Below, one piece after another: positions 1 to 64,000 of a DNA stretch of 64,000 nucleotides. The DNA comes from Deltaproteobacteria bacterium (GTDB taxonomy: Bacteria; SAR324; NAC60-12). The notes under the pieces are model-generated. The model saw only the letters and a program-made list of their open reading frames with translations, had not been told where the DNA came from and made no database searches. The stretch lies in assembly GCA_038150265.1 (NCBI GenBank), contig JAYOTF010000001.1, positions 98,092 through 162,091 of the forward strand, written 5' to 3'. Made by a program: the position numbers and the translations under genes. How positions within the stretch are numbered: position 1 is the first letter of the stretch; each line of letters starts with the position of its first letter.

Positions 1-1
1 C

Positions 2-106
2 ATCACCCTGGCGCAAACCAGGCTGGGCTGGAGTCCGCAGGTGCCTCTTCGTGAAGGGCTGGAGCGGACCATCGGCTACTTTGATGAACTGCTTCGGCAA
101 TCCTGA
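2..106 (+). CDS. C-terminal fragment of NAD-dependent epimerase/dehydratase (UDP-glucuronate decarboxylase / dTDP-glucose dehydratase-like); 5' end lies outside the window
   Basis: Frame-2 translation ITLAQTRLGWSPQVPLREGLERTIGYFDELLRQS* matches the conserved C-terminal tail of SDR-family sugar epimerases/dehydratases. Stop TGA at 104-106. Confidence 0.5.
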   Translation: MTLAQTRLGWSPQVPLREGLERTIGYFDELLRQS

Positions 107-120
107 GACCTGAGACCCCA

Positions 121-2415
121 ATGAAGAAGCGCTGCCTTTCCGCCTTCCTGCTCCTCATGGCCTCAGTCGGGGGAGGCTCCCTTGCTCTGGCGCAGTCCTC
201 GGGCTTTGCCCAGCCTGCAGGAGAGGCTGAATTAGCAGAACCGGCGGACGCTCTGGCGTACAGTGCCGATGAATCCATGCTGGCCGCCGGCTTCACGGAT
301 GGCTCCGATGGCAAGGTTCAACTCCTGGACCGGGCCAGTGGCAAACCCATCGCCGTGTTGACCTCCGAGGACAACCCCATTCGCGAACTGGCTTCCGACC
401 TCAAGCAACGGCGCCTGGTTGTTGCTGGGGAAAAACGCCTGGAAATGTGGAACCTCGAAAACCTGGAGACCGGAGAGGTTTCCTCAGACCAGCGCGTCTG
501 GAGCCACGAAGCCGAAACCCAGCAGGTGCAGATTACCCCAACCGGTGAGGCCGTCCGGTGGCTCGAAGACGGCAAGCTCCGGGAATCGCCGCTGGATGCC
601 ATGCAGCCCAGGGACATTGCTGAAGTCGCGGATGCCTCCGGACACGCTCAGAGCCGAGACGAGTCCATGCTGGCTGTTTCCAAGGACAAGGAAGGCGTCG
701 TCAGCGTTTATGCCGACGGAGAGCCCCAGCCTGATCTCGACTACCACCTCTTTCCGGTCAAGGACATGAAGTTCCTTCCGGACGGCAAGCTCCTCTCCCT
801 GGATGAAGCCGGGAACCTGATCTGGGGCGACGTCGCCAACCGCATCAAGGAACGGCAGCTTGTGGTTCCGCATCCGGAAGAAACCCAGCTGGTGCGTGTG
901 GAGCCCCTGCTTGAAGAAAAGGCTGTGGTGGCCGTGCAGCAGGCCGATGACGAACACGAAGCCGTGGTGCTGGATTACCGTGGCCAGGAGCAGGAACGCT
1001 TCGCCCTGAGCTCATCGGAAGCCCTGGCGATCAGTCCCACGGGCGCCCACATGGCGTACTCCGACCCCAAGGGCAAGGTTCGCTTCATGGATGTCCCCTC
1101 CAGCGAATCGCCCAAGGCCTACGCCCAGCGCCTCCGGAGCCTGGATGCCCCGGAAACGGCCCGCCGTTACCTCAACCAGCTGGACCCGATGGCGGCGGCC
1201 AATCGTGAGGAGCAGCAGATCAACGAAGTGGCACTTCTGGAAGATCGCCTGAAGGGAGCCCTCAAGGCCGGAAAGTGGGTGGAGGTCGATCAGCTTGCTC
1301 GCGAGTTGCTCACCGTTGACCCCAGAAATAGCGTGGGGCGGAGCGCGCAGCTGCAGCTCAAGGGACGCCAGGACTTGCTTCAGATTGAGAAGGCCAAGCA
1401 GCTCATGGAGGTGGGAGACTACGAACGGGCGGCTGCCCTGCTGGCCAAGGTTCCCAGCAACAGCGAACAGTATGAAGAAGCCCGGGAACTCCTCAGCCTG
1501 GCAGAGCGCAAGAGCCAGATTCAGCAAAACCTCCGGAACGCCCGGGCGAGCATGCGCGTCAGCAACTGGGACCTCGCCCGAGTTCAGGTGGAAAAGGTGC
1601 TGCAGCAAGAACCCAACAACCCCCAGGCCCTTGCCTTGCTGAAGGAGATCAACTCCAGCTCCCGTTGGGAGACCTTCCAGTTTTGGGGCATCCCGACACT
1701 GGCGCTGGTGGGTTTTGCGGGGTTGGGCTTCTTTCTTTACTTGAAGCGTCCCAAGTGGCTCAATCGCCTGAGTGTCGACGAAGAGCCCGCGCCCCTGAAA
1801 AAACGCCCGGGCGCTCCGGCCTCTCCGAAGGCCAAGACAGCCAAGGCCACCACGCCGGAAGGTCCCTCGCTTGATGAGCAACGGTACCGAGAGGCGCTGG
1901 CCAAAACCACGGAGCTGCTCCGGATTGCCCTGCGTAAGGATGCTCACCGCGAACACGCCGTCCGGCTCATGGACTTCCAGGCCGAGCTCAAGATCATCGC
2001 TCAGAAGGGAAAGGCTCCGAACGCCGACTTCCGCCTCCTGGTCACCCAGCTGCTGGTGCTGCAACAGACCCTCCGGAACCTCAAGTTCCGGGGCAAGGCC
2101 CGAAGCAGTACCAAGGAGTCCGGCCCCCAGGAAGGGGAGCAGCAGACCCATGAGCAGGCCACAGCAGCACCCTCCGGAGGCAAGGAGGACACCTACTACC
2201 AGGTACTGGGAGTCGCGCCAGACGCCTCAGCCGAGGACATCAAGAAGGCCTACCACCAGAAACTCAAGGAATATCATCCAGATCGGCACCAAAGCAGCGA
2301 GTTCGGCTGGATCAAGGAACAGGCGGAAGCCATGACCTTGAAGGTCCGGGAAGCCTTCGATACCCTGGGCAACCCCGCGACCCGAAAAAAGTATGATCAG
2401 AAATTGCGTTCGTGA
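121..2415 (+). CDS. Large membrane-anchored J-domain protein (DjlA-like): signal peptide, periplasmic repeat region, TPR-like helical region, one TM helix, cytoplasmic region and a C-terminal DnaJ J-domain
   Basis: N-terminus MKKRCLSAFLLLMASVGGGSLALAQ is a signal peptide. A TM segment FQFWGIPTLALVGFAGLGFFLYL follows. The C-terminus YYQVLGVAPDASAEDIKKAYHQKLKEYHPDRH carries the HPD tripeptide of a J-domain. Confidence 0.7.
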   Translation: MKKRCLSAFLLLMASVGGGSLALAQSSGFAQPAGEAELAEPADALAYSADESMLAAGFTDGSDGKVQLLDRASGKPIAVLTSEDNPIRELASDLKQRRLVVAGEKRLEMWNLENLETGEVSSDQRVWSHEAETQQVQITPTGEAVRWLEDGKLRESPLDAMQPRDIAEVADASGHAQSRDESMLAVSKDKEGVVSVYADGEPQPDLDYHLFPVKDMKFLPDGKLLSLDEAGNLIWGDVANRIKERQLVVPHPEETQLVRVEPLLEEKAVVAVQQADDEHEAVVLDYRGQEQERFALSSSEALAISPTGAHMAYSDPKGKVRFMDVPSSESPKAYAQRLRSLDAPETARRYLNQLDPMAAANREEQQINEVALLEDRLKGALKAGKWVEVDQLARELLTVDPRNSVGRSAQLQLKGRQDLLQIEKAKQLMEVGDYERAAALLAKVPSNSEQYEEARELLSLAERKSQIQQNLRNARASMRVSNWDLARVQVEKVLQQEPNNPQALALLKEINSSSRWETFQFWGIPTLALVGFAGLGFFLYLKRPKWLNRLSVDEEPAPLKKRPGAPASPKAKTAKATTPEGPSLDEQRYREALAKTTELLRIALRKDAHREHAVRLMDFQAELKIIAQKGKAPNADFRLLVTQLLVLQQTLRNLKFRGKARSSTKESGPQEGEQQTHEQATAAPSGGKEDTYYQVLGVAPDASAEDIKKAYHQKLKEYHPDRHQSSEFGWIKEQAEAMTLKVREAFDTLGNPATRKKYDQKLRS

Positions 2416-2426
2416 CCACCGATAAG

Positions 2427-2447
2427 GTTTTCTTTCCTGAAGAAAAC
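2427..2447 (+). other. Perfect 8-bp inverted repeat (GTTTTCTT-tcctg-AAGAAAAC) flanked by direct GATAAG repeats, between the J-domain gene and the response regulator gene
   Basis: Read directly from the sequence. The stem is AT-rich and no T-run follows, so it is not a classical terminator. Confidence 0.3.
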
Positions 2448-2502
2448 ACGATAAGCTTGTTCTCTTTTCCGCCGGAGAAGTTGAACCCCTTAATGAAGAC
2501 TC

Positions 2503-2868
2503 ATGAAAATTCTATACATTGAGGACGACCATGCACTCCGTGATCTGATGCAGGAAGTGCTGGAGGGAGAAGGATTTGAGGTAACCGTTGCAGGAACCGG
2601 CAACGCGGGCATCCAGCTCTTTCCAGAGGTTCAGCCTGATGTGGTCATCACCGACCTCATCATGCCCGATGGAGACGGAGAGGAAGTGATCGCCGCTCTC
2701 AAGCAACTGCCTCCGCCCCACCCGCGGATCATTGTCTTCAGCGGCATGTGGGCCGATGATGGAATGACCATTGAGGAGCACGCCAAGCGGCTGGGAGCTG
2801 ATGCCGGCCTCGCCAAGCCGGTGGAGTTCAGCACCTTGCTGGAAACCATCAAGGAACTCCACCCTTAA
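2503..2868 (+). CDS. Single-domain response regulator receiver protein (CheY-like)
   Basis: MKILYIEDDHALRDLMQEVLEGEGFEV...VVITDLIMPDGDGEEVI...LAKP shows the conserved acidic pocket, phospho-acceptor Asp and Lys. The 121 aa contain no output domain. Confidence 0.85.
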   Translation: MKILYIEDDHALRDLMQEVLEGEGFEVTVAGTGNAGIQLFPEVQPDVVITDLIMPDGDGEEVIAALKQLPPPHPRIIVFSGMWADDGMTIEEHAKRLGADAGLAKPVEFSTLLETIKELHP

Positions 2869-2880
2869 GCCCTTTCTCCA

Positions 2881-2917
2881 GAACCCGAACAGGGGCACTG
2901 GTTCTTTTGGGTTGGAC
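2881..2917 (+). terminator. Candidate rho-independent terminator after the response regulator gene
   Basis: AGAACC-(14 nt loop)-GGTTCT followed by TTTTGGG. The loop is long, hence low confidence. Confidence 0.3.
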
Positions 2918-3030
2918 CCGCCGTACGGTTCCCCTCCCGCCTCCGTTTCTTGCTTTTTTCTTCACCTCCGCGCCGTTATGAGATCAAGGCTGCTTCCTGT
3001 TGCCTTCATCAGTTCCCCTGAAAGACGGGA

Positions 3031-5088
3031 GTGGTTTTCCAGCCGCTTCATCCGATGAACACCACTCTGCTCAAAAACCTCTGGCGCCAGATCACTCGGA
3101 AGCTGCTTCCTCCCATTGCGACGGCTTCCGACCTGCCGCGTCAGCAGCAGCAAATCCTTCGGGTCCTGATCCTGGGGTTGGTCCTGGTGACCGGCATCAG
3201 CTCCGTTCTGGACATCTGGCCCACTCCGCGCCTGATCGGCGTCCGGGTTCTGTGTGGCCTCCTGCTGGTGCTTTACGTGGTGGAGCTGCGCCACTCGCCC
3301 AGCTGGACCCGGTGGGGCTTCATTGGCCTGACAGCGCTGTACCCGCTTTATGAGCTGCTCGCCGGGTTGCCTCCGGATGAGGTGCTGCCCTGGTTTTCCG
3401 TGTCGCTCATCATCTCCGGGTTCAACCTCTCATCCCGGAAGCTGGTCACCTTCTTCACCTCCCTGATCCTGACCCTCTTGGTGCTTCCCCTCGTGGGAGC
3501 CGCAGGAACCCTGGAGCAGTGGGGAGGAGGGATCGCCTTGCTCAGCTCTTTGTTTGTGCTGGTGTTCTTTGCCAACACCCTCTCCAAGGCTCAGCTGAAG
3601 GAGTTACAGACTCAGCAGGAAGCGCTCCGCCGCATTACCAGCGAACGGGACAGCCTGCTGGCCTCCGGAGAGATCGGCATTTGGTCCTGGGAACAAGACC
3701 GGTTTCTCTGGGACGCCACCACCCTGAAACTGTTCCGCCGCGAAGCGCCTCCTGCTTCACCTGAGGAGTTCTTTGCACTCCTTCATGAAAAGGACCGCGA
3801 CCGCATCATCGCCCTGATCGAATCCGAATCCGATACCACGGAGTTCGAGTTCCGGCTTCAAGGGTTTCCCGAGAACTACATCCTGCTTTCCAAGGGACGC
3901 ACCATCCGAGATGCTCAGGGCAAGCCGCTCCGGCGTGAAGGGACGACTCAGGACATCAGCAAGCTCCGGCAAGCGGAAGTGGAACTGGATCAATCACGAG
4001 CCCTCAATCAGGAGATTCTGGAGACGATCAACGATGGGCTCATCGTGGTCAACGCCAACCGCCAGCGGGTCGCCGTCAACCGCAGAATCATGGAGCTGAC
4101 GGGCTTCACACGAGACGAACTCCTCACCCTGCCTCCCACTGAAACCTACTGGCCTCCAGAGGAGCAGAAGCACTTGAGTCAGGAGTTGGGCAAGGTCTTC
4201 CAGACCGGAGAGCGCGTGCAGCTGAAAACGCTCTACCGCCGCAAGGACGGGAGCCTGTTTCCGGTGCTGCTGTCCGCAGGCGCGATCTTTGACGCCAACG
4301 ACACTCCTCTCTACAGCGTCGCCCTGATTCACGACCTCACCCTGACGCAAGCCGCCGAACAGGAGCGGCGGAATGTGGAGATCAAGGCCATCAGCCAGTC
4401 GAAGCTCGCCCAGATCGGGGAGCTGGCCTCCATCATGGCTCATGAAATCAACACCCCCCTGGCCCACGTCCAGATGGTGCTGGACTCCATTCAGCTCCAC
4501 TTGAAGAAAGGAGCCCTGGCAGCGGAACAGGTGGGCCCCAGGCTGGTCACTGCCGGGAAGCAGGTCAAGCGCATCAAGCAGATCATCGACCACATGCGCC
4601 TCTACGCCCGTGCTGAATCAGCCGAACGGACATCCATTGCGCTGGAGACGCTTTTGGACAGCGCCATGATTCTGATCGAAGGACGGCTCCGGCTCCATCG
4701 GGTTCAGCTGACACGGGAGCTGGCTCCGGATCTGCCGCTGCTGTACGTCAACCCCACCCAACTGGAGCAGGCCTTCCTCAACCTGATCAACAATGCCATG
4801 GAAGCTCTGGAAGCGACGGAGCAGAAGGCCATTCACCTCCGCGCCCGAGCTACCGCCCAGCAGATGTACATTGACATTGAAGACAACGGTGCCGGCATGA
4901 GTCCGGAAACGCTGCAGCACCTCTTCACGCCCTTCTTCACCACCAAACCGGCAGGGCAGGGCACCGGGCTCGGATTGTCCATCACCCAGAGCATCATCAC
5001 CGAACATGGCGGACACATTGAGTGCATCTCTGAGCCTCAGTGCGGAACGACGTTCTCCATTACCCTCCCGGTTCTCTCTCCGGCATGA
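3031..5088 (+). CDS. Membrane-bound PAS-domain sensor histidine kinase
   Basis: N-terminal hydrophobic segments are followed by PAS-like regions. H-box MAHEINTPLAHV, N-box LNLINNAMEA, G1 DNGAGM and G2 GTGLGLSI are all present. The stop overlaps the cca start (ATGA). Confidence 0.85.
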   Translation: MVFQPLHPMNTTLLKNLWRQITRKLLPPIATASDLPRQQQQILRVLILGLVLVTGISSVLDIWPTPRLIGVRVLCGLLLVLYVVELRHSPSWTRWGFIGLTALYPLYELLAGLPPDEVLPWFSVSLIISGFNLSSRKLVTFFTSLILTLLVLPLVGAAGTLEQWGGGIALLSSLFVLVFFANTLSKAQLKELQTQQEALRRITSERDSLLASGEIGIWSWEQDRFLWDATTLKLFRREAPPASPEEFFALLHEKDRDRIIALIESESDTTEFEFRLQGFPENYILLSKGRTIRDAQGKPLRREGTTQDISKLRQAEVELDQSRALNQEILETINDGLIVVNANRQRVAVNRRIMELTGFTRDELLTLPPTETYWPPEEQKHLSQELGKVFQTGERVQLKTLYRRKDGSLFPVLLSAGAIFDANDTPLYSVALIHDLTLTQAAEQERRNVEIKAISQSKLAQIGELASIMAHEINTPLAHVQMVLDSIQLHLKKGALAAEQVGPRLVTAGKQVKRIKQIIDHMRLYARAESAERTSIALETLLDSAMILIEGRLRLHRVQLTRELAPDLPLLYVNPTQLEQAFLNLINNAMEALEATEQKAIHLRARATAQQMYIDIEDNGAGMSPETLQHLFTPFFTTKPAGQGTGLGLSITQSIITEHGGHIECISEPQCGTTFSITLPVLSPA

Positions 5089-6476
5089 CACTTTCCCCTC
5101 TCCCTCTCCCTGAAGAGCTTCAGCGCATTGCGCAGGCCCTGAGCCAATCGGGGGGGCAGGCCTACCTGGTGGGCGGAGCCGTTCGCGATGCCTTGCTCGG
5201 AATTCCGCTTCCCAAGGACCTGGACGTGGAAGTCTTTGGCCTGGAGGCCGCTCGGCTGGAAGCGGTGTTACAGGGCTTCGGCAGGGTGCAGCTGGTGGGA
5301 AAGAGCTTTGGCGTCTGGAAGCTTGCCACAGAACAGGCCGATTACGACTTCAGCCTGCCCCGAAGAGAACGCAAGGTTGCGGCGGGGCACCAGGGATTTG
5401 AAGTGGAGTCCGATGCCCAGATGAGCTTTGCCGAAGCCGCTTCGCGGCGTGACTTCACCATCAACAGCATGGGGTACGACCTGCTTGCGCAACGTTGGGA
5501 AGACCCGTACGGAGGCGCCTCCGACTTGCGCAGGCGCTTGCTGCGTCACATCGGCCCGGCCTTTTCGGAAGATCCCCTCCGGGCCCTCCGGGCGGTTCAG
5601 TTTGTCGGACGTTTTCAGCTCTCACTCCATCCGGATACCGTCCGGCTGTGCCGTCAGCAAGACCTGGCTGAGGTTTCTCCTGAGCGACTCTTTGAGGAGT
5701 TCCGGAAGCTGTTCCTGAAGGCGCCGGTGCCTTCGTTGGGAATGCGGGCCCTTGAAGAAATGAACGGCCTGCGCTTCTTTCCCGAGCTACAGGCCCTCAC
5801 TCAGACTCCTCAGCAGCCGGAGTGGCATCCGGAGGGAAACGTTTGGCTGCACACCCTGATGGTCCTTGACGAAGCCGCCCGCCTGCGCACCTCTGAAGAC
5901 TCCGACGACCTGGCGCTGATGCTCGGAGCCCTTTGCCATGACCTGGGCAAGCCTCCGACGACCGTCTGGCAAGACGAACGCTGGCGCAGCCCCCGTCACG
6001 ATGGGGTTGGCGTCGAGGTCACCCGGCGCCTCCTGGACCGCCTCACACGGCATCAGGCGCTCATCGAAACAGTCTGTGCGCTGGTGCAGAATCACCTGCA
6101 GCCTTATCACCTCTATCACCTCCGGGAGCGCCTCACATCGGGAGCCATCCGGAGGCTGGCGTTGCGGATCTCCATCCCGTTGCTGGTTCGGCTCGCTCAG
6201 GCGGATTTCTCCGGCAGGACGCTCCCGGAGTCACTCGCCCGAGACTTTCCAGCAGGCACCTGGCTTCTCGAAGAGGCCGCTCGCCTGAAGGTGGCCGACC
6301 GCAAACCCCAGCCGCTGCTGCAGGGTCGGCACCTGATGGCACTTGGGGTCAAGCCTGGCCCACAGATGGGGCAATTGCTTCAAGAGGCGTTTGAGCAGCA
6401 GCTCGAAGGCGCCTTCCACACCCTTCCAGACGCACAGGCCTGGATCCGGAAGCGCTTGGATTCATCTTGCTCTTGA
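5085..6476 (+). CDS. cca: CCA-adding tRNA nucleotidyltransferase with HD phosphohydrolase domain
   Basis: Pol-beta-like head LVGGAVRDALLGIPLPKDLDVEV and RRDFTINSM, plus an HD motif (HTLMVLDEAA...CHDLGK). Start ATG at 5085 overlaps the kinase stop (ATGA). Confidence 0.85.
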   Translation: MTLSPLPLPEELQRIAQALSQSGGQAYLVGGAVRDALLGIPLPKDLDVEVFGLEAARLEAVLQGFGRVQLVGKSFGVWKLATEQADYDFSLPRRERKVAAGHQGFEVESDAQMSFAEAASRRDFTINSMGYDLLAQRWEDPYGGASDLRRRLLRHIGPAFSEDPLRALRAVQFVGRFQLSLHPDTVRLCRQQDLAEVSPERLFEEFRKLFLKAPVPSLGMRALEEMNGLRFFPELQALTQTPQQPEWHPEGNVWLHTLMVLDEAARLRTSEDSDDLALMLGALCHDLGKPPTTVWQDERWRSPRHDGVGVEVTRRLLDRLTRHQALIETVCALVQNHLQPYHLYHLRERLTSGAIRRLALRISIPLLVRLAQADFSGRTLPESLARDFPAGTWLLEEAARLKVADRKPQPLLQGRHLMALGVKPGPQMGQLLQEAFEQQLEGAFHTLPDAQAWIRKRLDSSCS

Positions 6477-6523
6477 GCGTTTCGTTTTCCAGAATCTTTA
6501 GATTTTCTTGACCTGCTGTTGCC

Positions 6524-6988
6524 ATGGAAACCAAGGTTCTCATCAATAACCGACGAGCTCGGTTTGACTACGAAGTCCTCCAGTCCTTTGAAGCGGGCAT
6601 CGCTTTACGGGGGACAGAAGTCAAAAGCATCCGGGAGGGGAAGATCAACCTCACCGAAGGGTTCTGCCGGATCAGTGAGCGCCTGGAAGTCTTCTTGGTC
6701 AACGTCCATATCTCGCCTTACGACTTTGGCAATCGCCACAACCACGACCCGCTTCGGGAACGGCGCCTCCTCCTGCACCGCTCGGAAATCCGGCGGCTCT
6801 ATGGGCTCGTCCGGGAGCAGGGCCTGACCCTCATTCCGCTCAAGCTCTACCTCAAGCGAGGGCGCGTGAAGGTGCAGCTGGGGCTGGTTCGTGGCAAGAA
6901 GACCCATGACAAACGCGACTCTATCAAAAAGAAGGACGCTCAGCGTGAAGTTGAACGTACCTTGCGAGATCGCCAACGGAGTTCGTGA
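6524..6988 (+). CDS. smpB: SsrA-binding protein SmpB
   Basis: METKVLINNRRARFDYEVLQSFEAGIALRGTEVKSIREGKINL is the canonical SmpB N-terminus. Length 154 aa. Confidence 0.9.
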   Translation: METKVLINNRRARFDYEVLQSFEAGIALRGTEVKSIREGKINLTEGFCRISERLEVFLVNVHISPYDFGNRHNHDPLRERRLLLHRSEIRRLYGLVREQGLTLIPLKLYLKRGRVKVQLGLVRGKKTHDKRDSIKKKDAQREVERTLRDRQRSS

Positions 6989-8133
6989 GTTCTGATCCCA
7001 CCTCCTTATCCTGGTTAGCCCTCAGCCTGGTCTCTGGGCTGGGGCCCAAAAAAGTGGAGCACCTCCTCCAGCAGTTTTCCTCCGTTGAGAACCTCCTGCA
7101 GGCGCCCGCCCCGCAGCTGGCTCAAGCCGGCATTTCCGAGACCCTGGCCCAACGCATTTCTCAGGCAAAAGAGACCCGGAGTTTCATGATGGAACGAAGG
7201 TTGCTTGAAGAGTCTTCAGAGGTTCGGCTATTTTGTCCAGATTCACCTGAATACCCTAGGAATCTCAAGGAAATCGCGACGCCTCCACTGGTCCTGTACT
7301 GGACTGGAAGCCTCCAGAAACTGGAAGGCCCCTGCGTCGCGTTTGTCGGATCTCGGACCTGCAGCGCCTACGGACGGCAGCAGACGCGTCGTTTGATTGA
7401 AGAGCTGGCTCAGGCGCTTCCAGAGGTCACGATCATCAGCGGGCTGGCCCGGGGCGTCGATACCGTTGCGCACGAGGCTGCGCTGGAGCTCGGTCTTCCG
7501 ACCGTCGCCGTTTTGGCGGGAGGCCTGCAGCACATCTACCCTCCGGAAAATCAGCCGCTTGCCGAGGCCATCCAGCAACACGGCGCGCTGGTTTCGGAGT
7601 TTCCGCTGGCGCTGCGACCAGTCGCCCGAAATTTTCCGATCCGGAACCGGGTGATCAGCGGACTCTCGCACGCGGTTGTGGTCACCGAGGCTCGGGCCCG
7701 CAGTGGCGCCCTGATCACTGCAGCCTTTGCGCTGCAACAAAACCGAGAGGTCTTTGCGCTGCCCGGACGCGTTGATGCTCCCGCCAGCGAGGGTCCGAAT
7801 TCGCTGATTGCTCGTCAGCAGGCACGCCTGATCCGGCGGGCACAGGACCTTCTGGACGAATTACCGCACCTGCAGTCACGCTCGGTGCAGCAGCCCGAAC
7901 TTCCACTGGCTCCTCTGAAGCGTGTGCCGCTGAGAGAGCTTTCTGAGCCGCACCAAGCCATCTTGACGGCTCTGAACACAGGCATTGAAGAAGTGGATCG
8001 GCTCCATGTGGAGAGCCAGGTTCCCATGGCCAACTTGCTCTCAGCTTTGATTGAGTTGGAGTTGATGGGATACATACAACCCCAAGGAGGCCAGCGTTAC
8101 CGGTTGGAACCGAACTTGGAACTGGTAAACTGA
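6985..8133 (+). CDS. dprA: DNA-processing protein DprA (Smf)
   Basis: A SAM-like N-terminal domain (LALSLVSGLGPKKVEHLL) precedes a Rossmann DprA core (FVGSRTCSAYGRQQTRRLIEELAQ...ISGLARGVDTVAHEAAL). GTG start overlaps the smpB stop. Confidence 0.85.
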   Translation: MSSDPTSLSWLALSLVSGLGPKKVEHLLQQFSSVENLLQAPAPQLAQAGISETLAQRISQAKETRSFMMERRLLEESSEVRLFCPDSPEYPRNLKEIATPPLVLYWTGSLQKLEGPCVAFVGSRTCSAYGRQQTRRLIEELAQALPEVTIISGLARGVDTVAHEAALELGLPTVAVLAGGLQHIYPPENQPLAEAIQQHGALVSEFPLALRPVARNFPIRNRVISGLSHAVVVTEARARSGALITAAFALQQNREVFALPGRVDAPASEGPNSLIARQQARLIRRAQDLLDELPHLQSRSVQQPELPLAPLKRVPLRELSEPHQAILTALNTGIEEVDRLHVESQVPMANLLSALIELELMGYIQPQGGQRYRLEPNLELVN

Positions 8134-8145
8134 AGCAAACAGACC

Positions 8146-9009
8146 ATGAGCGATCTGGAAACCACCATATACGTTGTTGGCGCCAAGCGCAGATGGGCTC
8201 TGCGGGGCCGGGTCTTGAGACGCGTCATCACTTTTATCGTGATCATCTTACTCGGTCTGGCGCTTACCATCACTTACCTCGTCTACTCGCACCAGAAGGT
8301 TGTCAGCAACCTGCAGGAACAGTTTGACCAGGAGGCCCTGAAGAGCGCCAAGCTCCAGGCCCTGCTGGTGGACCGCAACACCCAGGAAGCCCTGGCTCCG
8401 GAGGTGCAGTCTCCTGAAGAGAAGAGCCTGACCGACCAACAGGCCGAGCTCATTGAACGCCAGAAGCGTCAGCTTCAGGAACTGCGAGATTCCCTGCGCC
8501 AGCGCGAGCTCGTGGTGCAGCAGTTGGAGATTGAGAAGCGCTCCTCTCAGGGTCAGATTGACGACCTGCAGGAGCAACTCCGGGAAACCGAAACCGCCCT
8601 CCGGCAGGTGGAAGCTGAAGTTGAGGACCTCCGGGACCAGAACCTGGCTGAGTCCGGCGCACCTCCTCAACCCGAGCGCAACAGCGAGGTTTCCTCAGAC
8701 AAGATGCTCCTGGTCGAGGCCCTGAAGATGAACCTGCGAGACAGCGTCCTCAGCCTGCGCTTCAACCTCACCAACAACACCGGCGAAATCCAGCAAGGAC
8801 GCGTGGGGGTTCTGCTGGTCGGCAAGGATCAGCTGAGTGAGGAGCTGGAGTACAACCCGGCACGCTCCATTCCGTTCCGCATTCGCCGGTTCCGGGTCAT
8901 CTCCAAGGAGTATCAGGTCAAGTCTCCCGATCAGTACGTCCGCATTGTCGCCTGGAACGACGACCAGAAGATGATCATGGATGAAAACTTCCCTGTCTCG
9001 TCCAACTGA
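8146..9009 (+). CDS. Hypothetical single-pass membrane protein with long coiled-coil and C-terminal beta-rich domain
   Basis: TM helix VITFIVIILLGLALTITYLVY. Heptad-rich, Gln/Glu/Leu/Arg-rich segment from residue ~50 to 170. No recognisable catalytic motif. Confidence 0.5.
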   Translation: MSDLETTIYVVGAKRRWALRGRVLRRVITFIVIILLGLALTITYLVYSHQKVVSNLQEQFDQEALKSAKLQALLVDRNTQEALAPEVQSPEEKSLTDQQAELIERQKRQLQELRDSLRQRELVVQQLEIEKRSSQGQIDDLQEQLRETETALRQVEAEVEDLRDQNLAESGAPPQPERNSEVSSDKMLLVEALKMNLRDSVLSLRFNLTNNTGEIQQGRVGVLLVGKDQLSEELEYNPARSIPFRIRRFRVISKEYQVKSPDQYVRIVAWNDDQKMIMDENFPVSSN

Positions 9010-9739
9010 CTTGAAGCCCGCCCCCTTGATTGAGCTGGAGGCCGTCACCAAGCGCTTTGGGTACCGGACCATCCTCCACCAACTCAGCACCTCCATTGCC
9101 CCCGGAGAGTCCGTGTTGCTGCTGGGCAACAACGGGGCCGGGAAGTCCACCCTTCTGCGCCTGATCAGCTCCCTCTCTCGTCCCACCTCCGGACAGATCT
9201 GCTTCCGCGGCAAGCCCTACGCCGACTGCCACATGGACCTGCTGGAGAACCTGGGGGTCATCTCGCACGAAAGCCGGCTCTATCCGGACCTCAGCGCCGA
9301 GGAAAACCTGCGCCTGTTCGGAACCCTGCACCGGGCCACCAACCTGAATGAACGCATTCCGGAGGTCCTGGAAGAGGTCCGCCTGGCTCATGTCCGTCTG
9401 GCTCCCGTCCGGACCTTCAGTAGTGGCATGACCAAGCGCCTGATGATCGCCCGGGTGCTGCTGTATCGCCCTCCCCTGCTGCTGATGGATGAGCCCTACA
9501 CTGGGCTGGACCAAAGCTCGGTGCGGTGGCTGCAGGACCTGCTGGTGTCCCACCAAAAAGCAGGAGGCAGCCTGATTCTGGTCACCCACCAGCTTGACCT
9601 CGGCCTCGAGGTTGCGACCCGGGTGCTGCTCCTCCACAAGCACCGGTTGTCCCAAGACCTTCCGGTTGCTGAGGCCACTCTGGAAACCTGCTCCTCCTGG
9701 CTGAACGATGGAGTTCACTACTCACCTTCAGAATCCTGA
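8981..9739 (+). CDS. ABC transporter ATP-binding protein
   Basis: Walker A GNNGAGKST, signature FSSGMTKRL, Walker B LLLMDEP. The true start may be the TTG at 9011, one nt after the upstream stop. Confidence 0.8.
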   Translation: MKTSLSRPTDLKPAPLIELEAVTKRFGYRTILHQLSTSIAPGESVLLLGNNGAGKSTLLRLISSLSRPTSGQICFRGKPYADCHMDLLENLGVISHESRLYPDLSAEENLRLFGTLHRATNLNERIPEVLEEVRLAHVRLAPVRTFSSGMTKRLMIARVLLYRPPLLLMDEPYTGLDQSSVRWLQDLLVSHQKAGGSLILVTHQLDLGLEVATRVLLLHKHRLSQDLPVAEATLETCSSWLNDGVHYSPSES

Positions 9740-10889
9740 GCACCTCCCCCTCATCCAAGCAGCCGGCCTGAAGGAGGTCCTCCTCGAACACCGGGCCCTG
9801 AGCCGGCTCGGCACCCTGGAGACTCCAGAGCTTCAAAGCCTGCTCCAGCAGGTTCAGGCATCCGGACTCCGTCCCATCCTCCTCTGGGACGTGCTGGCAG
9901 ATCCGCGTACCTTCGCCTCCGGAATCCAAACGCTGGAGGAACTGAAGCTTCCGGAAGACCTGACGATCCGGGCACAAGACGCTGGAATCGCTGAGTGGGT
10001 TCGGAGCGAGCGTCCGGACTGGAAGCTGCACTGGCTGGTGGAAGGCAACACCCACAACCTCGTTGGCCTGAAGCGCTGGGAGCAGGCCTTTGGGCAGAGC
10101 CTCACACGGCTGGTCCTCTCTTCCGAGCTTCCGGGAGCGCTGCAACAGCACTACGCCGAGCAACTCGGGACCCCCTGCGAAACCCTGGGCGCAGGACGCC
10201 TGCTGCTCTTTCACAGCCCCCGTCCCCTCCTCTCCGCTCAAACGGCTCCAGCTCTTCAGCAGGAACGCCAAATCAGCACCGATGCCCAGGGACGGCACCC
10301 TCATCCGGTGCTGGAAAACCAACACGGCACCTTCATGTTTCACAACCGGGACCTGGTGATCCTCGACCGTCTCGCCGAGGTGTCCGCTCTTCAGACGATC
10401 CGGATCGACCTCCGGTTTCATGCTGATTTTTCCGTGCTTCCAGAATTGATCCTCCTCGCTCGGCAGGCCGTGGAGGGACCTCTTTCCGCTGAAGCGTCTC
10501 AGCGCCTGAACACGCTGTGGCCCACCCGCACCACACATGGCTTCTTCCGGACCAACCGGACGGAGCGCCCCATTGAGCGCCTCCGGAACCCGCACCGCCA
10601 AGCCCGGGGCGAAAACCTCGTTGCCTCCGTGGTGGAGGCCGTCAAGCGAGAGCACCTGGCCCTCTTGACCCGCAAGCCCCTTCAGCAGGGCCAGGCGCTT
10701 CTGGCACGGACCCCAAACGGCAAGGAAGTCGCCTTTACCGTCACCGACCTGCGGGACGCCTCTGGCACTCCTCAGGAAGCCGTTCCGGCGGGCACCCTCT
10801 GTTTGATCCCGCACCTCAAGTACCTCACCCCGCAAACGCTGATCTACCAAATCGGAACCGTTTCTCCGCAAGCACCCCCTTCCTCCTGA
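9708..10889 (+). CDS. Peptidase-U32-family-like protein (divergent, signature cysteines absent)
   Basis: Blocks TRLVLSSELP, GTFMFHNRDL and IRIDLRFH align with U32 (YhbU/YegQ-type) blocks TRVILSRELS, GTYIMNSKDL and LKIEGRTK. The Cys-rich U32 signature is not present. Confidence 0.5.
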   Translation: MEFTTHLQNPEHLPLIQAAGLKEVLLEHRALSRLGTLETPELQSLLQQVQASGLRPILLWDVLADPRTFASGIQTLEELKLPEDLTIRAQDAGIAEWVRSERPDWKLHWLVEGNTHNLVGLKRWEQAFGQSLTRLVLSSELPGALQQHYAEQLGTPCETLGAGRLLLFHSPRPLLSAQTAPALQQERQISTDAQGRHPHPVLENQHGTFMFHNRDLVILDRLAEVSALQTIRIDLRFHADFSVLPELILLARQAVEGPLSAEASQRLNTLWPTRTTHGFFRTNRTERPIERLRNPHRQARGENLVASVVEAVKREHLALLTRKPLQQGQALLARTPNGKEVAFTVTDLRDASGTPQEAVPAGTLCLIPHLKYLTPQTLIYQIGTVSPQAPPSS

Positions 10890-10971
10890 GTGAAGGCACC
10901 AGACTTTGCTTGTAAGTTCACCCGCTGGAAGCTAATTTGGTGCGTTTGAATTCAAGTTTTTCCCAAAGATC

Positions 10972-11964
10972 ATGGTGTGGGTTCACACCAACTCTCCACA
11001 GCCCCTTCACATGCAAGTCATCGACTCCGCTGAAGAACCAATCGCTCCTGTTCCAGCGGTTGTGACTCTGGGAAACTTTGATGGCTTTCACCTGGGGCAC
11101 CAGGCTCTGGTGGACGCAGTGGTCCGGGATGCCCGGCAGATTGGCTGCCAGGCGGCGCTGGTTACGTTTGACCCGCACCCGCAGGAAGTGGTTCACACCA
11201 ACAAGCAGGTCCCACGGATCTGCACACCGGAGCTGCGGCTGCGAGGCTTCAGCCAGTCCGGACTGGATGCCGTCCATGTGATTCCCTTCACCCGCGAGCT
11301 GGCGGACCTGGATGCTGAGGAATTTGCGCGACGGTTTCTGCTGGAGCGGTTCCAGCTTGAGAAGGTTGTCATCGGGTACGACTTCCGCTTTGGCAAAAAC
11401 CGGGGGGGCGACTTCAAACTGCTGGAGGCCCTGAGTCAGCAGCAGCACTTTGCTCTGGAAGAGGTCCCGCCGGTGCAAGTCGAGCAACAGACCGTCAGCA
11501 GCACGCTGATCCGTCAATTGCTCCAGGAGTACCGGTTTGGCGACATTCCCACCTACCTGGGACGCCCCCACAGCCTGCTCGGAACAGTGGTCACCGGAGA
11601 ACAACGGGGCCGGCAGCTGGGAACTCCAACGGCAAACCTGATTCCACAGGTGCCACTGGCGCTTCCCAATGGCGTGTATGCCTCTCGGCTGCAGGTCGGT
11701 GGCCAGATTCGGTATGGCGTCACCAATGTGGGACAGAAGCCCACCTTTGGGGTCCATGCCACCACGGTGGAGACGTGGATTTTCGATTTCGATGACGACA
11801 TCTATGGAGAAACCCTGGAGGTGTGGCCCATCCACCACCTGCGGGACGAGCAGAAGTTCTCCAGCCTTGATGCGCTCATCCGACAGATTCACCAGGACGC
11901 GGAACAGGCCAGGGACCTGCTGGCTCATTCAGAGGTGCTCCCTCGCCTGTTTCCAGCTCCTTAA
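10972..11964 (+). CDS. ribF: Bifunctional riboflavin kinase / FMN adenylyltransferase
   Basis: VVTLGNFDGFHLGHQALV is the adenylyltransferase motif. The C-terminal riboflavin kinase region includes TGEQRGRQLGTPTANL. An alternative start at 11011 is possible. Confidence 0.85.
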   Translation: MVWVHTNSPQPLHMQVIDSAEEPIAPVPAVVTLGNFDGFHLGHQALVDAVVRDARQIGCQAALVTFDPHPQEVVHTNKQVPRICTPELRLRGFSQSGLDAVHVIPFTRELADLDAEEFARRFLLERFQLEKVVIGYDFRFGKNRGGDFKLLEALSQQQHFALEEVPPVQVEQQTVSSTLIRQLLQEYRFGDIPTYLGRPHSLLGTVVTGEQRGRQLGTPTANLIPQVPLALPNGVYASRLQVGGQIRYGVTNVGQKPTFGVHATTVETWIFDFDDDIYGETLEVWPIHHLRDEQKFSSLDALIRQIHQDAEQARDLLAHSEVLPRLFPAP

Positions 11965-11997
11965 TTTCGGCGCTTTGTTGACCTCAGGATTCCTGCC

Positions 11998-12627
11998 ATG
12001 TCGATTTACTCCGAAATCATCCCGGTCTTTCCGTTAGGGGGAAGCATCTTGTTGCCTCAGGCCATTCTGCCGCTTCACATCTTTGAGCCCCGATACCGCC
12101 AGATGGTTGAGCACGCCATGAGTGAAGAGTCTCTGATTGGCATGATTCAGCCAGTCAGCTCGGCCTCAGAGGAACTGCATCAGGTGGGGTGCCTGGGAAA
12201 GATCGAGGAGTTTCAGAAGCTTCCCAATGAGAACTACCTGATTCAACTCCATGGGGTCATCCGCTTTCAGCTGCTCCACGAGGTGGAGACCGATACCCTG
12301 TTTCGCCAGTTTCGGGTCAGCTACCAGGACTTTGAGGTGGACCTGAAGGAGCCGCAGCTTCCGGAAGATCCGGAGCGCCTCAGCCAGGCCTTTCAGAACT
12401 ACACAGAAAAGAAGCAACTCCAGATCGAGTGGGAGAAGATCAAGTCCATCCCGCTCCACTTTCTGGTCAACATCCTCTGCATGAACCTTGACTTCGGGAA
12501 CCTCGAGAAGCAGGCTCTCCTTGAGAGTCCGGACCTCGTCAACCGCACAGAGAACCTCATCACCTTGATGGAGATGGCAGTGGCTGAAGAGTTCCACGGA
12601 GACGACCTTTCCAATCAAATCAACTGA
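11998..12627 (+). CDS. Stand-alone LON N-terminal (substrate-binding) domain protein
   Basis: IPVFPLGGSILLPQAILPLHIFEPRYRQMV is typical of the Lon N domain. No AAA+ or protease domain follows. Confidence 0.75.
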   Translation: MSIYSEIIPVFPLGGSILLPQAILPLHIFEPRYRQMVEHAMSEESLIGMIQPVSSASEELHQVGCLGKIEEFQKLPNENYLIQLHGVIRFQLLHEVETDTLFRQFRVSYQDFEVDLKEPQLPEDPERLSQAFQNYTEKKQLQIEWEKIKSIPLHFLVNILCMNLDFGNLEKQALLESPDLVNRTENLITLMEMAVAEEFHGDDLSNQIN

Positions 12628-12637
12628 CAAAGCTCGC

Positions 12638-13639
12638 ATGCGCTCATTCCTGATCAGCCTCTTCCTTCTGGGACTTCCTCTGCTTGCTGGAGCCGAACCC
12701 TCCCCGTACAGCCCCAACCCCACAGTCGCGACCCTGAACGATCAGCAGGTCACCCTCGAAACCCTACGGAACAAGCAGATCCAGGACCTGAACCAGCAGC
12801 TGCACGACGCCCTCTATCAGCAATTGATTGAGTATAGCGTCACCGAATTAGCCAAAACGCATGAGGAGATCGAGGCCAATCCGCAGGTTGAGATCTCTGA
12901 TGCCGAGGTGGCAAGCTTCTACAACCTTTCGGGCCTGAAAAGCCGAGGCACCCTGAGCCAGCTGGCTCCGCAGATCCGGGGGTTCATGGAACAACAGGTG
13001 CGAGCAGAGCACTTTCAGAAGCAGTTTGCCCTCGCCCAGGAAAAGGGCTGGGTGACGTCCTACCTGGAGCCGCCCTCCGAATTTTTGCTCGAAGCCAACA
13101 TCAAGACCGCATACGTCCGGGGCAACACCGACGCAAAGGTGATGATGCTGGAGTTCTCTGATTACCAGTGTCCCTTCTGCCTGCGCGTTCAGGAGTCGAT
13201 CGGCAACCTGATCGAGGCTTATGGCGACCGGGTTGCCTTTGGGTACCGGCACTTTCCCCTGACCTTCCACACAGAAGCGGATGAAGCAGCAGTCGCTTCC
13301 GAATGTGCTCGGGAGCAGGGCAAGTTTGAGCCCCTGCACGACCTGCTCTACAAACGGCAGAAGGCTCAGTTCCCAAAGAACCTCAAGGCTTATGGCCGGG
13401 AGATTCAGATCAAGGACGTGGAGGCGTACGACGCCTGCATTGATGAAGACCGTTACCGGCAGCAGGTGAACCAAGACATCGAAGACGGCATGGCCCTCGG
13501 CATCAACGGCACTCCCGGATTCATCATTGGGCTGTACGACCCGGAGACTCAGACGGTCAAGGGCGAGCTGCTCTCTGGCGCCCAGCCGTACCAGAAATTT
13601 GTCGAACTCCTGGAAAAGTACCTGGGGCGTCAGTCTTAA
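12638..13639 (+). CDS. Secreted DsbA-family thiol:disulfide oxidoreductase
   Basis: Signal peptide MRSFLISLFLLGLPLLAGA. A CPFC active-site motif lies in a thioredoxin fold (SDYQCPFCLRVQ). Confidence 0.75.
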   Translation: MRSFLISLFLLGLPLLAGAEPSPYSPNPTVATLNDQQVTLETLRNKQIQDLNQQLHDALYQQLIEYSVTELAKTHEEIEANPQVEISDAEVASFYNLSGLKSRGTLSQLAPQIRGFMEQQVRAEHFQKQFALAQEKGWVTSYLEPPSEFLLEANIKTAYVRGNTDAKVMMLEFSDYQCPFCLRVQESIGNLIEAYGDRVAFGYRHFPLTFHTEADEAAVASECAREQGKFEPLHDLLYKRQKAQFPKNLKAYGREIQIKDVEAYDACIDEDRYRQQVNQDIEDGMALGINGTPGFIIGLYDPETQTVKGELLSGAQPYQKFVELLEKYLGRQS

Positions 13640-13661
13640 CCCGTCGTTCGGAAGCTCCGTT

Positions 13662-15071
13662 ATGGAAAACCTGGAAGCCTTACGCCACTCACTGGAGCAG
13701 ATTCAGGCTCCGCGGATCCTGGTCCTTGGGGACCTGATGCTGGACCGCTACTCCTGGGGCGCTGTGGATCGCATCTCTCCGGAGGCACCGATTCCGGTCC
13801 TGAGGGTGGTCCGCGAAGACCAGCGCCTTGGAGGTGCGGGAAACGTCATGATGAACCTGGTCGCCCTGGGAGCGCAGGTTCAGGCATGTGGCCTGATTGG
13901 GCAGGATGAGTCTGGACGGACCATCCGGGAAATCCTGGAGCAGAACCACATTGATGCTTCCGGGGTGCTCGAGTCTGATTCGTACAAGACCGTCCTCAAG
14001 CACCGAATGATCTCCGGGCACACGCACCTCTTGCGCATGGACATGGACCCTGCCGCAGGGTACTCGCTTCCAACAGCAGAAGAAGCCCAGATCCTGAATT
14101 TCCTCAAGGAACGGGTCACCGAAGTGGACGCCATTGTGGTCTCTGACTACGGAAAGGGCCTGCTCACCGAGAACCTGCTCCGGTCGGTTGCTGCGCTGGG
14201 AAAGACTCACCAGATTCCGGTGGTCGGCGATCCCCGACGAGGCATTGATTACGGCATCTACCAGGACTTCACCCTCATCAAGCCCAACCGCAAGGAAACC
14301 GAGCAGGCCGTTGGGTTTGGTCTCAACGACCGCAACAGCATCCTCCGGGCGGCCCAGCACCTGAAGTTTCAGGTGGGGCTGGAGTACGTCATCATCAGCC
14401 TCGACAAAGACGGCCTCCTGCTGTTCAAGGACCCGCAGACCTTCCAGTTCTTTGATGCGGAATCACAAGAGGTCTTTGACGTCGTGGGTGCCGGAGACAT
14501 GGTCATCAGCGTCCTCTGCTTCATGCTTGCCGGCAAGGCTCCGATTGAGCATGCGGCCTACTGGTCGCAGCTGGCAGCAAGCATGGAAATCCAGCACGTT
14601 GGGGTGGTGTCGTTTACCAAGCCCGAGCTGCTGCACCGCTTTGACTTCGGAGAGACGTCGTCCAAGATTGTCACCCTGGAGCAGCTTTCCCGGCACCTGG
14701 CTCAGCAGGAGCAGCCGGTCGTCTTCACCAACGGCTACTTCGACGACCTCAGCGCCGGACACCTGAAGTTCCTCCACCAGCTCAAGGTCCTCCGGGGCTT
14801 CAACGTGGTGGCCATCAACAGTGACCGAGTCATTGCCGAACAGAAGGGGCAGCCTCCGCTCCTGAATGAGCGAGAGCGCGCCATGCTCCTTTCTTCCATT
14901 GAAGCCGTGGACCGTGTGGTGATCTTCGACGAGGTCGACGCCAGCCGCATGATTGAACGCATCCGCCCGCAAGTCGTGGTGAAGGGAGAGCGCTACCGAA
15001 GCGCGGACCTTCCGGAAGCAAACGCCATCACCGAGGTCGGTGCCCGGATTGAGTACCTCAAGGAATACTAA
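13662..15071 (+). CDS. hldE: Bifunctional D-beta-D-heptose 7-phosphate kinase / D-beta-D-heptose 1-phosphate adenylyltransferase
   Basis: PfkB-type kinase N-terminal domain (ILVLGDLMLDRY...GGAGNV) and cytidylyltransferase C-terminal domain (VVFTNGYFDDLSAGHLKFL). Start placed at the in-frame ATG at 13662, after the upstream gene's stop. Confidence 0.85.
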   Translation: MENLEALRHSLEQIQAPRILVLGDLMLDRYSWGAVDRISPEAPIPVLRVVREDQRLGGAGNVMMNLVALGAQVQACGLIGQDESGRTIREILEQNHIDASGVLESDSYKTVLKHRMISGHTHLLRMDMDPAAGYSLPTAEEAQILNFLKERVTEVDAIVVSDYGKGLLTENLLRSVAALGKTHQIPVVGDPRRGIDYGIYQDFTLIKPNRKETEQAVGFGLNDRNSILRAAQHLKFQVGLEYVIISLDKDGLLLFKDPQTFQFFDAESQEVFDVVGAGDMVISVLCFMLAGKAPIEHAAYWSQLAASMEIQHVGVVSFTKPELLHRFDFGETSSKIVTLEQLSRHLAQQEQPVVFTNGYFDDLSAGHLKFLHQLKVLRGFNVVAINSDRVIAEQKGQPPLLNERERAMLLSSIEAVDRVVIFDEVDASRMIERIRPQVVVKGERYRSADLPEANAITEVGARIEYLKEY

Positions 15072-15100
15072 CCCCGTCATCACTTACACGAGAGAGCCCA

Positions 15101-16393
15101 ATGAGCGTCAATATCGATGATGTCCAAAGCCTGGTGGACCGCCAGAATCAGTGGCGAGGCCAGGAAGCCATCAACCTCATCGCCAGCGAAAACGTCCAGT
15201 CTCCAGCTGTCAAACAGATTGAGGCCAACGACTTCATGGGCCGATATGCTGAAGGGCACCCGAACACCCCAGACGCAGACCGACGCTACTACGAAGGCAC
15301 GCAGTACATTGACGAAATTGAAGCCATGGCCACCCGGGAGTTTCTGGAACTTGCCGGCTGCAAGCAGGCAGACGTCCGCCCCATCAGCGGGAATGCGTCC
15401 AATACCGCAGTGGCGCTGGCTCTGCTCCGGGGAGGGGATACCGTCATCGTCAACTCCATTGATGTCGGAGGACACATCAGCCACAACCCCATTGGGGTGG
15501 TGGGGCGTCGCATTCAGGTCCGGGGTCAGGCGTTGCTTCCCGGACGGGACAACACCATCAACCTGCACTTCTGGCCCACGACTGAAGACGGCTGGCACCT
15601 TGACCCCGCAAAGTGCGTGGACCTTGTGGAGCAGACCAACCCCAACATGGTGCTGCTGGGCAAGAGCCTGTTCCTCTTCCCGGAACCCGTCACCGAAATT
15701 GCAGAGGTCTGCCGGGCCAAGGGCATTCCGCTCCTCTACGACGGCGCTCACGTGCTTGGCCTGATCCTCGGCGGGCAGTTCCAGAATCCGTTTGCTGAAG
15801 GCGCTCACTTCATCAACGCCAGCACCCACAAGACCTTCCCGGGACCTCAGCGGGGAGTCATTCTCGGAAACCTGGAAGGGGAAAAGGAGTTGAAGTGGTG
15901 GGAGAGCATCGACCGAGGCGTCATGCCGGGCTCCTCCAGCAGCCACCACCTGCACACCCTGCCTGGGCTGCTGGTTGCCATCCGCGAAATGAAGGCTCAT
16001 GGCGCCGCCTATGCCGCTCAGACCGTCCGGAACGCTCAGGCGCTGGGACAGGCCCTCCACGATTCCGGAGTCCGTGTGGAAGCCGCCGAGTTTGGCTTTA
16101 CGCAGAGTCACCAAATCGCCCTCAATGTTTCGGCGTATGGTCCGGGAAAGGCGATTGCGCGTCGGCTTGCGGAAAACAACATCATCCTCAACTACAACAT
16201 GCTTCCGGGAGACACGGACGCTCGCAACCCAACCGGTCTGCGCATCGGTGTTCAGGAGATGACCCGCTACGGCATGAAGGAAGCCGAGATGGGAGAACTC
16301 GCGGAGCTGATGAAGGAGGTGCTGGAAGGAAAGGATGCGTCGGAAGGTGTGAAGCGACTCCGAAGCCGCTTCACGGAAGTGCAGTACTGCTGA
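15101..16393 (+). CDS. glyA: Serine hydroxymethyltransferase
   Basis: INLIASENVQSPAV, plus the PLP-lysine motif THKTFPGPQRG. Confidence 0.9.
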   Translation: MSVNIDDVQSLVDRQNQWRGQEAINLIASENVQSPAVKQIEANDFMGRYAEGHPNTPDADRRYYEGTQYIDEIEAMATREFLELAGCKQADVRPISGNASNTAVALALLRGGDTVIVNSIDVGGHISHNPIGVVGRRIQVRGQALLPGRDNTINLHFWPTTEDGWHLDPAKCVDLVEQTNPNMVLLGKSLFLFPEPVTEIAEVCRAKGIPLLYDGAHVLGLILGGQFQNPFAEGAHFINASTHKTFPGPQRGVILGNLEGEKELKWWESIDRGVMPGSSSSHHLHTLPGLLVAIREMKAHGAAYAAQTVRNAQALGQALHDSGVRVEAAEFGFTQSHQIALNVSAYGPGKAIARRLAENNIILNYNMLPGDTDARNPTGLRIGVQEMTRYGMKEAEMGELAELMKEVLEGKDASEGVKRLRSRFTEVQYC

Positions 16394-17605
16394 TCAGGCG
16401 GCCTCTGCCTGCTGAGACTTCTTGGCTCGGTGGAGGTACTGGTTGAGCTTGATCCGGACCAGCTGGTCCACGTCCCGGAACTTGAGGTGGAGGTTGTGGG
16501 CGCCTCCATTCCCCACCACCCGAACCACACTGGCGGCCATCACGCCTCGCAGGTTGGCCCGCGCCAGGTGGAACTCCATCACGTCGCCAGGGCTGATCTC
16601 CGGATTGGGCATCGAATTGATGATCACCATCATCCCACCGGCGCTCATGTCCACCACCTTGGCACTCACCGGAATCCGGACGCCAGGCTCCTTGCCAAAG
16701 TTCTTCTCCAGGTCGTACTGGGCTTCCTGAATGAAGCTGAAGTCCATGTTCATGCCAAGTGGAATGCGCTCAGACTCCCGGATGACCATCTTCCGAATGG
16801 AGTCGGTGTGCCCAAGCACCACCGCCGCATTTCCGTCGGTCAGCTGATCCAGCACCCGGACCTGAAACTCGTAGTCGGCATCCCCTTCCCGCCTCATCTG
16901 GCAGGAGACCTGCGGGAACTGCTTCATGTTGGCCGGCCGCTTCTTCACCATCGGTGGCTTGATCAAAAAGCGATCCTCATGCACCTCCAGAACCGTGGTG
17001 ATGAAGTTCACCATCTTGTTCTTGTGCACCAACTGGCACTCCAGCCGAATGTTCGGAACCAGCATCTGGGTCAACAGAAAGGGCACCTCCGGATTCTTGA
17101 CGTTAAAGGTCAGGCTGGTCCGGAGCTGAGCGACCTTGGGCAACTTGTCTGGCTTGAACCGGGGAGACGACTTGTAGGCGGCCACCTGCTGCTCAAACAG
17201 CTTCGGGTCCTTTACCACCGGAAGCAGCTCAATCGGATCGTCTGTGCCACAGAGCTCATGAAGGAAGTTCCGGGTGGTGTCTTCCACCTTCTTGCCCTCC
17301 AGCTCGGAGTCCAGGCCCATCTGAGCCTGCTCGTCCGCAATCTGCTCCATCTCGGCCTGGGCCTGCCGTTCGCGCAGGTAACGGATGCCGAAGACAGCGC
17401 CGGTGCTGCCAAACACCAGAATGAAGAGGGTGATCCAGAAAGAGATCGGCCACGATGAGGGCGGTGGCATGGCCTGGAACATGTTCTTGGTTTCCAGGTC
17501 GGAAAGCTTCATCTTGTCCTGGGCCTGGATCGTGGCAGCGCTCAGCAGCAGCACCCACGACCAGGCGCCTCTTTGGAGGAGGGACAGGCAACGGTTGATG
17601 GTCAT
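16394..17605 (-). CDS. Hypothetical membrane-anchored protein with possible degenerate PilZ-like C-terminal region
   Basis: N-terminal signal/TM segments. A DxSxGG-like motif VDMSAGGMMVI sits near the C-terminus, but there is no properly spaced RxxxR, so the PilZ assignment is weak. Confidence 0.4.
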   Translation of the reverse strand: MTINRCLSLLQRGAWSWVLLLSAATIQAQDKMKLSDLETKNMFQAMPPPSSWPISFWITLFILVFGSTGAVFGIRYLRERQAQAEMEQIADEQAQMGLDSELEGKKVEDTTRNFLHELCGTDDPIELLPVVKDPKLFEQQVAAYKSSPRFKPDKLPKVAQLRTSLTFNVKNPEVPFLLTQMLVPNIRLECQLVHKNKMVNFITTVLEVHEDRFLIKPPMVKKRPANMKQFPQVSCQMRREGDADYEFQVRVLDQLTDGNAAVVLGHTDSIRKMVIRESERIPLGMNMDFSFIQEAQYDLEKNFGKEPGVRIPVSAKVVDMSAGGMMVIINSMPNPEISPGDVMEFHLARANLRGVMAASVVRVVGNGGAHNLHLKFRDVDQLVRIKLNQYLHRAKKSQQAEAA

Positions 17606-17669
17606 CGGAACCTCATTTGGAACATTCCCATGGCAAGGCGGGAGAAGGGACTTCTCCTGGAATTTTGAA

Positions 17670-17712
17670 GAAAAGAATAGGGAAATCTCCCCCGGAGTAC
17701 AAGCCTCTCCGG
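17670..17712 (-). terminator. Candidate terminator downstream of pheA (minus strand)
   Basis: On the minus strand: CCGGAG-(9 nt)-CTCCGG followed by a T-rich stretch (ttcttttcttc). Confidence 0.25.
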
Positions 17713-17717
17713 AGCAA

Positions 17718-18560
17718 TCAGCTCATCTGGTCGTAGCTGCCGAGGACCCGAATGCGGAATTGCGACTGCAGCAGCGACTCCAGGCAGGCCTCTACACCAG
17801 TGGTGTTGTAGAAGTCCATGTAAAAGACATAAGCCCATGGAATCGTCTTGGAGGGGCGAGATTCGAGCCGGCAGAGGTTGATGCCGTGCCGCTTGAAGGT
17901 GCTGAGGAGTTCGTAGAGGAGACCGGAGCGGTCTTCGTGCAGTTCCACGAAGATGGAGGTCTTGTTGCGGGAGAAGTCAAAGGACTCCTCTGCAGCCATG
18001 CGCCGCACGACCAGGAAGCGAGTGGTGTTGTTGGAGTAGTCCTGAATGCCTTCCCGGAACACATGGGCGGGGTGCTTTTCGGCAAAAGACGTGGGCACCA
18101 CCGCTGCCCCCTGAAAGCCCGGCTCTTCCAGGGCCGCAAGGAACCGGACTCCGGAGTCCACATTACTGTCGGAAAAGACGCAGCGGGCCTGGGGGAGGTG
18201 CTTTGCCAGAAACTGGCTGGTCTGCTCGTAGGCCTGAGGATGCGCAAAGCAGGTCGAGGCCGCTTCAGGCGCGCCTTGAAGCAGCAACGAGTACCGGACC
18301 GGCACAATCACCTCTCCGATCACACAGAGGTGATCCGAGACAAGGGCATCCTGAATGGGGGCAATGGTTCCCGCAACGGAATTCTCAACTGGCACCACGC
18401 CTACACTTCCGGGCTCCTGAGAAACACTCAGCACAGCCTCCTGAAAGGTTCGGGTGTAGCGAATCGGGTGATCAGAGGAAAAGGCGAGGCGCGCCGCTTC
18501 ATCGCTGAAGGTCCCCTCGGGGCCCAACGTGTAAATGATGGAAGCGGCTTCAGTCATCAT
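17718..18560 (-). CDS. pheA: Prephenate dehydratase
   Basis: PDT domain (YTLGPEGTFSDEAAR) followed by an ACT domain with the ESRPSK motif. Start placed at the MMTEAAS methionines. Confidence 0.8.
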   Translation of the reverse strand: MMTEAASIIYTLGPEGTFSDEAARLAFSSDHPIRYTRTFQEAVLSVSQEPGSVGVVPVENSVAGTIAPIQDALVSDHLCVIGEVIVPVRYSLLLQGAPEAASTCFAHPQAYEQTSQFLAKHLPQARCVFSDSNVDSGVRFLAALEEPGFQGAAVVPTSFAEKHPAHVFREGIQDYSNNTTRFLVVRRMAAEESFDFSRNKTSIFVELHEDRSGLLYELLSTFKRHGINLCRLESRPSKTIPWAYVFYMDFYNTTGVEACLESLLQSQFRIRVLGSYDQMS

Positions 18561-18588
18561 GCGGGGAACAGGAAGGACTCCCACTCCC

Positions 18589-18780
18589 TCAGGCAGGCAT
18601 CGTGAAACCCGAGCGGATGCACTGCGTGCAGACTCGGCTCTTCATGCGGGTTCCGTCTCCAACAGGAATGCGGACCGTTTGCAAGTTCGGCATCCAGCGT
18701 CGCTTGGTCTTGTTATTGGCGTGGCTGACGTTGTTTCCGGTCCCCGGAGTTTTGCCACAGATATCGCATTTCACAGACAT
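18589..18780 (-). CDS. rpmB: 50S ribosomal protein L28
   Basis: MSVKCDICGKTPGTGNNVSHANNKTKRRWMPNLQ matches the L28 family. Start taken at MSVKCD. Confidence 0.85.
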   Translation of the reverse strand: MSVKCDICGKTPGTGNNVSHANNKTKRRWMPNLQTVRIPVGDGTRMKSRVCTQCIRSGFTMPA

Positions 18781-19131
18781 GAGGTGCACTCTCTTCAAAG
18801 TCGTGGTGTAGAAGTCAAACTTGACATCATAAGCCCTGAACCCGAAAAATCAATCAATTTCTCACTGCTTTCCCGGACAGGACAATCGCACAAAACAGGC
18901 TTCACCCTCCCTTTTCCAGAGACCCGCACAGACGGGTCCGGATGGAAGGCTCCCCCAATCAGCTGTCATTCCCATGAAAACGGGAATCCAGTTTTGCAAG
19001 GGGAAGGGCTCCAACCCCCAAGGCCCCCTTCATGCGATTGCCCGGGCTCTCTGGACATGGGTTGACACCCACGGACGGAGTTGCCAAGATTCGATTCGGC
19101 ACCACCTCCCACACCTCTCAAGAACCAGCTC

Positions 19132-19932
19132 ATGACTCCCATTGAATCGCTCAAGCTCATCATGGCCCAGCTCCGGAACCCTGAGACCGGCTGCCCCTGG
19201 GACCGCGAACAGACCTTTGCCTCGGTTGCGCCTTACACGATTGAAGAAGCCTACGAGGTCGCCGATGCCATCACGCGTCAGGACCTTTCTGCACTCAAGG
19301 AAGAGCTGGGAGACCTGCTGCTTCAGGTCGTCTTTCACTCCCGGATTGCCGAAGAGTCGGGAGCCTTTACCTTTGACGACGTGGCTGCAACCGTTGCCCA
19401 GAAGATGATCACCCGGCACCCGCACGTCTTCGGAGACGATGCCCCACGGGACCAGGAGCGGCACAGCGCTCGCTGGGAAGACCAAAAGGCTCAGGAGCGC
19501 CTGCAGAAGGCTCAGGCACGAGGAGAAGCTTCCAGCCTGCTGGATGACGTTCCCCTTGCGTTACCGGCCCTGATGCGAGCCGAGAAGCTGAGCAAACGCG
19601 TGGCGCGGGTGGGGTTTGAGTGGGATACGGTGGAGGCCGTCCTGGAGAAGCTTCAGGAGGAACTGGACGAATTGGCAGAAGCCCGAGCCGACGAGAATCC
19701 GGAAGGCGTCGCAGAGGAGATCGGAGATTTGCTCTATACCGTTTCCAACCTGGCCCGCAAGCTTCAGGTGGATCCCGAAGTGGCGCTGCGGCAAACCAAT
19801 GCCAAGTTTGAGCGCCGGTTCCGGTTCATTGAGCAAGCGCTTCAGCAGCAGGACCGGACGCCACACGAGGCAACTCTGGAAGAAATGGAGCAGCTTTGGC
19901 AGCAAGCGAAGCAGCAAGAGCGCTCGTCCTGA
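19132..19932 (+). CDS. mazG: Nucleoside triphosphate pyrophosphohydrolase MazG
   Basis: MTPIESLKLIMAQLRNPETGCPWDREQTFASVAPYTIEEAYEVADAI is the canonical MazG N-terminus. A second EEXXD repeat occurs in the C-terminal half. Confidence 0.85.
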   Translation: MTPIESLKLIMAQLRNPETGCPWDREQTFASVAPYTIEEAYEVADAITRQDLSALKEELGDLLLQVVFHSRIAEESGAFTFDDVAATVAQKMITRHPHVFGDDAPRDQERHSARWEDQKAQERLQKAQARGEASSLLDDVPLALPALMRAEKLSKRVARVGFEWDTVEAVLEKLQEELDELAEARADENPEGVAEEIGDLLYTVSNLARKLQVDPEVALRQTNAKFERRFRFIEQALQQQDRTPHEATLEEMEQLWQQAKQQERSS

Positions 19933-20884
19933 ATGCGCCGGGCTGGTAGTGCTTCCCCTGCCACGAGTCTTCTGCGGCAAGCTGATCCTCAATGAACTGA
20001 TGGGGCCGCATCCGCTCTCGGGTCCACTCTGGAGCCACCAGCTCCTCCCATCGTGACGCGACAGCAGTCAGCCGGTGCACCGCCACCTCTGGAGCCAGGT
20101 GTTCCAGAAAGACCTGAACCCGCCGCGCATACTCGTCCAACTCGAGCGGCACAAACCCTCCGGCACGGTGCAGCTGCTCCAGCGGCGTGTTCCGGAGGAC
20201 ATGCAGGTTGTGCAGCTTGACCCCTTGCACCTTGAGATCGGAAAGCAGCTCCGCCGTGGCTCGCAGCTGCGCATCGGTCTCCCCCGGAAGCCCCAGCATC
20301 AGGTGCACACAGAGGTCGAGTTGGGGGATCTGCTGAAGCTTACGGATCGCCTTGAGTGAACTGGCGCTGTCGTGTCCACGGGAAAGGAAGTCGAGCTGCG
20401 CGTCATCAAAGGTCTGGGCTCCCAACTCCACAGACAGGTAGCGTTCAGAGGCGATGCGCTCAAAGACGCGCAACACGGCTTTGGGCAGGCAATCCGGACG
20501 TGTTCCCACCACCAGCCCCACAACATCCGTTTCGGTGAGGGCCTGCTCATAGAGTTGCTCCAGCTCCCGGACGCGACCGAAGGTGTTGGTGTAGGCCTGA
20601 AAGTACACGAGAAACTTGTTCGCTCGGTAACGGCGCCGAATCCGTTCCCGGTGCAGCTGGATTTGCTCAAGAAGGGGGCGCTCCCGTTGCTGATGATAAG
20701 CCGCCGAGCCCCACTCATCGCAGAAGACACAGACCTTCATGCCTCCCAACCCTTCTCGGTTGGGGCAGGTTTCCGCAATGGACACACTCACCTTGAACAC
20801 CTTTTCACCAAAGCGTTCAAGGTTGAGCTGACTCAGAGGACGGTAGCGTTTGTGGTGGAGGAATTCGGGACGGGAGGCGCTCAT
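19826..20884 (-). CDS. Radical SAM protein, TIGR01212 (YhcC-like) family
   Basis: CPNREGLGGMKVCVFCDEWG Cys cluster and a TIM-barrel radical SAM core. The C-terminal 107 nt overlap the 3' end of mazG on the opposite strand. Confidence 0.8.
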   Translation of the reverse strand: MSASRPEFLHHKRYRPLSQLNLERFGEKVFKVSVSIAETCPNREGLGGMKVCVFCDEWGSAAYHQQRERPLLEQIQLHRERIRRRYRANKFLVYFQAYTNTFGRVRELEQLYEQALTETDVVGLVVGTRPDCLPKAVLRVFERIASERYLSVELGAQTFDDAQLDFLSRGHDSASSLKAIRKLQQIPQLDLCVHLMLGLPGETDAQLRATAELLSDLKVQGVKLHNLHVLRNTPLEQLHRAGGFVPLELDEYARRVQVFLEHLAPEVAVHRLTAVASRWEELVAPEWTRERMRPHQFIEDQLAAEDSWQGKHYQPGAFRTSALAASLAAKAAPFLPELPRVASGPAAEALAQ

Positions 20885-21807
20885 TGAGCCGAAAGTGCAT
20901 CCAGGTAATCACGATCCAGCGTCAGCTGCACCAGCTTGGGCGGATCCTTCTCCAGAGGAATGGCTTGGCCATCCAGAGAAACCAGGACCGACCGGGAGTT
21001 GCCGATGATGACCTGAAACCCTTCAGAGGCTTCCCACTCGAAGGTTTCACTCGGGTCAAACTTGACGTCAATCGGCGTCTGATCATCCACAGCAATCCCC
21101 ACCCAGGTGGGTTCCAGCGCTTCCACCTTCAGCAGCAACGGAAGCACTGCTGGCGGCGCAGGAGCCGCTTCCGGAGCCTCTGCTTCTGCTGGAGCTTCCG
21201 CCGTAGCCACCGCTTCCGGAGCTTCCGGCTCGCTTGACACCGGAGCTTCTGCGCGGGCGGCTTCCTCAGCAGGAGCCGCTTCCGGAGTTGCGTCTGGGGC
21301 CTGCGCCTGTGATTCAGACGGGGTTTCGGGGCGGGCCTCTGCTGAAGCTTCCGGGGCTTCCGGCTCCGTGGTCACGGTTTCCGGCTCGGGAGTGAAGGCA
21401 TTCTCTGGCAGGTAGAGGTACACGATCAGGGCAACGGCGAGCACAATGGCTCCCAGCGCCACCCGAGTCCAGACATTCGCTGTGGCAGGGGGCTCAGAGA
21501 TGCGAACCGCCTTCACGCGTTGCAGGGTATGGCCCGAATCCTTGTCATCCAGCAGGCCACTCAGCCGCTGCTGCAGCGGTTCGGCATCCATCCCAATGTA
21601 GTTGGCATACGAGCGCATGAAGCCCCGCATGAAGACAGGGCCGGGCGGCGAGTGAAAGTCCCCGTCCTCCAACGACTTCAGGGAGTTGAGGTTGACGTGG
21701 ATCGCCTCCGCCACTTCTGCCAGGTCCAGTTTCTGGGCCTCTCGAGCCGTCCGGAGGTCCTTGCCAATTTGCTGGAGACTATCTTCTACGGTTTCAGTTT
21801 CTTCCAT
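20881..21807 (-). CDS. rodZ: RodZ-like cytoskeleton protein (HTH-XRE, TM, Ala/Pro/Glu-rich linker, DUF4115-like C-terminus)
   Basis: N-terminal HTH GKDLRTAREAQKLDLAEVAEAIHVNLNSLKSLE, a TM helix, and a low-complexity APEA-repeat linker. Confidence 0.7.
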   Translation of the reverse strand: MEETETVEDSLQQIGKDLRTAREAQKLDLAEVAEAIHVNLNSLKSLEDGDFHSPPGPVFMRGFMRSYANYIGMDAEPLQQRLSGLLDDKDSGHTLQRVKAVRISEPPATANVWTRVALGAIVLAVALIVYLYLPENAFTPEPETVTTEPEAPEASAEARPETPSESQAQAPDATPEAAPAEEAARAEAPVSSEPEAPEAVATAEAPAEAEAPEAAPAPPAVLPLLLKVEALEPTWVGIAVDDQTPIDVKFDPSETFEWEASEGFQVIIGNSRSVLVSLDGQAIPLEKDPPKLVQLTLDRDYLDALSAQ

Positions 21808-21810
21808 GAT

Positions 21811-22149
21811 TCATGCAGGGGTGTGAAGACGATAGCCGAGACGTTCGCAAAAAGAACCAAACTGCTGGTCGGGAGCCTGACTCTGGTGAAGCAGGTGCAA
21901 CGCTGTGCTGATGATGGAGGGAGGGTACTTGCGCAGGGTGTACCCAGACGCTTCAGGTCCAAGGGCCTGCCGCACCAGGGCAAGGAACGGCACCTCCGGA
22001 AGATCCTCCCGCTGAAGCAACGGGTACAGCTCCTGGCAAATCTGGTCATACTCTGCATCTGGAATCAGCGTCTCTCCCAACTGGTAGTACAGAAAGGAGT
22101 GAACCAGGTACTGCCGGGTCAAACGCTGAAGTAGGGCAACTTGGGACAA
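21811..22149 (-). CDS. Hypothetical small protein with NAD-dependent DNA ligase domain-Ia-like motif
   Basis: LLQRLTRQYLVHSFLYYQLGETLIPDAEYDQICQELYPLL resembles the LigA adenylation-domain Ia block (HxxLYYxxxxPxIPDAEYDxLxxEL). The protein is 112 aa and contains no further ligase domains. Confidence 0.5.
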   Translation of the reverse strand: MSQVALLQRLTRQYLVHSFLYYQLGETLIPDAEYDQICQELYPLLQREDLPEVPFLALVRQALGPEASGYTLRKYPPSIISTALHLLHQSQAPDQQFGSFCERLGYRLHTPA

Positions 22150-22246
22150 AGGGAGATGGCGAAAGAAACAGTAGACGGAAAGCAGGTGAACCGATATGCT
22201 TCCAAGCTAGAATTACCCCATAATTTCGCAAGGTTTTTCCTCGTTT

Positions 22247-23125
22247 TTGTCCATGGGTGTTTCGCTCTCCAAACTCGTGCGCTGGACTCAGCGCTGCCAA
22301 ACAAAACAGCTGCATCACTTTCTTCCATTCGTGGTTGCGGACCAAACCGTCGGCTGGATCCCCAAGGCGCACCTGCGTCGATTTTGGGAACACCCGCAGA
22401 CGTTTCAGGTCAAAGAATCAGGTGTTTTTCTGAATCCAGAGCTGAACGAGCCGGCTCTCCGGACCGAAGCCGTCCGGGTCGTTTTGGAGGAATGGCGCGA
22501 ACAGGCCTGGGTTCCGGGATGGCGCAACGAGCCCTACCGGGTCTCCTCTTCCTTTGACGCTCCTCCTCTGCTGACGATTGAGCGGGCGGCCGCAGCGCTG
22601 TTTGGCGTGTGCAGCTACGGCGTCCACTTCAACGGCCTGGTCCGTCAGCCAGACGGCCTGCACCTCTGGATTGCGCGGCGAGCCAGGGACCGGCCTCAGT
22701 ACCCCGGACTCCTGGACCACCTGGTTGCAGGCGGCCTCACTGCCGGACAAAGCGCCCAGGAGGTCGCCCTCCGGGAGTGCTGGGAAGAAGCCGGGATTCC
22801 GAAGGCATTGGCGGAGCAGTGCCAGCCGACGGGTTTTGTGTCGCTGTTCATGGACCACAATGGGCTCATCAAGCGCGACCTGCTCTTTACTTACGACCTG
22901 GAGCTTCCGCCTGATTTTGTCCCACACAACACAGACGGCGAGGTGGAGTCCTTCCAGCTGCTTCCGGTGGAAGAGGTCCTCCGGCTTGTTGCTGAGACGG
23001 ATGAAATCAAACTCAACTGCAACCTCGTCCTCATCGATTTCTTCATCCGCCACGGGATCCTCTCTCCGGATGCGCCACTTTACTCGGAGTTGGTGCTCGG
23101 GTTACGGAATCCGGATTGCCACTAA
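22247..23125 (+). CDS. NUDIX hydrolase (DUF4743-NUDIX architecture)
   Basis: NUDIX box GGLTAGQSAQEVALRECWEEAGI. Confidence 0.75.
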   Translation: MSMGVSLSKLVRWTQRCQTKQLHHFLPFVVADQTVGWIPKAHLRRFWEHPQTFQVKESGVFLNPELNEPALRTEAVRVVLEEWREQAWVPGWRNEPYRVSSSFDAPPLLTIERAAAALFGVCSYGVHFNGLVRQPDGLHLWIARRARDRPQYPGLLDHLVAGGLTAGQSAQEVALRECWEEAGIPKALAEQCQPTGFVSLFMDHNGLIKRDLLFTYDLELPPDFVPHNTDGEVESFQLLPVEEVLRLVAETDEIKLNCNLVLIDFFIRHGILSPDAPLYSELVLGLRNPDCH

Positions 23126-23983
<858 letters not shown>

Positions 23984-24053
23984 TGCCGGCTTCCGGACTT
24001 TTCCGAAACGGTGTATGCTGATTCTTTTTGAGACCTGACTGAGGAGGAACACA

Positions 24054-24842
24054 ATGTGTCGCTGGTTGGCTTATTCCGGAGTTCCGGTTTACCTGGAGAC
24101 GATGCTCTACGAGCCGGAAAACTCCCTCATTGAACAAAGCCTTCACGCCCGGGAAGGCAAGACCGCCGTGAATGCCGATGGCTTTGGGGTGGGCTGGTAC
24201 ACCGACCGAGACACCCCGGGCGTCTACCGGGAGGTGCTCCCCGCGTGGAGCGACAGCAACCTGCGCAACCTGTCTGCTCACATTGAGTCCGGGATGTTCC
24301 TGGCTCACGTCCGTGCTGCCACACACGCCGAGACCTCTCGCGTCAACTGCCACCCCTTCACCCATGGGCGGTGGCTGTTCATGCACAACGGACAGATTGG
24401 CAACTACGCCCAGCTCCGGTGGAAGCTCGACCGGCTGATTCCAGAACCCCTCTACTCCATCCGGCATGGCGCCACCGACAGCGAGCTGCTGTTCTGCCTC
24501 CTGTTTGCCAATGGGCTTGAGGACAACCCGGAAGCCGCGCTCCGGATCACACTGGGACAGGTCATTCAGGTGATGCAGGAAACCGAGACCACCGAGCCCT
24601 TCCGCTTGACCGCCGCGCTCAGTAACGGAGAGACGCTCTATGCCGCCCGCTTCTCGACCGACGACCGGCCTCCCACTCTCTACTGGCAACAGGGCGAAGA
24701 ACATGTGCTGGTCGCTTCCGAGCCCCTGGAAGTGGGCCAGGCTCCGAACCGGTCATGCTGCTGGGAGCCCGTCTCTTCCAACCAACTGATCACGGTTCAG
24801 CAGGGCATTGTGACCCACCGGTCCTTTTCTCCAGAATTTTGA
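24054..24842 (+). CDS. Class II (Ntn) glutamine amidotransferase domain protein
   Basis: N-terminal Met-Cys (MCRWLAYSG...) and the GFGVGWY block. Confidence 0.8.
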   Translation: MCRWLAYSGVPVYLETMLYEPENSLIEQSLHAREGKTAVNADGFGVGWYTDRDTPGVYREVLPAWSDSNLRNLSAHIESGMFLAHVRAATHAETSRVNCHPFTHGRWLFMHNGQIGNYAQLRWKLDRLIPEPLYSIRHGATDSELLFCLLFANGLEDNPEAALRITLGQVIQVMQETETTEPFRLTAALSNGETLYAARFSTDDRPPTLYWQQGEEHVLVASEPLEVGQAPNRSCCWEPVSSNQLITVQQGIVTHRSFSPEF

Positions 24843-24873
24843 TTTCCCCTTTCACTGCTCAAGAGGCTTCACC

Positions 24874-25809
24874 ATGAGTTTTCATCACTGGCTGGACTGC
24901 TCCGAAGAGGTCCAGGCCGCCCAAGCGTCCGGAACCCCTGTGGTTGCCCTGGAATCCACCATCATCTCGCACGGCATGCCCTACCCTCAGAACCTGGAGA
25001 CGGCTCACTCGGTGGAAGCCATCATCCGAGAAGAAGGCGCGGTGCCCGCCACCATCGCAGTGATTGATGGGCGCCTGAAGGTGGGGCTCTCGGAAGAGGA
25101 GCTGGAACAGTTTGCCCAGAATCCGAACATTGCCAAGGCCAGCCGCCGCGACCTTCCGGTTCTGTTGGCTCAGAAGCGGAGTGGCGGCACCACGGTCGCA
25201 GCCACGATGATCTGCGCCCACATGGCAGAGATCCCGGTGTTTGTGACGGGGGGCATTGGAGGCGTGCACCGCGAGATCGAGAAAACCCTCGACATCTCCG
25301 CCGACCTGGCTGAGCTCGCTCACACCAACGTTGCGGTGGTCTGTGCAGGCATCAAGTCCATCCTCGACATTCCGAAGACGCTGGAGTTTTTGGAGACCCA
25401 AGGGGTTCCCGTGATTGGCTTCCGGACCCAGGAGTTCCCGTCCTTCTACACCCCTTCCAGCGGGTGCCGCTCTCAGGTCCGCATGGACTCCGCCAGCGAA
25501 ATTGCCAACTGCATGAACATCAAGTGGGAGCTGGGCCTGAAGGGCGGACTGGTCATTGGAAACCCGGTTCCGCCGGAAGATGCCATGGACGAAAACCAGG
25601 TGCAGCAGGCCATTCTGGAGTCGCTTCAGGAAGCCCGGAGCCAGCAAATCGGAGGCAAGGAAGTCACGCCCTTCCTGCTGGAACGCGTCAACCAGCGCAC
25701 TCAGGGCAGAAGCCTGGCCAGCAACATTGCCCTCATCCGCAACAACGCACGTCTTGGGGCTCGCATCGCGGTCGCCTACCAGCAGCTCAAGGAAGCAACG
25801 CCTGCATGA
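24874..25809 (+). CDS. psuG: Pseudouridine-5'-phosphate glycosidase
   Basis: [21 protein letters not shown] and overall IndA/PsuG family similarity. Confidence 0.85.
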
Positions 25810-26540
25810 GCCGCCCGCGTTCGGAGTTTTGGGCCGGTGCCCGAGACTCCTTTCCTCTGGTGCTGGGGGCTGTTCCCTTTGGAATCATCTTCGGAACCCT
25901 TGCCGAAAGCGGGGGCCTCTCGTTGGGAGCAGCCGTGGCATTTTCCGCCATTGTCTTTGCCGGGTCGGCTCAGTTCATCGCGCTGGGCATGGTCACTGCG
26001 GGAGCCTCGTGGCCGATGGTGGTTCTGACAACCTTTGTTGTCAACTTCCGGCACCTGCTCTACTCCACTTCGCTGCTGCCCTTCGTCCGCAAGCTCCCAC
26101 AGCGCTGGCGCCTGCCCCTGGCCTTCTGGCTAACCGACGAGACCTTTGCCGTTGCCATCCGGCGGTACCACGACAGCGATGACTCTGAGCACAAGCACTG
26201 GTACTACCTGGGCTCCTGCGTGTTCATGTACCTCAACTGGCAGGCCTGCACCTTTCTCGGACTCTTCTTTGGGCGCACCCTCCCCGGACTCGAAAGCTGG
26301 GGGCTCGACTTTGCAATGTCCGCGACCTTCATTGGCATTGTCGTGCCCTACCTCAAGAACCGCCCGATGATTGCTGCAGCAGTGGTGTCCGGAGGCACGG
26401 GCCTCCTGCTTCATGGGTTGCCCAACAAGCTGGGACTGATCCTGGCCACCCTGGCCGGAGTGGCAACCGGATTTTTACTGGAACGGTGGCTGGCTCATCC
26501 GGAACCTGCTGAGTCCCTCGGAGAACAAGAGAGCGCATGA
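25806..26540 (+). CDS. azlC: AzlC-family branched-chain amino acid exporter subunit
   Basis: Polytopic membrane protein. Start ATG at 25806 overlaps the psuG stop (ATGA). The upstream in-frame extension to 25464 overlaps psuG and is disregarded. Confidence 0.8.
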
Positions 26541-26854
26541 GCGAAGTCTGGATGGTCCTTGGCATGTTCCTCGCCACGTTCCTGATCCGTTACCTGCCTT
26601 ATGGGGTTGCTGATGCGCTGCGGCTTCCGGAAGCGCTGGAGCGCGCGCTACGCTACGTTCCGCCTGCGGTGCTGATGGCGATTGTTGTGCCAGCGGTGCT
26701 GCTTCCGGATGGGCAAACCTGGCGGCTGGACTGGCAAAACCCGTATTTATTCGGAGCGGGAGTTGCGTTTGCAGTGGGGTGGTGGAAGAACCACCTGCTC
26801 CTCACCATCCTTTCGGCCATGCTCGCCTTCTTTGCGTGGCAGGCGTTGCTCTGA
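26537..26854 (+). CDS. azlD: AzlD-family branched-chain amino acid transport protein
   Basis: 105-aa, 4-TM protein immediately after azlC with overlapping start/stop. Confidence 0.8.
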
Positions 26855-26922
26855 ACATTGCACCCACCGGTCGTTTCCGCTATCGTTGCGGCACCCAACG
26901 ACCCCCCTCTGCTAAGGATGTC

Positions 26923-29910
26923 ATGACGTTAGACGACTGGATTCGTTCCCTCCCGCTACCGGCTCCCCCGGAGTTTTGGCAAGAGTGCCTTTCGGCGGGT
27001 CCCCTTCCGTTTGCCTGCGACTTTCCGGCACAAACTGCGGCACTGCTCACTGAGCTTGAGGCATCTCCTCACTACGCACCTCAAGCGGAGCGGCTCCGAA
27101 ATGCCCTGTTCCGCTCTGGGCACGTCGAGACTGCCATCCGGCAACTCAGTGATTTCCGGGAGGCCTATGCCCAAAAAACAGGGCGGCTTTTTGATTGGAG
27201 TTATCCTCATTCAGAAGCCCTGCTGGCCATTTTTGGAAACAGCGAATTCCTGGCCCGTCGCCTTGCGCGCAACCCGGAGTGGGCCGACGGCCTCTTGCAG
27301 TCTCCCTACCTGAAGCAAGAGAAGCCTCTTGACGTCATGAAGGCGGAGCTGGAAGCCCGCTTGCCCGATCCCTTGACGCTTCCGGACCTGAAGGCCACCC
27401 TCCGGAATTACAAATATGAGGAGTACCTGCGCATCACCGTCCGGGACCTCGGGAAGCTCGGTTTGTTCGAGGAGACGCTCCGGGAGCTTTCTTCCATTGC
27501 CACCGCCACCCTTCAGGTGGCCTTCTCTGGTGTGCTGAAGCTGGAAGGAGGCAGGCAGGAGCCCACCCCATTCATGGTGCTCGGCATGGGAAAGCTGGGG
27601 GGGAACGAGCTCAACTACTCCTCTGACATTGACCTCATTTTTGTCCACGACGAAGAGGAACTGACCGGCGACCCGGACCGCGATGCGTTGCTGCGGCCCA
27701 AGCTGGCACGCAGGCTGATGGAGGTCATGCGGGAAACCACCGCTGATGGCTTTGTTGCCCGCGTCGACATGCGCCTTCGCCCCGGAGGAGATGCCGGTCC
27801 ACTGGTGCAGGCGCTGGATGCCATTGAAAATTACTATGCCGCTCAAGGCGAGCTATGGGAGCGTCAGATGCTCATCAAGGCCCGCTGCGTGGCCGGATCG
27901 TCCGAGCTCGGCGAGCAGTTCCGGAAGATGGTCGCGCCTTTTGTCTTCAGCAAACTGCTGGATGAACGGGTCCTCCGAGAGGTGGAGCGCGTCAAGGGTC
28001 GGATTGAGGAGGAACACCTCCGGGAAGACCACCTGAACGTCAAGCTGGGGGTGGGAGGCATCCGGGAGATTGAGTTCTTTGTCCAGACCTTCCAGCTGCT
28101 TTATGGCGGTGGGCGTCCGGAACTGCGGCTGTTCGGCACCCTGGAGACCCTGGACGCCCTGGAGCAGCTGCACCTGGTTCCCGCCTCCGACACCCAGATT
28201 CTGCGAGACGCTTACCTCTACCTGAGGCGGCTGGAGCACGCCCTGCAGCTTCGGGAGGAGCACCAGACTCACGTCATTCCTGCAGAACCCGCGCAGCAGC
28301 GCATCATTGCCCGTGTCATGGGATTTGACGACTTCACTCCGGAACAGGCCCGGCAGCGACTGCTTCAGCACACCCAAGACGTCATGGCCCGGACCCGAGC
28401 CATCTTCGGCGGCCTGTTCAGCCAGCGGCACGTTGAGATCGAAGCCGCCATCCGGAGCAGCACCCACATCCGGAACTTCGAGGAGCCCGAAGCTCAGCTC
28501 ATCGAGTCGCTTGCCCGCCAGTTGGTTCCGCTCTTTGATGCACAGCACAAACCGCTTCCGGAACACAACACTCGCCTCATGGACCGCTCGGTGCTGGAGC
28601 GACGCTTTCAGCTGCTCTTCGACCGCATTGGCGCCAAGCTGCATCACTACCAGACCCTGCTTTCCCACCCGTCTGGACTCTCTCGGATGGCGCGCATTGC
28701 AGAAACCAGCGAGATGCTCTGGAATTACCTCATCAACCACCTTGAGCTGCTGGAGCAACTTGATTCGCCAGTGGACCTCTCTCAGGCAGACTGGGCGCAG
28801 CAGCTCGCCGAAGGGCTGGCTGCACTTGATGACGAAGAGAGCAAGATTGACTTCCTCCGTCAGTTCAAGCACATGCACACCTTCCTCATTGGAAGTGCCG
28901 AGCTGGAGGGCCTGCTTCCCTATGAAGAGGCACGCCGGGGCCTCACTGCACTGGCAGAGGTCATCACTCAGGGGGCACTGGAATTGACCATGACGCTCCT
29001 CGGGCCTCGCTTTGGAGAACTGGAACCTGAAGGCGAAACGCCCATTCAGTTTGGAATCATCGGCATGGGGAAACTGGGCGGGTATGAGCTGACCTATCAC
29101 TCGGACCTCGACCTGATCTTCATCTACAACGGCTCTGGCACCACCAACGGAAAGCGGGAGGTCGGCGCCCAGGAGTACTGGGTCAAGGTGGTCCAGCGCC
29201 TCATCTCCATTTTGGGAACCATGACCCGGACCGGCTATGCCTACAAGCTCGATACCCGCTTGCGGCCTTCCGGAAACGCGGGCGTCCTCGTGACCCCTCT
29301 TCAGGCGTACGTCCGCTATCACGAAAGCTCCCAACCCTGGGAGCACCAGGCGCTGATCAAGGGGCGGCTCGTGGGCGGAGTCGGAGGTCCGGAATGGACC
29401 CAGGAAATTCAGGGGCACCTGGAACACGCCGTTTACGAGTGGACGCTTCCGGAAGGCTTGCGGGAACAGATCACGCACCTGCGGCTTCGCAAGGAAAACG
29501 AGCTTTCCGGCGAGACGAAGACCCGCCGCAACCTCAAGGAAGGACGCGGAGGCCTGCTGGACATCGAATTTTTGGTGCAGTACCTCCAGCTGCTCCATGG
29601 CCGACCGCATCCGGAGCTGCGAACGCCTCAGACGCTGGAAGCTCTGCACACCCTTGGGCAACTGGGCCTCTTGACACCGGAGGAGGCTCAGGCACTGGCG
29701 CAGGGCTACCGGCTGCTCCGGCTCGTCGAGAATGTTCTCCGTTTGCTGTATGATGAATCAACCAACACGCTCAACCTGGAGCAGTTGCCTGAGGACGTCC
29801 TCATGCCCATGCTTCGGCGGCAGGGTTATGAAACCGAGAACCTGCCCCAGTTGCTGTTGGACTCCACTGAAACCATCCGCTCCATCTATGAGCGGGTGAT
29901 GATCGCCTAA
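26923..29910 (+). CDS. glnE: Bifunctional glutamine synthetase adenylyltransferase / adenylyl-removing enzyme
   Basis: Two tandem nucleotidyltransferase domains (LGMGKLGGNELNYSSDIDLIFV and IGMGKLGGYELTYHSDLDLIFI). Total 996 aa from the ATG at 26923. Confidence 0.85.
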   Translation: MTLDDWIRSLPLPAPPEFWQECLSAGPLPFACDFPAQTAALLTELEASPHYAPQAERLRNALFRSGHVETAIRQLSDFREAYAQKTGRLFDWSYPHSEALLAIFGNSEFLARRLARNPEWADGLLQSPYLKQEKPLDVMKAELEARLPDPLTLPDLKATLRNYKYEEYLRITVRDLGKLGLFEETLRELSSIATATLQVAFSGVLKLEGGRQEPTPFMVLGMGKLGGNELNYSSDIDLIFVHDEEELTGDPDRDALLRPKLARRLMEVMRETTADGFVARVDMRLRPGGDAGPLVQALDAIENYYAAQGELWERQMLIKARCVAGSSELGEQFRKMVAPFVFSKLLDERVLREVERVKGRIEEEHLREDHLNVKLGVGGIREIEFFVQTFQLLYGGGRPELRLFGTLETLDALEQLHLVPASDTQILRDAYLYLRRLEHALQLREEHQTHVIPAEPAQQRIIARVMGFDDFTPEQARQRLLQHTQDVMARTRAIFGGLFSQRHVEIEAAIRSSTHIRNFEEPEAQLIESLARQLVPLFDAQHKPLPEHNTRLMDRSVLERRFQLLFDRIGAKLHHYQTLLSHPSGLSRMARIAETSEMLWNYLINHLELLEQLDSPVDLSQADWAQQLAEGLAALDDEESKIDFLRQFKHMHTFLIGSAELEGLLPYEEARRGLTALAEVITQGALELTMTLLGPRFGELEPEGETPIQFGIIGMGKLGGYELTYHSDLDLIFIYNGSGTTNGKREVGAQEYWVKVVQRLISILGTMTRTGYAYKLDTRLRPSGNAGVLVTPLQAYVRYHESSQPWEHQALIKGRLVGGVGGPEWTQEIQGHLEHAVYEWTLPEGLREQITHLRLRKENELSGETKTRRNLKEGRGGLLDIEFLVQYLQLLHGRPHPELRTPQTLEALHTLGQLGLLTPEEAQALAQGYRLLRLVENVLRLLYDESTNTLNLEQLPEDVLMPMLRRQGYETENLPQLLLDSTETIRSIYERVMIA

Positions 29911-29932
29911 ACGCTTCCACCGTCTTCACCCC

Positions 29933-31618
29933 ATGCTGCTCAGCCTGAAGCTGCAAAACCTGGCCACCATCAAGGAGCTTGACGTCGAGTTCAGCTCCGG
30001 ATTTTCCATCATGACCGGAGAAACCGGAGCCGGGAAGTCCATCATGATTGACGCGATCCTGCTGGTTCTTGGAGGCAAGGGAGACCCCGGCATGGTCCGC
30101 TCGGGTGAAGAGAAGGCCACCATTGAAGCCGTGTTTGACCTGAACCGGCTCAAGGGGCTCCGGGAGCACCTGAAGGAGTCTGGAATTGAAGCCGATGAAG
30201 AGCTGATCATCCGCTGCCTCGTGCCCCGGCAGGGACGCCAACGGCGCTACGTCAACGGCGCCACTGTCACCGCTGAGTTCCTGCGGTCTCTGGGCAAACG
30301 GTTGGTCAACATCCACGGCCAGCACGACAACCAGGCCCTGCTGCAGGTTTCCTCTCACCTCGACTTCCTCGACGGCTTCGGCCAGCTGTTTCCCCTCCGG
30401 GAAACCGTCACACAGCTTCACCAGCAGCACCAGCACCTGCTGCAGGAACAAAAGCGCCTCCTCAAGCGACTGGAAGCCCGGAATGCCCGCATGGAAGAAC
30501 TGGGGTGGGTCATTGAAGAGCTGGAGGAGCTGCAACTGCAGCGCGGAGAAGAGGAAGAGCTGCAGCAGGAGGCCCACCGACTTTCGCACACCGAGAAGCT
30601 GTCCCTGTGGTTTGGGCAGATCCTGGCGCAGCTCAATGATGCCGAGGGGTCGGTTCTTGAGCAGCTGGAATCCGTCCGCCGGGCGCTGGAAGATGCCGAA
30701 CGCGTGGACCCCAAGTGCAGCGAAATGAAGAACGCCCTGGAGTCCGCCCTCTTTCAGGTGGAAGACGTCCACCGCCTCGCGGGTCGCTACACGGACAGCA
30801 TTGAGGAGGATCCGGAGCGGCTGGCCTGGCTCAACGAACGGCTCAGCCGCATTCAACGCATCCAGCGCAAGCACCGGCGGGACACCTCTGACGCATTGAT
30901 CGACCTGCTGGAGCGCTCCCGGGAGGAACTTGCTGAGCTGAGCCACCTGGATGAAGACGGGCTGGAACTGCAACGACAGGTCGATGCCACCACCCAGGAG
31001 CTACGACTCAAGGCCCAGGAGCTTTCTGCAGCTCGACAGGAGCAGGCCGTTCAGCTGGACCAACAAATCGTTCACCAGCTGCAGGAGTTGGGGATGGAGA
31101 AGGCCCGCTTCCAGACTCAAATTGAAGCAGCTGATCCGGAAGAGGAGCTGAATGCCATTGGACCAACCGGTTCCGACGCTGTGGAGTTCCTGCTCTCCGT
31201 CAACCCAGGGCAGGACCTACGAAGCCTCGTCAAGGTCGCCTCCGGAGGAGAGCTGTCGCGCATCATGCTGGCGCTCAAGACGGTTCTGACGTCTTTGGAT
31301 ACGGTGGAGATCTTGATCTTTGATGAGGTGGATACCGGCATCAGTGGGCGGGTCGCTGAGATCGTCGGCCTGAAGCTCCGGGAGCTGGGTTCTAGGCACC
31401 AGACGCTCTGCATCACGCACCTGCCCCAGATTGCGGCCTTCTCCCAACAGCACTACGTGGTCACCAAAGAGGTCAAGGGCGAGCAGACCTTTACCCACAT
31501 CCGCCTCCTGAAAACCACTGAGGAGAAGGCTCAGGAGCTGGCGCAGCTCATGGGTGGACAGGAGATCAGCTCCAACACGCTGCAACTGGCGCGGGAGATG
31601 CTGACGCGTGCTTCCTGA
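29933..31618 (+). CDS. recN: DNA repair protein RecN
   Basis: MLLSLKLQNLATIKELDVEFSSGFSIMTGETGAGKSIMIDAI gives the SMC-like Walker A. Central coiled coil. Length 561 aa. Confidence 0.9.
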   Translation: MLLSLKLQNLATIKELDVEFSSGFSIMTGETGAGKSIMIDAILLVLGGKGDPGMVRSGEEKATIEAVFDLNRLKGLREHLKESGIEADEELIIRCLVPRQGRQRRYVNGATVTAEFLRSLGKRLVNIHGQHDNQALLQVSSHLDFLDGFGQLFPLRETVTQLHQQHQHLLQEQKRLLKRLEARNARMEELGWVIEELEELQLQRGEEEELQQEAHRLSHTEKLSLWFGQILAQLNDAEGSVLEQLESVRRALEDAERVDPKCSEMKNALESALFQVEDVHRLAGRYTDSIEEDPERLAWLNERLSRIQRIQRKHRRDTSDALIDLLERSREELAELSHLDEDGLELQRQVDATTQELRLKAQELSAARQEQAVQLDQQIVHQLQELGMEKARFQTQIEAADPEEELNAIGPTGSDAVEFLLSVNPGQDLRSLVKVASGGELSRIMLALKTVLTSLDTVEILIFDEVDTGISGRVAEIVGLKLRELGSRHQTLCITHLPQIAAFSQQHYVVTKEVKGEQTFTHIRLLKTTEEKAQELAQLMGGQEISSNTLQLAREMLTRAS

Positions 31619-31627
31619 AGCCGAAGC

Positions 31628-33577
31628 CTACTCTTCTGGTTTGGCCTTGGAGAAATCAAACTCCGGAGAATCCAACGCTGCTGCCGAGACCTGGCGGATC
31701 TTGTCGATGGGCTTGTCTGCCACCCGGTTCCCTCGGGCCTGAGCGCCCTTGACCAGCAGGCTGTCAAACAGCACCAGCTCCCGGGTCTTGCGCAGGCGGG
31801 GCGCCGGAACAAACAGCGCCTCCAGCATCAGCCCGGCTCCCTGGCTGAAGTGCATGATCTTTGCGCCCCGAGCCTTGGGAAAGAGGCGGTATTCCTTGTC
31901 CAGAATGAACTTCTCCACCCGGAACCGCTTCGCGTAGCAGATCTGACTCTCTCCTTCCGAGTAGATGAGGTTGTACACCAGCTTGGGATCATGCAGGTCC
32001 AGCCGGTTCACGTCCTTTCCCACAAACAGCTTCTCTGGCACCTTGATCACCTGGTACCGCCCATCTTTCCGGAAGAGCACAATGCGGTCGAATTCCGAGC
32101 AGGTCAGCGTGTGGTTGCTCTTCACGGTGGTCCCAATGAAGCCGGACTGCTTGTCCCACCCCAGCTGCAGCGTCTCAGCGACATCCTTCATGCGGATCTC
32201 GTCAAAAGACGCAATTTCCGTCCGCCTTGGGTACAGCTCCCCGTAACTCTTGATGAGCCCCTCGAGGTAGGCGATGGCGTAAGCCGTCAGTTCCTTGAGG
32301 TGCTTCTTGACCTCCCGGATGCGTTTCTGCAGCTTCTTCAGGTTGGCTTCTGCCTCTTTTTGGTCAAAGCGGGAGATGCGCTTGATGGGAATGGCCAGCA
32401 GGGCTTCCAGGTCGTCCTTGGCAATGGGCAACTCCAGGTCCGGAAGGAGGGGCTGCATGCGCACCTCAACCTCCTTCAGAACCTCCTCATACGAGTCGCA
32501 CTGCTCCAGCACCTGGTAGACGCGTTCCCTCAGGAAGTACAGCTCCAGCCGCCCCCGGTGCCACTTGTGCCGCAGCTGCTCCAGCTCCAGCTCCAGCTCC
32601 AGGCGCAGGAGGTGCAGCAGGCGGTCTGTCGCATGCGCCACCACCTCGCGGGTCGTCATCTGAACCGGCTGGTTGCCGCGAATCACCAAGAGGTTGACCG
32701 AAATGGAGACCTCACACTGGGTAAAGGCAAACAGGGGCTTGAGCAGGTCCTTCGCCTGCACTCCACGCATCGCCTTCAGCTCCACAGCCACTTCTTCGGT
32801 GGTGAAGTCGTTGATGGACGCCACCTTGAGCTTCCCCTTGTTGGCTGCATCCTGAACCGACTGAATCAGGCTCTCTGTGGTCACACCAAAGGGGACGTCC
32901 TTGATGAGCAGCGTTTTGTCGTCCTGCACTTCCACCCGAGCTCGGATCCGGACCTTGCCGTTTCCATTCTGATACTGCTCCGGATCCATGATCCCGCCTG
33001 TAAGGAAGTCCGGAAGCAGGTCCCGCTGCTCTCCCTGAAGCCATGCGATCTGCGCCTGAAGCACCTCATTGAAGTTGTGCGGCAGGATCCGGGTCGACAT
33101 GCCAACGGCGATTCCTTCGGCTCCCAGCAGCAGCGTCGCTGGAATCTTGCAGGGCAGGCGGACGGGTTCCTTGTTTCGACCGTCATAGCTTTCGACAAAC
33201 TCCGTCAGCTGCGGATTGAAGAGAACCTCGCGAGCCAGCGGGGTCAGGCGAGCCTCAATGTACCGGACCGCCGAGGCGGGATCCCCCGTGAAGAGGTTCC
33301 CGAAGTTCCCCTGCTTCTCAATGAAGTACTCCTTGTTTGCAATGACCACGAGCGCCGAGCCGATGGAGGCGTCTCCATGCGGGTGCAGCTTCATTGCCTC
33401 TCCGACGATGTTGGCCACCTTGCTGAACTTCCCGTCGTCCATCGTCCACATCGTGTGAAGGATGCGCCGCTGGACGGGCTTCAGGCCATCATCAACATCG
33501 GGAATCGCCCGTTCCTTGATGACGTACGAGGCGTATTCCAGAAAATTCTGGTCCATCAAGGGTTTGAGATTCTGCAT
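31628..33577 (-). CDS. parC: Type IIA DNA topoisomerase subunit A, ParC-like with short C-terminal domain
   Basis: QNFLEYASYVIKERAIPDVDDGLKPVQRRILHTMW is the canonical GyrA/ParC N-terminus. Only 649 aa. No GyrA-box was seen. Confidence 0.75.
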   Translation of the reverse strand: MQNLKPLMDQNFLEYASYVIKERAIPDVDDGLKPVQRRILHTMWTMDDGKFSKVANIVGEAMKLHPHGDASIGSALVVIANKEYFIEKQGNFGNLFTGDPASAVRYIEARLTPLAREVLFNPQLTEFVESYDGRNKEPVRLPCKIPATLLLGAEGIAVGMSTRILPHNFNEVLQAQIAWLQGEQRDLLPDFLTGGIMDPEQYQNGNGKVRIRARVEVQDDKTLLIKDVPFGVTTESLIQSVQDAANKGKLKVASINDFTTEEVAVELKAMRGVQAKDLLKPLFAFTQCEVSISVNLLVIRGNQPVQMTTREVVAHATDRLLHLLRLELELELEQLRHKWHRGRLELYFLRERVYQVLEQCDSYEEVLKEVEVRMQPLLPDLELPIAKDDLEALLAIPIKRISRFDQKEAEANLKKLQKRIREVKKHLKELTAYAIAYLEGLIKSYGELYPRRTEIASFDEIRMKDVAETLQLGWDKQSGFIGTTVKSNHTLTCSEFDRIVLFRKDGRYQVIKVPEKLFVGKDVNRLDLHDPKLVYNLIYSEGESQICYAKRFRVEKFILDKEYRLFPKARGAKIMHFSQGAGLMLEALFVPAPRLRKTRELVLFDSLLVKGAQARGNRVADKPIDKIRQVSAAALDSPEFDFSKAKPEE

Positions 33578-33609
33578 CCGTCAACCTTCCTGAAGCCGTC
33601 AGTGGGAGT

Positions 33610-35190
33610 TCAAAGAGAAATTTTTCGGGCGGAGGTAATTCCGGGACGATTGCGCAACTCGTCCACCACCGCTTCAGAGATGCCGTCATCCACGCGGATC
33701 AGCGCCATGGCTTCGCCACCTTTGGTGTTTCGCGCCAGCTCAAACTGGTCGATGTTCACCCCCTGTGTCCCCAGCAGGGTTCCGATGACGCCCACCATTC
33801 CGGGCTGATCCTGGTTGGTGGTGAGCAGAATGGTGCCCGTTGGTTCAATTTCACAAACGAACTCATTGACGAGCGTGATCCGGGAGTGCTGTCCACTGAA
33901 GACCACTCCTCCAATCTGAAACTTTCCTTCCGGACCCTGCAGCGTACACTTGAGGGCACTTTCGTAATCCGTGAAGCCCGGATCTGCCGTCTCCTCAACC
34001 CGCAGGCCAGCAGCCACGGCACACTGGTCCGCGTTGACGTAGCTGACGTGCTCGTGCTTGTTTTCCAGGAATCCCTTGAGGAAGCTCAAGCGGAGCAGGG
34101 ATCCTTCATGCCGAGCCAGGCTCCCCCGGAGCTTCAGCTCCAGCTGGTTGGGGGTGATGGTGGTGGCTTGTGAGGCAAAGCGTCCCAGGTTTTCTGCCAG
34201 CGCGGCATAGGTCCGGACCTGTGGATTGTCCAGCACCTGAACATTGGGCATGTTGACTGGAGAGTCCACGACCTCTCCCCGAAGCGCCCGAGGCACTTGT
34301 GTCCCGACTGACTCGGCAATCCGCATCTGGGCTTCCAGCGTCGAGGCTCCAATGTGCGGCGTCATCACCACGTTCGGAAAATCCTTGAATGCGTTTTCCT
34401 TGGGAGGCTCAATCTCCCAGGTGTCCACTCCTGCTGCTGCGACCCGTCCGGACTCAATGCCCTTCAGCAGGGCGGCTTCGTCAATCACTCCCCCACGAGC
34501 GGCGTTGAGGATGATCACGCCCTTTTTCATGCGGGCAAACTCATTGGCACCGAGCATGCCGGTGGTTTCCTTGTTTTTCGGAACGTGCAGGGTGATGACG
34601 TCGGATTCCTCGACAAGCTCATCCCACGTGACCTTCTTGGCGTTGTGCCGCTCAAAGACCTCATCGGAGATGTAGGGGTCATAAGCATGGACCGTCATGT
34701 CAAAGGCAGTGGCAAACCGGGCCACACGGTGTCCCACGTTTCCCAGTCCAATGATGCCAATGGTCTTCCCGAGCAGCTCAATGCCGGTGAAGGTGTGGCG
34801 GTCCCAGCGCAGGTTCTCCATGTGCTTGTGAGCCGGAATGACCTTCCGGATCGCATTGAGGAGCAGCCCCATCGTCAGTTCGGCGGCAGAGTTGGTGTTC
34901 TTGGCCGGCGTATTGAAGACCAGGATGCCCTTCTCAGTGGCATAATCGACATCGATGTTGCCGATGCCGACTGCTGCGCGGGCGATCACTTTCAGATTCG
35001 GTGCATGGTCAATCAACTCCCGAGTGATGGGAGTTTCTGAGCGAGACAGCACGCAGTGGTAGGGTTCCACAACGGAAAGGATCTCCTGGTACGGAAGATC
35101 CGGAGAGTACGTCACCTCCAAATCCGGTTCCTGGTTGAGGAGCGTCAGGCCCACCTCATGGATGGATCCGGTAATCAGCACTTTGTACAT
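33610..35190 (-). CDS. serA: D-3-phosphoglycerate dehydrogenase
   Basis: 2-hydroxyacid dehydrogenase core (GIIGLGNVGHRVA), ASB and C-terminal ACT domains. Length 526 aa. Confidence 0.9.
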   Translation of the reverse strand: MYKVLITGSIHEVGLTLLNQEPDLEVTYSPDLPYQEILSVVEPYHCVLSRSETPITRELIDHAPNLKVIARAAVGIGNIDVDYATEKGILVFNTPAKNTNSAAELTMGLLLNAIRKVIPAHKHMENLRWDRHTFTGIELLGKTIGIIGLGNVGHRVARFATAFDMTVHAYDPYISDEVFERHNAKKVTWDELVEESDVITLHVPKNKETTGMLGANEFARMKKGVIILNAARGGVIDEAALLKGIESGRVAAAGVDTWEIEPPKENAFKDFPNVVMTPHIGASTLEAQMRIAESVGTQVPRALRGEVVDSPVNMPNVQVLDNPQVRTYAALAENLGRFASQATTITPNQLELKLRGSLARHEGSLLRLSFLKGFLENKHEHVSYVNADQCAVAAGLRVEETADPGFTDYESALKCTLQGPEGKFQIGGVVFSGQHSRITLVNEFVCEIEPTGTILLTTNQDQPGMVGVIGTLLGTQGVNIDQFELARNTKGGEAMALIRVDDGISEAVVDELRNRPGITSARKISL

Positions 35191-35293
35191 AAGGACTTCT
35201 GGGGAAAGGGCAATACGGGAACTTTGGTTCGGTCAAACCTAGTACTTTCCCACACTTTCCGGGACGAATAAAGACGGAACCTCGCGGAGAGGC

Positions 35294-35614
35294 TTACAAA
35301 GAGGAGGAATTTTTGTAGAACGGAGTGGGCTTGAGGAAGAGGCGGGAGCGCTTGGGCTGAACCCGTTCCTGCAGAAAATCGATGCCGCTCAGCAGTTCAG
35401 AGGAGGCAGGGGTGGACCGGGAAGCAGACGAGGGGGGTGGTGACGTGGGCTGGTGCATGCGCTGCTCCAGCGCATCGATGACCCGCATCATTTCCCGACG
35501 CTCCTGTTGGTCCTGAGACCGTTGTTGAATGAGTTGCTCGCTCATGGAAACCAGGCGTTCACTCATGTCAATCAGGCGATCGTAGCGTTCTTCGAAAGTC
35601 TTTCGGGTACTCAT
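35294..35614 (-). CDS. Hypothetical coiled-coil protein with Pro/Ser-rich tail
   Basis: ORF only. Heptad-like ERYDRLIDMSERLVSMSEQLIQQRSQDQQERREMMRVIDALEQRM. No recognisable motif. Confidence 0.4.
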   Translation of the reverse strand: MSTRKTFEERYDRLIDMSERLVSMSEQLIQQRSQDQQERREMMRVIDALEQRMHQPTSPPPSSASRSTPASSELLSGIDFLQERVQPKRSRLFLKPTPFYKNSSSL

Positions 35615-35778
35615 TTCTCCATCAACAACTCAGGTTCACTGCTGATGAGTCTAAGCCGGGAACAAACGAGCGCAAGCGTAAAAGGGCAACTCCTCGCTCC
35701 GGCCCCCCACACGCAATGGAGGCAGCCAGGAGCGGAAGCATCCGGAACCAAGCGTTCCGGGAACTGAGTGATTGATTA

Positions 35779-35807
35779 TTGACAATAATAATTCAATCGT
35801 CTATAAA
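35779..35807 (+). promoter_or_regulatory. Consensus sigma70-type promoter: TTGACA (35779-35784), 17-nt spacer, TATAAA (35802-35807)
   Basis: Read directly from an AT-rich stretch. It is oriented toward the small ORF at 35857 and the RHH gene at 36032. Confidence 0.5.
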
Positions 35808-35856
35808 ACCGAGTTCAGAACCCCTTACGTGCCATCACTTCTTCTGGGGTCAGGCG

Positions 35857-36024
35857 ATGAAAACAACGCGCGCGATTGACCAGCCGGCGATTCGGCAAGA
35901 AGCTTGCAGTCTTCTGTTTCATGGAATGCTCCTGGAAAGGGTGAATCAGTCAGTCACCGGACTCCCCATGACTCCGCGACTGGCTCTTACCTTTCCTTAT
36001 CGGCACCTCATCGACTTTCTTTAA
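35857..36024 (+). CDS. Hypothetical 55-aa ORF downstream of the consensus promoter
   Basis: MKTTRAIDQPAIRQEACSLLFHGMLLERVNQSVTGLPMTPRLALTFPYRHLIDFL. No motif and a weak RBS. Could instead be untranslated leader or an sRNA. Confidence 0.25.
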   Translation: MKTTRAIDQPAIRQEACSLLFHGMLLERVNQSVTGLPMTPRLALTFPYRHLIDFL

Positions 36025-36031
36025 CGGTTCA

Positions 36032-36283
36032 ATGCCCAGAGGCGGCTACAGAGAAGGAGCAGGGCGTAAAAAAGAGTACAACGAGCCCGTCAAAAAGATC
36101 TTGCTGGGGCTGCCCCAATCCGTGTTGGACCAGCTGGATCAGTATGCGGCTCAGCAGAACCTCTCACGCCCTAAGGCCGTTGCGGCCCTGCTCAAACAGG
36201 TACAAAATCAGACCACTGGGACGAAGAAGGCCAAGATGCTGGAGGAACTCAAGTCCCTGAAGATGGAGTTGCGCCGGAACTAG
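36032..36283 (+). CDS. Ribbon-helix-helix (CopG/Arc-like) DNA-binding protein with N-terminal GGYREGAGRK motif
   Basis: MPRGGYREGAGRKKEY then the beta-strand KKILLGLPQSVLDQL and helices (DQYAAQQNLSRPKAVAALLKQ). The Gly-Arg N-terminal motif is common in phage and plasmid small DNA-binding proteins. Confidence 0.5.
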   Translation: MPRGGYREGAGRKKEYNEPVKKILLGLPQSVLDQLDQYAAQQNLSRPKAVAALLKQVQNQTTGTKKAKMLEELKSLKMELRRN

Positions 36284-36424
36284 GAGGCGGATCATCTAGC
36301 GACTGATCGATCTCCCGAAGCTTCCTGGAGGCCTCCTCGTATTTTTTTTCGGCACGCCGCTGTTCCCAGACCCCCAGCAGCACCATGGCTCCAAATGCCA
36401 TCAGGAGCAGAATCAGGCCCATCG

Positions 36425-36691
36425 CTACTTCCTCCGGTCTTGCCAGTACGCGAACCCGCGCAAAAGCACTTCCAGCCCCAGCAGCATTCCGAGCCCAACG
36501 ACGACAGAGAGTACGGCGACTTCTTCCCGCTCCCACCCCAGGGACCACAGGACCAGCGCCGACAGATAAACCGCTCCCACCACGAGGATGATGACATCCA
36601 CGAGCCGGGAGAAGCGCTCCTTCCAGCCCCGCTTGCGCCACATCCAGCGCAGGCCCCAAAGCAAGAGGATGGGCAGCAGCAGCTTAAGCAT
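36425..36691 (-). CDS. Hypothetical small membrane protein (3 predicted TM helices)
   Basis: MLKLLLPILLLWGLRWMW...VIILVVGAVYLSALVLWSLGW...LSVVVGLGMLLGLEVLL. ORF-based only. Confidence 0.4.
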   Translation of the reverse strand: MLKLLLPILLLWGLRWMWRKRGWKERFSRLVDVIILVVGAVYLSALVLWSLGWEREEVAVLSVVVGLGMLLGLEVLLRGFAYWQDRRK

Positions 36692-36782
36692 GAACGCTTT
36701 GCTGTTTGAGATTTTCGGAATTCCGTGGAATCATCCCTGTATTCAAACAGTTCCCTCTCAACAGAGCCCTGGACCAAAAAGC

Positions 36783-36989
36783 ATGAACGCCACCATTCTC
36801 AATGATGCCATCCGCCTCCTCAGTCATGAAATGACAAAACGAGGACACAAGCCGTTTGACAACGACCTCATCACCGCTCAACTGGAACGAGTGGAGACGC
36901 ATCTGAGCAAGGATCACCGCAATGAGCTGATCACCATGTTTCACCTGGATACCCCCAACGTGGACGGAGCCTGCTGGGAGCGGATCTAA
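36783..36989 (+). CDS. Hypothetical 68-aa protein
   Basis: MNATILNDAIRLLSHEMTKRGHKPFDNDLITAQLERVETHLSKDHRNELITMFHLDTPNVDGACWERI. ORF only, in the low-GC island. Confidence 0.3.
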   Translation: MNATILNDAIRLLSHEMTKRGHKPFDNDLITAQLERVETHLSKDHRNELITMFHLDTPNVDGACWERI

Positions 36990-37237
36990 TCCTTCTGGGT
37001 CAGCCCCATGAAGCGGTCTTCAAGCGAGTTGACCTCGACAATCCGGGCCGCTAGCAGGCCATTTTCCTTGGTGACGGCCTCAGCGGTGGCAATGGGCCGC
37101 TCGTTGACCAGCAGTTCCAGCTGCGACTGATTCGGCGCTTCCAGCTGAATCACGGACCCCTGTCCAAGGTTCAGGATGCTGCCGATTTCCATGTCGCACC
37201 GCCCAAGCACAAGCCGAACCGTTAGGGGCATGTCCAT
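36986..37237 (-). CDS. Orphan FliN/FliY/YscQ-type SpoA-domain protein (84 aa)
   Basis: DMPLTVRLVLGRCDMEIGSILNLGQGSVIQLEAPNQSQLELLVNERPIATAEAVTKENGLLAARIVEV aligns with the FliN C-terminus IPVKLTVELGRTRMTIKELLRLTQGSVVALDGLAGEPLDILINGYLIAQGEVVVVADKYGVRITDI. The start is set at MDM, because the upstream in-frame extension is low-complexity. Confidence 0.6.
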   Translation of the reverse strand: MDMPLTVRLVLGRCDMEIGSILNLGQGSVIQLEAPNQSQLELLVNERPIATAEAVTKENGLLAARIVEVNSLEDRFMGLTQKD

Positions 37238-37399
37238 CAATCGACCCAGCTTTCCACTGAGGCCGGGTCCTTGCTGTTGCTTCTGACTCACAATTCCCTG
37301 TAGAAAAAAGTAGCGAAGTCCAAAGAGATTTGGTACTCTTGGCTGTTTCTCACAAGCATAACGTTTGGTCTCCGAAGAACAAGCAGAAATAAAGGCGCC

Positions 37400-37546
37400 A
37401 TGTCCCCGAAGCAAAAAACCGAGCTGCAACGCAAAAAGAAAGATCGCCCGAACAAGGCCAACTGCAAGAAGCGCGAGCAGCAGAACCGAGCCAATCTCCT
37501 GATCATCCGGGAATTGACCTCGGATGCAAGCCAAGCCGATGCCTGA
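37400..37546 (+). CDS. Possible 48-aa highly basic small protein
   Basis: ATG at 37400 to TGA at 37546 encodes MSPKQKTELQRKKKDRPNKANCKKREQQNRANLLIIRELTSDASQADA. It is below the ORF-track size cut-off and overlaps the annotated 5' extension of xth. Confidence 0.2.
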   Translation: MSPKQKTELQRKKKDRPNKANCKKREQQNRANLLIIRELTSDASQADA

Positions 37547-38570
37547 GCGGCACTCGCCGGATTCTCAACTCAAGCACCGACTCCGGGAGGGCGTTCAACT
37601 GTCCTCCCTCCTCTCCGAGTTCCCTCAAGCCCAACTCATTCCCGAGCTTTACGAAGGCTGGCGGCAAGGAACCCTCAACGTCCTGCGGACCTGGGGGCAC
37701 GCTGAGCCCACCCAGGCTTTCTACCGAGCGGAAGAGTGCCTGCTTCCCAGCGATCACCTGACCTTGCAGGACGCCCCTTCGCCTCCGGAGCGCCTGACCG
37801 TGGTCACCTGGAACGTCAACTCCATTCGGTCTCGCTTTCCGCTGCTGGAAGCCTTCCTCCGCGAGCACGCCCCCGACATCCTGTGTCTGCAGGAAACCAA
37901 AACAACCGATGACCGGTTTCCCTACCGGGAGTTGGAAGCACTGGGGTACCGCAGCGTGCACTACGGCCAAAAGACCTACAACGGGGTCGCCATTTTGACC
38001 AGGCACCCCCTTCAGGAAGAAGCTGCCGGATTTCACAATGGCTGGGATCCTGAAAATGCTCGCCTCATCATGGCCTCCATTGCCGGACTCCGGATCGTCA
38101 ATGTGTACGTCCCGCAAGGAAGTCAGGTTGGATCTGATAAATTCCATTACAAACTTGAGTTTCTGGACCAATTGCGCGAAGAGTTGAAGCGACAATTGCA
38201 CGAACACTCAAACGTAGTGGTGGTGGGAGACCTGAACATTGCCCCGGATGCTCGTGATGTGGTTTCTGCCGAAGACATGAAGGACCAGGTCAGCTTTCAC
38301 CCGCAAGAGCATCAGCGTTTTGAGCGCCTGCTGGCGCTGGGACTCATCGACCTCTTCCGTGCCGTTGAGCCCGGAATCGCCCTTTACAGCTGGTGGGACT
38401 TCCGAACCCGAGGCTTTGAGCGAGGCGAGGGCATGCGCATTGATCACATTCTGGGAAGTCCGTCCGTCTCTACTCGTGTAGAGAGGTGCTGGATTGACCT
38501 GGAAAACCGGGCTCAGCCCAAACCTTCCGACCACGCTCCCGTCCTCTGCACCCTCAAACCAAGTTGTTAA
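37524..38570 (+). CDS. xth: Exodeoxyribonuclease III (AP endonuclease)
   Basis: The catalytic core starts at LTVVTWNVNSIRSRFPLLEAFLREHAPDILCLQETK, matching the E. coli Xth N-terminus MKFVSFNINGLRAR...VIGLQETK. It ends with the conserved SDHAPV. The true start is probably the GTG at 37800 (GGAG 9 nt upstream), so the 92-aa N-terminal extension of the long ORF is doubtful. Confidence 0.8.
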   Translation: MQAKPMPERHSPDSQLKHRLREGVQLSSLLSEFPQAQLIPELYEGWRQGTLNVLRTWGHAEPTQAFYRAEECLLPSDHLTLQDAPSPPERLTVVTWNVNSIRSRFPLLEAFLREHAPDILCLQETKTTDDRFPYRELEALGYRSVHYGQKTYNGVAILTRHPLQEEAAGFHNGWDPENARLIMASIAGLRIVNVYVPQGSQVGSDKFHYKLEFLDQLREELKRQLHEHSNVVVVGDLNIAPDARDVVSAEDMKDQVSFHPQEHQRFERLLALGLIDLFRAVEPGIALYSWWDFRTRGFERGEGMRIDHILGSPSVSTRVERCWIDLENRAQPKPSDHAPVLCTLKPSC

Positions 38571-38882
38571 ATGATGCCTTGGACCAAGAAAGCCCTCGCT
38601 ATTTTTCTGATTAGTTGCTCGCTTTTTGCATGGACTGCATCACCAATCTGGGCCGCTCCCGGAGAAACTCCTGGAGCCATGGCCATGGTGGTCGATGTGC
38701 CCCTCCGGATGCTGAGCCTGGGCATTTCCGTTGTCACTTCAGCGGTATTTGTGGTCGCTCTACCGTTTGCTCTCACTTCCGGAAGTACTGGAAGCGCTTG
38801 GGACACCCTGGTGGTCGAGCCCTTCGAGTTCACTTTCACTCGTCCTCTGGGTCAGTTTGACGACTGGCGCACGAGGAACTGA
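38571..38882 (+). CDS. Hypothetical small secreted/membrane protein
   Basis: Signal peptide MMPWTKKALAIFLISCSLFAWTASPIWA and a second hydrophobic segment. Start abuts the xth stop (TAAATG). Confidence 0.45.
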   Translation: MMPWTKKALAIFLISCSLFAWTASPIWAAPGETPGAMAMVVDVPLRMLSLGISVVTSAVFVVALPFALTSGSTGSAWDTLVVEPFEFTFTRPLGQFDDWRTRN

Positions 38883-38904
38883 CTTTACTTCAAAAAGGTA
38901 AGCC

Positions 38905-39426
38905 ATGCGTACACTCGCAAAAGCCCTCACCGTTGTTTTTGGAAGCCTGCTGATCGCTTCCACGGCCTCCGCCGAGTTGTTCTCCGTTAGTGTTGGCATA
39001 CCCGTCAGCCACACGTTCAGCGATGATGCCGTTGAATCCGACGGCACCAGCGGTGTCTTCGCCGCAGTCAAGCTCCCGATCCTGGTGGGCCTGGGTGTGG
39101 AGAACTACAGCACCGACATCAAGGGCCAGGACACGAAGCTCAACACCACGATGTATGACGTCTTCTACCTGCTCCCGATTCCGATCATCAACTTCACCCT
39201 CGGCGTGGGCATGGGCACCACGGAGCTCGACTGTGCAACCTGTTCAGCCCAGTATGATACCGGAACCGCAACCCAGTGGTACGGAAGCCTCGGCTTTCCT
39301 TTCCTCGGAATTGCAGACCTGCACGTGAGTTACCGCTCCGTCAGCTCCAAGATCGAAGACAGCAGCGGCAACAAGACCGACGTCAGCGGCAACGTTACTG
39401 GCATTGGCGTCAGCGTCGGATTTTAA
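38905..39426 (+). CDS. Small outer-membrane beta-barrel protein (OmpW/OmpA-like class), paralog 1
   Basis: Signal peptide MRTLAKALTVVFGSLLIASTASA, alternating hydrophobic beta-strand pattern, C-terminal ...GIGVSVGF ending in Phe. Confidence 0.6.
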   Translation: MRTLAKALTVVFGSLLIASTASAELFSVSVGIPVSHTFSDDAVESDGTSGVFAAVKLPILVGLGVENYSTDIKGQDTKLNTTMYDVFYLLPIPIINFTLGVGMGTTELDCATCSAQYDTGTATQWYGSLGFPFLGIADLHVSYRSVSSKIEDSSGNKTDVSGNVTGIGVSVGF

Positions 39427-39432
39427 TCAGGT

Positions 39433-40053
39433 TTGGTCATGAAACAGCTCAAGAAACTGGTACTGATCAGCATGGGCTTGCTGATTGGTGCGGGAGTCAC
39501 GCAGGCTCAGTTCATTGGCATCAGCGTTGATGGAGCCATCGGCTACACGGCCACGGAGAGCACGGTTTCCGGAGGCAGTGTTGACCTTTCTCATCCGGTC
39601 CCCTTCGTCCCAAACTTCGGTTACAGTGCCTTGAGCTTCATTGACGAAGCCGATCTGCTTCCCAGCACCGGATCCGAATCGTTGAACACGAAGACGACCC
39701 TGGCGCTGCAGAGCTACCACCTCTTCTACCATGTTCCCTTTCCGGTCGTCTCCATGGCCCTCGGCTTTGGGTTGGGCAGCGCTACCGTCAAAAGTGAACT
39801 GGCCATGACCAACAGTGGCAGCACGATCAGCAGTGAGGCGACCCAGGTGGTTCCAATCAGTGAAGCCTTCATTCACATCGGCTTGCCCGTCTGGAGCATT
39901 CTGGAGTTTCACATCGGCTACCACGCTTATTCGCTCTCCAAAGTCGATTTGACGAAAAATGCGGACTTCAATCCAGCGGACTACAACTTTAGCGTTGAAG
40001 AGAAGAACTACACGGGGGGCATGACCACCGTGGGGTTGCAAATCGCGTTTTGA
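39433..40053 (+). CDS. Small outer-membrane beta-barrel protein, paralog 2
   Basis: Signal peptide MKQLKKLVLISMGLLIGAGVTQA, C-terminus ...TVGLQIAF. Shares the beta-barrel pattern and the short LGxG motifs (LGVG / LGFGLG) of the upstream paralog. Confidence 0.6.
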   Translation: MVMKQLKKLVLISMGLLIGAGVTQAQFIGISVDGAIGYTATESTVSGGSVDLSHPVPFVPNFGYSALSFIDEADLLPSTGSESLNTKTTLALQSYHLFYHVPFPVVSMALGFGLGSATVKSELAMTNSGSTISSEATQVVPISEAFIHIGLPVWSILEFHIGYHAYSLSKVDLTKNADFNPADYNFSVEEKNYTGGMTTVGLQIAF

Positions 40054-40704
40054 GTGTTCCCCTCCCCCTTTCCGGCAACGGTTGGATTTCACACCCAGCC
40101 GTGCCACGCCCCCAGCGACTGCTTTCCTGAAGAAATCGAATCGGTCTCACACTTCCGATCCGCAAGCCGGCGTCAGGAGTTCTTCGCAGGACGTACCTGT
40201 GCGCATCGAGCATTGGAGCAACTGGGCCTCACGCCCGTCCCTCTTCTTCATGATCCCGAAACCCGCATCCCGGCCTGGCCTCCGGAGACCAGAGGCAGCC
40301 TCACCCACTCCGGAGGCGTAGCGGCAGCAGCGGTGGCCTGGTCCCGAGACGCCTTTGGAATCGGAATCGACCTCGAGCACCTTCCCCGAAAGATCAACCC
40401 TGGCATCACCCGACACGTGTGTACGCCTCGGGAACTCGCAACGTGGCAAGGGCTTCCCGCCAGCGAGCAGGATGCTTTTCTCAAGCGTTTGTTCTCGGCA
40501 AAGGAAACCATCTACAAGAGCCTCTTTCCCCAGCTGCGGGTGCCCATTGGCTTTCAAGACGCCGACCTTGAGTTTGCCCCGAGCACCTTTTGCTTCACGC
40601 TCACCCGCTCCCTTGACCCCGGATTCCCTGCAGGATTCACGGCCACTGGTCACTGGCAGCAAACTCCGGAATTCGTCCTCACGTCGCTTCTGATTCCCCA
40701 GTAA
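40054..40704 (+). CDS. 4'-phosphopantetheinyl transferase (Sfp/EntD-type)
   Basis: RRQEFFAGRTCAHRALEQLGL, GIGIDLEHL and FSAKETIYKSLFP are the three PPTase motifs. GTG start directly after the upstream stop. Confidence 0.75.
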   Translation: MFPSPFPATVGFHTQPCHAPSDCFPEEIESVSHFRSASRRQEFFAGRTCAHRALEQLGLTPVPLLHDPETRIPAWPPETRGSLTHSGGVAAAAVAWSRDAFGIGIDLEHLPRKINPGITRHVCTPRELATWQGLPASEQDAFLKRLFSAKETIYKSLFPQLRVPIGFQDADLEFAPSTFCFTLTRSLDPGFPAGFTATGHWQQTPEFVLTSLLIPQ

Positions 40705-40950
40705 CTTCAGCTAATTAGCCTGGTTTTGAACAGGGTTTGAACCAACCTTCAACAGCTATCAACAATTTATCGACACCCTTTGGGAGAGTATTGGGTTTTT
40801 CCCGATGATTTGGTATCTTGATGGGTCTCAATTGTTGATATCAACATCCCTTCAAAAATCAGGATTCCCCAAAAATCGTTTGAGTTCAGATTGTTGAAGA
40901 GTTTTCGACAGAATCGACAGCCTCTACTGACACTAACCTAACAAGGACTA
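40705..40950. promoter_or_regulatory. Candidate chromosomal replication origin (oriC): AT-rich intergenic region with clustered DnaA-box-like motifs
   Basis: About 40% GC against ~60% flanking. It contains TTCAACAGC (40748), TATCAACAA (40757), TTATCGACA (40767), the palindrome TGTTGATATCAACA (40833-40846), TTGTTGAAG (40891, reverse box), TTTTCGACA (40902) and AATCGACAG (40912). It sits immediately upstream of dnaN-recF-gyrB. Confidence 0.5.
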
Positions 40951-42066
40951 ATGGAAATCTTAATCAAACAGGAAGTACTGAAGGGGGCTCTTCAGAACCT
41001 GATCTCGGTGATTGATAAAAGCTCCGCGAAACCGATCCTGTCGAATTTCCTCATGCAAGCGCTTCCGGAACAGGGAATGGTGGAGTTCCAGGCAACGGAT
41101 CATGAGCTGTCCTTGATTGAACGCTTCCCGGCTCAGGTGAAGTCGGGAGGAAGCATGTGTGTCAATGCCCGGAAGATGTACGACATCAGCCGGGAGTTCC
41201 AGGAAGACGAGGTCAAGATTCAGTCGACCGAGCAGCTCTGGATTCACGTCAGTTGCGGCAAGTCCCAGCTTCGTCTGCCTTCAGTAGATGTCGGGCTCTA
41301 TCCCCAGACTTCCATGTAAGACATTTCGGGCAAGGTGACGGTCACGGTGTAAGCCATCAAGCGAGCAATTGACATGACGCTGTTTGCCGCTCAGACCAAC
41401 GAGTCCCGCCGCAACCTGATGGGCGTGAACCTCTCTTCCAAGGAAGGTTCCACCCGCTGGCTGGCAACGGACGGCCATCGGCTCGCTCAGATGCTGCTGC
41501 CAGTGGAGTCGCTGACCATGGGAGACGTTGAGGATGTGATCATTCCCCGGAAGGCCCTGAACGAGGTCCGGCGCTCGGCAGACCTTTTTGGGGAGCAGGT
41601 CCAGGTTTCGTTTGATGAGCGCGTGATGCAGTTTTCAGGGGAGTCGATTGTTTACAAGGCGAGCCTCATTGTAGGGAACTTACCGAAGTGCGACCCGATA
41701 ATTGCGAAAGACAAACCTCTGGTGGCCAACGTGGACCGCGAGCGCCTGATGAACTCCCTCCGCATTGTCTCATCCATCAGCGCTGAGAAGCTCAAGCCCG
41801 TCAAGATCACACTGGGGCCAAACCGGATGCTGCTGGAGAGCGAAAAGACGGACTATGGCGAGGTGAGTGACGAACTGGAGGCCACGTATGAAGGCGAGGA
41901 CTTCCAGATTGGTTTCAACTCCCGCTACCTGCTGGATGTGCTGAGCGTGATGGAAGCCGAGAAGGTCCAGATGGAGTTCAAGAATCCAATGAGCCCCACG
42001 GTGCTGCGGGAGTCCGGAAAGAACGAGTTTCTCTCCGTGATCATGCCGTTGCGAATTGAATGGTAA
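40951..42066 (+). pseudogene. dnaN: DNA polymerase III beta sliding clamp (dnaN) interrupted by two in-frame TAA codons at 41317-41319 and 41350-41352
   Basis: Both ORF-track pieces (40951-41319 and 41374-42066) are in the same frame and align colinearly with the beta clamp (LPSVDVGLYPQ...ATDGHRLAQ). Each TAA sits where E. coli has Gln (DDWQSEV and LPQATMKRLIE). Whether this is a true pseudogene, a sequencing error or recoding is unresolved. Confidence 0.85.
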
Positions 42067-43124
42067 TTCGGGAACTGGAACTTTCCTGCTTCCGGAACTA
42101 CCAGCAGCAGCAGATTCAGTTCAGTCCAGGGGTAAACTGGATCTCTGGGCGACACGGTCAGGGCAAGACCAACTTGGTGGAGGCCGTCCATTACCTCTGC
42201 AACCTGGAGTCCTTCCGGACCCGGAAGCTCACCCAGCTCATTCTGAGTAACAGCTCACTGGCTGCCCTGTCGGCTCAGATTGAGAGCCGGGAGGTGCTGC
42301 GTCACTGCCGCATTGCCATCACGTCCAAGGGGCGTCAGGTGTTTTTGGATCGGCAACCCCTCCAGCGGGTTTCCGAGTACGTGCTGGCCTTCATGGCGCT
42401 GATCTTCACTCCGGAAGACGTCAACCTGTTCCGGAGCCTGCCTGGAGAACGCCGGAGGTTCTTCAACCGCATCCTTTCGTTTCTCGATCCTGTTCACCTG
42501 GAGGCCCTGCAGCAGTACGCTCAGGCCCTGGCGCAGAAGAATGCCCTGCTCAAGCAGCATCAGCCAGCCGACCTTTCGATCTGGAATGAGCTGCTCGCGC
42601 GCTATGGAACGGTGCTGACGCACAAGCGCCGCGCCTTTGTGGAGGTGCTGAATCCGTTGCTGAGTGATGCCTTCCGGAGCATGTCGAACCGACCCGAAAC
42701 CCTGCTGCTGGAGTACCTGCCCAGCTTTTCTGAAGACGAAAATCAGGCCCAAAAGCAACTTGAAGAAGGACTCCCGCGAGAGCGGCACTATGGACACGCG
42801 TTGCTGGGACCCCACCGGGATGATTTTCGATTAAGCCTTGATGGAAAACCGGATCGCGAATTCTTTTCCCAGGGGGAGTTTCGCCTCACAAATTTGTCTT
42901 TGAAGATTGCCATAAATGCGGTATTATCAGAAAGATATGGTTATCAGCCAGCCTTGATTCTGGACGATCTCTTTTCTGAGTTGGATCCTTTGATCTGTCA
43001 AGGGGTGCTCGCTCATTTGGGACAGTTGAACAATCAGGTCTTCATCACTTCCACGAGTCATCCTTCATCACAGTCCTTCCCGATTCAGACCTTTCGTATC
43101 GAGCACGGCTTTTTGCAATCCTGA
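42060..43124 (+). CDS. recF: DNA replication and repair protein RecF
   Basis: MVIRELELSCFRNYQQQQIQFSPGVNWISGRHGQGKTNLVEAV (Walker A), plus the C-terminal signature and D-loop (LILDDLFSELD). Confidence 0.9.
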   Translation: MVIRELELSCFRNYQQQQIQFSPGVNWISGRHGQGKTNLVEAVHYLCNLESFRTRKLTQLILSNSSLAALSAQIESREVLRHCRIAITSKGRQVFLDRQPLQRVSEYVLAFMALIFTPEDVNLFRSLPGERRRFFNRILSFLDPVHLEALQQYAQALAQKNALLKQHQPADLSIWNELLARYGTVLTHKRRAFVEVLNPLLSDAFRSMSNRPETLLLEYLPSFSEDENQAQKQLEEGLPRERHYGHALLGPHRDDFRLSLDGKPDREFFSQGEFRLTNLSLKIAINAVLSERYGYQPALILDDLFSELDPLICQGVLAHLGQLNNQVFITSTSHPSSQSFPIQTFRIEHGFLQS

Positions 43125-43155
43125 GGAGTCAGGAAAGCCGCTTCGGCAACCCTAG

Positions 43156-45587
<2,432 letters not shown>

Positions 45588-45588
<1 letters not shown>

Positions 45589-46940
45589 TGTCAAAAAGCT
45601 ATGCCGTGGTCGCCATTGTTGGGCGACCCAACGTGGGAAAATCCTCCCTGTTCAATCGCTTGGTCGGACGTCGCACAGCCATCGTGGAGGATACTCCAGG
45701 GGTGACGCGGGACCGCAACTACGGAATGGCCAAGTATGGGCCTCATCGATTTCTGGTGATCGACACCGGAGGATTCGAGCCCCTTTCTGAAGACAACGTC
45801 ATGCGGCAGATGCGCGAGCAGGCGTTGCTGGCGGTTGAAGAGGCCGACGCCATCATTCAGTTGGTAGACGCTCGCGAAGGCATGACCCCAGCGGATGAAG
45901 AAGTCTATCGGGCGCTGAGTCAGTCGGAAAAGCCCCTGGTGGTTGCGGCCAACAAGGTGGACAACTCGCGTCTGGAAGACGAAAGTACCGAGTTTTATTC
46001 ACTGGGGCTTGAGCGGTTGTTTTCCATTTCGGTCCTTCACAACACCGGAATTCTGGAGCTGCTCGACGAGGTTCACTTCTGGGTGCCGCTGAAGGGGCGC
46101 AAGGAACAGGTTGAGGAGGGAACGGTCCGGGTCGCGGTCATTGGAAAGCCCAATGCCGGAAAGTCGTCGCTGGTCAATGCGATGCTCCGGGAAGAGCGCA
46201 TGGTCGTCGATGCGATTGCTGGAACCACCCGAGATGCTGTCGACTCGTTTTGCCGCTACCACGGCCGGGAGTTCAAGCTGGTGGACACCGCCGGGATTCG
46301 TCGAAAGGGACGGGTCAGTCAGAAGATTGAAACCTACAGTGTGGTTTCAGCCCTGAAGTCCATGGAGCGTGCCGAAGTTGCAGTGCTGGTGATTGATGCC
46401 ACTGAAGGGGTGACCGATCAGGTCGCTCACATCGCGGGCTATGCACTGGAACGGAAGCGAGCCCTTGTGCTGGTGGTCAACAAGTGGGACCTGATTGAAA
46501 AAGACGGGAAGACCATGAAGCACTTTGAGGAGGAGGTCCGGGACCGCCTCGCGTTTGTGGACTTTGCCCCGATGCTGTTCGTCAGCGCCAAGACGCTCCA
46601 GCGGGTTCCCAAGGTGTTTGAGGCGATCCTCAGCGTGCATGAGCAGTTTTATCGGCGCATCCAGACCTCTGACCTCAACACTGTGCTTGAGATGGTTGTC
46701 GGGAAGCACCCCCCGCCTTCCATGTATGGGCGGCAGACGAAGGTTTACTTTGGAAGTCAGGTCAGTGTGGCGCCGCCTACGTTTGTGCTGATGACCAACC
46801 ATCCGGAGAAGACCAACTACTCCTACGAGCGCTACATGATCAATCAGTTCCGTTACCACTTCGGGTTCGAGGGGACGCCGCTGAGCATCATCTGGCGCAA
46901 GAAACACACAGACCGCCAACGCCCTCCCAAGAAGCAGTAG
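45588..46940 (+). CDS. der: Ribosome biogenesis GTPase Der (EngA), tandem GTPase domains
   Basis: Two G-domains (GRPNVGKSSLFN and GKPNAGKSSLVN) followed by a KH-like C-terminal domain. Confidence 0.9.
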
Positions 46941-46943
46941 GCC

Positions 46944-48107
46944 ATGACGCACTTTCTCTGGAAAGGATCCGATTTCTCTGGAAGGGACCTGGAAGGGGCA
47001 GAAGAAAGTGCATCAGCGTTCACCCTCCGAAACGCCCTTCACGCCCAAGGGGTGTACCGCATTCAGCTGGTCCCCCTTCATGCCTTTTCCTGGAAACAGC
47101 CCCTCTCCGAAGCACAGATTGTGGACTGGCTGGAGCAGCTTCAGCAGTTGCTCCAGGCTCACCTGCGCTTGGCCGAAGCGATCAGTCTGATTGCAGAAAC
47201 GAGTCGGAAGTTGCCGCTGCGGTACCGCTGGCGTCGGGTGCATCAGGCGCTGCACGCGGGGCGGTCCTTCAGCCAGGCTCTTGAGCAATTTGGCGGCATG
47301 CCGGGGTGGGTGACCCAGCTCATCCGGGTGGCTGAGGCAACCGATCGGCTTCCGGAAGTCCTGCGAGGGCTGGTGGAGTTTTATCAGTTCAAGCGAGAGG
47401 TTGCGCAGGAGCGTCAGAAGGTCGCAAGCTACCCACTGCTGGTGCTGACCAGCTTCCTCTTCATCACTCTGGGGATTCTCCTCTTCATCATTCCGATGTT
47501 TCACCGAGTCTATCAGCGTTTTGGCGAAGACTTGTTTTGGGGCACCGCCGTGCTGCAAGCCCTCAGTGAGGGGCTCCGGAATCATCCTGGAGTTGCCTTC
47601 GGAATCCTGGGTGCGCTGGGAGGAGCCGGAATCTGGTACCACCGTCAGGGAGAGGGCTTCTGGAAGCTCCTTCCCGGGGGAGCGACCATTGTCCGAGAGA
47701 GCCAGCTGATGTTTTACAGCACCGCGATGAACCTGCTGCTGCGCTCTCGGCTGAACCTGCAGGAAGCCCTTCCTCTGGCATCTGAGTTGCTGTTGGGGCG
47801 TCAGCAGCACTCTCTGGAGAGGGTCCGGGAAGAACTGCTCTCCGGAATTGCCCCAGCAGATGCCTTCCGTCACGCTTCCTGGGCGTCGGCTTCCTTTCTG
47901 AGGATGGTGGCACTTGCTGATGAGAGCGGAAACCTTGCAGAAGGCTTCCGGCAGCATAGCCTCTCCCTCAAGGACCACCTGAAGGTGCGTCTGAACTGGA
48001 TGAACGCCTTGTTGGGTCCCTTGCTGATGCTGCTGGTTGCGCTTGGGGTGCTGTTTGTGTTGCTTTCGGTGTACCTGCCTCTGTTCCGGGTGGTGGACTA
48101 CTACTAA
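46944..48107 (+). CDS. Type II secretion / type IV pilus platform protein (GspF/PilC family)
   Basis: Two T2SSF-type repeats with the three-TM topology typical of GspF/PilC. No cognate ATPase or pilin gene is adjacent. Confidence 0.7.
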   Translation: MTHFLWKGSDFSGRDLEGAEESASAFTLRNALHAQGVYRIQLVPLHAFSWKQPLSEAQIVDWLEQLQQLLQAHLRLAEAISLIAETSRKLPLRYRWRRVHQALHAGRSFSQALEQFGGMPGWVTQLIRVAEATDRLPEVLRGLVEFYQFKREVAQERQKVASYPLLVLTSFLFITLGILLFIIPMFHRVYQRFGEDLFWGTAVLQALSEGLRNHPGVAFGILGALGGAGIWYHRQGEGFWKLLPGGATIVRESQLMFYSTAMNLLLRSRLNLQEALPLASELLLGRQQHSLERVREELLSGIAPADAFRHASWASASFLRMVALADESGNLAEGFRQHSLSLKDHLKVRLNWMNALLGPLLMLLVALGVLFVLLSVYLPLFRVVDYY

Positions 48108-48159
48108 AGGAGTGAGCGTTCAATAGATATCGAAGTGCTCTGGTTACTGAGTTCCAGTT

Positions 48160-48174
48160 CCCTGGCCGTCAGGG
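48160..48174. terminator. Short GC hairpin (CCCTG-gccgt-CAGGG) between the convergent GspF-family and HMG-CoA lyase genes
   Basis: Read from the sequence. It overlaps the lyase stop codon and has no clear T-run. Confidence 0.2.
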
Positions 48175-49059
48175 AGTGGCTTGGTTGACCTTGCTTTGAG
48201 AAGGCTTTCCAATGGCGTCGCAGATGAAGCGTCCGGTCTCAATGAGTTGAGGGAGGTCCAGATTGGTCGCAATTCCGAGGCCTTCGAGGAGGTAAACGAC
48301 ATCTTCGGTGGCCACGTTTCCGCTAGCTCCTTGAGCATAGGGGCATCCACCGAGTCCGGAAACGGAAGCGTCAATGACCTGAACGCCCATTTCCAGTCCG
48401 GCATAGAGGTTGGCGAGCGCCTGTCCCCGAGTATCGTGAAAGTGCAGAGCGATTTGCTCCAGTGGAATTTCTTGCGCAACGGCTTCGATGAGGCATTGCG
48501 CCTTCCGGGGCGTGCCCAGGCCAATGGTGTCGCCGAGTGAGATTTCGTAACAGCCTTGCCGAGTCAACTCCTGTGCGAGTTCCACCACGGCTTGAGGGGC
48601 AACTTCTCCTTGATACGGACACCCAAGGACACAGGAAATGTACCCCCGGACGGGAAGATCGAGCCCCTTCGCCTGCTCCAGAATCGGGCGGAAGCGCTCC
48701 AGGGATTCCTCAATGGAGCAGTTGAGGTTTTTTTGAGAAAACGCTTCGGACGCCGCTGCAAACACGGCCACCTCCTGAGCGTCTGCTTCCAGCGCGCGCT
48801 GAAATCCCTGCAGGTTGGGGGTCAGGACCGAAAGCCGGACCTCCGGAAGCGGTCCGACTTGCTGAAGCACCTGAGAGGCGTCGCGCATCTGGGGCACCCA
48901 CTTGGGGCTGACGAAGCTGGCGGCTTCAATGGCCGTCAAACCACACTGAGCCAACTTCCGGATGAACTCAACCTTGGTGTCGGTTGGAACCCAGACCGGC
49001 TCATTCTGCAATCCATCTCGGGGCCCCACCTCAACGATTTTGACAAATTCAGGCAACAT
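48169..49059 (-). CDS. Hydroxymethylglutaryl-CoA lyase
   Basis: MLPEFVKIVEVGPRDGLQNEP shows the TIM-barrel HMGL signature. Length 296 aa. Confidence 0.85.
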   Translation of the reverse strand: MLPEFVKIVEVGPRDGLQNEPVWVPTDTKVEFIRKLAQCGLTAIEAASFVSPKWVPQMRDASQVLQQVGPLPEVRLSVLTPNLQGFQRALEADAQEVAVFAAASEAFSQKNLNCSIEESLERFRPILEQAKGLDLPVRGYISCVLGCPYQGEVAPQAVVELAQELTRQGCYEISLGDTIGLGTPRKAQCLIEAVAQEIPLEQIALHFHDTRGQALANLYAGLEMGVQVIDASVSGLGGCPYAQGASGNVATEDVVYLLEGLGIATNLDLPQLIETGRFICDAIGKPSQSKVNQATP

Positions 49060-49269
49060 GGCGGTTTTTTTGATTAACGATATTGAAAAAATCTCAGCAA
49101 GAGGCTCGTCTGTTGGTGCAGAACCTCAGAGGAATGGCCGAGCCACGCAGGTCCCGGTTTTTTGAAAAAGCTTGAAGCTCTCCCGGATATTTCTTAAAAA
49201 TCAATGTTTGCCTCCGTTTATTTTTACAGAATATCCTGTCCCTGACCTCACTTCCGTAAACGGGCTCCC

Positions 49270-50775
49270 TTGCTCTGTCGAGACACACTTTCAAAAGCAT
49301 TCCTTACCCTTACGCTGATCCTCTCCATATCGCCAGCTTTGAGTTACGCCCAAACGAACTTCATCCCACTGGAGCGAGGAGACGTTCGGGAGCGAGAGGA
49401 GCGCCTCATGTTCACGCCCGGAGTTCAGCTTTCCGGGGACTTCCGCTTCCGGACCAGCCTGTTGAGTGGGTCAGAGCTGCCGACTTCCCGTCCGGGAACC
49501 AACTCTCCGGAAGAGTTCGCGTTTGACCAGGACATCCGCCTGAAGATGCAGACCATTGTGCATCCGATGACCACGATGGTTCTGGAACTGGCCACCGCTC
49601 AGGAGCCTTACTTTCAATCGGATCTGCGGGACTCCAGCGCCAACCAGGTAGGTGAGCCCGACTCACAAACCATTGCCTTGACGGCCCGCCAGTCGTACCT
49701 GGACCTGAACTTCAACCCCCGCAACACCCTGAGGATCGGGAAGCAGGAGGTCAACGTGGGGGACCGGCGGGGGAAGGTCTTCAATGGCGTCCTCACCGGA
49801 TTTGCGCAGCCGAAGTGCCGGACGGGCACCTGGTGTTACGAGTTCGGCGGTTACAAGCTTTCCAGCGCTGATTCCGATTGGCTCTACAGCCTTTCCCTGG
49901 ATTACCCTTTTGTGTATGAAGTGGATGCGAGCCAGAACCCGCTGAATGTGATCCGGGCCGAGCTGTTCCGCATCAAGTACACGGAGCATGACATTCCAGT
50001 GGGGACGCGCCTGCACCCCACCGTGAGGCCAACAGACAACAGCACCGATACCCTGCTCACCAACAGCTCTGGAGAGGCGCTCTATTACAATGCTCATGAG
50101 CAGGAGTACTACGGAATCCGCTTCCTCTGGGACACCTCAAGCTTCCGCATCTACTTTGATGCCACCTCGAACATCGGGAACCGGCGGTACTTCACTCAGT
50201 CAGATCGCAACACGCAGGAGCCGTACAAGGTCCGGGGCGTGGCCACGGAGTGGGAGCTGACCTACAAGACCGGGAACGGTGAGCTGAGCCTGCTCTACAT
50301 GGGCGCGCAGGGAGATGAGGAGCTGGACAACCAAACCGCCAACTACCAGAGGGAGCTTCAGGGGTACTACGAAATTGTTCCCGGAACCTACCAGGGCACC
50401 CAGTTTTACTTCAATGGCGGCAGCACTGCCCTCAACAGTGGAACCGGACTGGGGCACTCCATCAACAACACCCAGTTGCTGGGGCTCCGCTACCTCTACC
50501 GAGTTCCGGAAAGTGATTTGGTGTACCGCTTTGGCCTCTACCAGCTCAAGCACATGCAGCCGGTTCTCAGCGCCGAAGGAAACCCCGTCAAGGAAATTGG
50601 GGTAGAATGGGACAACACCTTCTCCTTCCCCCTCGCGAAGCACGTTCAGGCTGACCTCGACCTCAATGTCTTCCAACTGGCTCCGGCCTTTCGGTATGAC
50701 GAAACCAGTGCGCCTCTCGGAAAGAACGGCGAGCTGTTGACCCATGTGGCCGGACGCCTGATCTACTCCTTCTGA
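49270..50775 (+). CDS. Hypothetical outer-membrane protein (large beta-barrel/porin-like)
   Basis: Signal peptide ...LTLTLILSISPALSYAQ, beta-strand-rich sequence, and the C-terminal ...GRLIYSF aromatic terminus typical of OMPs. Confidence 0.5.
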   Translation: MLCRDTLSKAFLTLTLILSISPALSYAQTNFIPLERGDVREREERLMFTPGVQLSGDFRFRTSLLSGSELPTSRPGTNSPEEFAFDQDIRLKMQTIVHPMTTMVLELATAQEPYFQSDLRDSSANQVGEPDSQTIALTARQSYLDLNFNPRNTLRIGKQEVNVGDRRGKVFNGVLTGFAQPKCRTGTWCYEFGGYKLSSADSDWLYSLSLDYPFVYEVDASQNPLNVIRAELFRIKYTEHDIPVGTRLHPTVRPTDNSTDTLLTNSSGEALYYNAHEQEYYGIRFLWDTSSFRIYFDATSNIGNRRYFTQSDRNTQEPYKVRGVATEWELTYKTGNGELSLLYMGAQGDEELDNQTANYQRELQGYYEIVPGTYQGTQFYFNGGSTALNSGTGLGHSINNTQLLGLRYLYRVPESDLVYRFGLYQLKHMQPVLSAEGNPVKEIGVEWDNTFSFPLAKHVQADLDLNVFQLAPAFRYDETSAPLGKNGELLTHVAGRLIYSF

Positions 50776-50784
50776 CGGAACTTC

Positions 50785-51375
50785 ATGACCGATCGCATTG
50801 CCGAGCTGGAGCGCACCACCAAGGAAACCCGCATCCGCGTCAAAGTGAACCTCGACGGCACCGGGCAGCAGAACATCCACACCGGAATCGGATTCCTCGA
50901 CCACATGCTCCAGCAGCTTGCTTTTCATGGCCTGCTCGACCTGGAAGTGGAATGTGAGGGCGACCTGCACATCGATGGGCACCACACCACCGAAGACATT
51001 GCGCTGGCACTGGGACAGGCTGTGCTGGACGCCCTTGGCTCCAAGCAGGGGATTCAGCGCTATGGGCACGCCTACGTTCCGATGGACGAAGCCCTGCTCC
51101 GGTGCGTCCTGGATCTCTCCGGACGTCCGGACTTTGTGATGCAGGGTCAGTTCACGCAGCCGATGATTGGGCAGCTGGATACCCAGCTGATTTCGCACTT
51201 CTTCAAGTCGTTCGCCATTGCGTCCAAGACGACCCTGCACCTGTCCATTCTTTATGGAGAAAACGATCATCACAAATGCGAGGGGCTCTTCAAGGCGTTT
51301 GCCCGGGCCCTGCGACAGGCTGTGGAAGCAGATCCTCGCCGCACCGAGGTGACGTCTACCAAGGGAGTGCTCTGA
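50785..51375 (+). CDS. hisB: Imidazoleglycerol-phosphate dehydratase
   Basis: IRVKVNLDGTGQQNIHTGIGFLDHMLQQLAFHGLLDLEVECEGDLHIDGHHTTEDIALALG gives the IGPD metal-binding motifs. Monofunctional, 196 aa. Confidence 0.9.
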   Translation: MTDRIAELERTTKETRIRVKVNLDGTGQQNIHTGIGFLDHMLQQLAFHGLLDLEVECEGDLHIDGHHTTEDIALALGQAVLDALGSKQGIQRYGHAYVPMDEALLRCVLDLSGRPDFVMQGQFTQPMIGQLDTQLISHFFKSFAIASKTTLHLSILYGENDHHKCEGLFKAFARALRQAVEADPRRTEVTSTKGVL

Positions 51376-51376
51376 C

Positions 51377-51982
51377 ATGACGAATGTCATCATTGACTAC
51401 AACGTCGGAAACCTCGCCAATCTGAAAAATGCCCTGGATTTCATTGAGGCCGATGTCGAGGTGGTCAAGACGCCAGAGCCGATCCTGAAGGCATCCCGGA
51501 TTCTGCTTCCGGGCGTGGGAGCATTTGGTCCGGCGATGCAACACCTGCGGGACTCCGGAATGCTGGAGGCCATTGAAGCCCGTCGGCAGGCTGGCATCCC
51601 CCTGCTGGGAATCTGTGTTGGCGCACAGCTGCTTCTGGAAGAAGGCGAGGAAGATGGCCCCTTCGCTGGGCTGGGGTGGATTCCGGGAACCGTTCAGCGC
51701 TTTCGGCATGAGCTCAAGGTGCCGCAGATTGGCTGGAATGCGGTCCAGCCCCTTCGTGACGATCCATTGTTTACCGACCTTGCCCCCGGAAGCTTCTTTT
51801 ACTTTGTGCATTCCTACCACATGCACCCGACGCATCCGGAACAGGTGCTGGCAGAAACCAACTACGGCTACGCCTTTGCGTCAGTTGTTCGGCGTGAAAA
51901 CGTCTGGGGGGTGCAGTTTCATCCGGAGAAGAGCCAAAATGCAGGGCTTCAGCTCCTCAAGAACTTTTGTACGCTGACCTGA
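51377..51982 (+). CDS. hisH: Imidazole glycerol phosphate synthase glutaminase subunit
   Basis: Class I GATase triad context (LLGICVGAQLL ... FHPEKS) and HisH length (201 aa). Confidence 0.9.
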   Translation: MTNVIIDYNVGNLANLKNALDFIEADVEVVKTPEPILKASRILLPGVGAFGPAMQHLRDSGMLEAIEARRQAGIPLLGICVGAQLLLEEGEEDGPFAGLGWIPGTVQRFRHELKVPQIGWNAVQPLRDDPLFTDLAPGSFFYFVHSYHMHPTHPEQVLAETNYGYAFASVVRRENVWGVQFHPEKSQNAGLQLLKNFCTLT

Positions 51983-52022
51983 GTGGGTCAGTTTTTTTTA
52001 ACTCTAGCCAATCAATCCGAAA

Positions 52023-52454
52023 ATGGCCATTGAGCAAACCCTTTCGATCATCAAGCCTGATGGTGTGGAACGCAACCTGGTAGGATCCATCCTGCAGCGC
52101 TTTGAGCAAAACGGACTGCGCATTGTCGCAACCAAGATGAAGCACCTCTCGCTTCGGGAAGCCGAAGGGTTTTACGACGTCCACCGCGAGCGCCCATTCT
52201 TTGGCGAACTGACGGAGTTCATGACCCGGAGTGCCGTTGTGGTGACGGTTCTGGAAGGAGAGAATGCGGTGGCCAAGCACCGTGAAGTGATGGGCGCCAC
52301 CAATCCCGCCGATGCCGCTGAGGGCACCATCCGCAAGGATTTTGCCCAGAGCATTGGCGAGAACACCGTTCATGGCTCCGACAGCCTGGAGAATGCCGCA
52401 ATTGAAATTGCGTACTTCTTTTCAAAGACGGAGCTGGTGAACTCCGGCCAGTAA
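52023..52454 (+). CDS. ndk: Nucleoside diphosphate kinase
   Basis: [35 protein letters not shown] ... NTVHGSDS carries the active-site His. Confidence 0.9.
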
Positions 52455-52486
52455 GCCTGAGCCGGTTCTTCTGTGGAGGAGCCGGT

Positions 52487-53092
52487 TTACGCCGAGTCCT
52501 CCCGAACCCCCGCCAACCCAAGCCAGGGACCCAGTGCCTGCCAGATGTCGGCTCGCCCCATTTTGGCCAGCGATGAGTGCTTGAGCGGTGGCTCGGGAAG
52601 GCTCAGGGTTTCTCGGATGAGCTTCATCTGCTTGGGGATGTCGTTTTTGCGAAGCTTATCAATTTTGTTGGCGACCACCAAGGTGGGACGCTGATGGAAG
52701 TCGAGCCACTCCTTGAGTTGCAGGTCCTGCTTGGTGGGGCCGTGGCGACTGTCGATGATCAGGACCACTCCGGTCAGCTGTTCCCTCTGAGAGAGATAAG
52801 CTTCAATGAGCTTCCGCCATCCGGAACTGACTGAGTCCGGCACCTTGGCGTAGCCGTAACCGGGCAGGTCCACGCAGTGGAACTGCTGATTGATGATGAA
52901 AAAGTTGATCAGCTGAGTCTTTCCCGGAGTGGCACTGGTCTTGACCAGCCCCTTGCGGTTGAGCAGGGAGTTGATCAGCGTGGACTTCCCCACGTTCGAA
53001 CGACCTGCAAATGCCACCTCCGGAAGTGTGGTGGCCGGAAACTGATGAGGGGCAGCGGCGCTGAGTACCAGCTCGGAGGAGTTGATTTTCAC
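52487..53092 (-). CDS. engB: Ribosome biogenesis GTP-binding protein YihA/YsxC (EngB)
   Basis: FAGRSNVGKSTLINSLL...DLPGYGYA...VANKIDKL gives motifs G1, G3 and G4. Confidence 0.85.
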   Translation of the reverse strand: MKINSSELVLSAAAPHQFPATTLPEVAFAGRSNVGKSTLINSLLNRKGLVKTSATPGKTQLINFFIINQQFHCVDLPGYGYAKVPDSVSSGWRKLIEAYLSQREQLTGVVLIIDSRHGPTKQDLQLKEWLDFHQRPTLVVANKIDKLRKNDIPKQMKLIRETLSLPEPPLKHSSLAKMGRADIWQALGPWLGLAGVREDSA

Positions 53093-54228
53093 GAAGGATC
53101 CTTTTCCGAACGAGAAGGCCCTTCTGAACCAGAGCCCGGTTTTGCTGAACCTTCCTGTTCGGGCGCCGTGGGTTCGACGGGTGGATCAGGGCGAGGAGCC
53201 TCAGCAGAGGTCTCCGGAGCAGCAGCCTCTGGCTGCAGAGGCCCTTCCGGAGCGTTCGGGTGGAGCTCTGTGGTTTCAGCGGATTTCTCCGACTCGGCAG
53301 CCGGAGCCTCTGGCGTTTCCGGGACAGGCTGCTGGGCGGCCTCAGAAAGTTCTACCGTGTCTTCCGACGGAGCCGAGGTGCGCAGGGAGGCACCAAACAG
53401 CTGCTGGGCGGCCTGGTCCAGTGACTGAAGCGGGAAGTCCGGCTCTCGGTGAGCAAGGTCAAAGTACAGCAGCGCGGAGAGCAGAGCCGCAAACGGGGCA
53501 AAGATCAGGGCTGTCAGGTGCTGAGCCCAGCTGATCGACTGCAGAAATCCGGAGCTGGTGAGCAGCTGCTCCAGCATCGACACTTGTTGCTCATCCATTT
53601 CCATGGTCAAATTCTGGGCAGAATCGAGGCTGGGGAGAAAGAGCTGCAGGACCAGAAACAAGATTCCGATTTGCACCGCGTAGCTGAACAAGGTAACACT
53701 AAACACTCGGGGCAGGTTCTGACGGACCAGCCGGAAGCTCCGGATGAGGGCCTGTAGCCCACGGAGGCCTTCAATGGCATACACCTGCTGAGCAAGCGCA
53801 AAGAAGAAGTGGCTCAGCATCCAGAAGGCGACCAGCAGGAAGTTCATCGGAAAGGGGAGCATGACCCCAGTGAGTCCAAGAAAGCGGATCATGTACAGCA
53901 GCACCGCAATGTGGACGGCCCCGAAGAACATCCGAGACCGCAGGAGGTTCAGCAGCTTGCCCGTCGGAAAAATGGTTCCGGCTGCCAGCGCGATCACTCC
54001 CAGGGCCATGGTGGCCTCAAGCACCCCCATCATGAGGGTCATGGCAAGTTGCTCCATCTGAAAGAGGGAGCCTCCATCAGCCTGCATGCCTCCGACAATG
54101 GCGAGCAGCATGGAAGGCATCAACAGGACCAGCGTCAGCGTCAGCATGGCCAGCCAGTGGTTCTGGTACAGCCGGAAGCTGATGCGTAGAAGCGTGCCGA
54201 CCGAGTGCGGGTAAGTAAGGAGGTTCAT
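53089..54228 (-). CDS. Hypothetical polytopic membrane protein with Pro/Glu/Ala-rich C-terminal tail
   Basis: At least six hydrophobic helices, then a low-complexity tail (PETPEAPAAESEKSAETT...). ATGA overlap with the engB start suggests co-transcription. Confidence 0.5.
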   Translation of the reverse strand: MNLLTYPHSVGTLLRISFRLYQNHWLAMLTLTLVLLMPSMLLAIVGGMQADGGSLFQMEQLAMTLMMGVLEATMALGVIALAAGTIFPTGKLLNLLRSRMFFGAVHIAVLLYMIRFLGLTGVMLPFPMNFLLVAFWMLSHFFFALAQQVYAIEGLRGLQALIRSFRLVRQNLPRVFSVTLFSYAVQIGILFLVLQLFLPSLDSAQNLTMEMDEQQVSMLEQLLTSSGFLQSISWAQHLTALIFAPFAALLSALLYFDLAHREPDFPLQSLDQAAQQLFGASLRTSAPSEDTVELSEAAQQPVPETPEAPAAESEKSAETTELHPNAPEGPLQPEAAAPETSAEAPRPDPPVEPTAPEQEGSAKPGSGSEGPSRSEKDPS

Positions 54229-54308
54229 TCAGTTCCAGTTAGTTTGTTGCGGATCAATTAGGAGACGTGATGAAGAACACTCTACCAAACCTAAAGTTTT
54301 CATGACAA

Positions 54309-55304
54309 GTGGAAGCATCTGAACGGATCCTCTTGGACGAAACCGATCTGCTGGTTGAGAACCTCCGTCAGGAGGTTTCTCGTCTGCGAGAGGAGTTGAC
54401 GTCCCTTCAGCGTGAGTCGCGCTATCGGCTGGAAGAAGAGCGAGAACAGCACCGTCGGGTTCTGAAAGAAGAGCGGACCTCCATTGAAGAACGGCTCCGG
54501 GCGCAGCAGCAGCGCTTCGCGGAGGAACTTGCCGAGCAGCACAAACTGTTCCGGACGCTGCAAGAGCGCGTGGCGACCTATGAAGCAGCAGTGCACACCG
54601 AAAGTCCACAGGTGCTGATGGAGCATCATCCGGGGCAGGCGCTGGGGCATCTGTTGCTTCAGCTGGACCCTCAACTGGTTCGCATCAGTGAGCAGTTGGC
54701 GCGTGCAGGGCTCAAGGAGGCCCACCCGGATGTGGTGGGGCTGCTTCACAACTGCCGCAAGGAGGCGGATCACACCCTCCAGCAGGTCCGGAGGCTTCAG
54801 GCGTACACAGAAGACTGGGAAACCGCTCCGGAGCTGCATCCGGGGGAAGTGGAGCTGCTGGCCTTCTTCAAGGAACTGGCGCGTCAGCAAAACTGGATGG
54901 GGCAGCACGTTCGGCTCTTTGCGTCTCCGAAGCTGCCTCAGGTCGCTCATTTTGACGAGGCGCTGCTCCGGGAAGCGCTGCTGACCCTCCTGAAGCAGAT
55001 CCACCTCTTTGTTCCGGAAGCCCCGGTCCGGATCACCCTGAAGCGCAGCCTGGTTCCGGAGTCGGAAGTTCCGCGCATGCACATCCTGCTGATCAGTGAC
55101 CAGCCCTGGAGGTTTTCAGATGCCAGCCCCCTGCGGTCGTTGCTGCAGGAAACGCTGGTTCGCTCAGAGCTGCTGGGGTTGGACTTCCTTGTGGCCTACC
55201 AGTACATCACGCTCCACGAAGGGGCCCTGCACTTTTTGGAAGAAGAGGGCCAGGTGGTGGGCTTTGAGGTCCTCATTCCCCTGCACGATCCTCCGGAAGA
55301 GTAG
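54309..55304 (+). CDS. Hypothetical coiled-coil protein with degenerate histidine-kinase-like ATPase domain
   Basis: The C-terminal 110 aa resemble HATPase_c (…RITLKR…LLGLDFLVAYQYITLHEGALHF…GQVVGFEVLIPL), but the N-box Asn, G1 DxGxG and G2 GxGxG are all degenerate. The N-terminal 100 aa are a Glu/Arg-rich coiled coil. GTG start. Confidence 0.4.
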   Translation: MEASERILLDETDLLVENLRQEVSRLREELTSLQRESRYRLEEEREQHRRVLKEERTSIEERLRAQQQRFAEELAEQHKLFRTLQERVATYEAAVHTESPQVLMEHHPGQALGHLLLQLDPQLVRISEQLARAGLKEAHPDVVGLLHNCRKEADHTLQQVRRLQAYTEDWETAPELHPGEVELLAFFKELARQQNWMGQHVRLFASPKLPQVAHFDEALLREALLTLLKQIHLFVPEAPVRITLKRSLVPESEVPRMHILLISDQPWRFSDASPLRSLLQETLVRSELLGLDFLVAYQYITLHEGALHFLEEEGQVVGFEVLIPLHDPPEE

Positions 55305-56829
55305 CCGGTTTCGGCAAGCGTCCATAGGTCCGGGTGATCAACCGCAACCAGTCGGCCGGCACGCGCTCGAGGTCTCCTTCCTGATAACGCCACCTCCAGT
55401 TGGAGCCCCCGACGGTTCCGGGAGTGTTCATGCGGGCGGTGGTGTCCAATCCCAGTAAATCCTGAAGTGGAACCAGCGCCAGCTGAGCGGTGGTGGACCA
55501 GGTGGTCCGGATCAGCTCATAGCAGACGTTTTCCTCGTGGAGGTCTCGGCTGAGGTAGTGGTTGAGGAACTCCCGCTCCGGCGTCTCCAGCGTCCGGAAC
55601 CACCCGAGGAGGGTATCGTTGTCGTGGGTGCCGGTGTAAGCGACTGAGTCCGCGCCTGTGATGTTGTGAGGAAGGTAGAGGTTGTCTGGATCCGAGAAGG
55701 CAAATTGCAGGATCTTCATTCCCGGAAACGCGCACTGCTGACGCAGGGCATGGACTTCTTCCGTGATGAGCCCCAGGTCTTCGGCAATCACCGGCAGCTT
55801 CCCGAGGTCCTGCTGCACCCGCTTGAAGAAGGCAAACCCGGGTCCGGGCTTCCAGCTACCGTTCATGGCAGTCGGCTCCGAAGCCGGGATCTCCCAGTAC
55901 GACTCAAAGCCTCGAAAGTGATCGATCCGGATGAGGTCGAACTGACTCAGCAGGCTACCGAGCCGTTGCCGCCACCAGAGGAACCCGGTTTTGGCCAGCT
56001 TGTCCCAGCGGTAAAGCGGGTTTCCCCAGCGTTGCCCTGTTTCGCTGAAGTAGTCCGGAGGCACGCCAGCGATTACGTTGGGCTGCCCGGAGTCGTCGAG
56101 CTCAAACAACTCCGGATGTGCCCAGACATCGGCGCTTTCGTGAGAAACGAAGATGGGCAGGTCTCCGATGATCCGGACGCCCAGCTGGTTGGCGTGCTGC
56201 TTCAGCGCCTGCCACTGTTCGGCGCCTACCCACTGCACAAAGCGCTGGAAGTCCAGGGCCTCGGCCTGCTCGTTCCGGAAGGTCCGCATGGCTGTGATGC
56301 GCCGCTTTCGTGAGCCCTCGGGCCACTGCGTCCAGGAACCCTCGCCGTGGAGCTCCTTGAGGACCATGAATGCCGCATAATCTTCGAGCCAGTACGCCTG
56401 TTCCTCGCACCACTGTCGCCACGCTTGCTGATCGGCAGCCGTTCCGGTTTCCAGGAAGCCGTCAAATGCGGTCCGGAGGAGCCTGGTTTTTCGGACCTCT
56501 GCTTCAGCAAAGTGAGCCGCCCCAGCCGGAAGCGGCTCCAGCGCCTCCAGGGTTTCTGCCGGAAGCCATCCGGTTTCAGCGAGCTTCTCCAAGCTGATGA
56601 GCAGGGGGTTGAGGGCAAAGGCGGATGGGCTTTGGTACGGAGAAAACCCGTAGCCGACTGGGCCAAGAGGAAGGACCTGCCAGAGGGTCTGGTTCCACTC
56701 CGCCAGCTTTTCCACAAACTGAAAGGCCGCAGGGCCGAGGTCTCCCAGTCCGTGGGGACCCGGCAGAGAGGTGGGGTGCAGCAGAACTCCGGAGCAGCGC
56801 TCCTGAAGCCAGGAATTGGGCGACGACAT
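55273..56829 (-). CDS. malQ: 4-alpha-glucanotransferase (amylomaltase)
   Basis: MSSPNSWLQERCSGVLLHPTSLPGPHGLGDLGP is the characteristic GH77 N-terminus. Length 518 aa. Confidence 0.85.
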   Translation of the reverse strand: MSSPNSWLQERCSGVLLHPTSLPGPHGLGDLGPAAFQFVEKLAEWNQTLWQVLPLGPVGYGFSPYQSPSAFALNPLLISLEKLAETGWLPAETLEALEPLPAGAAHFAEAEVRKTRLLRTAFDGFLETGTAADQQAWRQWCEEQAYWLEDYAAFMVLKELHGEGSWTQWPEGSRKRRITAMRTFRNEQAEALDFQRFVQWVGAEQWQALKQHANQLGVRIIGDLPIFVSHESADVWAHPELFELDDSGQPNVIAGVPPDYFSETGQRWGNPLYRWDKLAKTGFLWWRQRLGSLLSQFDLIRIDHFRGFESYWEIPASEPTAMNGSWKPGPGFAFFKRVQQDLGKLPVIAEDLGLITEEVHALRQQCAFPGMKILQFAFSDPDNLYLPHNITGADSVAYTGTHDNDTLLGWFRTLETPEREFLNHYLSRDLHEENVCYELIRTTWSTTAQLALVPLQDLLGLDTTARMNTPGTVGGSNWRWRYQEGDLERVPADWLRLITRTYGRLPKPATLPEDRAGE

Positions 56830-56961
56830 GACGTGAACGATGATGAGCCAGTGGGAAAAATTGAAGGGAATGGAGGCTTAAACCAAGCCGGATTCAAATC
56901 CTGCTACAGGATCTGGAAAGGCGGGGTGGACGAGAGCCGTTCGGTGACGGCTCTGACGGTT

Positions 56962-57702
56962 TTACAGATCCCGTGAGTACTTGAGGGCAAAGCCAACGTT
57001 GAAGTTCTTCGTCTCGAAAGTCTCTCCTCCCACGTTGATTTTTCCTTCGGAAAGTTCCTTGAAGAGATCGAAGTGGAAGTTGCTTCGCTTGTCAGCAGAC
57101 GGAACAATGTAGGAGCCTCCAAAGGCGTAGATGGTTCCGTCGTAGGTCGCGGTTTCTCGGGTGTAGCGTTGGCCGCTGTCGTTTTCACCTGTCAGGAAGA
57201 AGTTGAAATCCGGTGTGAGGATCTTGGTGACTTTTCCAAACGGATAGAAGCCCAGAACCTGAATGGGGCCTTTTTCCAAGGCCAGTTCCAGCTCTCCTCC
57301 ATAGAGCAGCGAGGTTCCATCAAGGGCCGTGTTGTCTGTTTCAGCCTCCAGCGTCAACAGACCTCCCACAACGCCATAACGAAGGGCAAGGGACTGATCG
57401 AAGAGGCCAATTTGGCCCCCATACCCAATCCGGAGCATCCCAACCACCGGCGTGAGTTGATCATAGAACTTATCAGACGTGGCGTTGTCGTAACGGGAAT
57501 CAATGTCCGAAACAGACGAACAGGTAGAAGGGTCTGAGACCTTGTCAAAGGCACAGAAGTCCACCGAGTCTGCACTGGTCCCAAATTTGGTGACCGTGGC
57601 AATGGAGCCTGAGTTGGCCGTGTAGGTCAGGCTCAGGTAATCCGCAAAGGCCCACGGGACAAAACCAAACAGGCCAATGAGAAAAATTCCAAGTTGCTTC
57701 AT
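56962..57702 (-). CDS. Hypothetical outer-membrane beta-barrel protein
   Basis: Signal peptide MKQLGIFLIGLFGFVPWAFA and an amphipathic beta-strand pattern. Start chosen at MKQ. Confidence 0.5.
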   Translation of the reverse strand: MKQLGIFLIGLFGFVPWAFADYLSLTYTANSGSIATVTKFGTSADSVDFCAFDKVSDPSTCSSVSDIDSRYDNATSDKFYDQLTPVVGMLRIGYGGQIGLFDQSLALRYGVVGGLLTLEAETDNTALDGTSLLYGGELELALEKGPIQVLGFYPFGKVTKILTPDFNFFLTGENDSGQRYTRETATYDGTIYAFGGSYIVPSADKRSNFHFDLFKELSEGKINVGGETFETKNFNVGFALKYSRDL

Positions 57703-57892
57703 GGGAAACATCCTTGTTGGAGAAACAGGATCAGGCTGGGGGCAGCACTGTTGGGATATCCCTCTTTTCGGCATTTTGGGGTAAAACTTTAGTGGGTTCC
57801 GGGAAAAGCAACGTAGGGGGCCACTGCAGGGACCCCGAGAAGGGATTCATTTGGCCTGGAAAGAGGCATTCACTAAACACGGAGGGAGTGTG

Positions 57893-58291
57893 ATGAGAGC
57901 ACTTTGGGCGAGCCTGCTGCTGCTTGGGGCAAGCACACTGAGCGCTGCTGAGTATTACTGCCAGACCGAGTTTTACCTTGGGTTCAACTCGCAAGAAGAT
58001 GGGACGGCGACCACGTACCGGTTGCTGTCAGACAACCGCTACATCCTCAACACCCAGCAGGAACAGCTTTCGGTCTTTCGTCCAAATGACGATGCTGATC
58101 TGTGCGCCTCCTCATGGCCTGACTGGGAGGTGGGCATCTGTCAGTGCCTGCGGACGAGCGAGAACGGGCCGACCCTCATGGGCTACGTCTCCTTCAATCC
58201 CAAGAACCTCAAGTTTTCGGTGATGTCGTTGGAAAGAGTGGGATACGAGACCCTCCATGGCGGACTCTGCCGCAGGGTGGAGGGCTCGTAG
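57893..58291 (+). CDS. Hypothetical small secreted cysteine-containing protein
   Basis: Signal peptide MRALWASLLLLGASTLSAA. Six Cys in the ~110-aa mature part. Confidence 0.4.
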   Translation: MRALWASLLLLGASTLSAAEYYCQTEFYLGFNSQEDGTATTYRLLSDNRYILNTQQEQLSVFRPNDDADLCASSWPDWEVGICQCLRTSENGPTLMGYVSFNPKNLKFSVMSLERVGYETLHGGLCRRVEGS

Positions 58292-58297
58292 GCTCGC

Positions 58298-59614
58298 CTA
58301 CTGCTTGGGCAGGCGCAGGTCAATGAGGTGGGTGGAGCACGAGATGCAGGGGTCGTACGCCCGGGCCAGCCGCTCCAGGTTGGCCTTGAGCAGTGTCTCT
58401 CCGCCTTCCCGGTCGTGCTCGAGCCAGTGCTGCACCGTCTGGCGAATGTCAGCCTCAATCTGGGCAAGGTTCTGTGCAGTGGGCGTGACAATATCTGCAT
58501 CAATCACCACCCCGCCCGTGTTGAGGGTGTAGCTGTGGAAGAGCGTCCCCCGAGGCACCTCCATGGCTGCAGTTCCCGTTCGGTCTTCCTTTGGCAGCGA
58601 AATGGAAACGGGCGGAGGGGGTTCCGGAAGGCTTCCCAGCTCCTGGCACAGCTCAATGGCCTGCTCACAGCAGTGAACCAGTTCAATGAACTGTCCGGCG
58701 TTGTTCAGCAACGGATTGGGCGGAACCTGCGCCCCGAAGAGTCGGTCGGCCACGCGAGCGGCTTCCCCCTTGAGCTGATCCCGGTGATGCGTCAGGCGCG
58801 CCAGGGATCCGACCATGAAGGGCTGATCGGAGTAGAGCGACTGCTTGGCCGTGGAGTGCTTGACCACGCTCTCATTCACAAACTTCCGGAACTCCGCAAC
58901 AGGAACGGCTTCTGAAGCACTGGCGTGGATGGTGCGGCCAATGCCGAGTCCCAGGTCGTTGCGTTCCGGAGCCAGTGCCACAAAGGTCCGGTCTGACTGA
59001 GCGAAGTTCGGGTTTTCCAAAGAGGCCACCAGTGGCTCCATGCTTTCAAGAATCCGCAGGCACGCCTCGGCTTCCTTGCGGATTTCGTCAAAGACCTTCT
59101 TTGCCGGCCAGGTGCCGACTCCGCCCACCAGCATGTTGACCGGATGGATGGCCCGTCCGCCAATGCGTTCCTGAATCAGGTTCCCAAATTTCTTCAGCCG
59201 GAGGGCTCCCTTGACTTCGTTGCCGTGCTGCTGCTGCATGTCCAGCACACTGGGCAGGCCGAGGTAGTCGGGAACTGCCAGCATGAAGAAGTGCAGGGCA
59301 TGAGACTCGATCATCTCGCCATGGTTGAGGAGGTCCCGCAACCGCAGAACCGGCTCCGGAACCTCAATCTGGAGGGCGTCTTCCAGGGCCGTGATGGAGC
59401 AGAGTGCGTGCGCCGCCGAGCAGATGGCACAAACGCGGCAGACGATTCCCGGAACCTCGCGGTAAGGGTGCCCCCGCAGGAGCGCCTCGTAGAAGCGAGA
59501 GCCTTCGAAGATGCCCATCTGACAGGAAACCTGGTCCTGCTCATCCAATGTGACCTGAATGCCCCCATGCCCTTCGACGCGATAGAGGTGGGGAATTTCA
59601 ATAACCTGTCCCAT
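58298..59614 (-). CDS. [NiFe] hydrogenase large (alpha) subunit, group 3 (sulfhydrogenase/NAD(P)-coupled type)
   Basis: N-terminal YRVEGHGGIQV, the L1 motif RVCAICSAAH and the C-terminal DPCISCSTH motif followed by a 9-aa extension (LIDLRLPKQ) of the kind removed by the maturation endopeptidase. Confidence 0.85.
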   Translation of the reverse strand: MGQVIEIPHLYRVEGHGGIQVTLDEQDQVSCQMGIFEGSRFYEALLRGHPYREVPGIVCRVCAICSAAHALCSITALEDALQIEVPEPVLRLRDLLNHGEMIESHALHFFMLAVPDYLGLPSVLDMQQQHGNEVKGALRLKKFGNLIQERIGGRAIHPVNMLVGGVGTWPAKKVFDEIRKEAEACLRILESMEPLVASLENPNFAQSDRTFVALAPERNDLGLGIGRTIHASASEAVPVAEFRKFVNESVVKHSTAKQSLYSDQPFMVGSLARLTHHRDQLKGEAARVADRLFGAQVPPNPLLNNAGQFIELVHCCEQAIELCQELGSLPEPPPPVSISLPKEDRTGTAAMEVPRGTLFHSYTLNTGGVVIDADIVTPTAQNLAQIEADIRQTVQHWLEHDREGGETLLKANLERLARAYDPCISCSTHLIDLRLPKQ

Positions 59615-59616
59615 GC

Positions 59617-60447
59617 TTATGCTGACTCGGAAGAAGAAATGCGTTGACGTCCACGGCGCTCTGGATCTTCGGCCCATTCACGTCGCAGGTGGTGATTGAC
59701 CCAGGCAGGTGCCGAGTACCGTTGGATCTGCTCAATGACATCGGCCTTGGACAGCCCATGCTCGCTGAACAGCTGGGCGGTGGCATCGTAGTGCGGCTCA
59801 TCAACCGGTCCCCGGCATCCGTAGCACGGCACTCCCAGGCTGGGACAACGTGCCTTGCAGCCTCCGGCGCTGATGGGGCCACAGCAGACAATGCCCCGGG
59901 TCTTGACCAGGCAGAGGTTTTCGGCGATGCGGCACTCGGAGCAAACCGAGTAGTCGTGCCGCTCCGGAGTGGTTCGTTGCAAAATGGCAATCAGGGTCCG
60001 GAGGAACTCTTCCTTCTCAATGGGACACCCGGGCACCGCAAAGTCGACGGGGACAAAGTCACTGACCGGGTGGGCCTGATCCAGGTTGACCTCGTCGAGA
60101 TCCTTGCCCTGATAGACCAGCTTGTGAAGCAGCTCCAGCGGTAGCTCGTTCCGCATCGCCGGAATGCCTCCCCAAACGGCACAGGTCCCGATGGCCAGCA
60201 GGTTTTCCGCATGCGAGCGGACGTTGAGCAGCAGGTCGAGGTCGCGTTGGGTGCAGACCGATCCTTCCACAATGGCGAGGTCCAGGCGCTCCTCCAGGCC
60301 TTCTGCCGAAGATGCCATGCCGAACTTGATGATCTCGATCCGGCTGGCAAGCTCCACCAACTCATCCTCGCAGTTGAGGATAACGAGCTGGTCACCTGCA
60401 CAACCCGTCAAGCCAAAGATGCCCACACGGGGTTTGATTCGTTTCAT
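59617..60447 (-). CDS. [NiFe] hydrogenase small (delta) subunit
   Basis: MKRIKPRVGIFGLTGCAGDQLVILNC shows the proximal-cluster Cys pattern. Length 276 aa. Confidence 0.85.
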   Translation of the reverse strand: MKRIKPRVGIFGLTGCAGDQLVILNCEDELVELASRIEIIKFGMASSAEGLEERLDLAIVEGSVCTQRDLDLLLNVRSHAENLLAIGTCAVWGGIPAMRNELPLELLHKLVYQGKDLDEVNLDQAHPVSDFVPVDFAVPGCPIEKEEFLRTLIAILQRTTPERHDYSVCSECRIAENLCLVKTRGIVCCGPISAGGCKARCPSLGVPCYGCRGPVDEPHYDATAQLFSEHGLSKADVIEQIQRYSAPAWVNHHLRREWAEDPERRGRQRISSSESA

Positions 60448-61346
60448 CGCCAGCCTCCGAGGTAGGGGTCGTCAGTGCCAGAAGGAGGCTGCCAGGCTTC
60501 CCTCAGCCCTCGTGCTTCCCACACGGAGAAGACGGGGCCATCGGTACAGGTGTACCGGTAGCCGATGGCGCAGTGGCCACACTTGCCAATCGCACACTCC
60601 ATGCGCCGCTCCAGACTGACGTAAATGTGTTCCGGAAAGACTTCCATCTCCCGGAGCCGATCGGTCACGTATCCATACATCACAGGCGGTCCGCAGATCG
60701 CAAACCGGGTCCTGGTTCGCTCCAGGGGCAGGTCGGCCAGGAGGTCCAGCAGGTTGCCCTGAATGAGCGGAAGCCCTGCTGCTGATTCGTCTCGGGCCGG
60801 AAGCCGGTCGCACGCCAGGTGCACCTGAACGCCACCAGACTGGTTGATCTGCTTGAGGACTTCCGGATAGAGCAGTTGTCCAACGGCTCGGGTGCCATAG
60901 AGGAGGTGGACCTCTTCGCCGAAGCGCTCTCGGTGGAGGTTCGCATACTCCAGCAACGAACGCAGCGGCGCCATGCCGAGCCCGCCGGCCATCATCACCA
61001 GGCTGTTGCCATGCAGGTCATCCAGTGGGAAGCCCCGTCCATAGGGTCCCCGGAGTCCAACACGCGCCCCCGGAGTGAGGTCAAACAGCGCTCGGGTGAC
61101 CCGTCCAACGCGACGGATGGTCAGGTGCAGCTCGCGTTCTTCCGCCGGAACCGCTGAGGAAACCGGGGCGTGGCAGATGGAAATGGGCACCTCGCCCACC
61201 CCAATGACCGACAGCATGACAAATTGCCCCGGGCGGTGGTTCGAGCCGTCAGGCCCAGTTTCTCCGGGCTTGAGGCGAAACCGAAACATCATGTGGTCCG
61301 GAAGCAGCTCTTCCTTGCCAACCAGCCAGGCCGTGCTCGGGAGCAT
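60444..61346 (-). CDS. Hydrogenase gamma subunit (FAD/NAD(P)-binding oxidoreductase with C-terminal 2Fe-2S)
   Basis: FNR-like fold (PGQFVMLS...GGLGMAP), plus the C-terminal CAIGKCGHCAIGYRYTCTDGPVF cluster. Start is uncertain (61346 chosen, longest ORF reaches 61562) and overlaps the end of the beta subunit gene. Confidence 0.7.
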   Translation of the reverse strand: MLPSTAWLVGKEELLPDHMMFRFRLKPGETGPDGSNHRPGQFVMLSVIGVGEVPISICHAPVSSAVPAEERELHLTIRRVGRVTRALFDLTPGARVGLRGPYGRGFPLDDLHGNSLVMMAGGLGMAPLRSLLEYANLHRERFGEEVHLLYGTRAVGQLLYPEVLKQINQSGGVQVHLACDRLPARDESAAGLPLIQGNLLDLLADLPLERTRTRFAICGPPVMYGYVTDRLREMEVFPEHIYVSLERRMECAIGKCGHCAIGYRYTCTDGPVFSVWEARGLREAWQPPSGTDDPYLGGWR

Positions 61347-61398
61347 GGGGTCTCGCGCCGGTAACCGCTTCAGGGAGGGGGAGACGGGTGAGGAGAGT

Positions 61399-62457
61399 TC
61401 AGCGTTCACAGCTTCCACGGACTTTCGCAAAGACTTGGGTGATGTCAATTCCAGCGGTGCAGGCATCCACGCAGCGTCCGCAGCCCGTACAGGACGGCAT
61501 GCCAAACTGCTCCACGAAGCCTTGCTCCTTGTGATAGTAACGGTTGCTGACCCGGGCCGCACGGTCCGGACGCATCAGCTCATCTCCTGCAATCCGGGTG
61601 AAGTCCCGGAACAGGCAGGAGTCCCAGCGCCGGACCCGCTCGCCCTGCTCTCCGGAAAGATCCGTCCGGTCAAAGACCGTGAAGCAGGTGCAGGTGGGGC
61701 AGACCATGCTGCAGGCTCCGCAGGCAAAGCACGAATCGCCCAACTCCTTCCAGGCCGGGCTGTCTTCTTCAAAGCGCAGCAATTGGGGCAGGTCGCTGAT
61801 GGGCAAGACGCGGTTGAAGGAGTTGCGCCGGACTTCGAGCTTCTTTTGGTGCTCCACGATCTGGTCCCGCTGGATGTGTGAGAACAGCGCTCGGTCCAGG
61901 TGCACCAGCGAGTGTCCGGCAGGAGTCCGGACCATGGTCACGAATCCGGCCTCGATTTCCCAGAGGAAGAGGTCGTAGACATCTTCAATGTGATCGGTTC
62001 CGGTGCTCGGACAGAAGCACTTGTCATCCGGCATGCAGCCCAGCCCAATGATCCGGGCTCCTTCGCGACGGCGCTCGTAGTGATAATCACCATAGCCGTC
62101 GGTGAAGAACTTGTCGGTGACCCGGAGCCCATGCAGCTCACACGGGTGGGGCCCAAACAGAATGGGCGGCTCCTCATCCAGAGGAGCTTCCTGGTAACCG
62201 TCCTGTTCCGAGTAAGTCGAGAGGACCTCTTCTGCCGGAAAGAAGTACTTCTTCAGCGGAAGGGCCGTCCGGAGAAACTCCAGGGCCACCTCTTCTGGAC
62301 CCGGGAGGTCGGCATACTCGACGTACCGGTACTGGCCTGCTCCCGACGCAGCCGGAACCACGAGGCGTCCATGCGCATGCAGCGCCTCCAGAAAGGCAGG
62401 CAGGTTGGTTTTGGGGAGAAAAAGGATTTCCATTGGCATCAATTCGATGGTTAACAC
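61399..62457 (-). CDS. Hydrogenase beta subunit (4Fe-4S ferredoxin-type)
   Basis: CFACGACSMVCPTCTCF and CTGCGRCVDACTAGIDIT iron-sulfur motifs. Confidence 0.8.
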   Translation of the reverse strand: MLTIELMPMEILFLPKTNLPAFLEALHAHGRLVVPAASGAGQYRYVEYADLPGPEEVALEFLRTALPLKKYFFPAEEVLSTYSEQDGYQEAPLDEEPPILFGPHPCELHGLRVTDKFFTDGYGDYHYERRREGARIIGLGCMPDDKCFCPSTGTDHIEDVYDLFLWEIEAGFVTMVRTPAGHSLVHLDRALFSHIQRDQIVEHQKKLEVRRNSFNRVLPISDLPQLLRFEEDSPAWKELGDSCFACGACSMVCPTCTCFTVFDRTDLSGEQGERVRRWDSCLFRDFTRIAGDELMRPDRAARVSNRYYHKEQGFVEQFGMPSCTGCGRCVDACTAGIDITQVFAKVRGSCER

Positions 62458-62620
62458 TCACAGAGGTCACCATACCGGACTGAAACCCCCGGCAACAATC
62501 GGTAGTTTCCCTAGGTATGTTTGCGGGTACTCTAATCGCTTTGGAGCGCTATGATCAAGGCAAGTGCACCGTTCTTGTTCAAAAAGCAATTAAACCGCTC
62601 ACTCGATGGAAGGGGGTTCT

Positions 62621-64000
62621 ATGGAAAAGCAAGTCTGGCTGTTTACAGAAGGACGTCGAGACGATCGCCTGCTACTCGGAAACAAGGGGGCAAACCTTTG
62701 TGAGATGACCTCAATCGGGCTCCCCGTTCCCTTCGGATTCATCCTCACCACCCGAGTCTGTGCGGACTATGCTCGTCTTGGACGCCTGCCTGATGGGGTC
62801 ATGGACGAAGTCTGGGAATCCATGCGAGAGGTGGAGCAACGGCATCACGCCCGCTTTGGAGATGCCTCCTCTCCGCTCCTGGTCTCGGTCCGCTCCGGAG
62901 CCCCTGTTTCCATGCCCGGGATGATGGACACCGTCTTGAACCTGGGCCTCAACGAAACCACGGCCAAGCTCTGGGCCGAAACCTCCGGAAACCCTCGCTT
63001 CGTGTATGACGCCTACCGGCGCTTCATCCAGATGTATGGCGACGTGGTGGAAGGCATGGGCGCCGAGCCCTTTGAAGAAGTGCTGGACGCCTACAAGACG
63101 GAACGGGGGTACAGGAGCGACCTTGAGCTCAGCGCAGATGACCTCCAGGCCATTGCGGCTCGGTACCGGGAAATCCTCACCCCTCCCGACGATCCCCGCG
63201 AACAGCTGGAGCGTTCCATTGAGGCCGTCTTCCGTTCCTGGAACAACAACCGCGCCAAGCGGTACCGGCGCATCCATGACATTCCGGAAAGCCTCGGAAC
63301 CGGCGTAATCGTGCAGGCAATGGTTTATGGAAACCGGAGCCTCAACTCGGGAACCGGCGTGGCCTTCACCCGGAACCCTGCCACCGGAGAACGCCTGTTT
63401 TATGGCGAGTACCTCATGAATGCCGAAGGTGAAGACGTGGTTGCCGGCATCCGGACTCCAGAGCCGCTCGAGACCCTCAAGCGCGACCTCCCCAACCTCT
63501 ACGCCGAACTCTTCCGGATGCAGCAGACCCTGGAAATGCATTACCGGGACATGCAGGACCTCGAGTTTACCATTGAAGAAGGCAAGCTGTGGATGCTGCA
63601 AACCCGGACCGGAAAGCGGACCCCCAAGGCCGCCGTCAAGATTGCAGTCGACATGGTGGAAGAAGGGCTCATCAAGGAACGCGAGGCCCTCAAGCGCATT
63701 GATCCGGACCAGATGGACTACTTCCTTCACCCCATGATTGATCCGAACGCTGAGCGCACCATCCTGGCCAAGGGCCTTCCGGCGAGTCCGGGAGCCGCAA
63801 CCGGGCGGGTCGTCTTTTCGGCAGATGATGCAGAAGCCTGGGCCAACCGCGGAGAGGAAGTGATCCTGGTCCGTCGGGAAACCACTCCGGAAGACATCCA
63901 TGGCATGAAGGCCGCCCGGGGCCTCCTGACGGCGCTCGGAGGCATGACCTCGCATGCTGCAGTGGTCGCCCGGGGCATGGGAAAGTGCTGCATTGCCGGA
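62621..64000 (+). CDS. ppdK: Pyruvate, phosphate dikinase (N-terminal 460 aa; continues beyond the window)
   Basis: From the ATG at 62621: MEKQVWLFTEGRRDDRLLLGNKGANLCEMTSIGLPVPFGFILTTRVC. The reading frame runs open to the window end, through the phospho-His domain (GGMTSHAAVVARGMGK). Confidence 0.9.
   Translation, partial: MEKQVWLFTEGRRDDRLLLGNKGANLCEMTSIGLPVPFGFILTTRVCADYARLGRLPDGVMDEVWESMREVEQRHHARFGDASSPLLVSVRSGAPVSMPGMMDTVLNLGLNETTAKLWAETSGNPRFVYDAYRRFIQMYGDVVEGMGAEPFEEVLDAYKTERGYRSDLELSADDLQAIAARYREILTPPDDPREQLERSIEAVFRSWNNNRAKRYRRIHDIPESLGTGVIVQAMVYGNRSLNSGTGVAFTRNPATGERLFYGEYLMNAEGEDVVAGIRTPEPLETLKRDLPNLYAELFRMQQTLEMHYRDMQDLEFTIEEGKLWMLQTRTGKRTPKAAVKIAVDMVEEGLIKEREALKRIDPDQMDYFLHPMIDPNAERTILAKGLPASPGAATGRVVFSADDAEAWANRGEEVILVRRETTPEDIHGMKAARGLLTALGGMTSHAAVVARGMGKCCIAG

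Follow-up and report, generated by a model that had tools for sequence, protein, structure and literature searches.

A probable chromosomal replication origin with a lineage-specific DnaA-box variant upstream of dnaN in a SAR324-cluster bacterium

The 246-bp intergenic spacer directly upstream of dnaN in a 64-kb stretch of DNA (the window, here meaning the whole of the sequence analysed) very probably serves as the origin of chromosome replication, oriC, in a SAR324-cluster bacterium whose dnaA is encoded elsewhere. A probability of about 0.85 is assigned to this reading. The spacer holds a dense cluster of DnaA-box-like motifs whose position and orientation are conserved across the phylum. 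It coincides with a switch in GC skew and runs into some of the least stable DNA of the region. SAR324 is an abundant, uncultured phylum of the deep ocean, and a literature search retrieved no description of a SAR324 replication origin. The element described here is very probably of an ordinary kind, in a phylum without a described origin.

The host of the window was identified from its nearest DnaN relatives, all of which are SAR324-cluster or 'Deltaproteobacteria' MAGs. Eight of these (L001–L008), with DnaN identities of 58–93%, were collected in a scan of species-representative genomes with the C-terminal part of DnaN; one further match is an Elusimicrobia outgroup (L009). The spacer separates a 4'-phosphopantetheinyl transferase (PPTase) gene from dnaN, which codes for the sliding clamp and, like dnaA, is an indicator gene for oriC. 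Downstream of dnaN are recF, gyrB, der and then a type II secretion F-like gene. The spacer is surrounded by housekeeping genes (gyrB, recF, der, recN, a parC-like gene, serA, hisB, hisH and glnE), and its context is therefore chromosomal. The order exoIII-orf-omp-omp-PPTase, spacer, dnaN-recF-gyrB-der is common to six of the eight relatives; L004 and L007 carry other upstream genes. Directly 5' of the PPTase gene (38571-40053) are one ORF of 103 aa and two paralogues of 173 and 206 aa, both of the latter with signal-peptide-like N-termini. None of the three has a match in Pfam, and their order is kept in six SAR324 genomes. At 31631-35223, the true genes (ParC/GyrA-like and serA) lie on the minus strand, and the long plus-strand ORFs at 31619-33808 and 34312-35040, opposite these real genes, were rejected as spurious. 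Greedy longest-ORF calls are unreliable in this GC-rich window, and gene-orientation bias is therefore not counted as evidence. Rfam and tRNA scans of the window gave no matches, so the spacer is not explained by an RNA element. Exact-protein look-ups for extension of the window returned one 5.6-kb contig for its left edge and none for its right edge, DnaN or RecF. The features of the spacer and its flanks are listed from left to right.

40054-40704, plus strand: PPTase gene, left neighbour of the spacer.
40705-40950, no strand: candidate oriC, the whole PPTase-dnaN intergenic spacer, 246 bp.
40724-40732, plus strand: box a, TTTTGAACA, degenerate (C5 to G); the L002 orthologue is TTTTCAACA.
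40735-40743, plus strand: box b, GTTTGAACC, decayed, 11 bp after box a; the L001 orthologue is GCTTCGACA.
40746-40754, plus strand: box c, CCTTCAACA; L001 has CCTTCGACA, with only position 6 toggling between A and G.
40756-40764, plus strand: box d, CTATCAACA; L001 has GTATCGACA.
40767-40775, plus strand: box e, TTATCGACA, the only exact lineage-consensus box of the window.
40788-40817, no strand: conserved non-box block, GTATTGGGTTTTT ... ATTTGGTATC, from the eight-sequence alignment A1.
40833-40846, no strand: 14-bp palindrome TGTTGATATCAACA, made up of boxes f and g.
40833-40841, minus strand: box f, ATATCAACA, left half of the palindrome.
40838-40846, plus strand: box g, also ATATCAACA, overlapping box f by 4 bp.
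40853-40877, plus strand: two CAAAAATC A-tract repeats, 17 bp apart, including AAAAATCAGGA.
40879-40889: conserved -10-like block TTTGAGTTCAG, between box groups; TATAAT in L005 and L007.
40892-40900, minus strand: box h, TCTTCAACA, in reverse orientation.
40902-40910, plus strand: box i, TTTTCGACA, upstream member of the dnaN-proximal tandem pair, one mismatch.
40911-40919, plus strand: box j, GAATCGACA, abutting box i, two mismatches.
40920-40923, plus strand: GC cluster GCC(T), which with box j forms the 13-bp spacer from box i to the first trio.
40924-40941, plus strand: DnaA-trio-like repeats CTA CTG ACA CTA ACC TAA; the bottom strand reads 3'-GAT GAC TGT GAT-5'.
40933-40982, no strand: least stable duplex by nearest-neighbour free energy, the proposed unwinding element.
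40951-42066, plus strand: dnaN, matching all three Pfam beta-clamp domains.

The first-pass annotation had put the spacer forward as a candidate oriC on account of its AT-rich composition and at least seven box-like motifs, and every motif that it quoted is present where it was placed. The GC content is 0.402, against 0.590 for the window, and the lowest-GC 200-bp stretch of the 64 kb falls on the spacer. Eight heptamer cores of the form WTCRACA are found here, starting at 40748, 40758, 40769, 40840, 40904 and 40913 on the plus strand and at 40833 and 40892 on the minus strand, so that the earlier count of motifs stands. The entire window holds 33 such cores, and its other 246-bp stretches hold three at most. 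Sequences simulated from the spacer's own composition contain 0.23 on average and never more than four (first-order Markov model, 20,000 simulations). The density is thus far above that of the rest of the window; the annotation had proposed such a comparison, genome-wide, as a check. When the full motif TTATCRACA is sought with at most one mismatch, the window yields 18 matches (8.6 in shuffles); five of these lie inside the spacer, including the exact one at 40767. Ten box-like 9-mers occupy the 246 bp in all, these five among them. At least three DnaA boxes lie within about 100 bp of each other, as expected of an oriC.

The canonical TTATCCACA is absent from the entire 64-kb window, and against this strict E. 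coli form each of the ten boxes has at least one mismatch. In the E. coli consensus, TTWTNCACA, position 6 belongs to the conserved core (PMC5043019). It had been suggested for this window that CA or CG in place of the central CC may define the DnaA box of the lineage. This was upheld by an unbiased tally of position 6 across nine SAR324 spacers, which took in all sites matching TTWTCNACA with at most one other mismatch (50 sites). A is present at 28 sites and G at 19, each about 19-fold over the flanks; T is present at two sites (2.2-fold) and C at one (0.7-fold, no enrichment). The canonical E. coli-type box, with C at position 6, accordingly accounts for 1/50 sites. The lineage box is TT(A/T)TC(A/G)ACA, and what is specific to SAR324 is a near-exclusive purine at position 6 together with the avoidance of C. 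Between the window and L001, boxes frequently differ by just an A/G change at this position. It is possible, though less likely than not, that the DnaA of SAR324 has a shifted preference, requiring a purine at position 6 and disfavouring TTATCCACA. Alternatively, an ordinary DnaA may merely tolerate A or G there. A box core altered throughout a class has been described before, in the Epsilonproteobacteria, where position 5 is T and the core TTCAC (PMC5043019). The altered position is 5 in that class and 6 in SAR324, and the epsilonproteobacterial box has been tested by footprinting, whereas the SAR324 box is predicted from sequence. In Thermoanaerobacter tengcongensis the DnaA boxes follow the consensus TTATCNACA (PMC1888806). 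Position 6 is not fixed as C in either organism; it is free (N) in T. tengcongensis, but restricted to purines in SAR324, where the C form is not enriched.

A tblastn search with an approximate E. coli DnaA domain III–IV query found no dnaA anywhere in the window, nor closer than 10 kb to dnaN in the eight relatives. Across the window and all loci, dnaA was seen near dnaN only in the Elusimicrobia outgroup, which indicates that the two genes are not linked in SAR324. A second box cluster may exist beside dnaA elsewhere on the chromosome. Boxes with A at position 6 (A-6) were also sought more widely. When metagenomes were scanned for TTATCRACA-NN-TTATCRACA, 120 loci were returned. In 27 of them the match adjoins dnaA, often with the A-6 pairs mixed with TTATCCACA; the A-6 box is thus a natural and widespread form of the DnaA box. 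None of the 120 loci belongs to SAR324, DnaN identity being just 21–26%. The DnaA proteins of the 27 loci keep the E. coli contact residues R399, D433, H434, T/S435 and mostly H439, and a comparison of contact residues with box type (A-6 or C-6) across these loci yielded no recognition code. The exact 20-mer TTATCAACAAGTTATCAACA occurs in more than 35 unrelated metagenome contigs with GC contents from 0.21 to 0.65, of which only some adjoin dnaA. The metagenome matches L019, L020, L048, L073 and L095 have long conserved flanks in common and resemble a single conserved gene or element.

Boxes a–e share one orientation. Their starts at 40724, 40735, 40746, 40756 and 40767 give a period of 10–11 bp, and the match to the lineage motif improves rightward, ending in the perfect TTATCGACA of box e, which is probably a high-affinity anchor. 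The two leftmost boxes coincide with the tandem repeat GGTTTTGAAC/GGGTTTGAAC at 40722-40742. The first-pass annotation had recorded this GTTTTGAAC repeat and considered that it could be part of an unwinding element. The repeat exists, but the role does not hold: its copies are a pair of degenerate boxes that extend the ~11-bp array, as is evident from their orthologues, the first copy being TTTTCAACA in L002 and the second CTTCGACAA in L001. The perfect palindrome, also reported earlier, was confirmed as TGTTGATATCAACA at 40833-40846, formed by two opposite-strand ATATCAACA boxes. It is identical in L001, reads TGTTGAAATCAACA in L002 and is not kept in more distant relatives. At 9330-9400 of the L004 locus (~170-230 bp 5' of dnaN), box pairs form a long inverted repeat, TTTTCGACAGGTTATCGACAGG ... 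CCTGTCGATAACCTGTCGAAAA, whose arms are ~24 bp apart, an enlarged form of the 14-bp palindrome.

Other parts of the spacer are conserved without resembling boxes. In the block at 40788-40817, TT at 40796-97 and TTG-TA (in TTTGGTA) at 40810-15 are invariant in alignment A1. This block may be an accessory-protein site, a DNA bending site or part of the dnaN promoter. The same three roles may be considered for the A-tract repeats at 40853-40877; a sequence like AAAAATCAGGA is also present in L005, L007 and L003. A promoter and terminator scan of the spacer, simple in its treatment of promoters, found no sigma-70 promoter and one weak terminator-like hairpin, at 40788-40817, which is not conserved in L001. 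Comparison by eye with the parS, LexA and IHF consensus sequences gave no match in the spacer.

The architecture is conserved among the relatives. A clear box cluster lies 5' of dnaN in seven of the eight, including L004 with its different upstream genes; L007 has weak box-like sites and trios only. The L004 spacer contains nine near-perfect TTATCGACA boxes, and those of L003, L005, L006 and L008 contain TTATCAACA or TTGTCAACA. Box positions are fixed relative to the dnaN start codon. A TTATCRACA box is placed 181–184 bp 5' of the ATG in the window, L001, L002, L003, L005, L006 and L008, and a box is placed 45–49 bp 5' of the ATG in these seven and in L004. The dnaN-proximal tandem pair is located ~47 and ~38 bp 5' of the ATG. 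These distances (~182 and ~47/38 bp) hold even at ~60% DnaN identity. The spacer as a whole is 85.8% identical to that of L001, whereas synonymous sites of the flanking genes differ at pS ~0.5, which shows that the spacer is under purifying selection.

The cumulative GC skew of the window reaches its minimum at 40778. The first-pass annotation had named a replicon-wide skew minimum at this locus as a check on its proposal, and the minimum does fall inside the spacer, as a local minimum of the 64 kb. Left of the spacer, over 40 kb, skew is -0.041, and right of it, over 23 kb, +0.030; none of 5000 block shuffles reached this split. When genes were scored one by one, those on both strands included, 11/12 on the left were negative and 8/11 on the right were positive. 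The sign of the skew thus follows the side of the spacer rather than the coding strand. A change from negative values on the left to positive ones on the right has the polarity of an origin rather than a terminus. The 20-kb curves of seven of the eight relatives, L004 included, have their minimum within ~200 bp of the dnaN start; L007 again has negative skew to the left and positive skew to the right, with the minimum ~2.2 kb 5' of dnaN. A position at the GC-skew switch, characteristic of oriC, is thus seen within the 64-kb window and in 7/8 related loci. The earlier candidate-oriC reading is supported by the motif enrichment and the skew minimum, both in the spacer, and by the box variant shared by nine spacers.

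At its dnaN-proximal end the spacer presents, in order, tandem boxes, a GC cluster, a 13-bp spacer, 5'-CTA repeats and AT-rich DNA. The columns TT.TC.ACA at box i are nearly invariant in alignment A1, and CTA number 1 and (A)CTA number 4 of the repeats are invariant in all eight aligned sequences. The segment 40933-40982 is the least stable local 50-mer by computed stability, ranks about 30th of the 64,000 window positions and flanks the boxes, as does the AT-rich unwinding element of an oriC. Both the ribosome-binding site of dnaN (AAGGA, 40943-47) and the first 32 nt of the gene fall within it. In L001 and L003 no 50-mer of the whole 20-kb locus is less stable than the orthologous stretch, and in most relatives the least stable position is the same as in the window. 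To judge from these sequence properties, the likely unwinding region is ~40924-40982, at the opposite end of the spacer from the GTTTTGAAC repeat.

This layout was compared with the basal unwinding system (BUS; Richardson 2016/2019, Pelliciari 2021). Predicted BUS elements consist of a box, preferably a tandem pair, a spacer of up to 16 bp (most commonly 13), 3'-GAT-5' repeats and AT-rich DNA (PMC8287927). The published description of the unwinding module places a GC cluster ahead of the trios (PMC7561715). The rule applied here called for a box with at most two mismatches to the lineage motif, no more than 16 bp from the trios, a second box in tandem being optional. In the window, boxes i and j abut, and 13 bp separate the upstream box from the first CTA. 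All nine loci have the box followed by 5'-CTA repeats on the same strand, as in Bacillus subtilis. At least three consecutive trios, 3'-NAN-5' (consensus 3'-GAT-5'), are found in L003, L004, L005, L006, L007 and L008; the window, L001 and L002 fall short of this number, each having just two consecutive NTN triplets, in the window in any register. The window is therefore BUS-like in layout and is not filed as a formal BUS member. Clear trio arrays are seen in L004 (CTACTACCACTACTACTT), L005 (CTACTACTACTAATAATT) and L007 (CTACTACTAATA). The Clostridioides difficile trio element, 5'-CACCTACTACTATTACTACTATGA-3', is located downstream of three boxes (PMC7561715).

A course of events can be proposed from this arrangement. 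According to the Leonard/Grimwade model, same-orientation boxes 2 bp apart (an 11-bp period) in E. coli oriC reportedly guide DnaA oligomers toward the unwinding element, and the SAR324 array resembles that of E. coli in its same-orientation boxes and ~11-bp period. We infer that DnaA is the binding protein. (i) DnaA would bind the 9-bp boxes, TT(A/T)TC(A/G)ACA, occupying strong ones first. (ii) The five-box rightward array (40724-40775), the inverted pair (40833-40846) and the reverse box (40892-40900) would nucleate a DnaA oligomer, which would grow along the phased box arrays, where the best match is TTATCGACA at 40767. (iii) The boxes at 40902-40919 would point the oligomer across the GCC cluster onto the bottom-strand trios (40924-40941). 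(iv) The oligomer would open the duplex at ~40933-40982, across the dnaN ribosome-binding site and start codon. The helicase would be loaded at the opened stretch, and replication would be bidirectional. The order of these events and the exact site of unwinding are those suggested by the layout.

In the dnaN gene of the window, the reading frame is broken by two TAA codons, at 41317-41319 and 41350-41352 (codons 123 and 134), where relatives have Glu or Asn. In codons 238–258 (41662-41724) there are nine lineage-unique replacements, most of them within RLIEGKFPNCDPIIPKDN, a motif that the eight relatives share without change. Compared with L001, the gene as a whole has a pN/pS of 0.065. No internal stops were found in the other real genes of the shared 20 kb, and the window has no second dnaN. 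Reassignment of TAA as the cause was rejected, since 14/64 greedy stop-to-stop ORF calls end in TAA. Sequence error or very recent inactivation is the likely explanation, and the two nonsense codons cast some doubt on the sequence quality or the state of this genome.

Several points count against the spacer as oriC, among them that no dnaA is nearby, that the trios of the window are imperfect, that the proposed unwinding site extends over a coding start, that the skew minimum is that of 64 kb and that the adjoining dnaN has nonsense codons. The first of these would also suit a different reading, in which the spacer is a DnaA-regulated promoter or operator of dnaN, a remnant of an ancestral dnaA-dnaN region, and the true origin is elsewhere, for example beside dnaA. 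In E. coli, the dnaA-dnaN region and oriC are indeed separate. The spacer must hold the dnaN promoter, and the -10-like block at 40879-40889 is conserved; the simple sigma-70 scan, however, found no promoter. Ten helically phased box-like sites, trios and the least stable DNA also exceed the needs of an operator. The sign of the skew changes at the spacer in the window and in 7/8 relatives regardless of gene strand, and a regulated promoter fails to explain a switch at this exact site in 8/9 genomes. This weakens what is the main rival, and it is considered unlikely.

The near absence of C at position 6, part of the conserved core in E. coli, raises the question of whether the sites serve a protein other than DnaA, such as a lineage-specific initiator or transcription factor, their resemblance to DnaA boxes being partly coincidence. 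The central palindrome could suit a dimeric regulator. Such a protein is nevertheless very improbable: eight of the nine box positions agree with the DnaA consensus, A-6 tandem boxes adjoin dnaA in many bacteria with canonical DnaA contact residues, T. tengcongensis DnaA uses boxes of the form TTATCNACA (PMC1888806), and the geometry of box, spacer and trios is specific to DnaA. Almost no credence can be given to the spacer as an AT-rich stretch arisen by chance, or as an assembly artefact, without specific function. The nonsense codons in the adjoining dnaN could call local sequence quality into question, but the motif count is far beyond that of the simulations, and the same architecture in eight independently assembled genomes refutes this explanation. 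The spacer is thus best read as the SAR324 oriC.

Among known origins, the closest arrangement is that of cyanobacteria (Synechococcus elongatus PCC 7942, Anabaena PCC 7120 and Cyanothece ATCC 51142), in which a DnaA-box cluster with the lineage-specific box TTTTCCACA is located directly 5' of dnaN and dnaA is elsewhere (PMC4674748). The cyanobacterial box varies at position 3 and keeps C-6, whereas SAR324 has A or G at position 6 and avoids C. Many cyanobacteria are without clear GC skew (PMC10225481), in contrast to the sharp switch of SAR324. The SAR324 spacer also resembles the BUS of B. subtilis incC and C. difficile oriC2, which have tandem boxes, a GC cluster, CTA-type trios and AT-rich DNA, all 5' of dnaN. 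The BUS of Firmicutes, however, is situated between dnaA and dnaN as part of a bipartite origin; SAR324 has no dnaA at this site, and in the window the trios are degenerate (CTA CTG ACA CTA) and the AT-rich stretch enters the dnaN coding sequence. E. coli oriC is not beside dnaN and uses TTATCCACA and Dam GATC sites. The spacer of the window differs in that it adjoins dnaN and contains no GATC site. E. coli oriC scores weakly for BUS (PMC8287927).

An oriC with a box consensus provides a zero point for coordinates when SAR324 genomes are closed and oriented, and its position enables growth-rate estimates from metagenomic coverage (peak-to-trough ratio). TT(A/T)TC(A/G)ACA can serve as the lineage motif for origin-prediction tools, whose default is TTATCCACA. 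SAR324 also adds a case in which the core of the box, not its flanking positions, has changed relative to the textbook site. The underlying recognition code of DnaA can be tested directly with a single protein and a small set of oligonucleotides (TTATCGACA, TTATCAACA, TTATCCACA and TTATCTACA). Should the preference of SAR324 DnaA prove to be shifted, the core of the DnaA box would have been respecified across a whole phylum, in a way comparable to the T-5 box of the Epsilonproteobacteria.

Follow-up and report, generated by a model that had tools for sequence, protein, structure and literature searches.

The beta sliding clamp (DnaN) is known from solved structures (PDB 5wce and 6izo; 1mmi and 2pol for Escherichia coli). 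The gene described here shares with the canonical clamp its three domains, its length of 371 residues and the gene order dnaN-recF-gyrB. It differs from canonical DnaN in having two in-frame TAA codons, and seven replacements in and around an otherwise invariant segment, RLIEGKFPNCDPIIPKDN. Second clamp genes have been reported in some Bacillus and Streptomyces. With redundant paralogues of that kind, a second gene would let one copy carry nonsense mutations. No such paralogue is seen here in the window or in the relatives, and the substitutions are patchy rather than gene-wide.

In-frame stops in an intact, conserved frame are also found where stop codons are reassigned (bacterial codes 4 and 25 for TGA; TAG- and TGA-recoded phages) and where read-through is programmed. 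The stop reassignments known in bacteria involve TGA or TAG, and not TAA. In contrast to these systems, TAA terminates genes in the same window here, and the stops are unique to one gene and one assembly. A search of the literature on stop-codon use in SAR324 and on dnaN pseudogenes found nothing relevant. Contig-end and low-coverage errors in short-read metagenome assemblies likewise produce short transversion-rich patches, radical replacements and premature stops, as in one of the contigs described below (L009). The patches reported here, however, lie inside a 213.7-kb contig, where such errors would require merging, scaffolding or a low-depth consensus.

The dnaN reading frame and its two stop codons

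The window, that is, the whole 64-kb stretch of DNA that was analysed, contains a beta clamp frame of 371 codons in which two TAA codons are the sole interruptions (Table 1). Translation confirmed the first-pass annotation of this frame, which had placed the two stops 33 nt apart. The Pfam clamp domains PF00712, PF02767 and PF02768 occur in order at residues 1-119, 132-246 and 252-368, all above the gathering score. Matches of the product to clamps in the PDB extend down to E = 4e-51. The gene array at the locus is dnaN-recF-gyrB-der. The single uninterrupted polypeptide of about 370 residues that is expected of DnaN is not encoded, with TAA at codons 123 and 134, whereas the frame is uninterrupted in 40/40 relatives.

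Table 1. Features of the dnaN-recF region; positions are those of the window.
Feature	Position	Strand	Basis
dnaN (beta sliding clamp) frame, 371 codons and terminal TAA	40951..42066	+	Translation, Pfam, PDB matches, identity to L001
N-terminal fragment of 122 aa (domain I), a gene call of the deposited contig	40951..41319	+	Exact match to P0128, from one NCBI contig of 213,713 bp
In-frame TAA, codon 123, domain I/II linker; Glu in relatives	41317..41319	+	GAA/GAG in 40/40 relatives; L001 GAA
In-frame TAA, codon 134, start of domain II; Asp/Glu/Asn/Leu/Gln in relatives	41350..41352	+	L001 GAG, L002 AAC
ORF of 230 aa from Met142, covering most of domains II-III, a gene call of the deposited contig	41374..42066	+	P0049 100% identical, same NCBI contig
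Second anomaly, codons 238-256: R238S, E241V, K243N, F244L, N246K, P252A, N255K (invariant in 40 relatives) and A256P	41662..41718	+	Alignment, permutation
recF, start overlapping the dnaN stop (ATGGTAA), otherwise intact and conserved	42060..43124	+	ORF, Pfam, dN/dS against L001
recF codon 32, CAC (His) in Walker A GxNGxGKT; AAC (Asn) in all relatives and in L008 and L009	42153..42155	+	Alignment

Both fragments of the clamp, of 122 and 230 residues, are recorded from one NCBI contig; the deposited sequence therefore contains the stops, which are not peculiar to the window. An exact look-up of the two fragments, of recF and of P0049 in the contig index gave no match; they are present in the protein table. 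A tblastn search of the 64-kb window found no second dnaN, in agreement with the first reading of the locus.

Related genes were collected in two ways. A scan of species-representative genomes gave seven related loci, all from SAR324-clade or 'Deltaproteobacteria' metagenome-assembled genomes. A scan of JGI metagenomes with a degenerate DNA pattern across the site, and then with protein, gave 37 further and more distant clamp loci, which were used for conservation. The resulting conservation set comprises 40 related SAR324-clade clamp genes. The closest relative (L001, CBFIGY010000001) is collinear with the window over 30947-52123 at 82% nucleotide identity. Its clamp is intact, has 371 residues and is 92% identical in amino acids to the product of the window dnaN. 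The scan gave a single dnaN locus for each related genome. Some of the loci encountered are of poor quality. L007 (PBTB01000011, 10001-11126) is a SAR324-type locus full of ambiguous bases, and in L010 and L011, both assembled from long reads (one of them at 2.49x), dnaN, recF and gyrB are split into several ORFs.

All 40 related clamp genes are free of in-frame stops, at codons 123 and 134 as elsewhere. Codon 123 is Glu in all of them (GAA in 31, GAG in 9). Codon 134 is more variable, with Asp in 28, Glu in 7, Asn in 3, and Leu and Gln in 1 each. These residues do not fit the earlier proposal that each stop replaced a conserved Gln through a single C-to-T change (CAA to TAA). From L001 to the window, ATG GAA GAC has become ATG TAA GAC and GTG GAG AGC has become GTG TAA GCC. 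Since L001 has GAA and GAG at the two sites, the underlying change, as read from the codons, is likely to be a G-to-T transversion of a Glu codon. A residue-for-residue alignment with the E. coli clamp had also been claimed. The two strings quoted for it differ in length, at 22 and 21 letters, and in our alignment, with a manually entered E. coli sequence, W122 and A133, neither of them Gln, face the stops.

Both stops do lie in a TGTAAG hexamer, as noted at first, and this is part of a shared 10-mer, TGTAAG[A/C]CAT, with 9/10 positions identical. The same two sites in L001, TGGAAGACCT and TGGAGAGCCT, already match at 7/10 positions. Most of the shared context at the two stops is therefore inherited.

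A systematic error at a GCAAG-like motif had been suggested as one origin of the stops. The ancestral codons were GAA/GAG, and the window contains 112 TGGAAG, 17 TGCAAG and 4 TGGAAGNCAT sites, all intact. The presumed ancestral contexts are likewise intact at 25013 (TGGAAGCCAT) and at 50666 on the minus strand (TGGAAGACAT), as is the context of dnaN codon 335, ATG GAA GCC. Because the same contexts are unaltered elsewhere in the window, we reject a motif-driven error.

Selection and clustered substitutions in dnaN and recF

Against L001, dN/dS is 0.029 for dnaN codons 1-122 and 0.033 for codons 135-371, with dS of 0.7-1.1. The values for gyrB, recF and der are similarly low, at 0.046, 0.067 and 0.021, respectively. 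From residue 263 to the C-terminus (371), the protein is identical to that of L001 despite normal synonymous divergence. A dN/dS of 0.03 on either side of the stops argues against any long-term decay of dnaN. The gene-wide relaxed selection and spread changes of a decaying pseudogene are not seen; the changes fall in two patches, and residues 263-371 are unchanged.

The second of these patches (codons 238-256) covers the end of domain II and the II/III linker, around a conserved LxEGxFP motif. Here RLIEGKFPNCDPIIPKDN has been replaced by SLIVGNLPKCDPIIAKDK. The window reads SLIVGNLPK where 40/40 relatives read RLIEGKFPN, and it no longer matches L-x-[DE]-G-x-[FY]-P, the segment conserved where domains II and III join. 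The segment corresponds to K235-P252 of E. coli, around the LxDGxFP motif, in the alignment with the E. coli clamp. This motif adjoins the partner-binding cleft. The codons TTA, ATA, GTA and AAA in this segment look unusual for a genome of 59% GC.

To quantify the anomaly, we took a 7-sequence alignment and counted private changes at columns that do not vary among the remaining six. For dnaN there are 9 in the window and 0 in L001. The same count for window and L001 gives 2 and 2 in gyrB, 1 and 0 in recF, and 0 and 0 in der (Fisher P = 4e-5). Across the 40 relatives, 150 columns of the clamp are invariant, and the window breaks eight of them (E123*, R238S, E241V, K243N, F244L, N246K, P252A and N255K). 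Seven of these eight changes lie within 18 codons, a degree of clustering that was reached in 0 of 200,000 permutations and that uniform pseudogene decay would not fit. The non-synonymous changes on the window branch of dnaN comprise 14 transversions and 2 transitions, against 154 and 111 in 13 neighbouring genes (P = 0.015).

Several origins of the changes were rejected. Import from a divergent functional clamp by recombination does not agree with the normal third-position divergence in the patch, nor with new residues that are found in no relative. Chimeric mixing of related strains is excluded because no relative has T at the position in codon 123, and the patch residues likewise occur in none. 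A small inversion or a pair of frameshifts is excluded as the cause of the second patch, where the codon register is preserved along with many of the residues. No donor sequence, repeat or DGR-like template for either patch was found in the window.

A further radical change lies in recF. Substitution of A by C at 42153 gives N32H in the Walker A motif, inside the same stretch of about 840 nt as the stops. Two short independent contigs of the same species, obtained in other projects, cover this position. L008, a Logan assembly of SRR26337548, is 99.6% identical in nucleotides over window 41870-43320, and L009, from ENA ERR2508276, is 98.4% identical over 41851-42456. The N32H substitution is the only radical change of the stretch that these contigs cover, and it is absent from both. 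Over its last 57 nt (550-606; window 42400-42456), L009 differs from both the window and L008 by four substitutions, and three of these are transversions. A G-to-T change among the four converts recF codon 129 from GGA to TGA, and the called protein stops at 128 aa. From its sequence, the end of L009 looks like a contig-end error cluster. Both contigs begin within 20 nt of each other (41851-41870), in the 3' part of dnaN. The region may be one that metagenome assembly handles poorly, although coincidence would also explain it.

No independent same-species contig that covers 41317-41718, and with it both TAA codons and the second patch, was found. Searches of the protein collection (queries 85-201 and 195-338) and of the JGI metagenomes found no same-species fragment over codons 85-338. 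The proteins P0137 and P0141 were considered as further split clamps and rejected; they come from frameshift-ridden long-read assemblies.

Taken together, the stretch 41311-42153 holds about 15 substitutions that have not been filtered by selection, mostly transversions, in two patches and one recF site. As a set, they occur in no other assembly available for comparison. The first-pass annotation missed the cluster of other impossible-looking substitutions in dnaN and the one in recF. The two TAA codons have a series of other implausible changes around them, and local sequence errors, or otherwise a very recent dead allele, are their most likely origin, rather than a new mode of decoding.

Origin of the stop codons

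TAA is a genuine terminator in this genome segment. A rough gene map has 61 ORF calls, of which 16 end in TAA, a figure that includes the internal stop at codon 123 and a few probable shadow ORFs; about 14 of roughly 60 rough gene calls, or about a quarter, are genuine TAA ends. The gene at 46944-48107 ends in ...LFRVVDYY both in the window, with TAA, and in its orthologue, with TGA. The gene at 35294-35614 has TAA where its orthologue has TAG, and reverse swaps also occur. The terminator of dnaN is itself TAA, after the conserved ...MPLRIEW. TAA therefore still ends genes in the window, which bears out the first-pass opinion that a genome-wide reading of TAA as Gln is unlikely.

Nor does the window contain the marks of a read-through site. 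The stops are not conserved in relatives. No tRNA gene was found in the window, no Rfam family reaches its threshold anywhere in it, and shuffled controls fold into more structure than the RNA around the stops (fold z = +1.73). Translational bypassing is ruled out by the 10 codons between the stops, which are still conserved clamp sequence. No frameshift and no other split gene was found in the 21 kb collinear with L001 or among the same-frame ORF pairs checked. The candidates (dprA and its neighbour, a NUDIX-like gene and kdsA, ribF and a LON-domain gene, and mazG) proved to be separate genes. Within the window, in-frame stops occur in dnaN only.

We consider it somewhat better than an even chance (about 55%) that the stops are a local consensus error private to this assembly, in one metagenome-assembled contig. 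The earlier proposal of a sequence error would then be right in a local form that is independent of any motif, and this is the best reading of the locus. The gene would be an ordinary single-copy SAR324-clade dnaN whose deposited sequence is locally corrupted, for example where read or contig ends full of errors were incorporated into a stretch with little support. Cells of the living population would make the usual clamp of 371 residues, with Glu at 123, and no codon would be recoded. We infer a common origin of the two TAA codons, the recF change and the clustered replacements, a technical rather than a biological cause for it, and the way in which the patches entered the long contig. The rest of the window counts against an error, as it is clean, with no broken gene in the 21 kb that it shares with L001; an error would thus have to be very local. 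A further point against an error is that singleton errors seldom survive in assemblies made from de Bruijn graphs. A real multi-site mutational event would also account for the transversion bias and the clustering.

Such an event could have struck a true dnaN that was inactivated very recently, with a second functional clamp elsewhere on the chromosome or on a mobile element and the copy at this locus gathering unselected mutations, multi-nucleotide events included. We hold this to be a possible but doubtful alternative to a local error. It agrees with the presence of the stops in the deposited sequence, with the otherwise good quality of the flanking 64 kb and with the share of nonsense changes (about 2 of some 18 non-synonymous ones), which is close to the unselected expectation; extra dnaN copies do occur in some bacteria. 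Yet the strong constraint on both halves of the gene and the unchanged C-terminal domain leave room only for a very recent loss of constraint, and of the first-pass suggestion of a pseudogene an old one is contradicted and a very recent inactivation might still be true. The confinement of the changes to two short patches is also not what decay would give, and recF, which should have stayed under selection, is altered in its Walker A motif within the same stretch. DnaN is essential, and in E. coli a single missense substitution can already be lethal (PMC4045847). A dead allele could therefore persist only with a backup copy, for which neither the window, without a second dnaN, nor the related genomes, with one dnaN locus each, speak.

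If the sequence were instead real and the clamp functional, both UAA codons would have to be decoded, by an ochre suppressor tRNA or by efficient read-through, to give a full-length protein. Frame and length are indeed kept codon for codon with L001 across and between the stops, and the 10 codons between them are still clamp-like. However, TAA terminates about a quarter of the rough gene calls at orthologous C-termini, where it is swapped with TGA and TAG between species, and it terminates dnaN as well. The window is without a tRNA, without RNA structure at the stops and without an Rfam family, and none of the 40 relatives has a stop at either position, which also tells against the programmed read-through raised in the first reading. 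The seven replacements at invariant positions argue that the allele is not under selection, and two successive UAA read-throughs would presumably leave a vanishing yield of an abundant essential protein. We regard such decoding as very unlikely. Slightly less probable still is its extended form, a living SAR324-clade population in which the UAA codons have become fixed and an ochre suppressor tRNA, or read-through that depends on context, yields a rapidly diverging full-length clamp, with UAA a terminator elsewhere. The least credible reading is a split clamp, with domain I (1-122) and domains II-III (Met142-371) made as two polypeptides that assemble into a ring. In its favour, the linker between domains I and II is where the first stop falls, there is an ATG downstream at 41374, and a shorter clamp form, started internally near Met135, has been reported for E. 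coli. Against this, residues 123-141, the first strand of domain II and the start of a helix, conserved in all relatives, would be lost; there is no Shine-Dalgarno-like sequence upstream of 41374; no relative is split; and the radical replacements at 238-256 would be left unexplained.

Stops that were real and decoded would make this a remarkable case, the first essential replication gene of a bacterium to be read through at UAA; the evidence speaks against it. The locus is a caution that a long, otherwise clean metagenome-assembled contig can hide a sub-kilobase corrupted stretch in a core gene. Comparison with the 40 relatives and with independent same-species contigs exposes such corruption. 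The deposited dnaN and recF are unfit as references, for instance in clamp alignments or in dnaN/recF/gyrB marker phylogenies.

Gene neighbourhood

The cumulative GC skew has its minimum at about 40000-44000, which suggests a replication origin near dnaN. DnaA boxes are not enriched in this region, with 7 matches against 5 expected. No dnaA precedes dnaN; a 4'-phosphopantetheinyl transferase gene is found there instead, at 40054-40704. Two adjacent ORFs in the same frame, at 38905-39426 and 39433-40053, encode 173 and 206 aa and end in ...GF or ...AF. They have no Pfam match, are conserved in L001 and L002, and could be paralogous small outer-membrane beta-barrel proteins. The replication gene cluster is flanked on one side by a protein with a FliN-type flagellar switch C-terminal domain (36986-37534, minus strand) and on the other by a type II secretion protein F homologue (46944-48107, plus strand).
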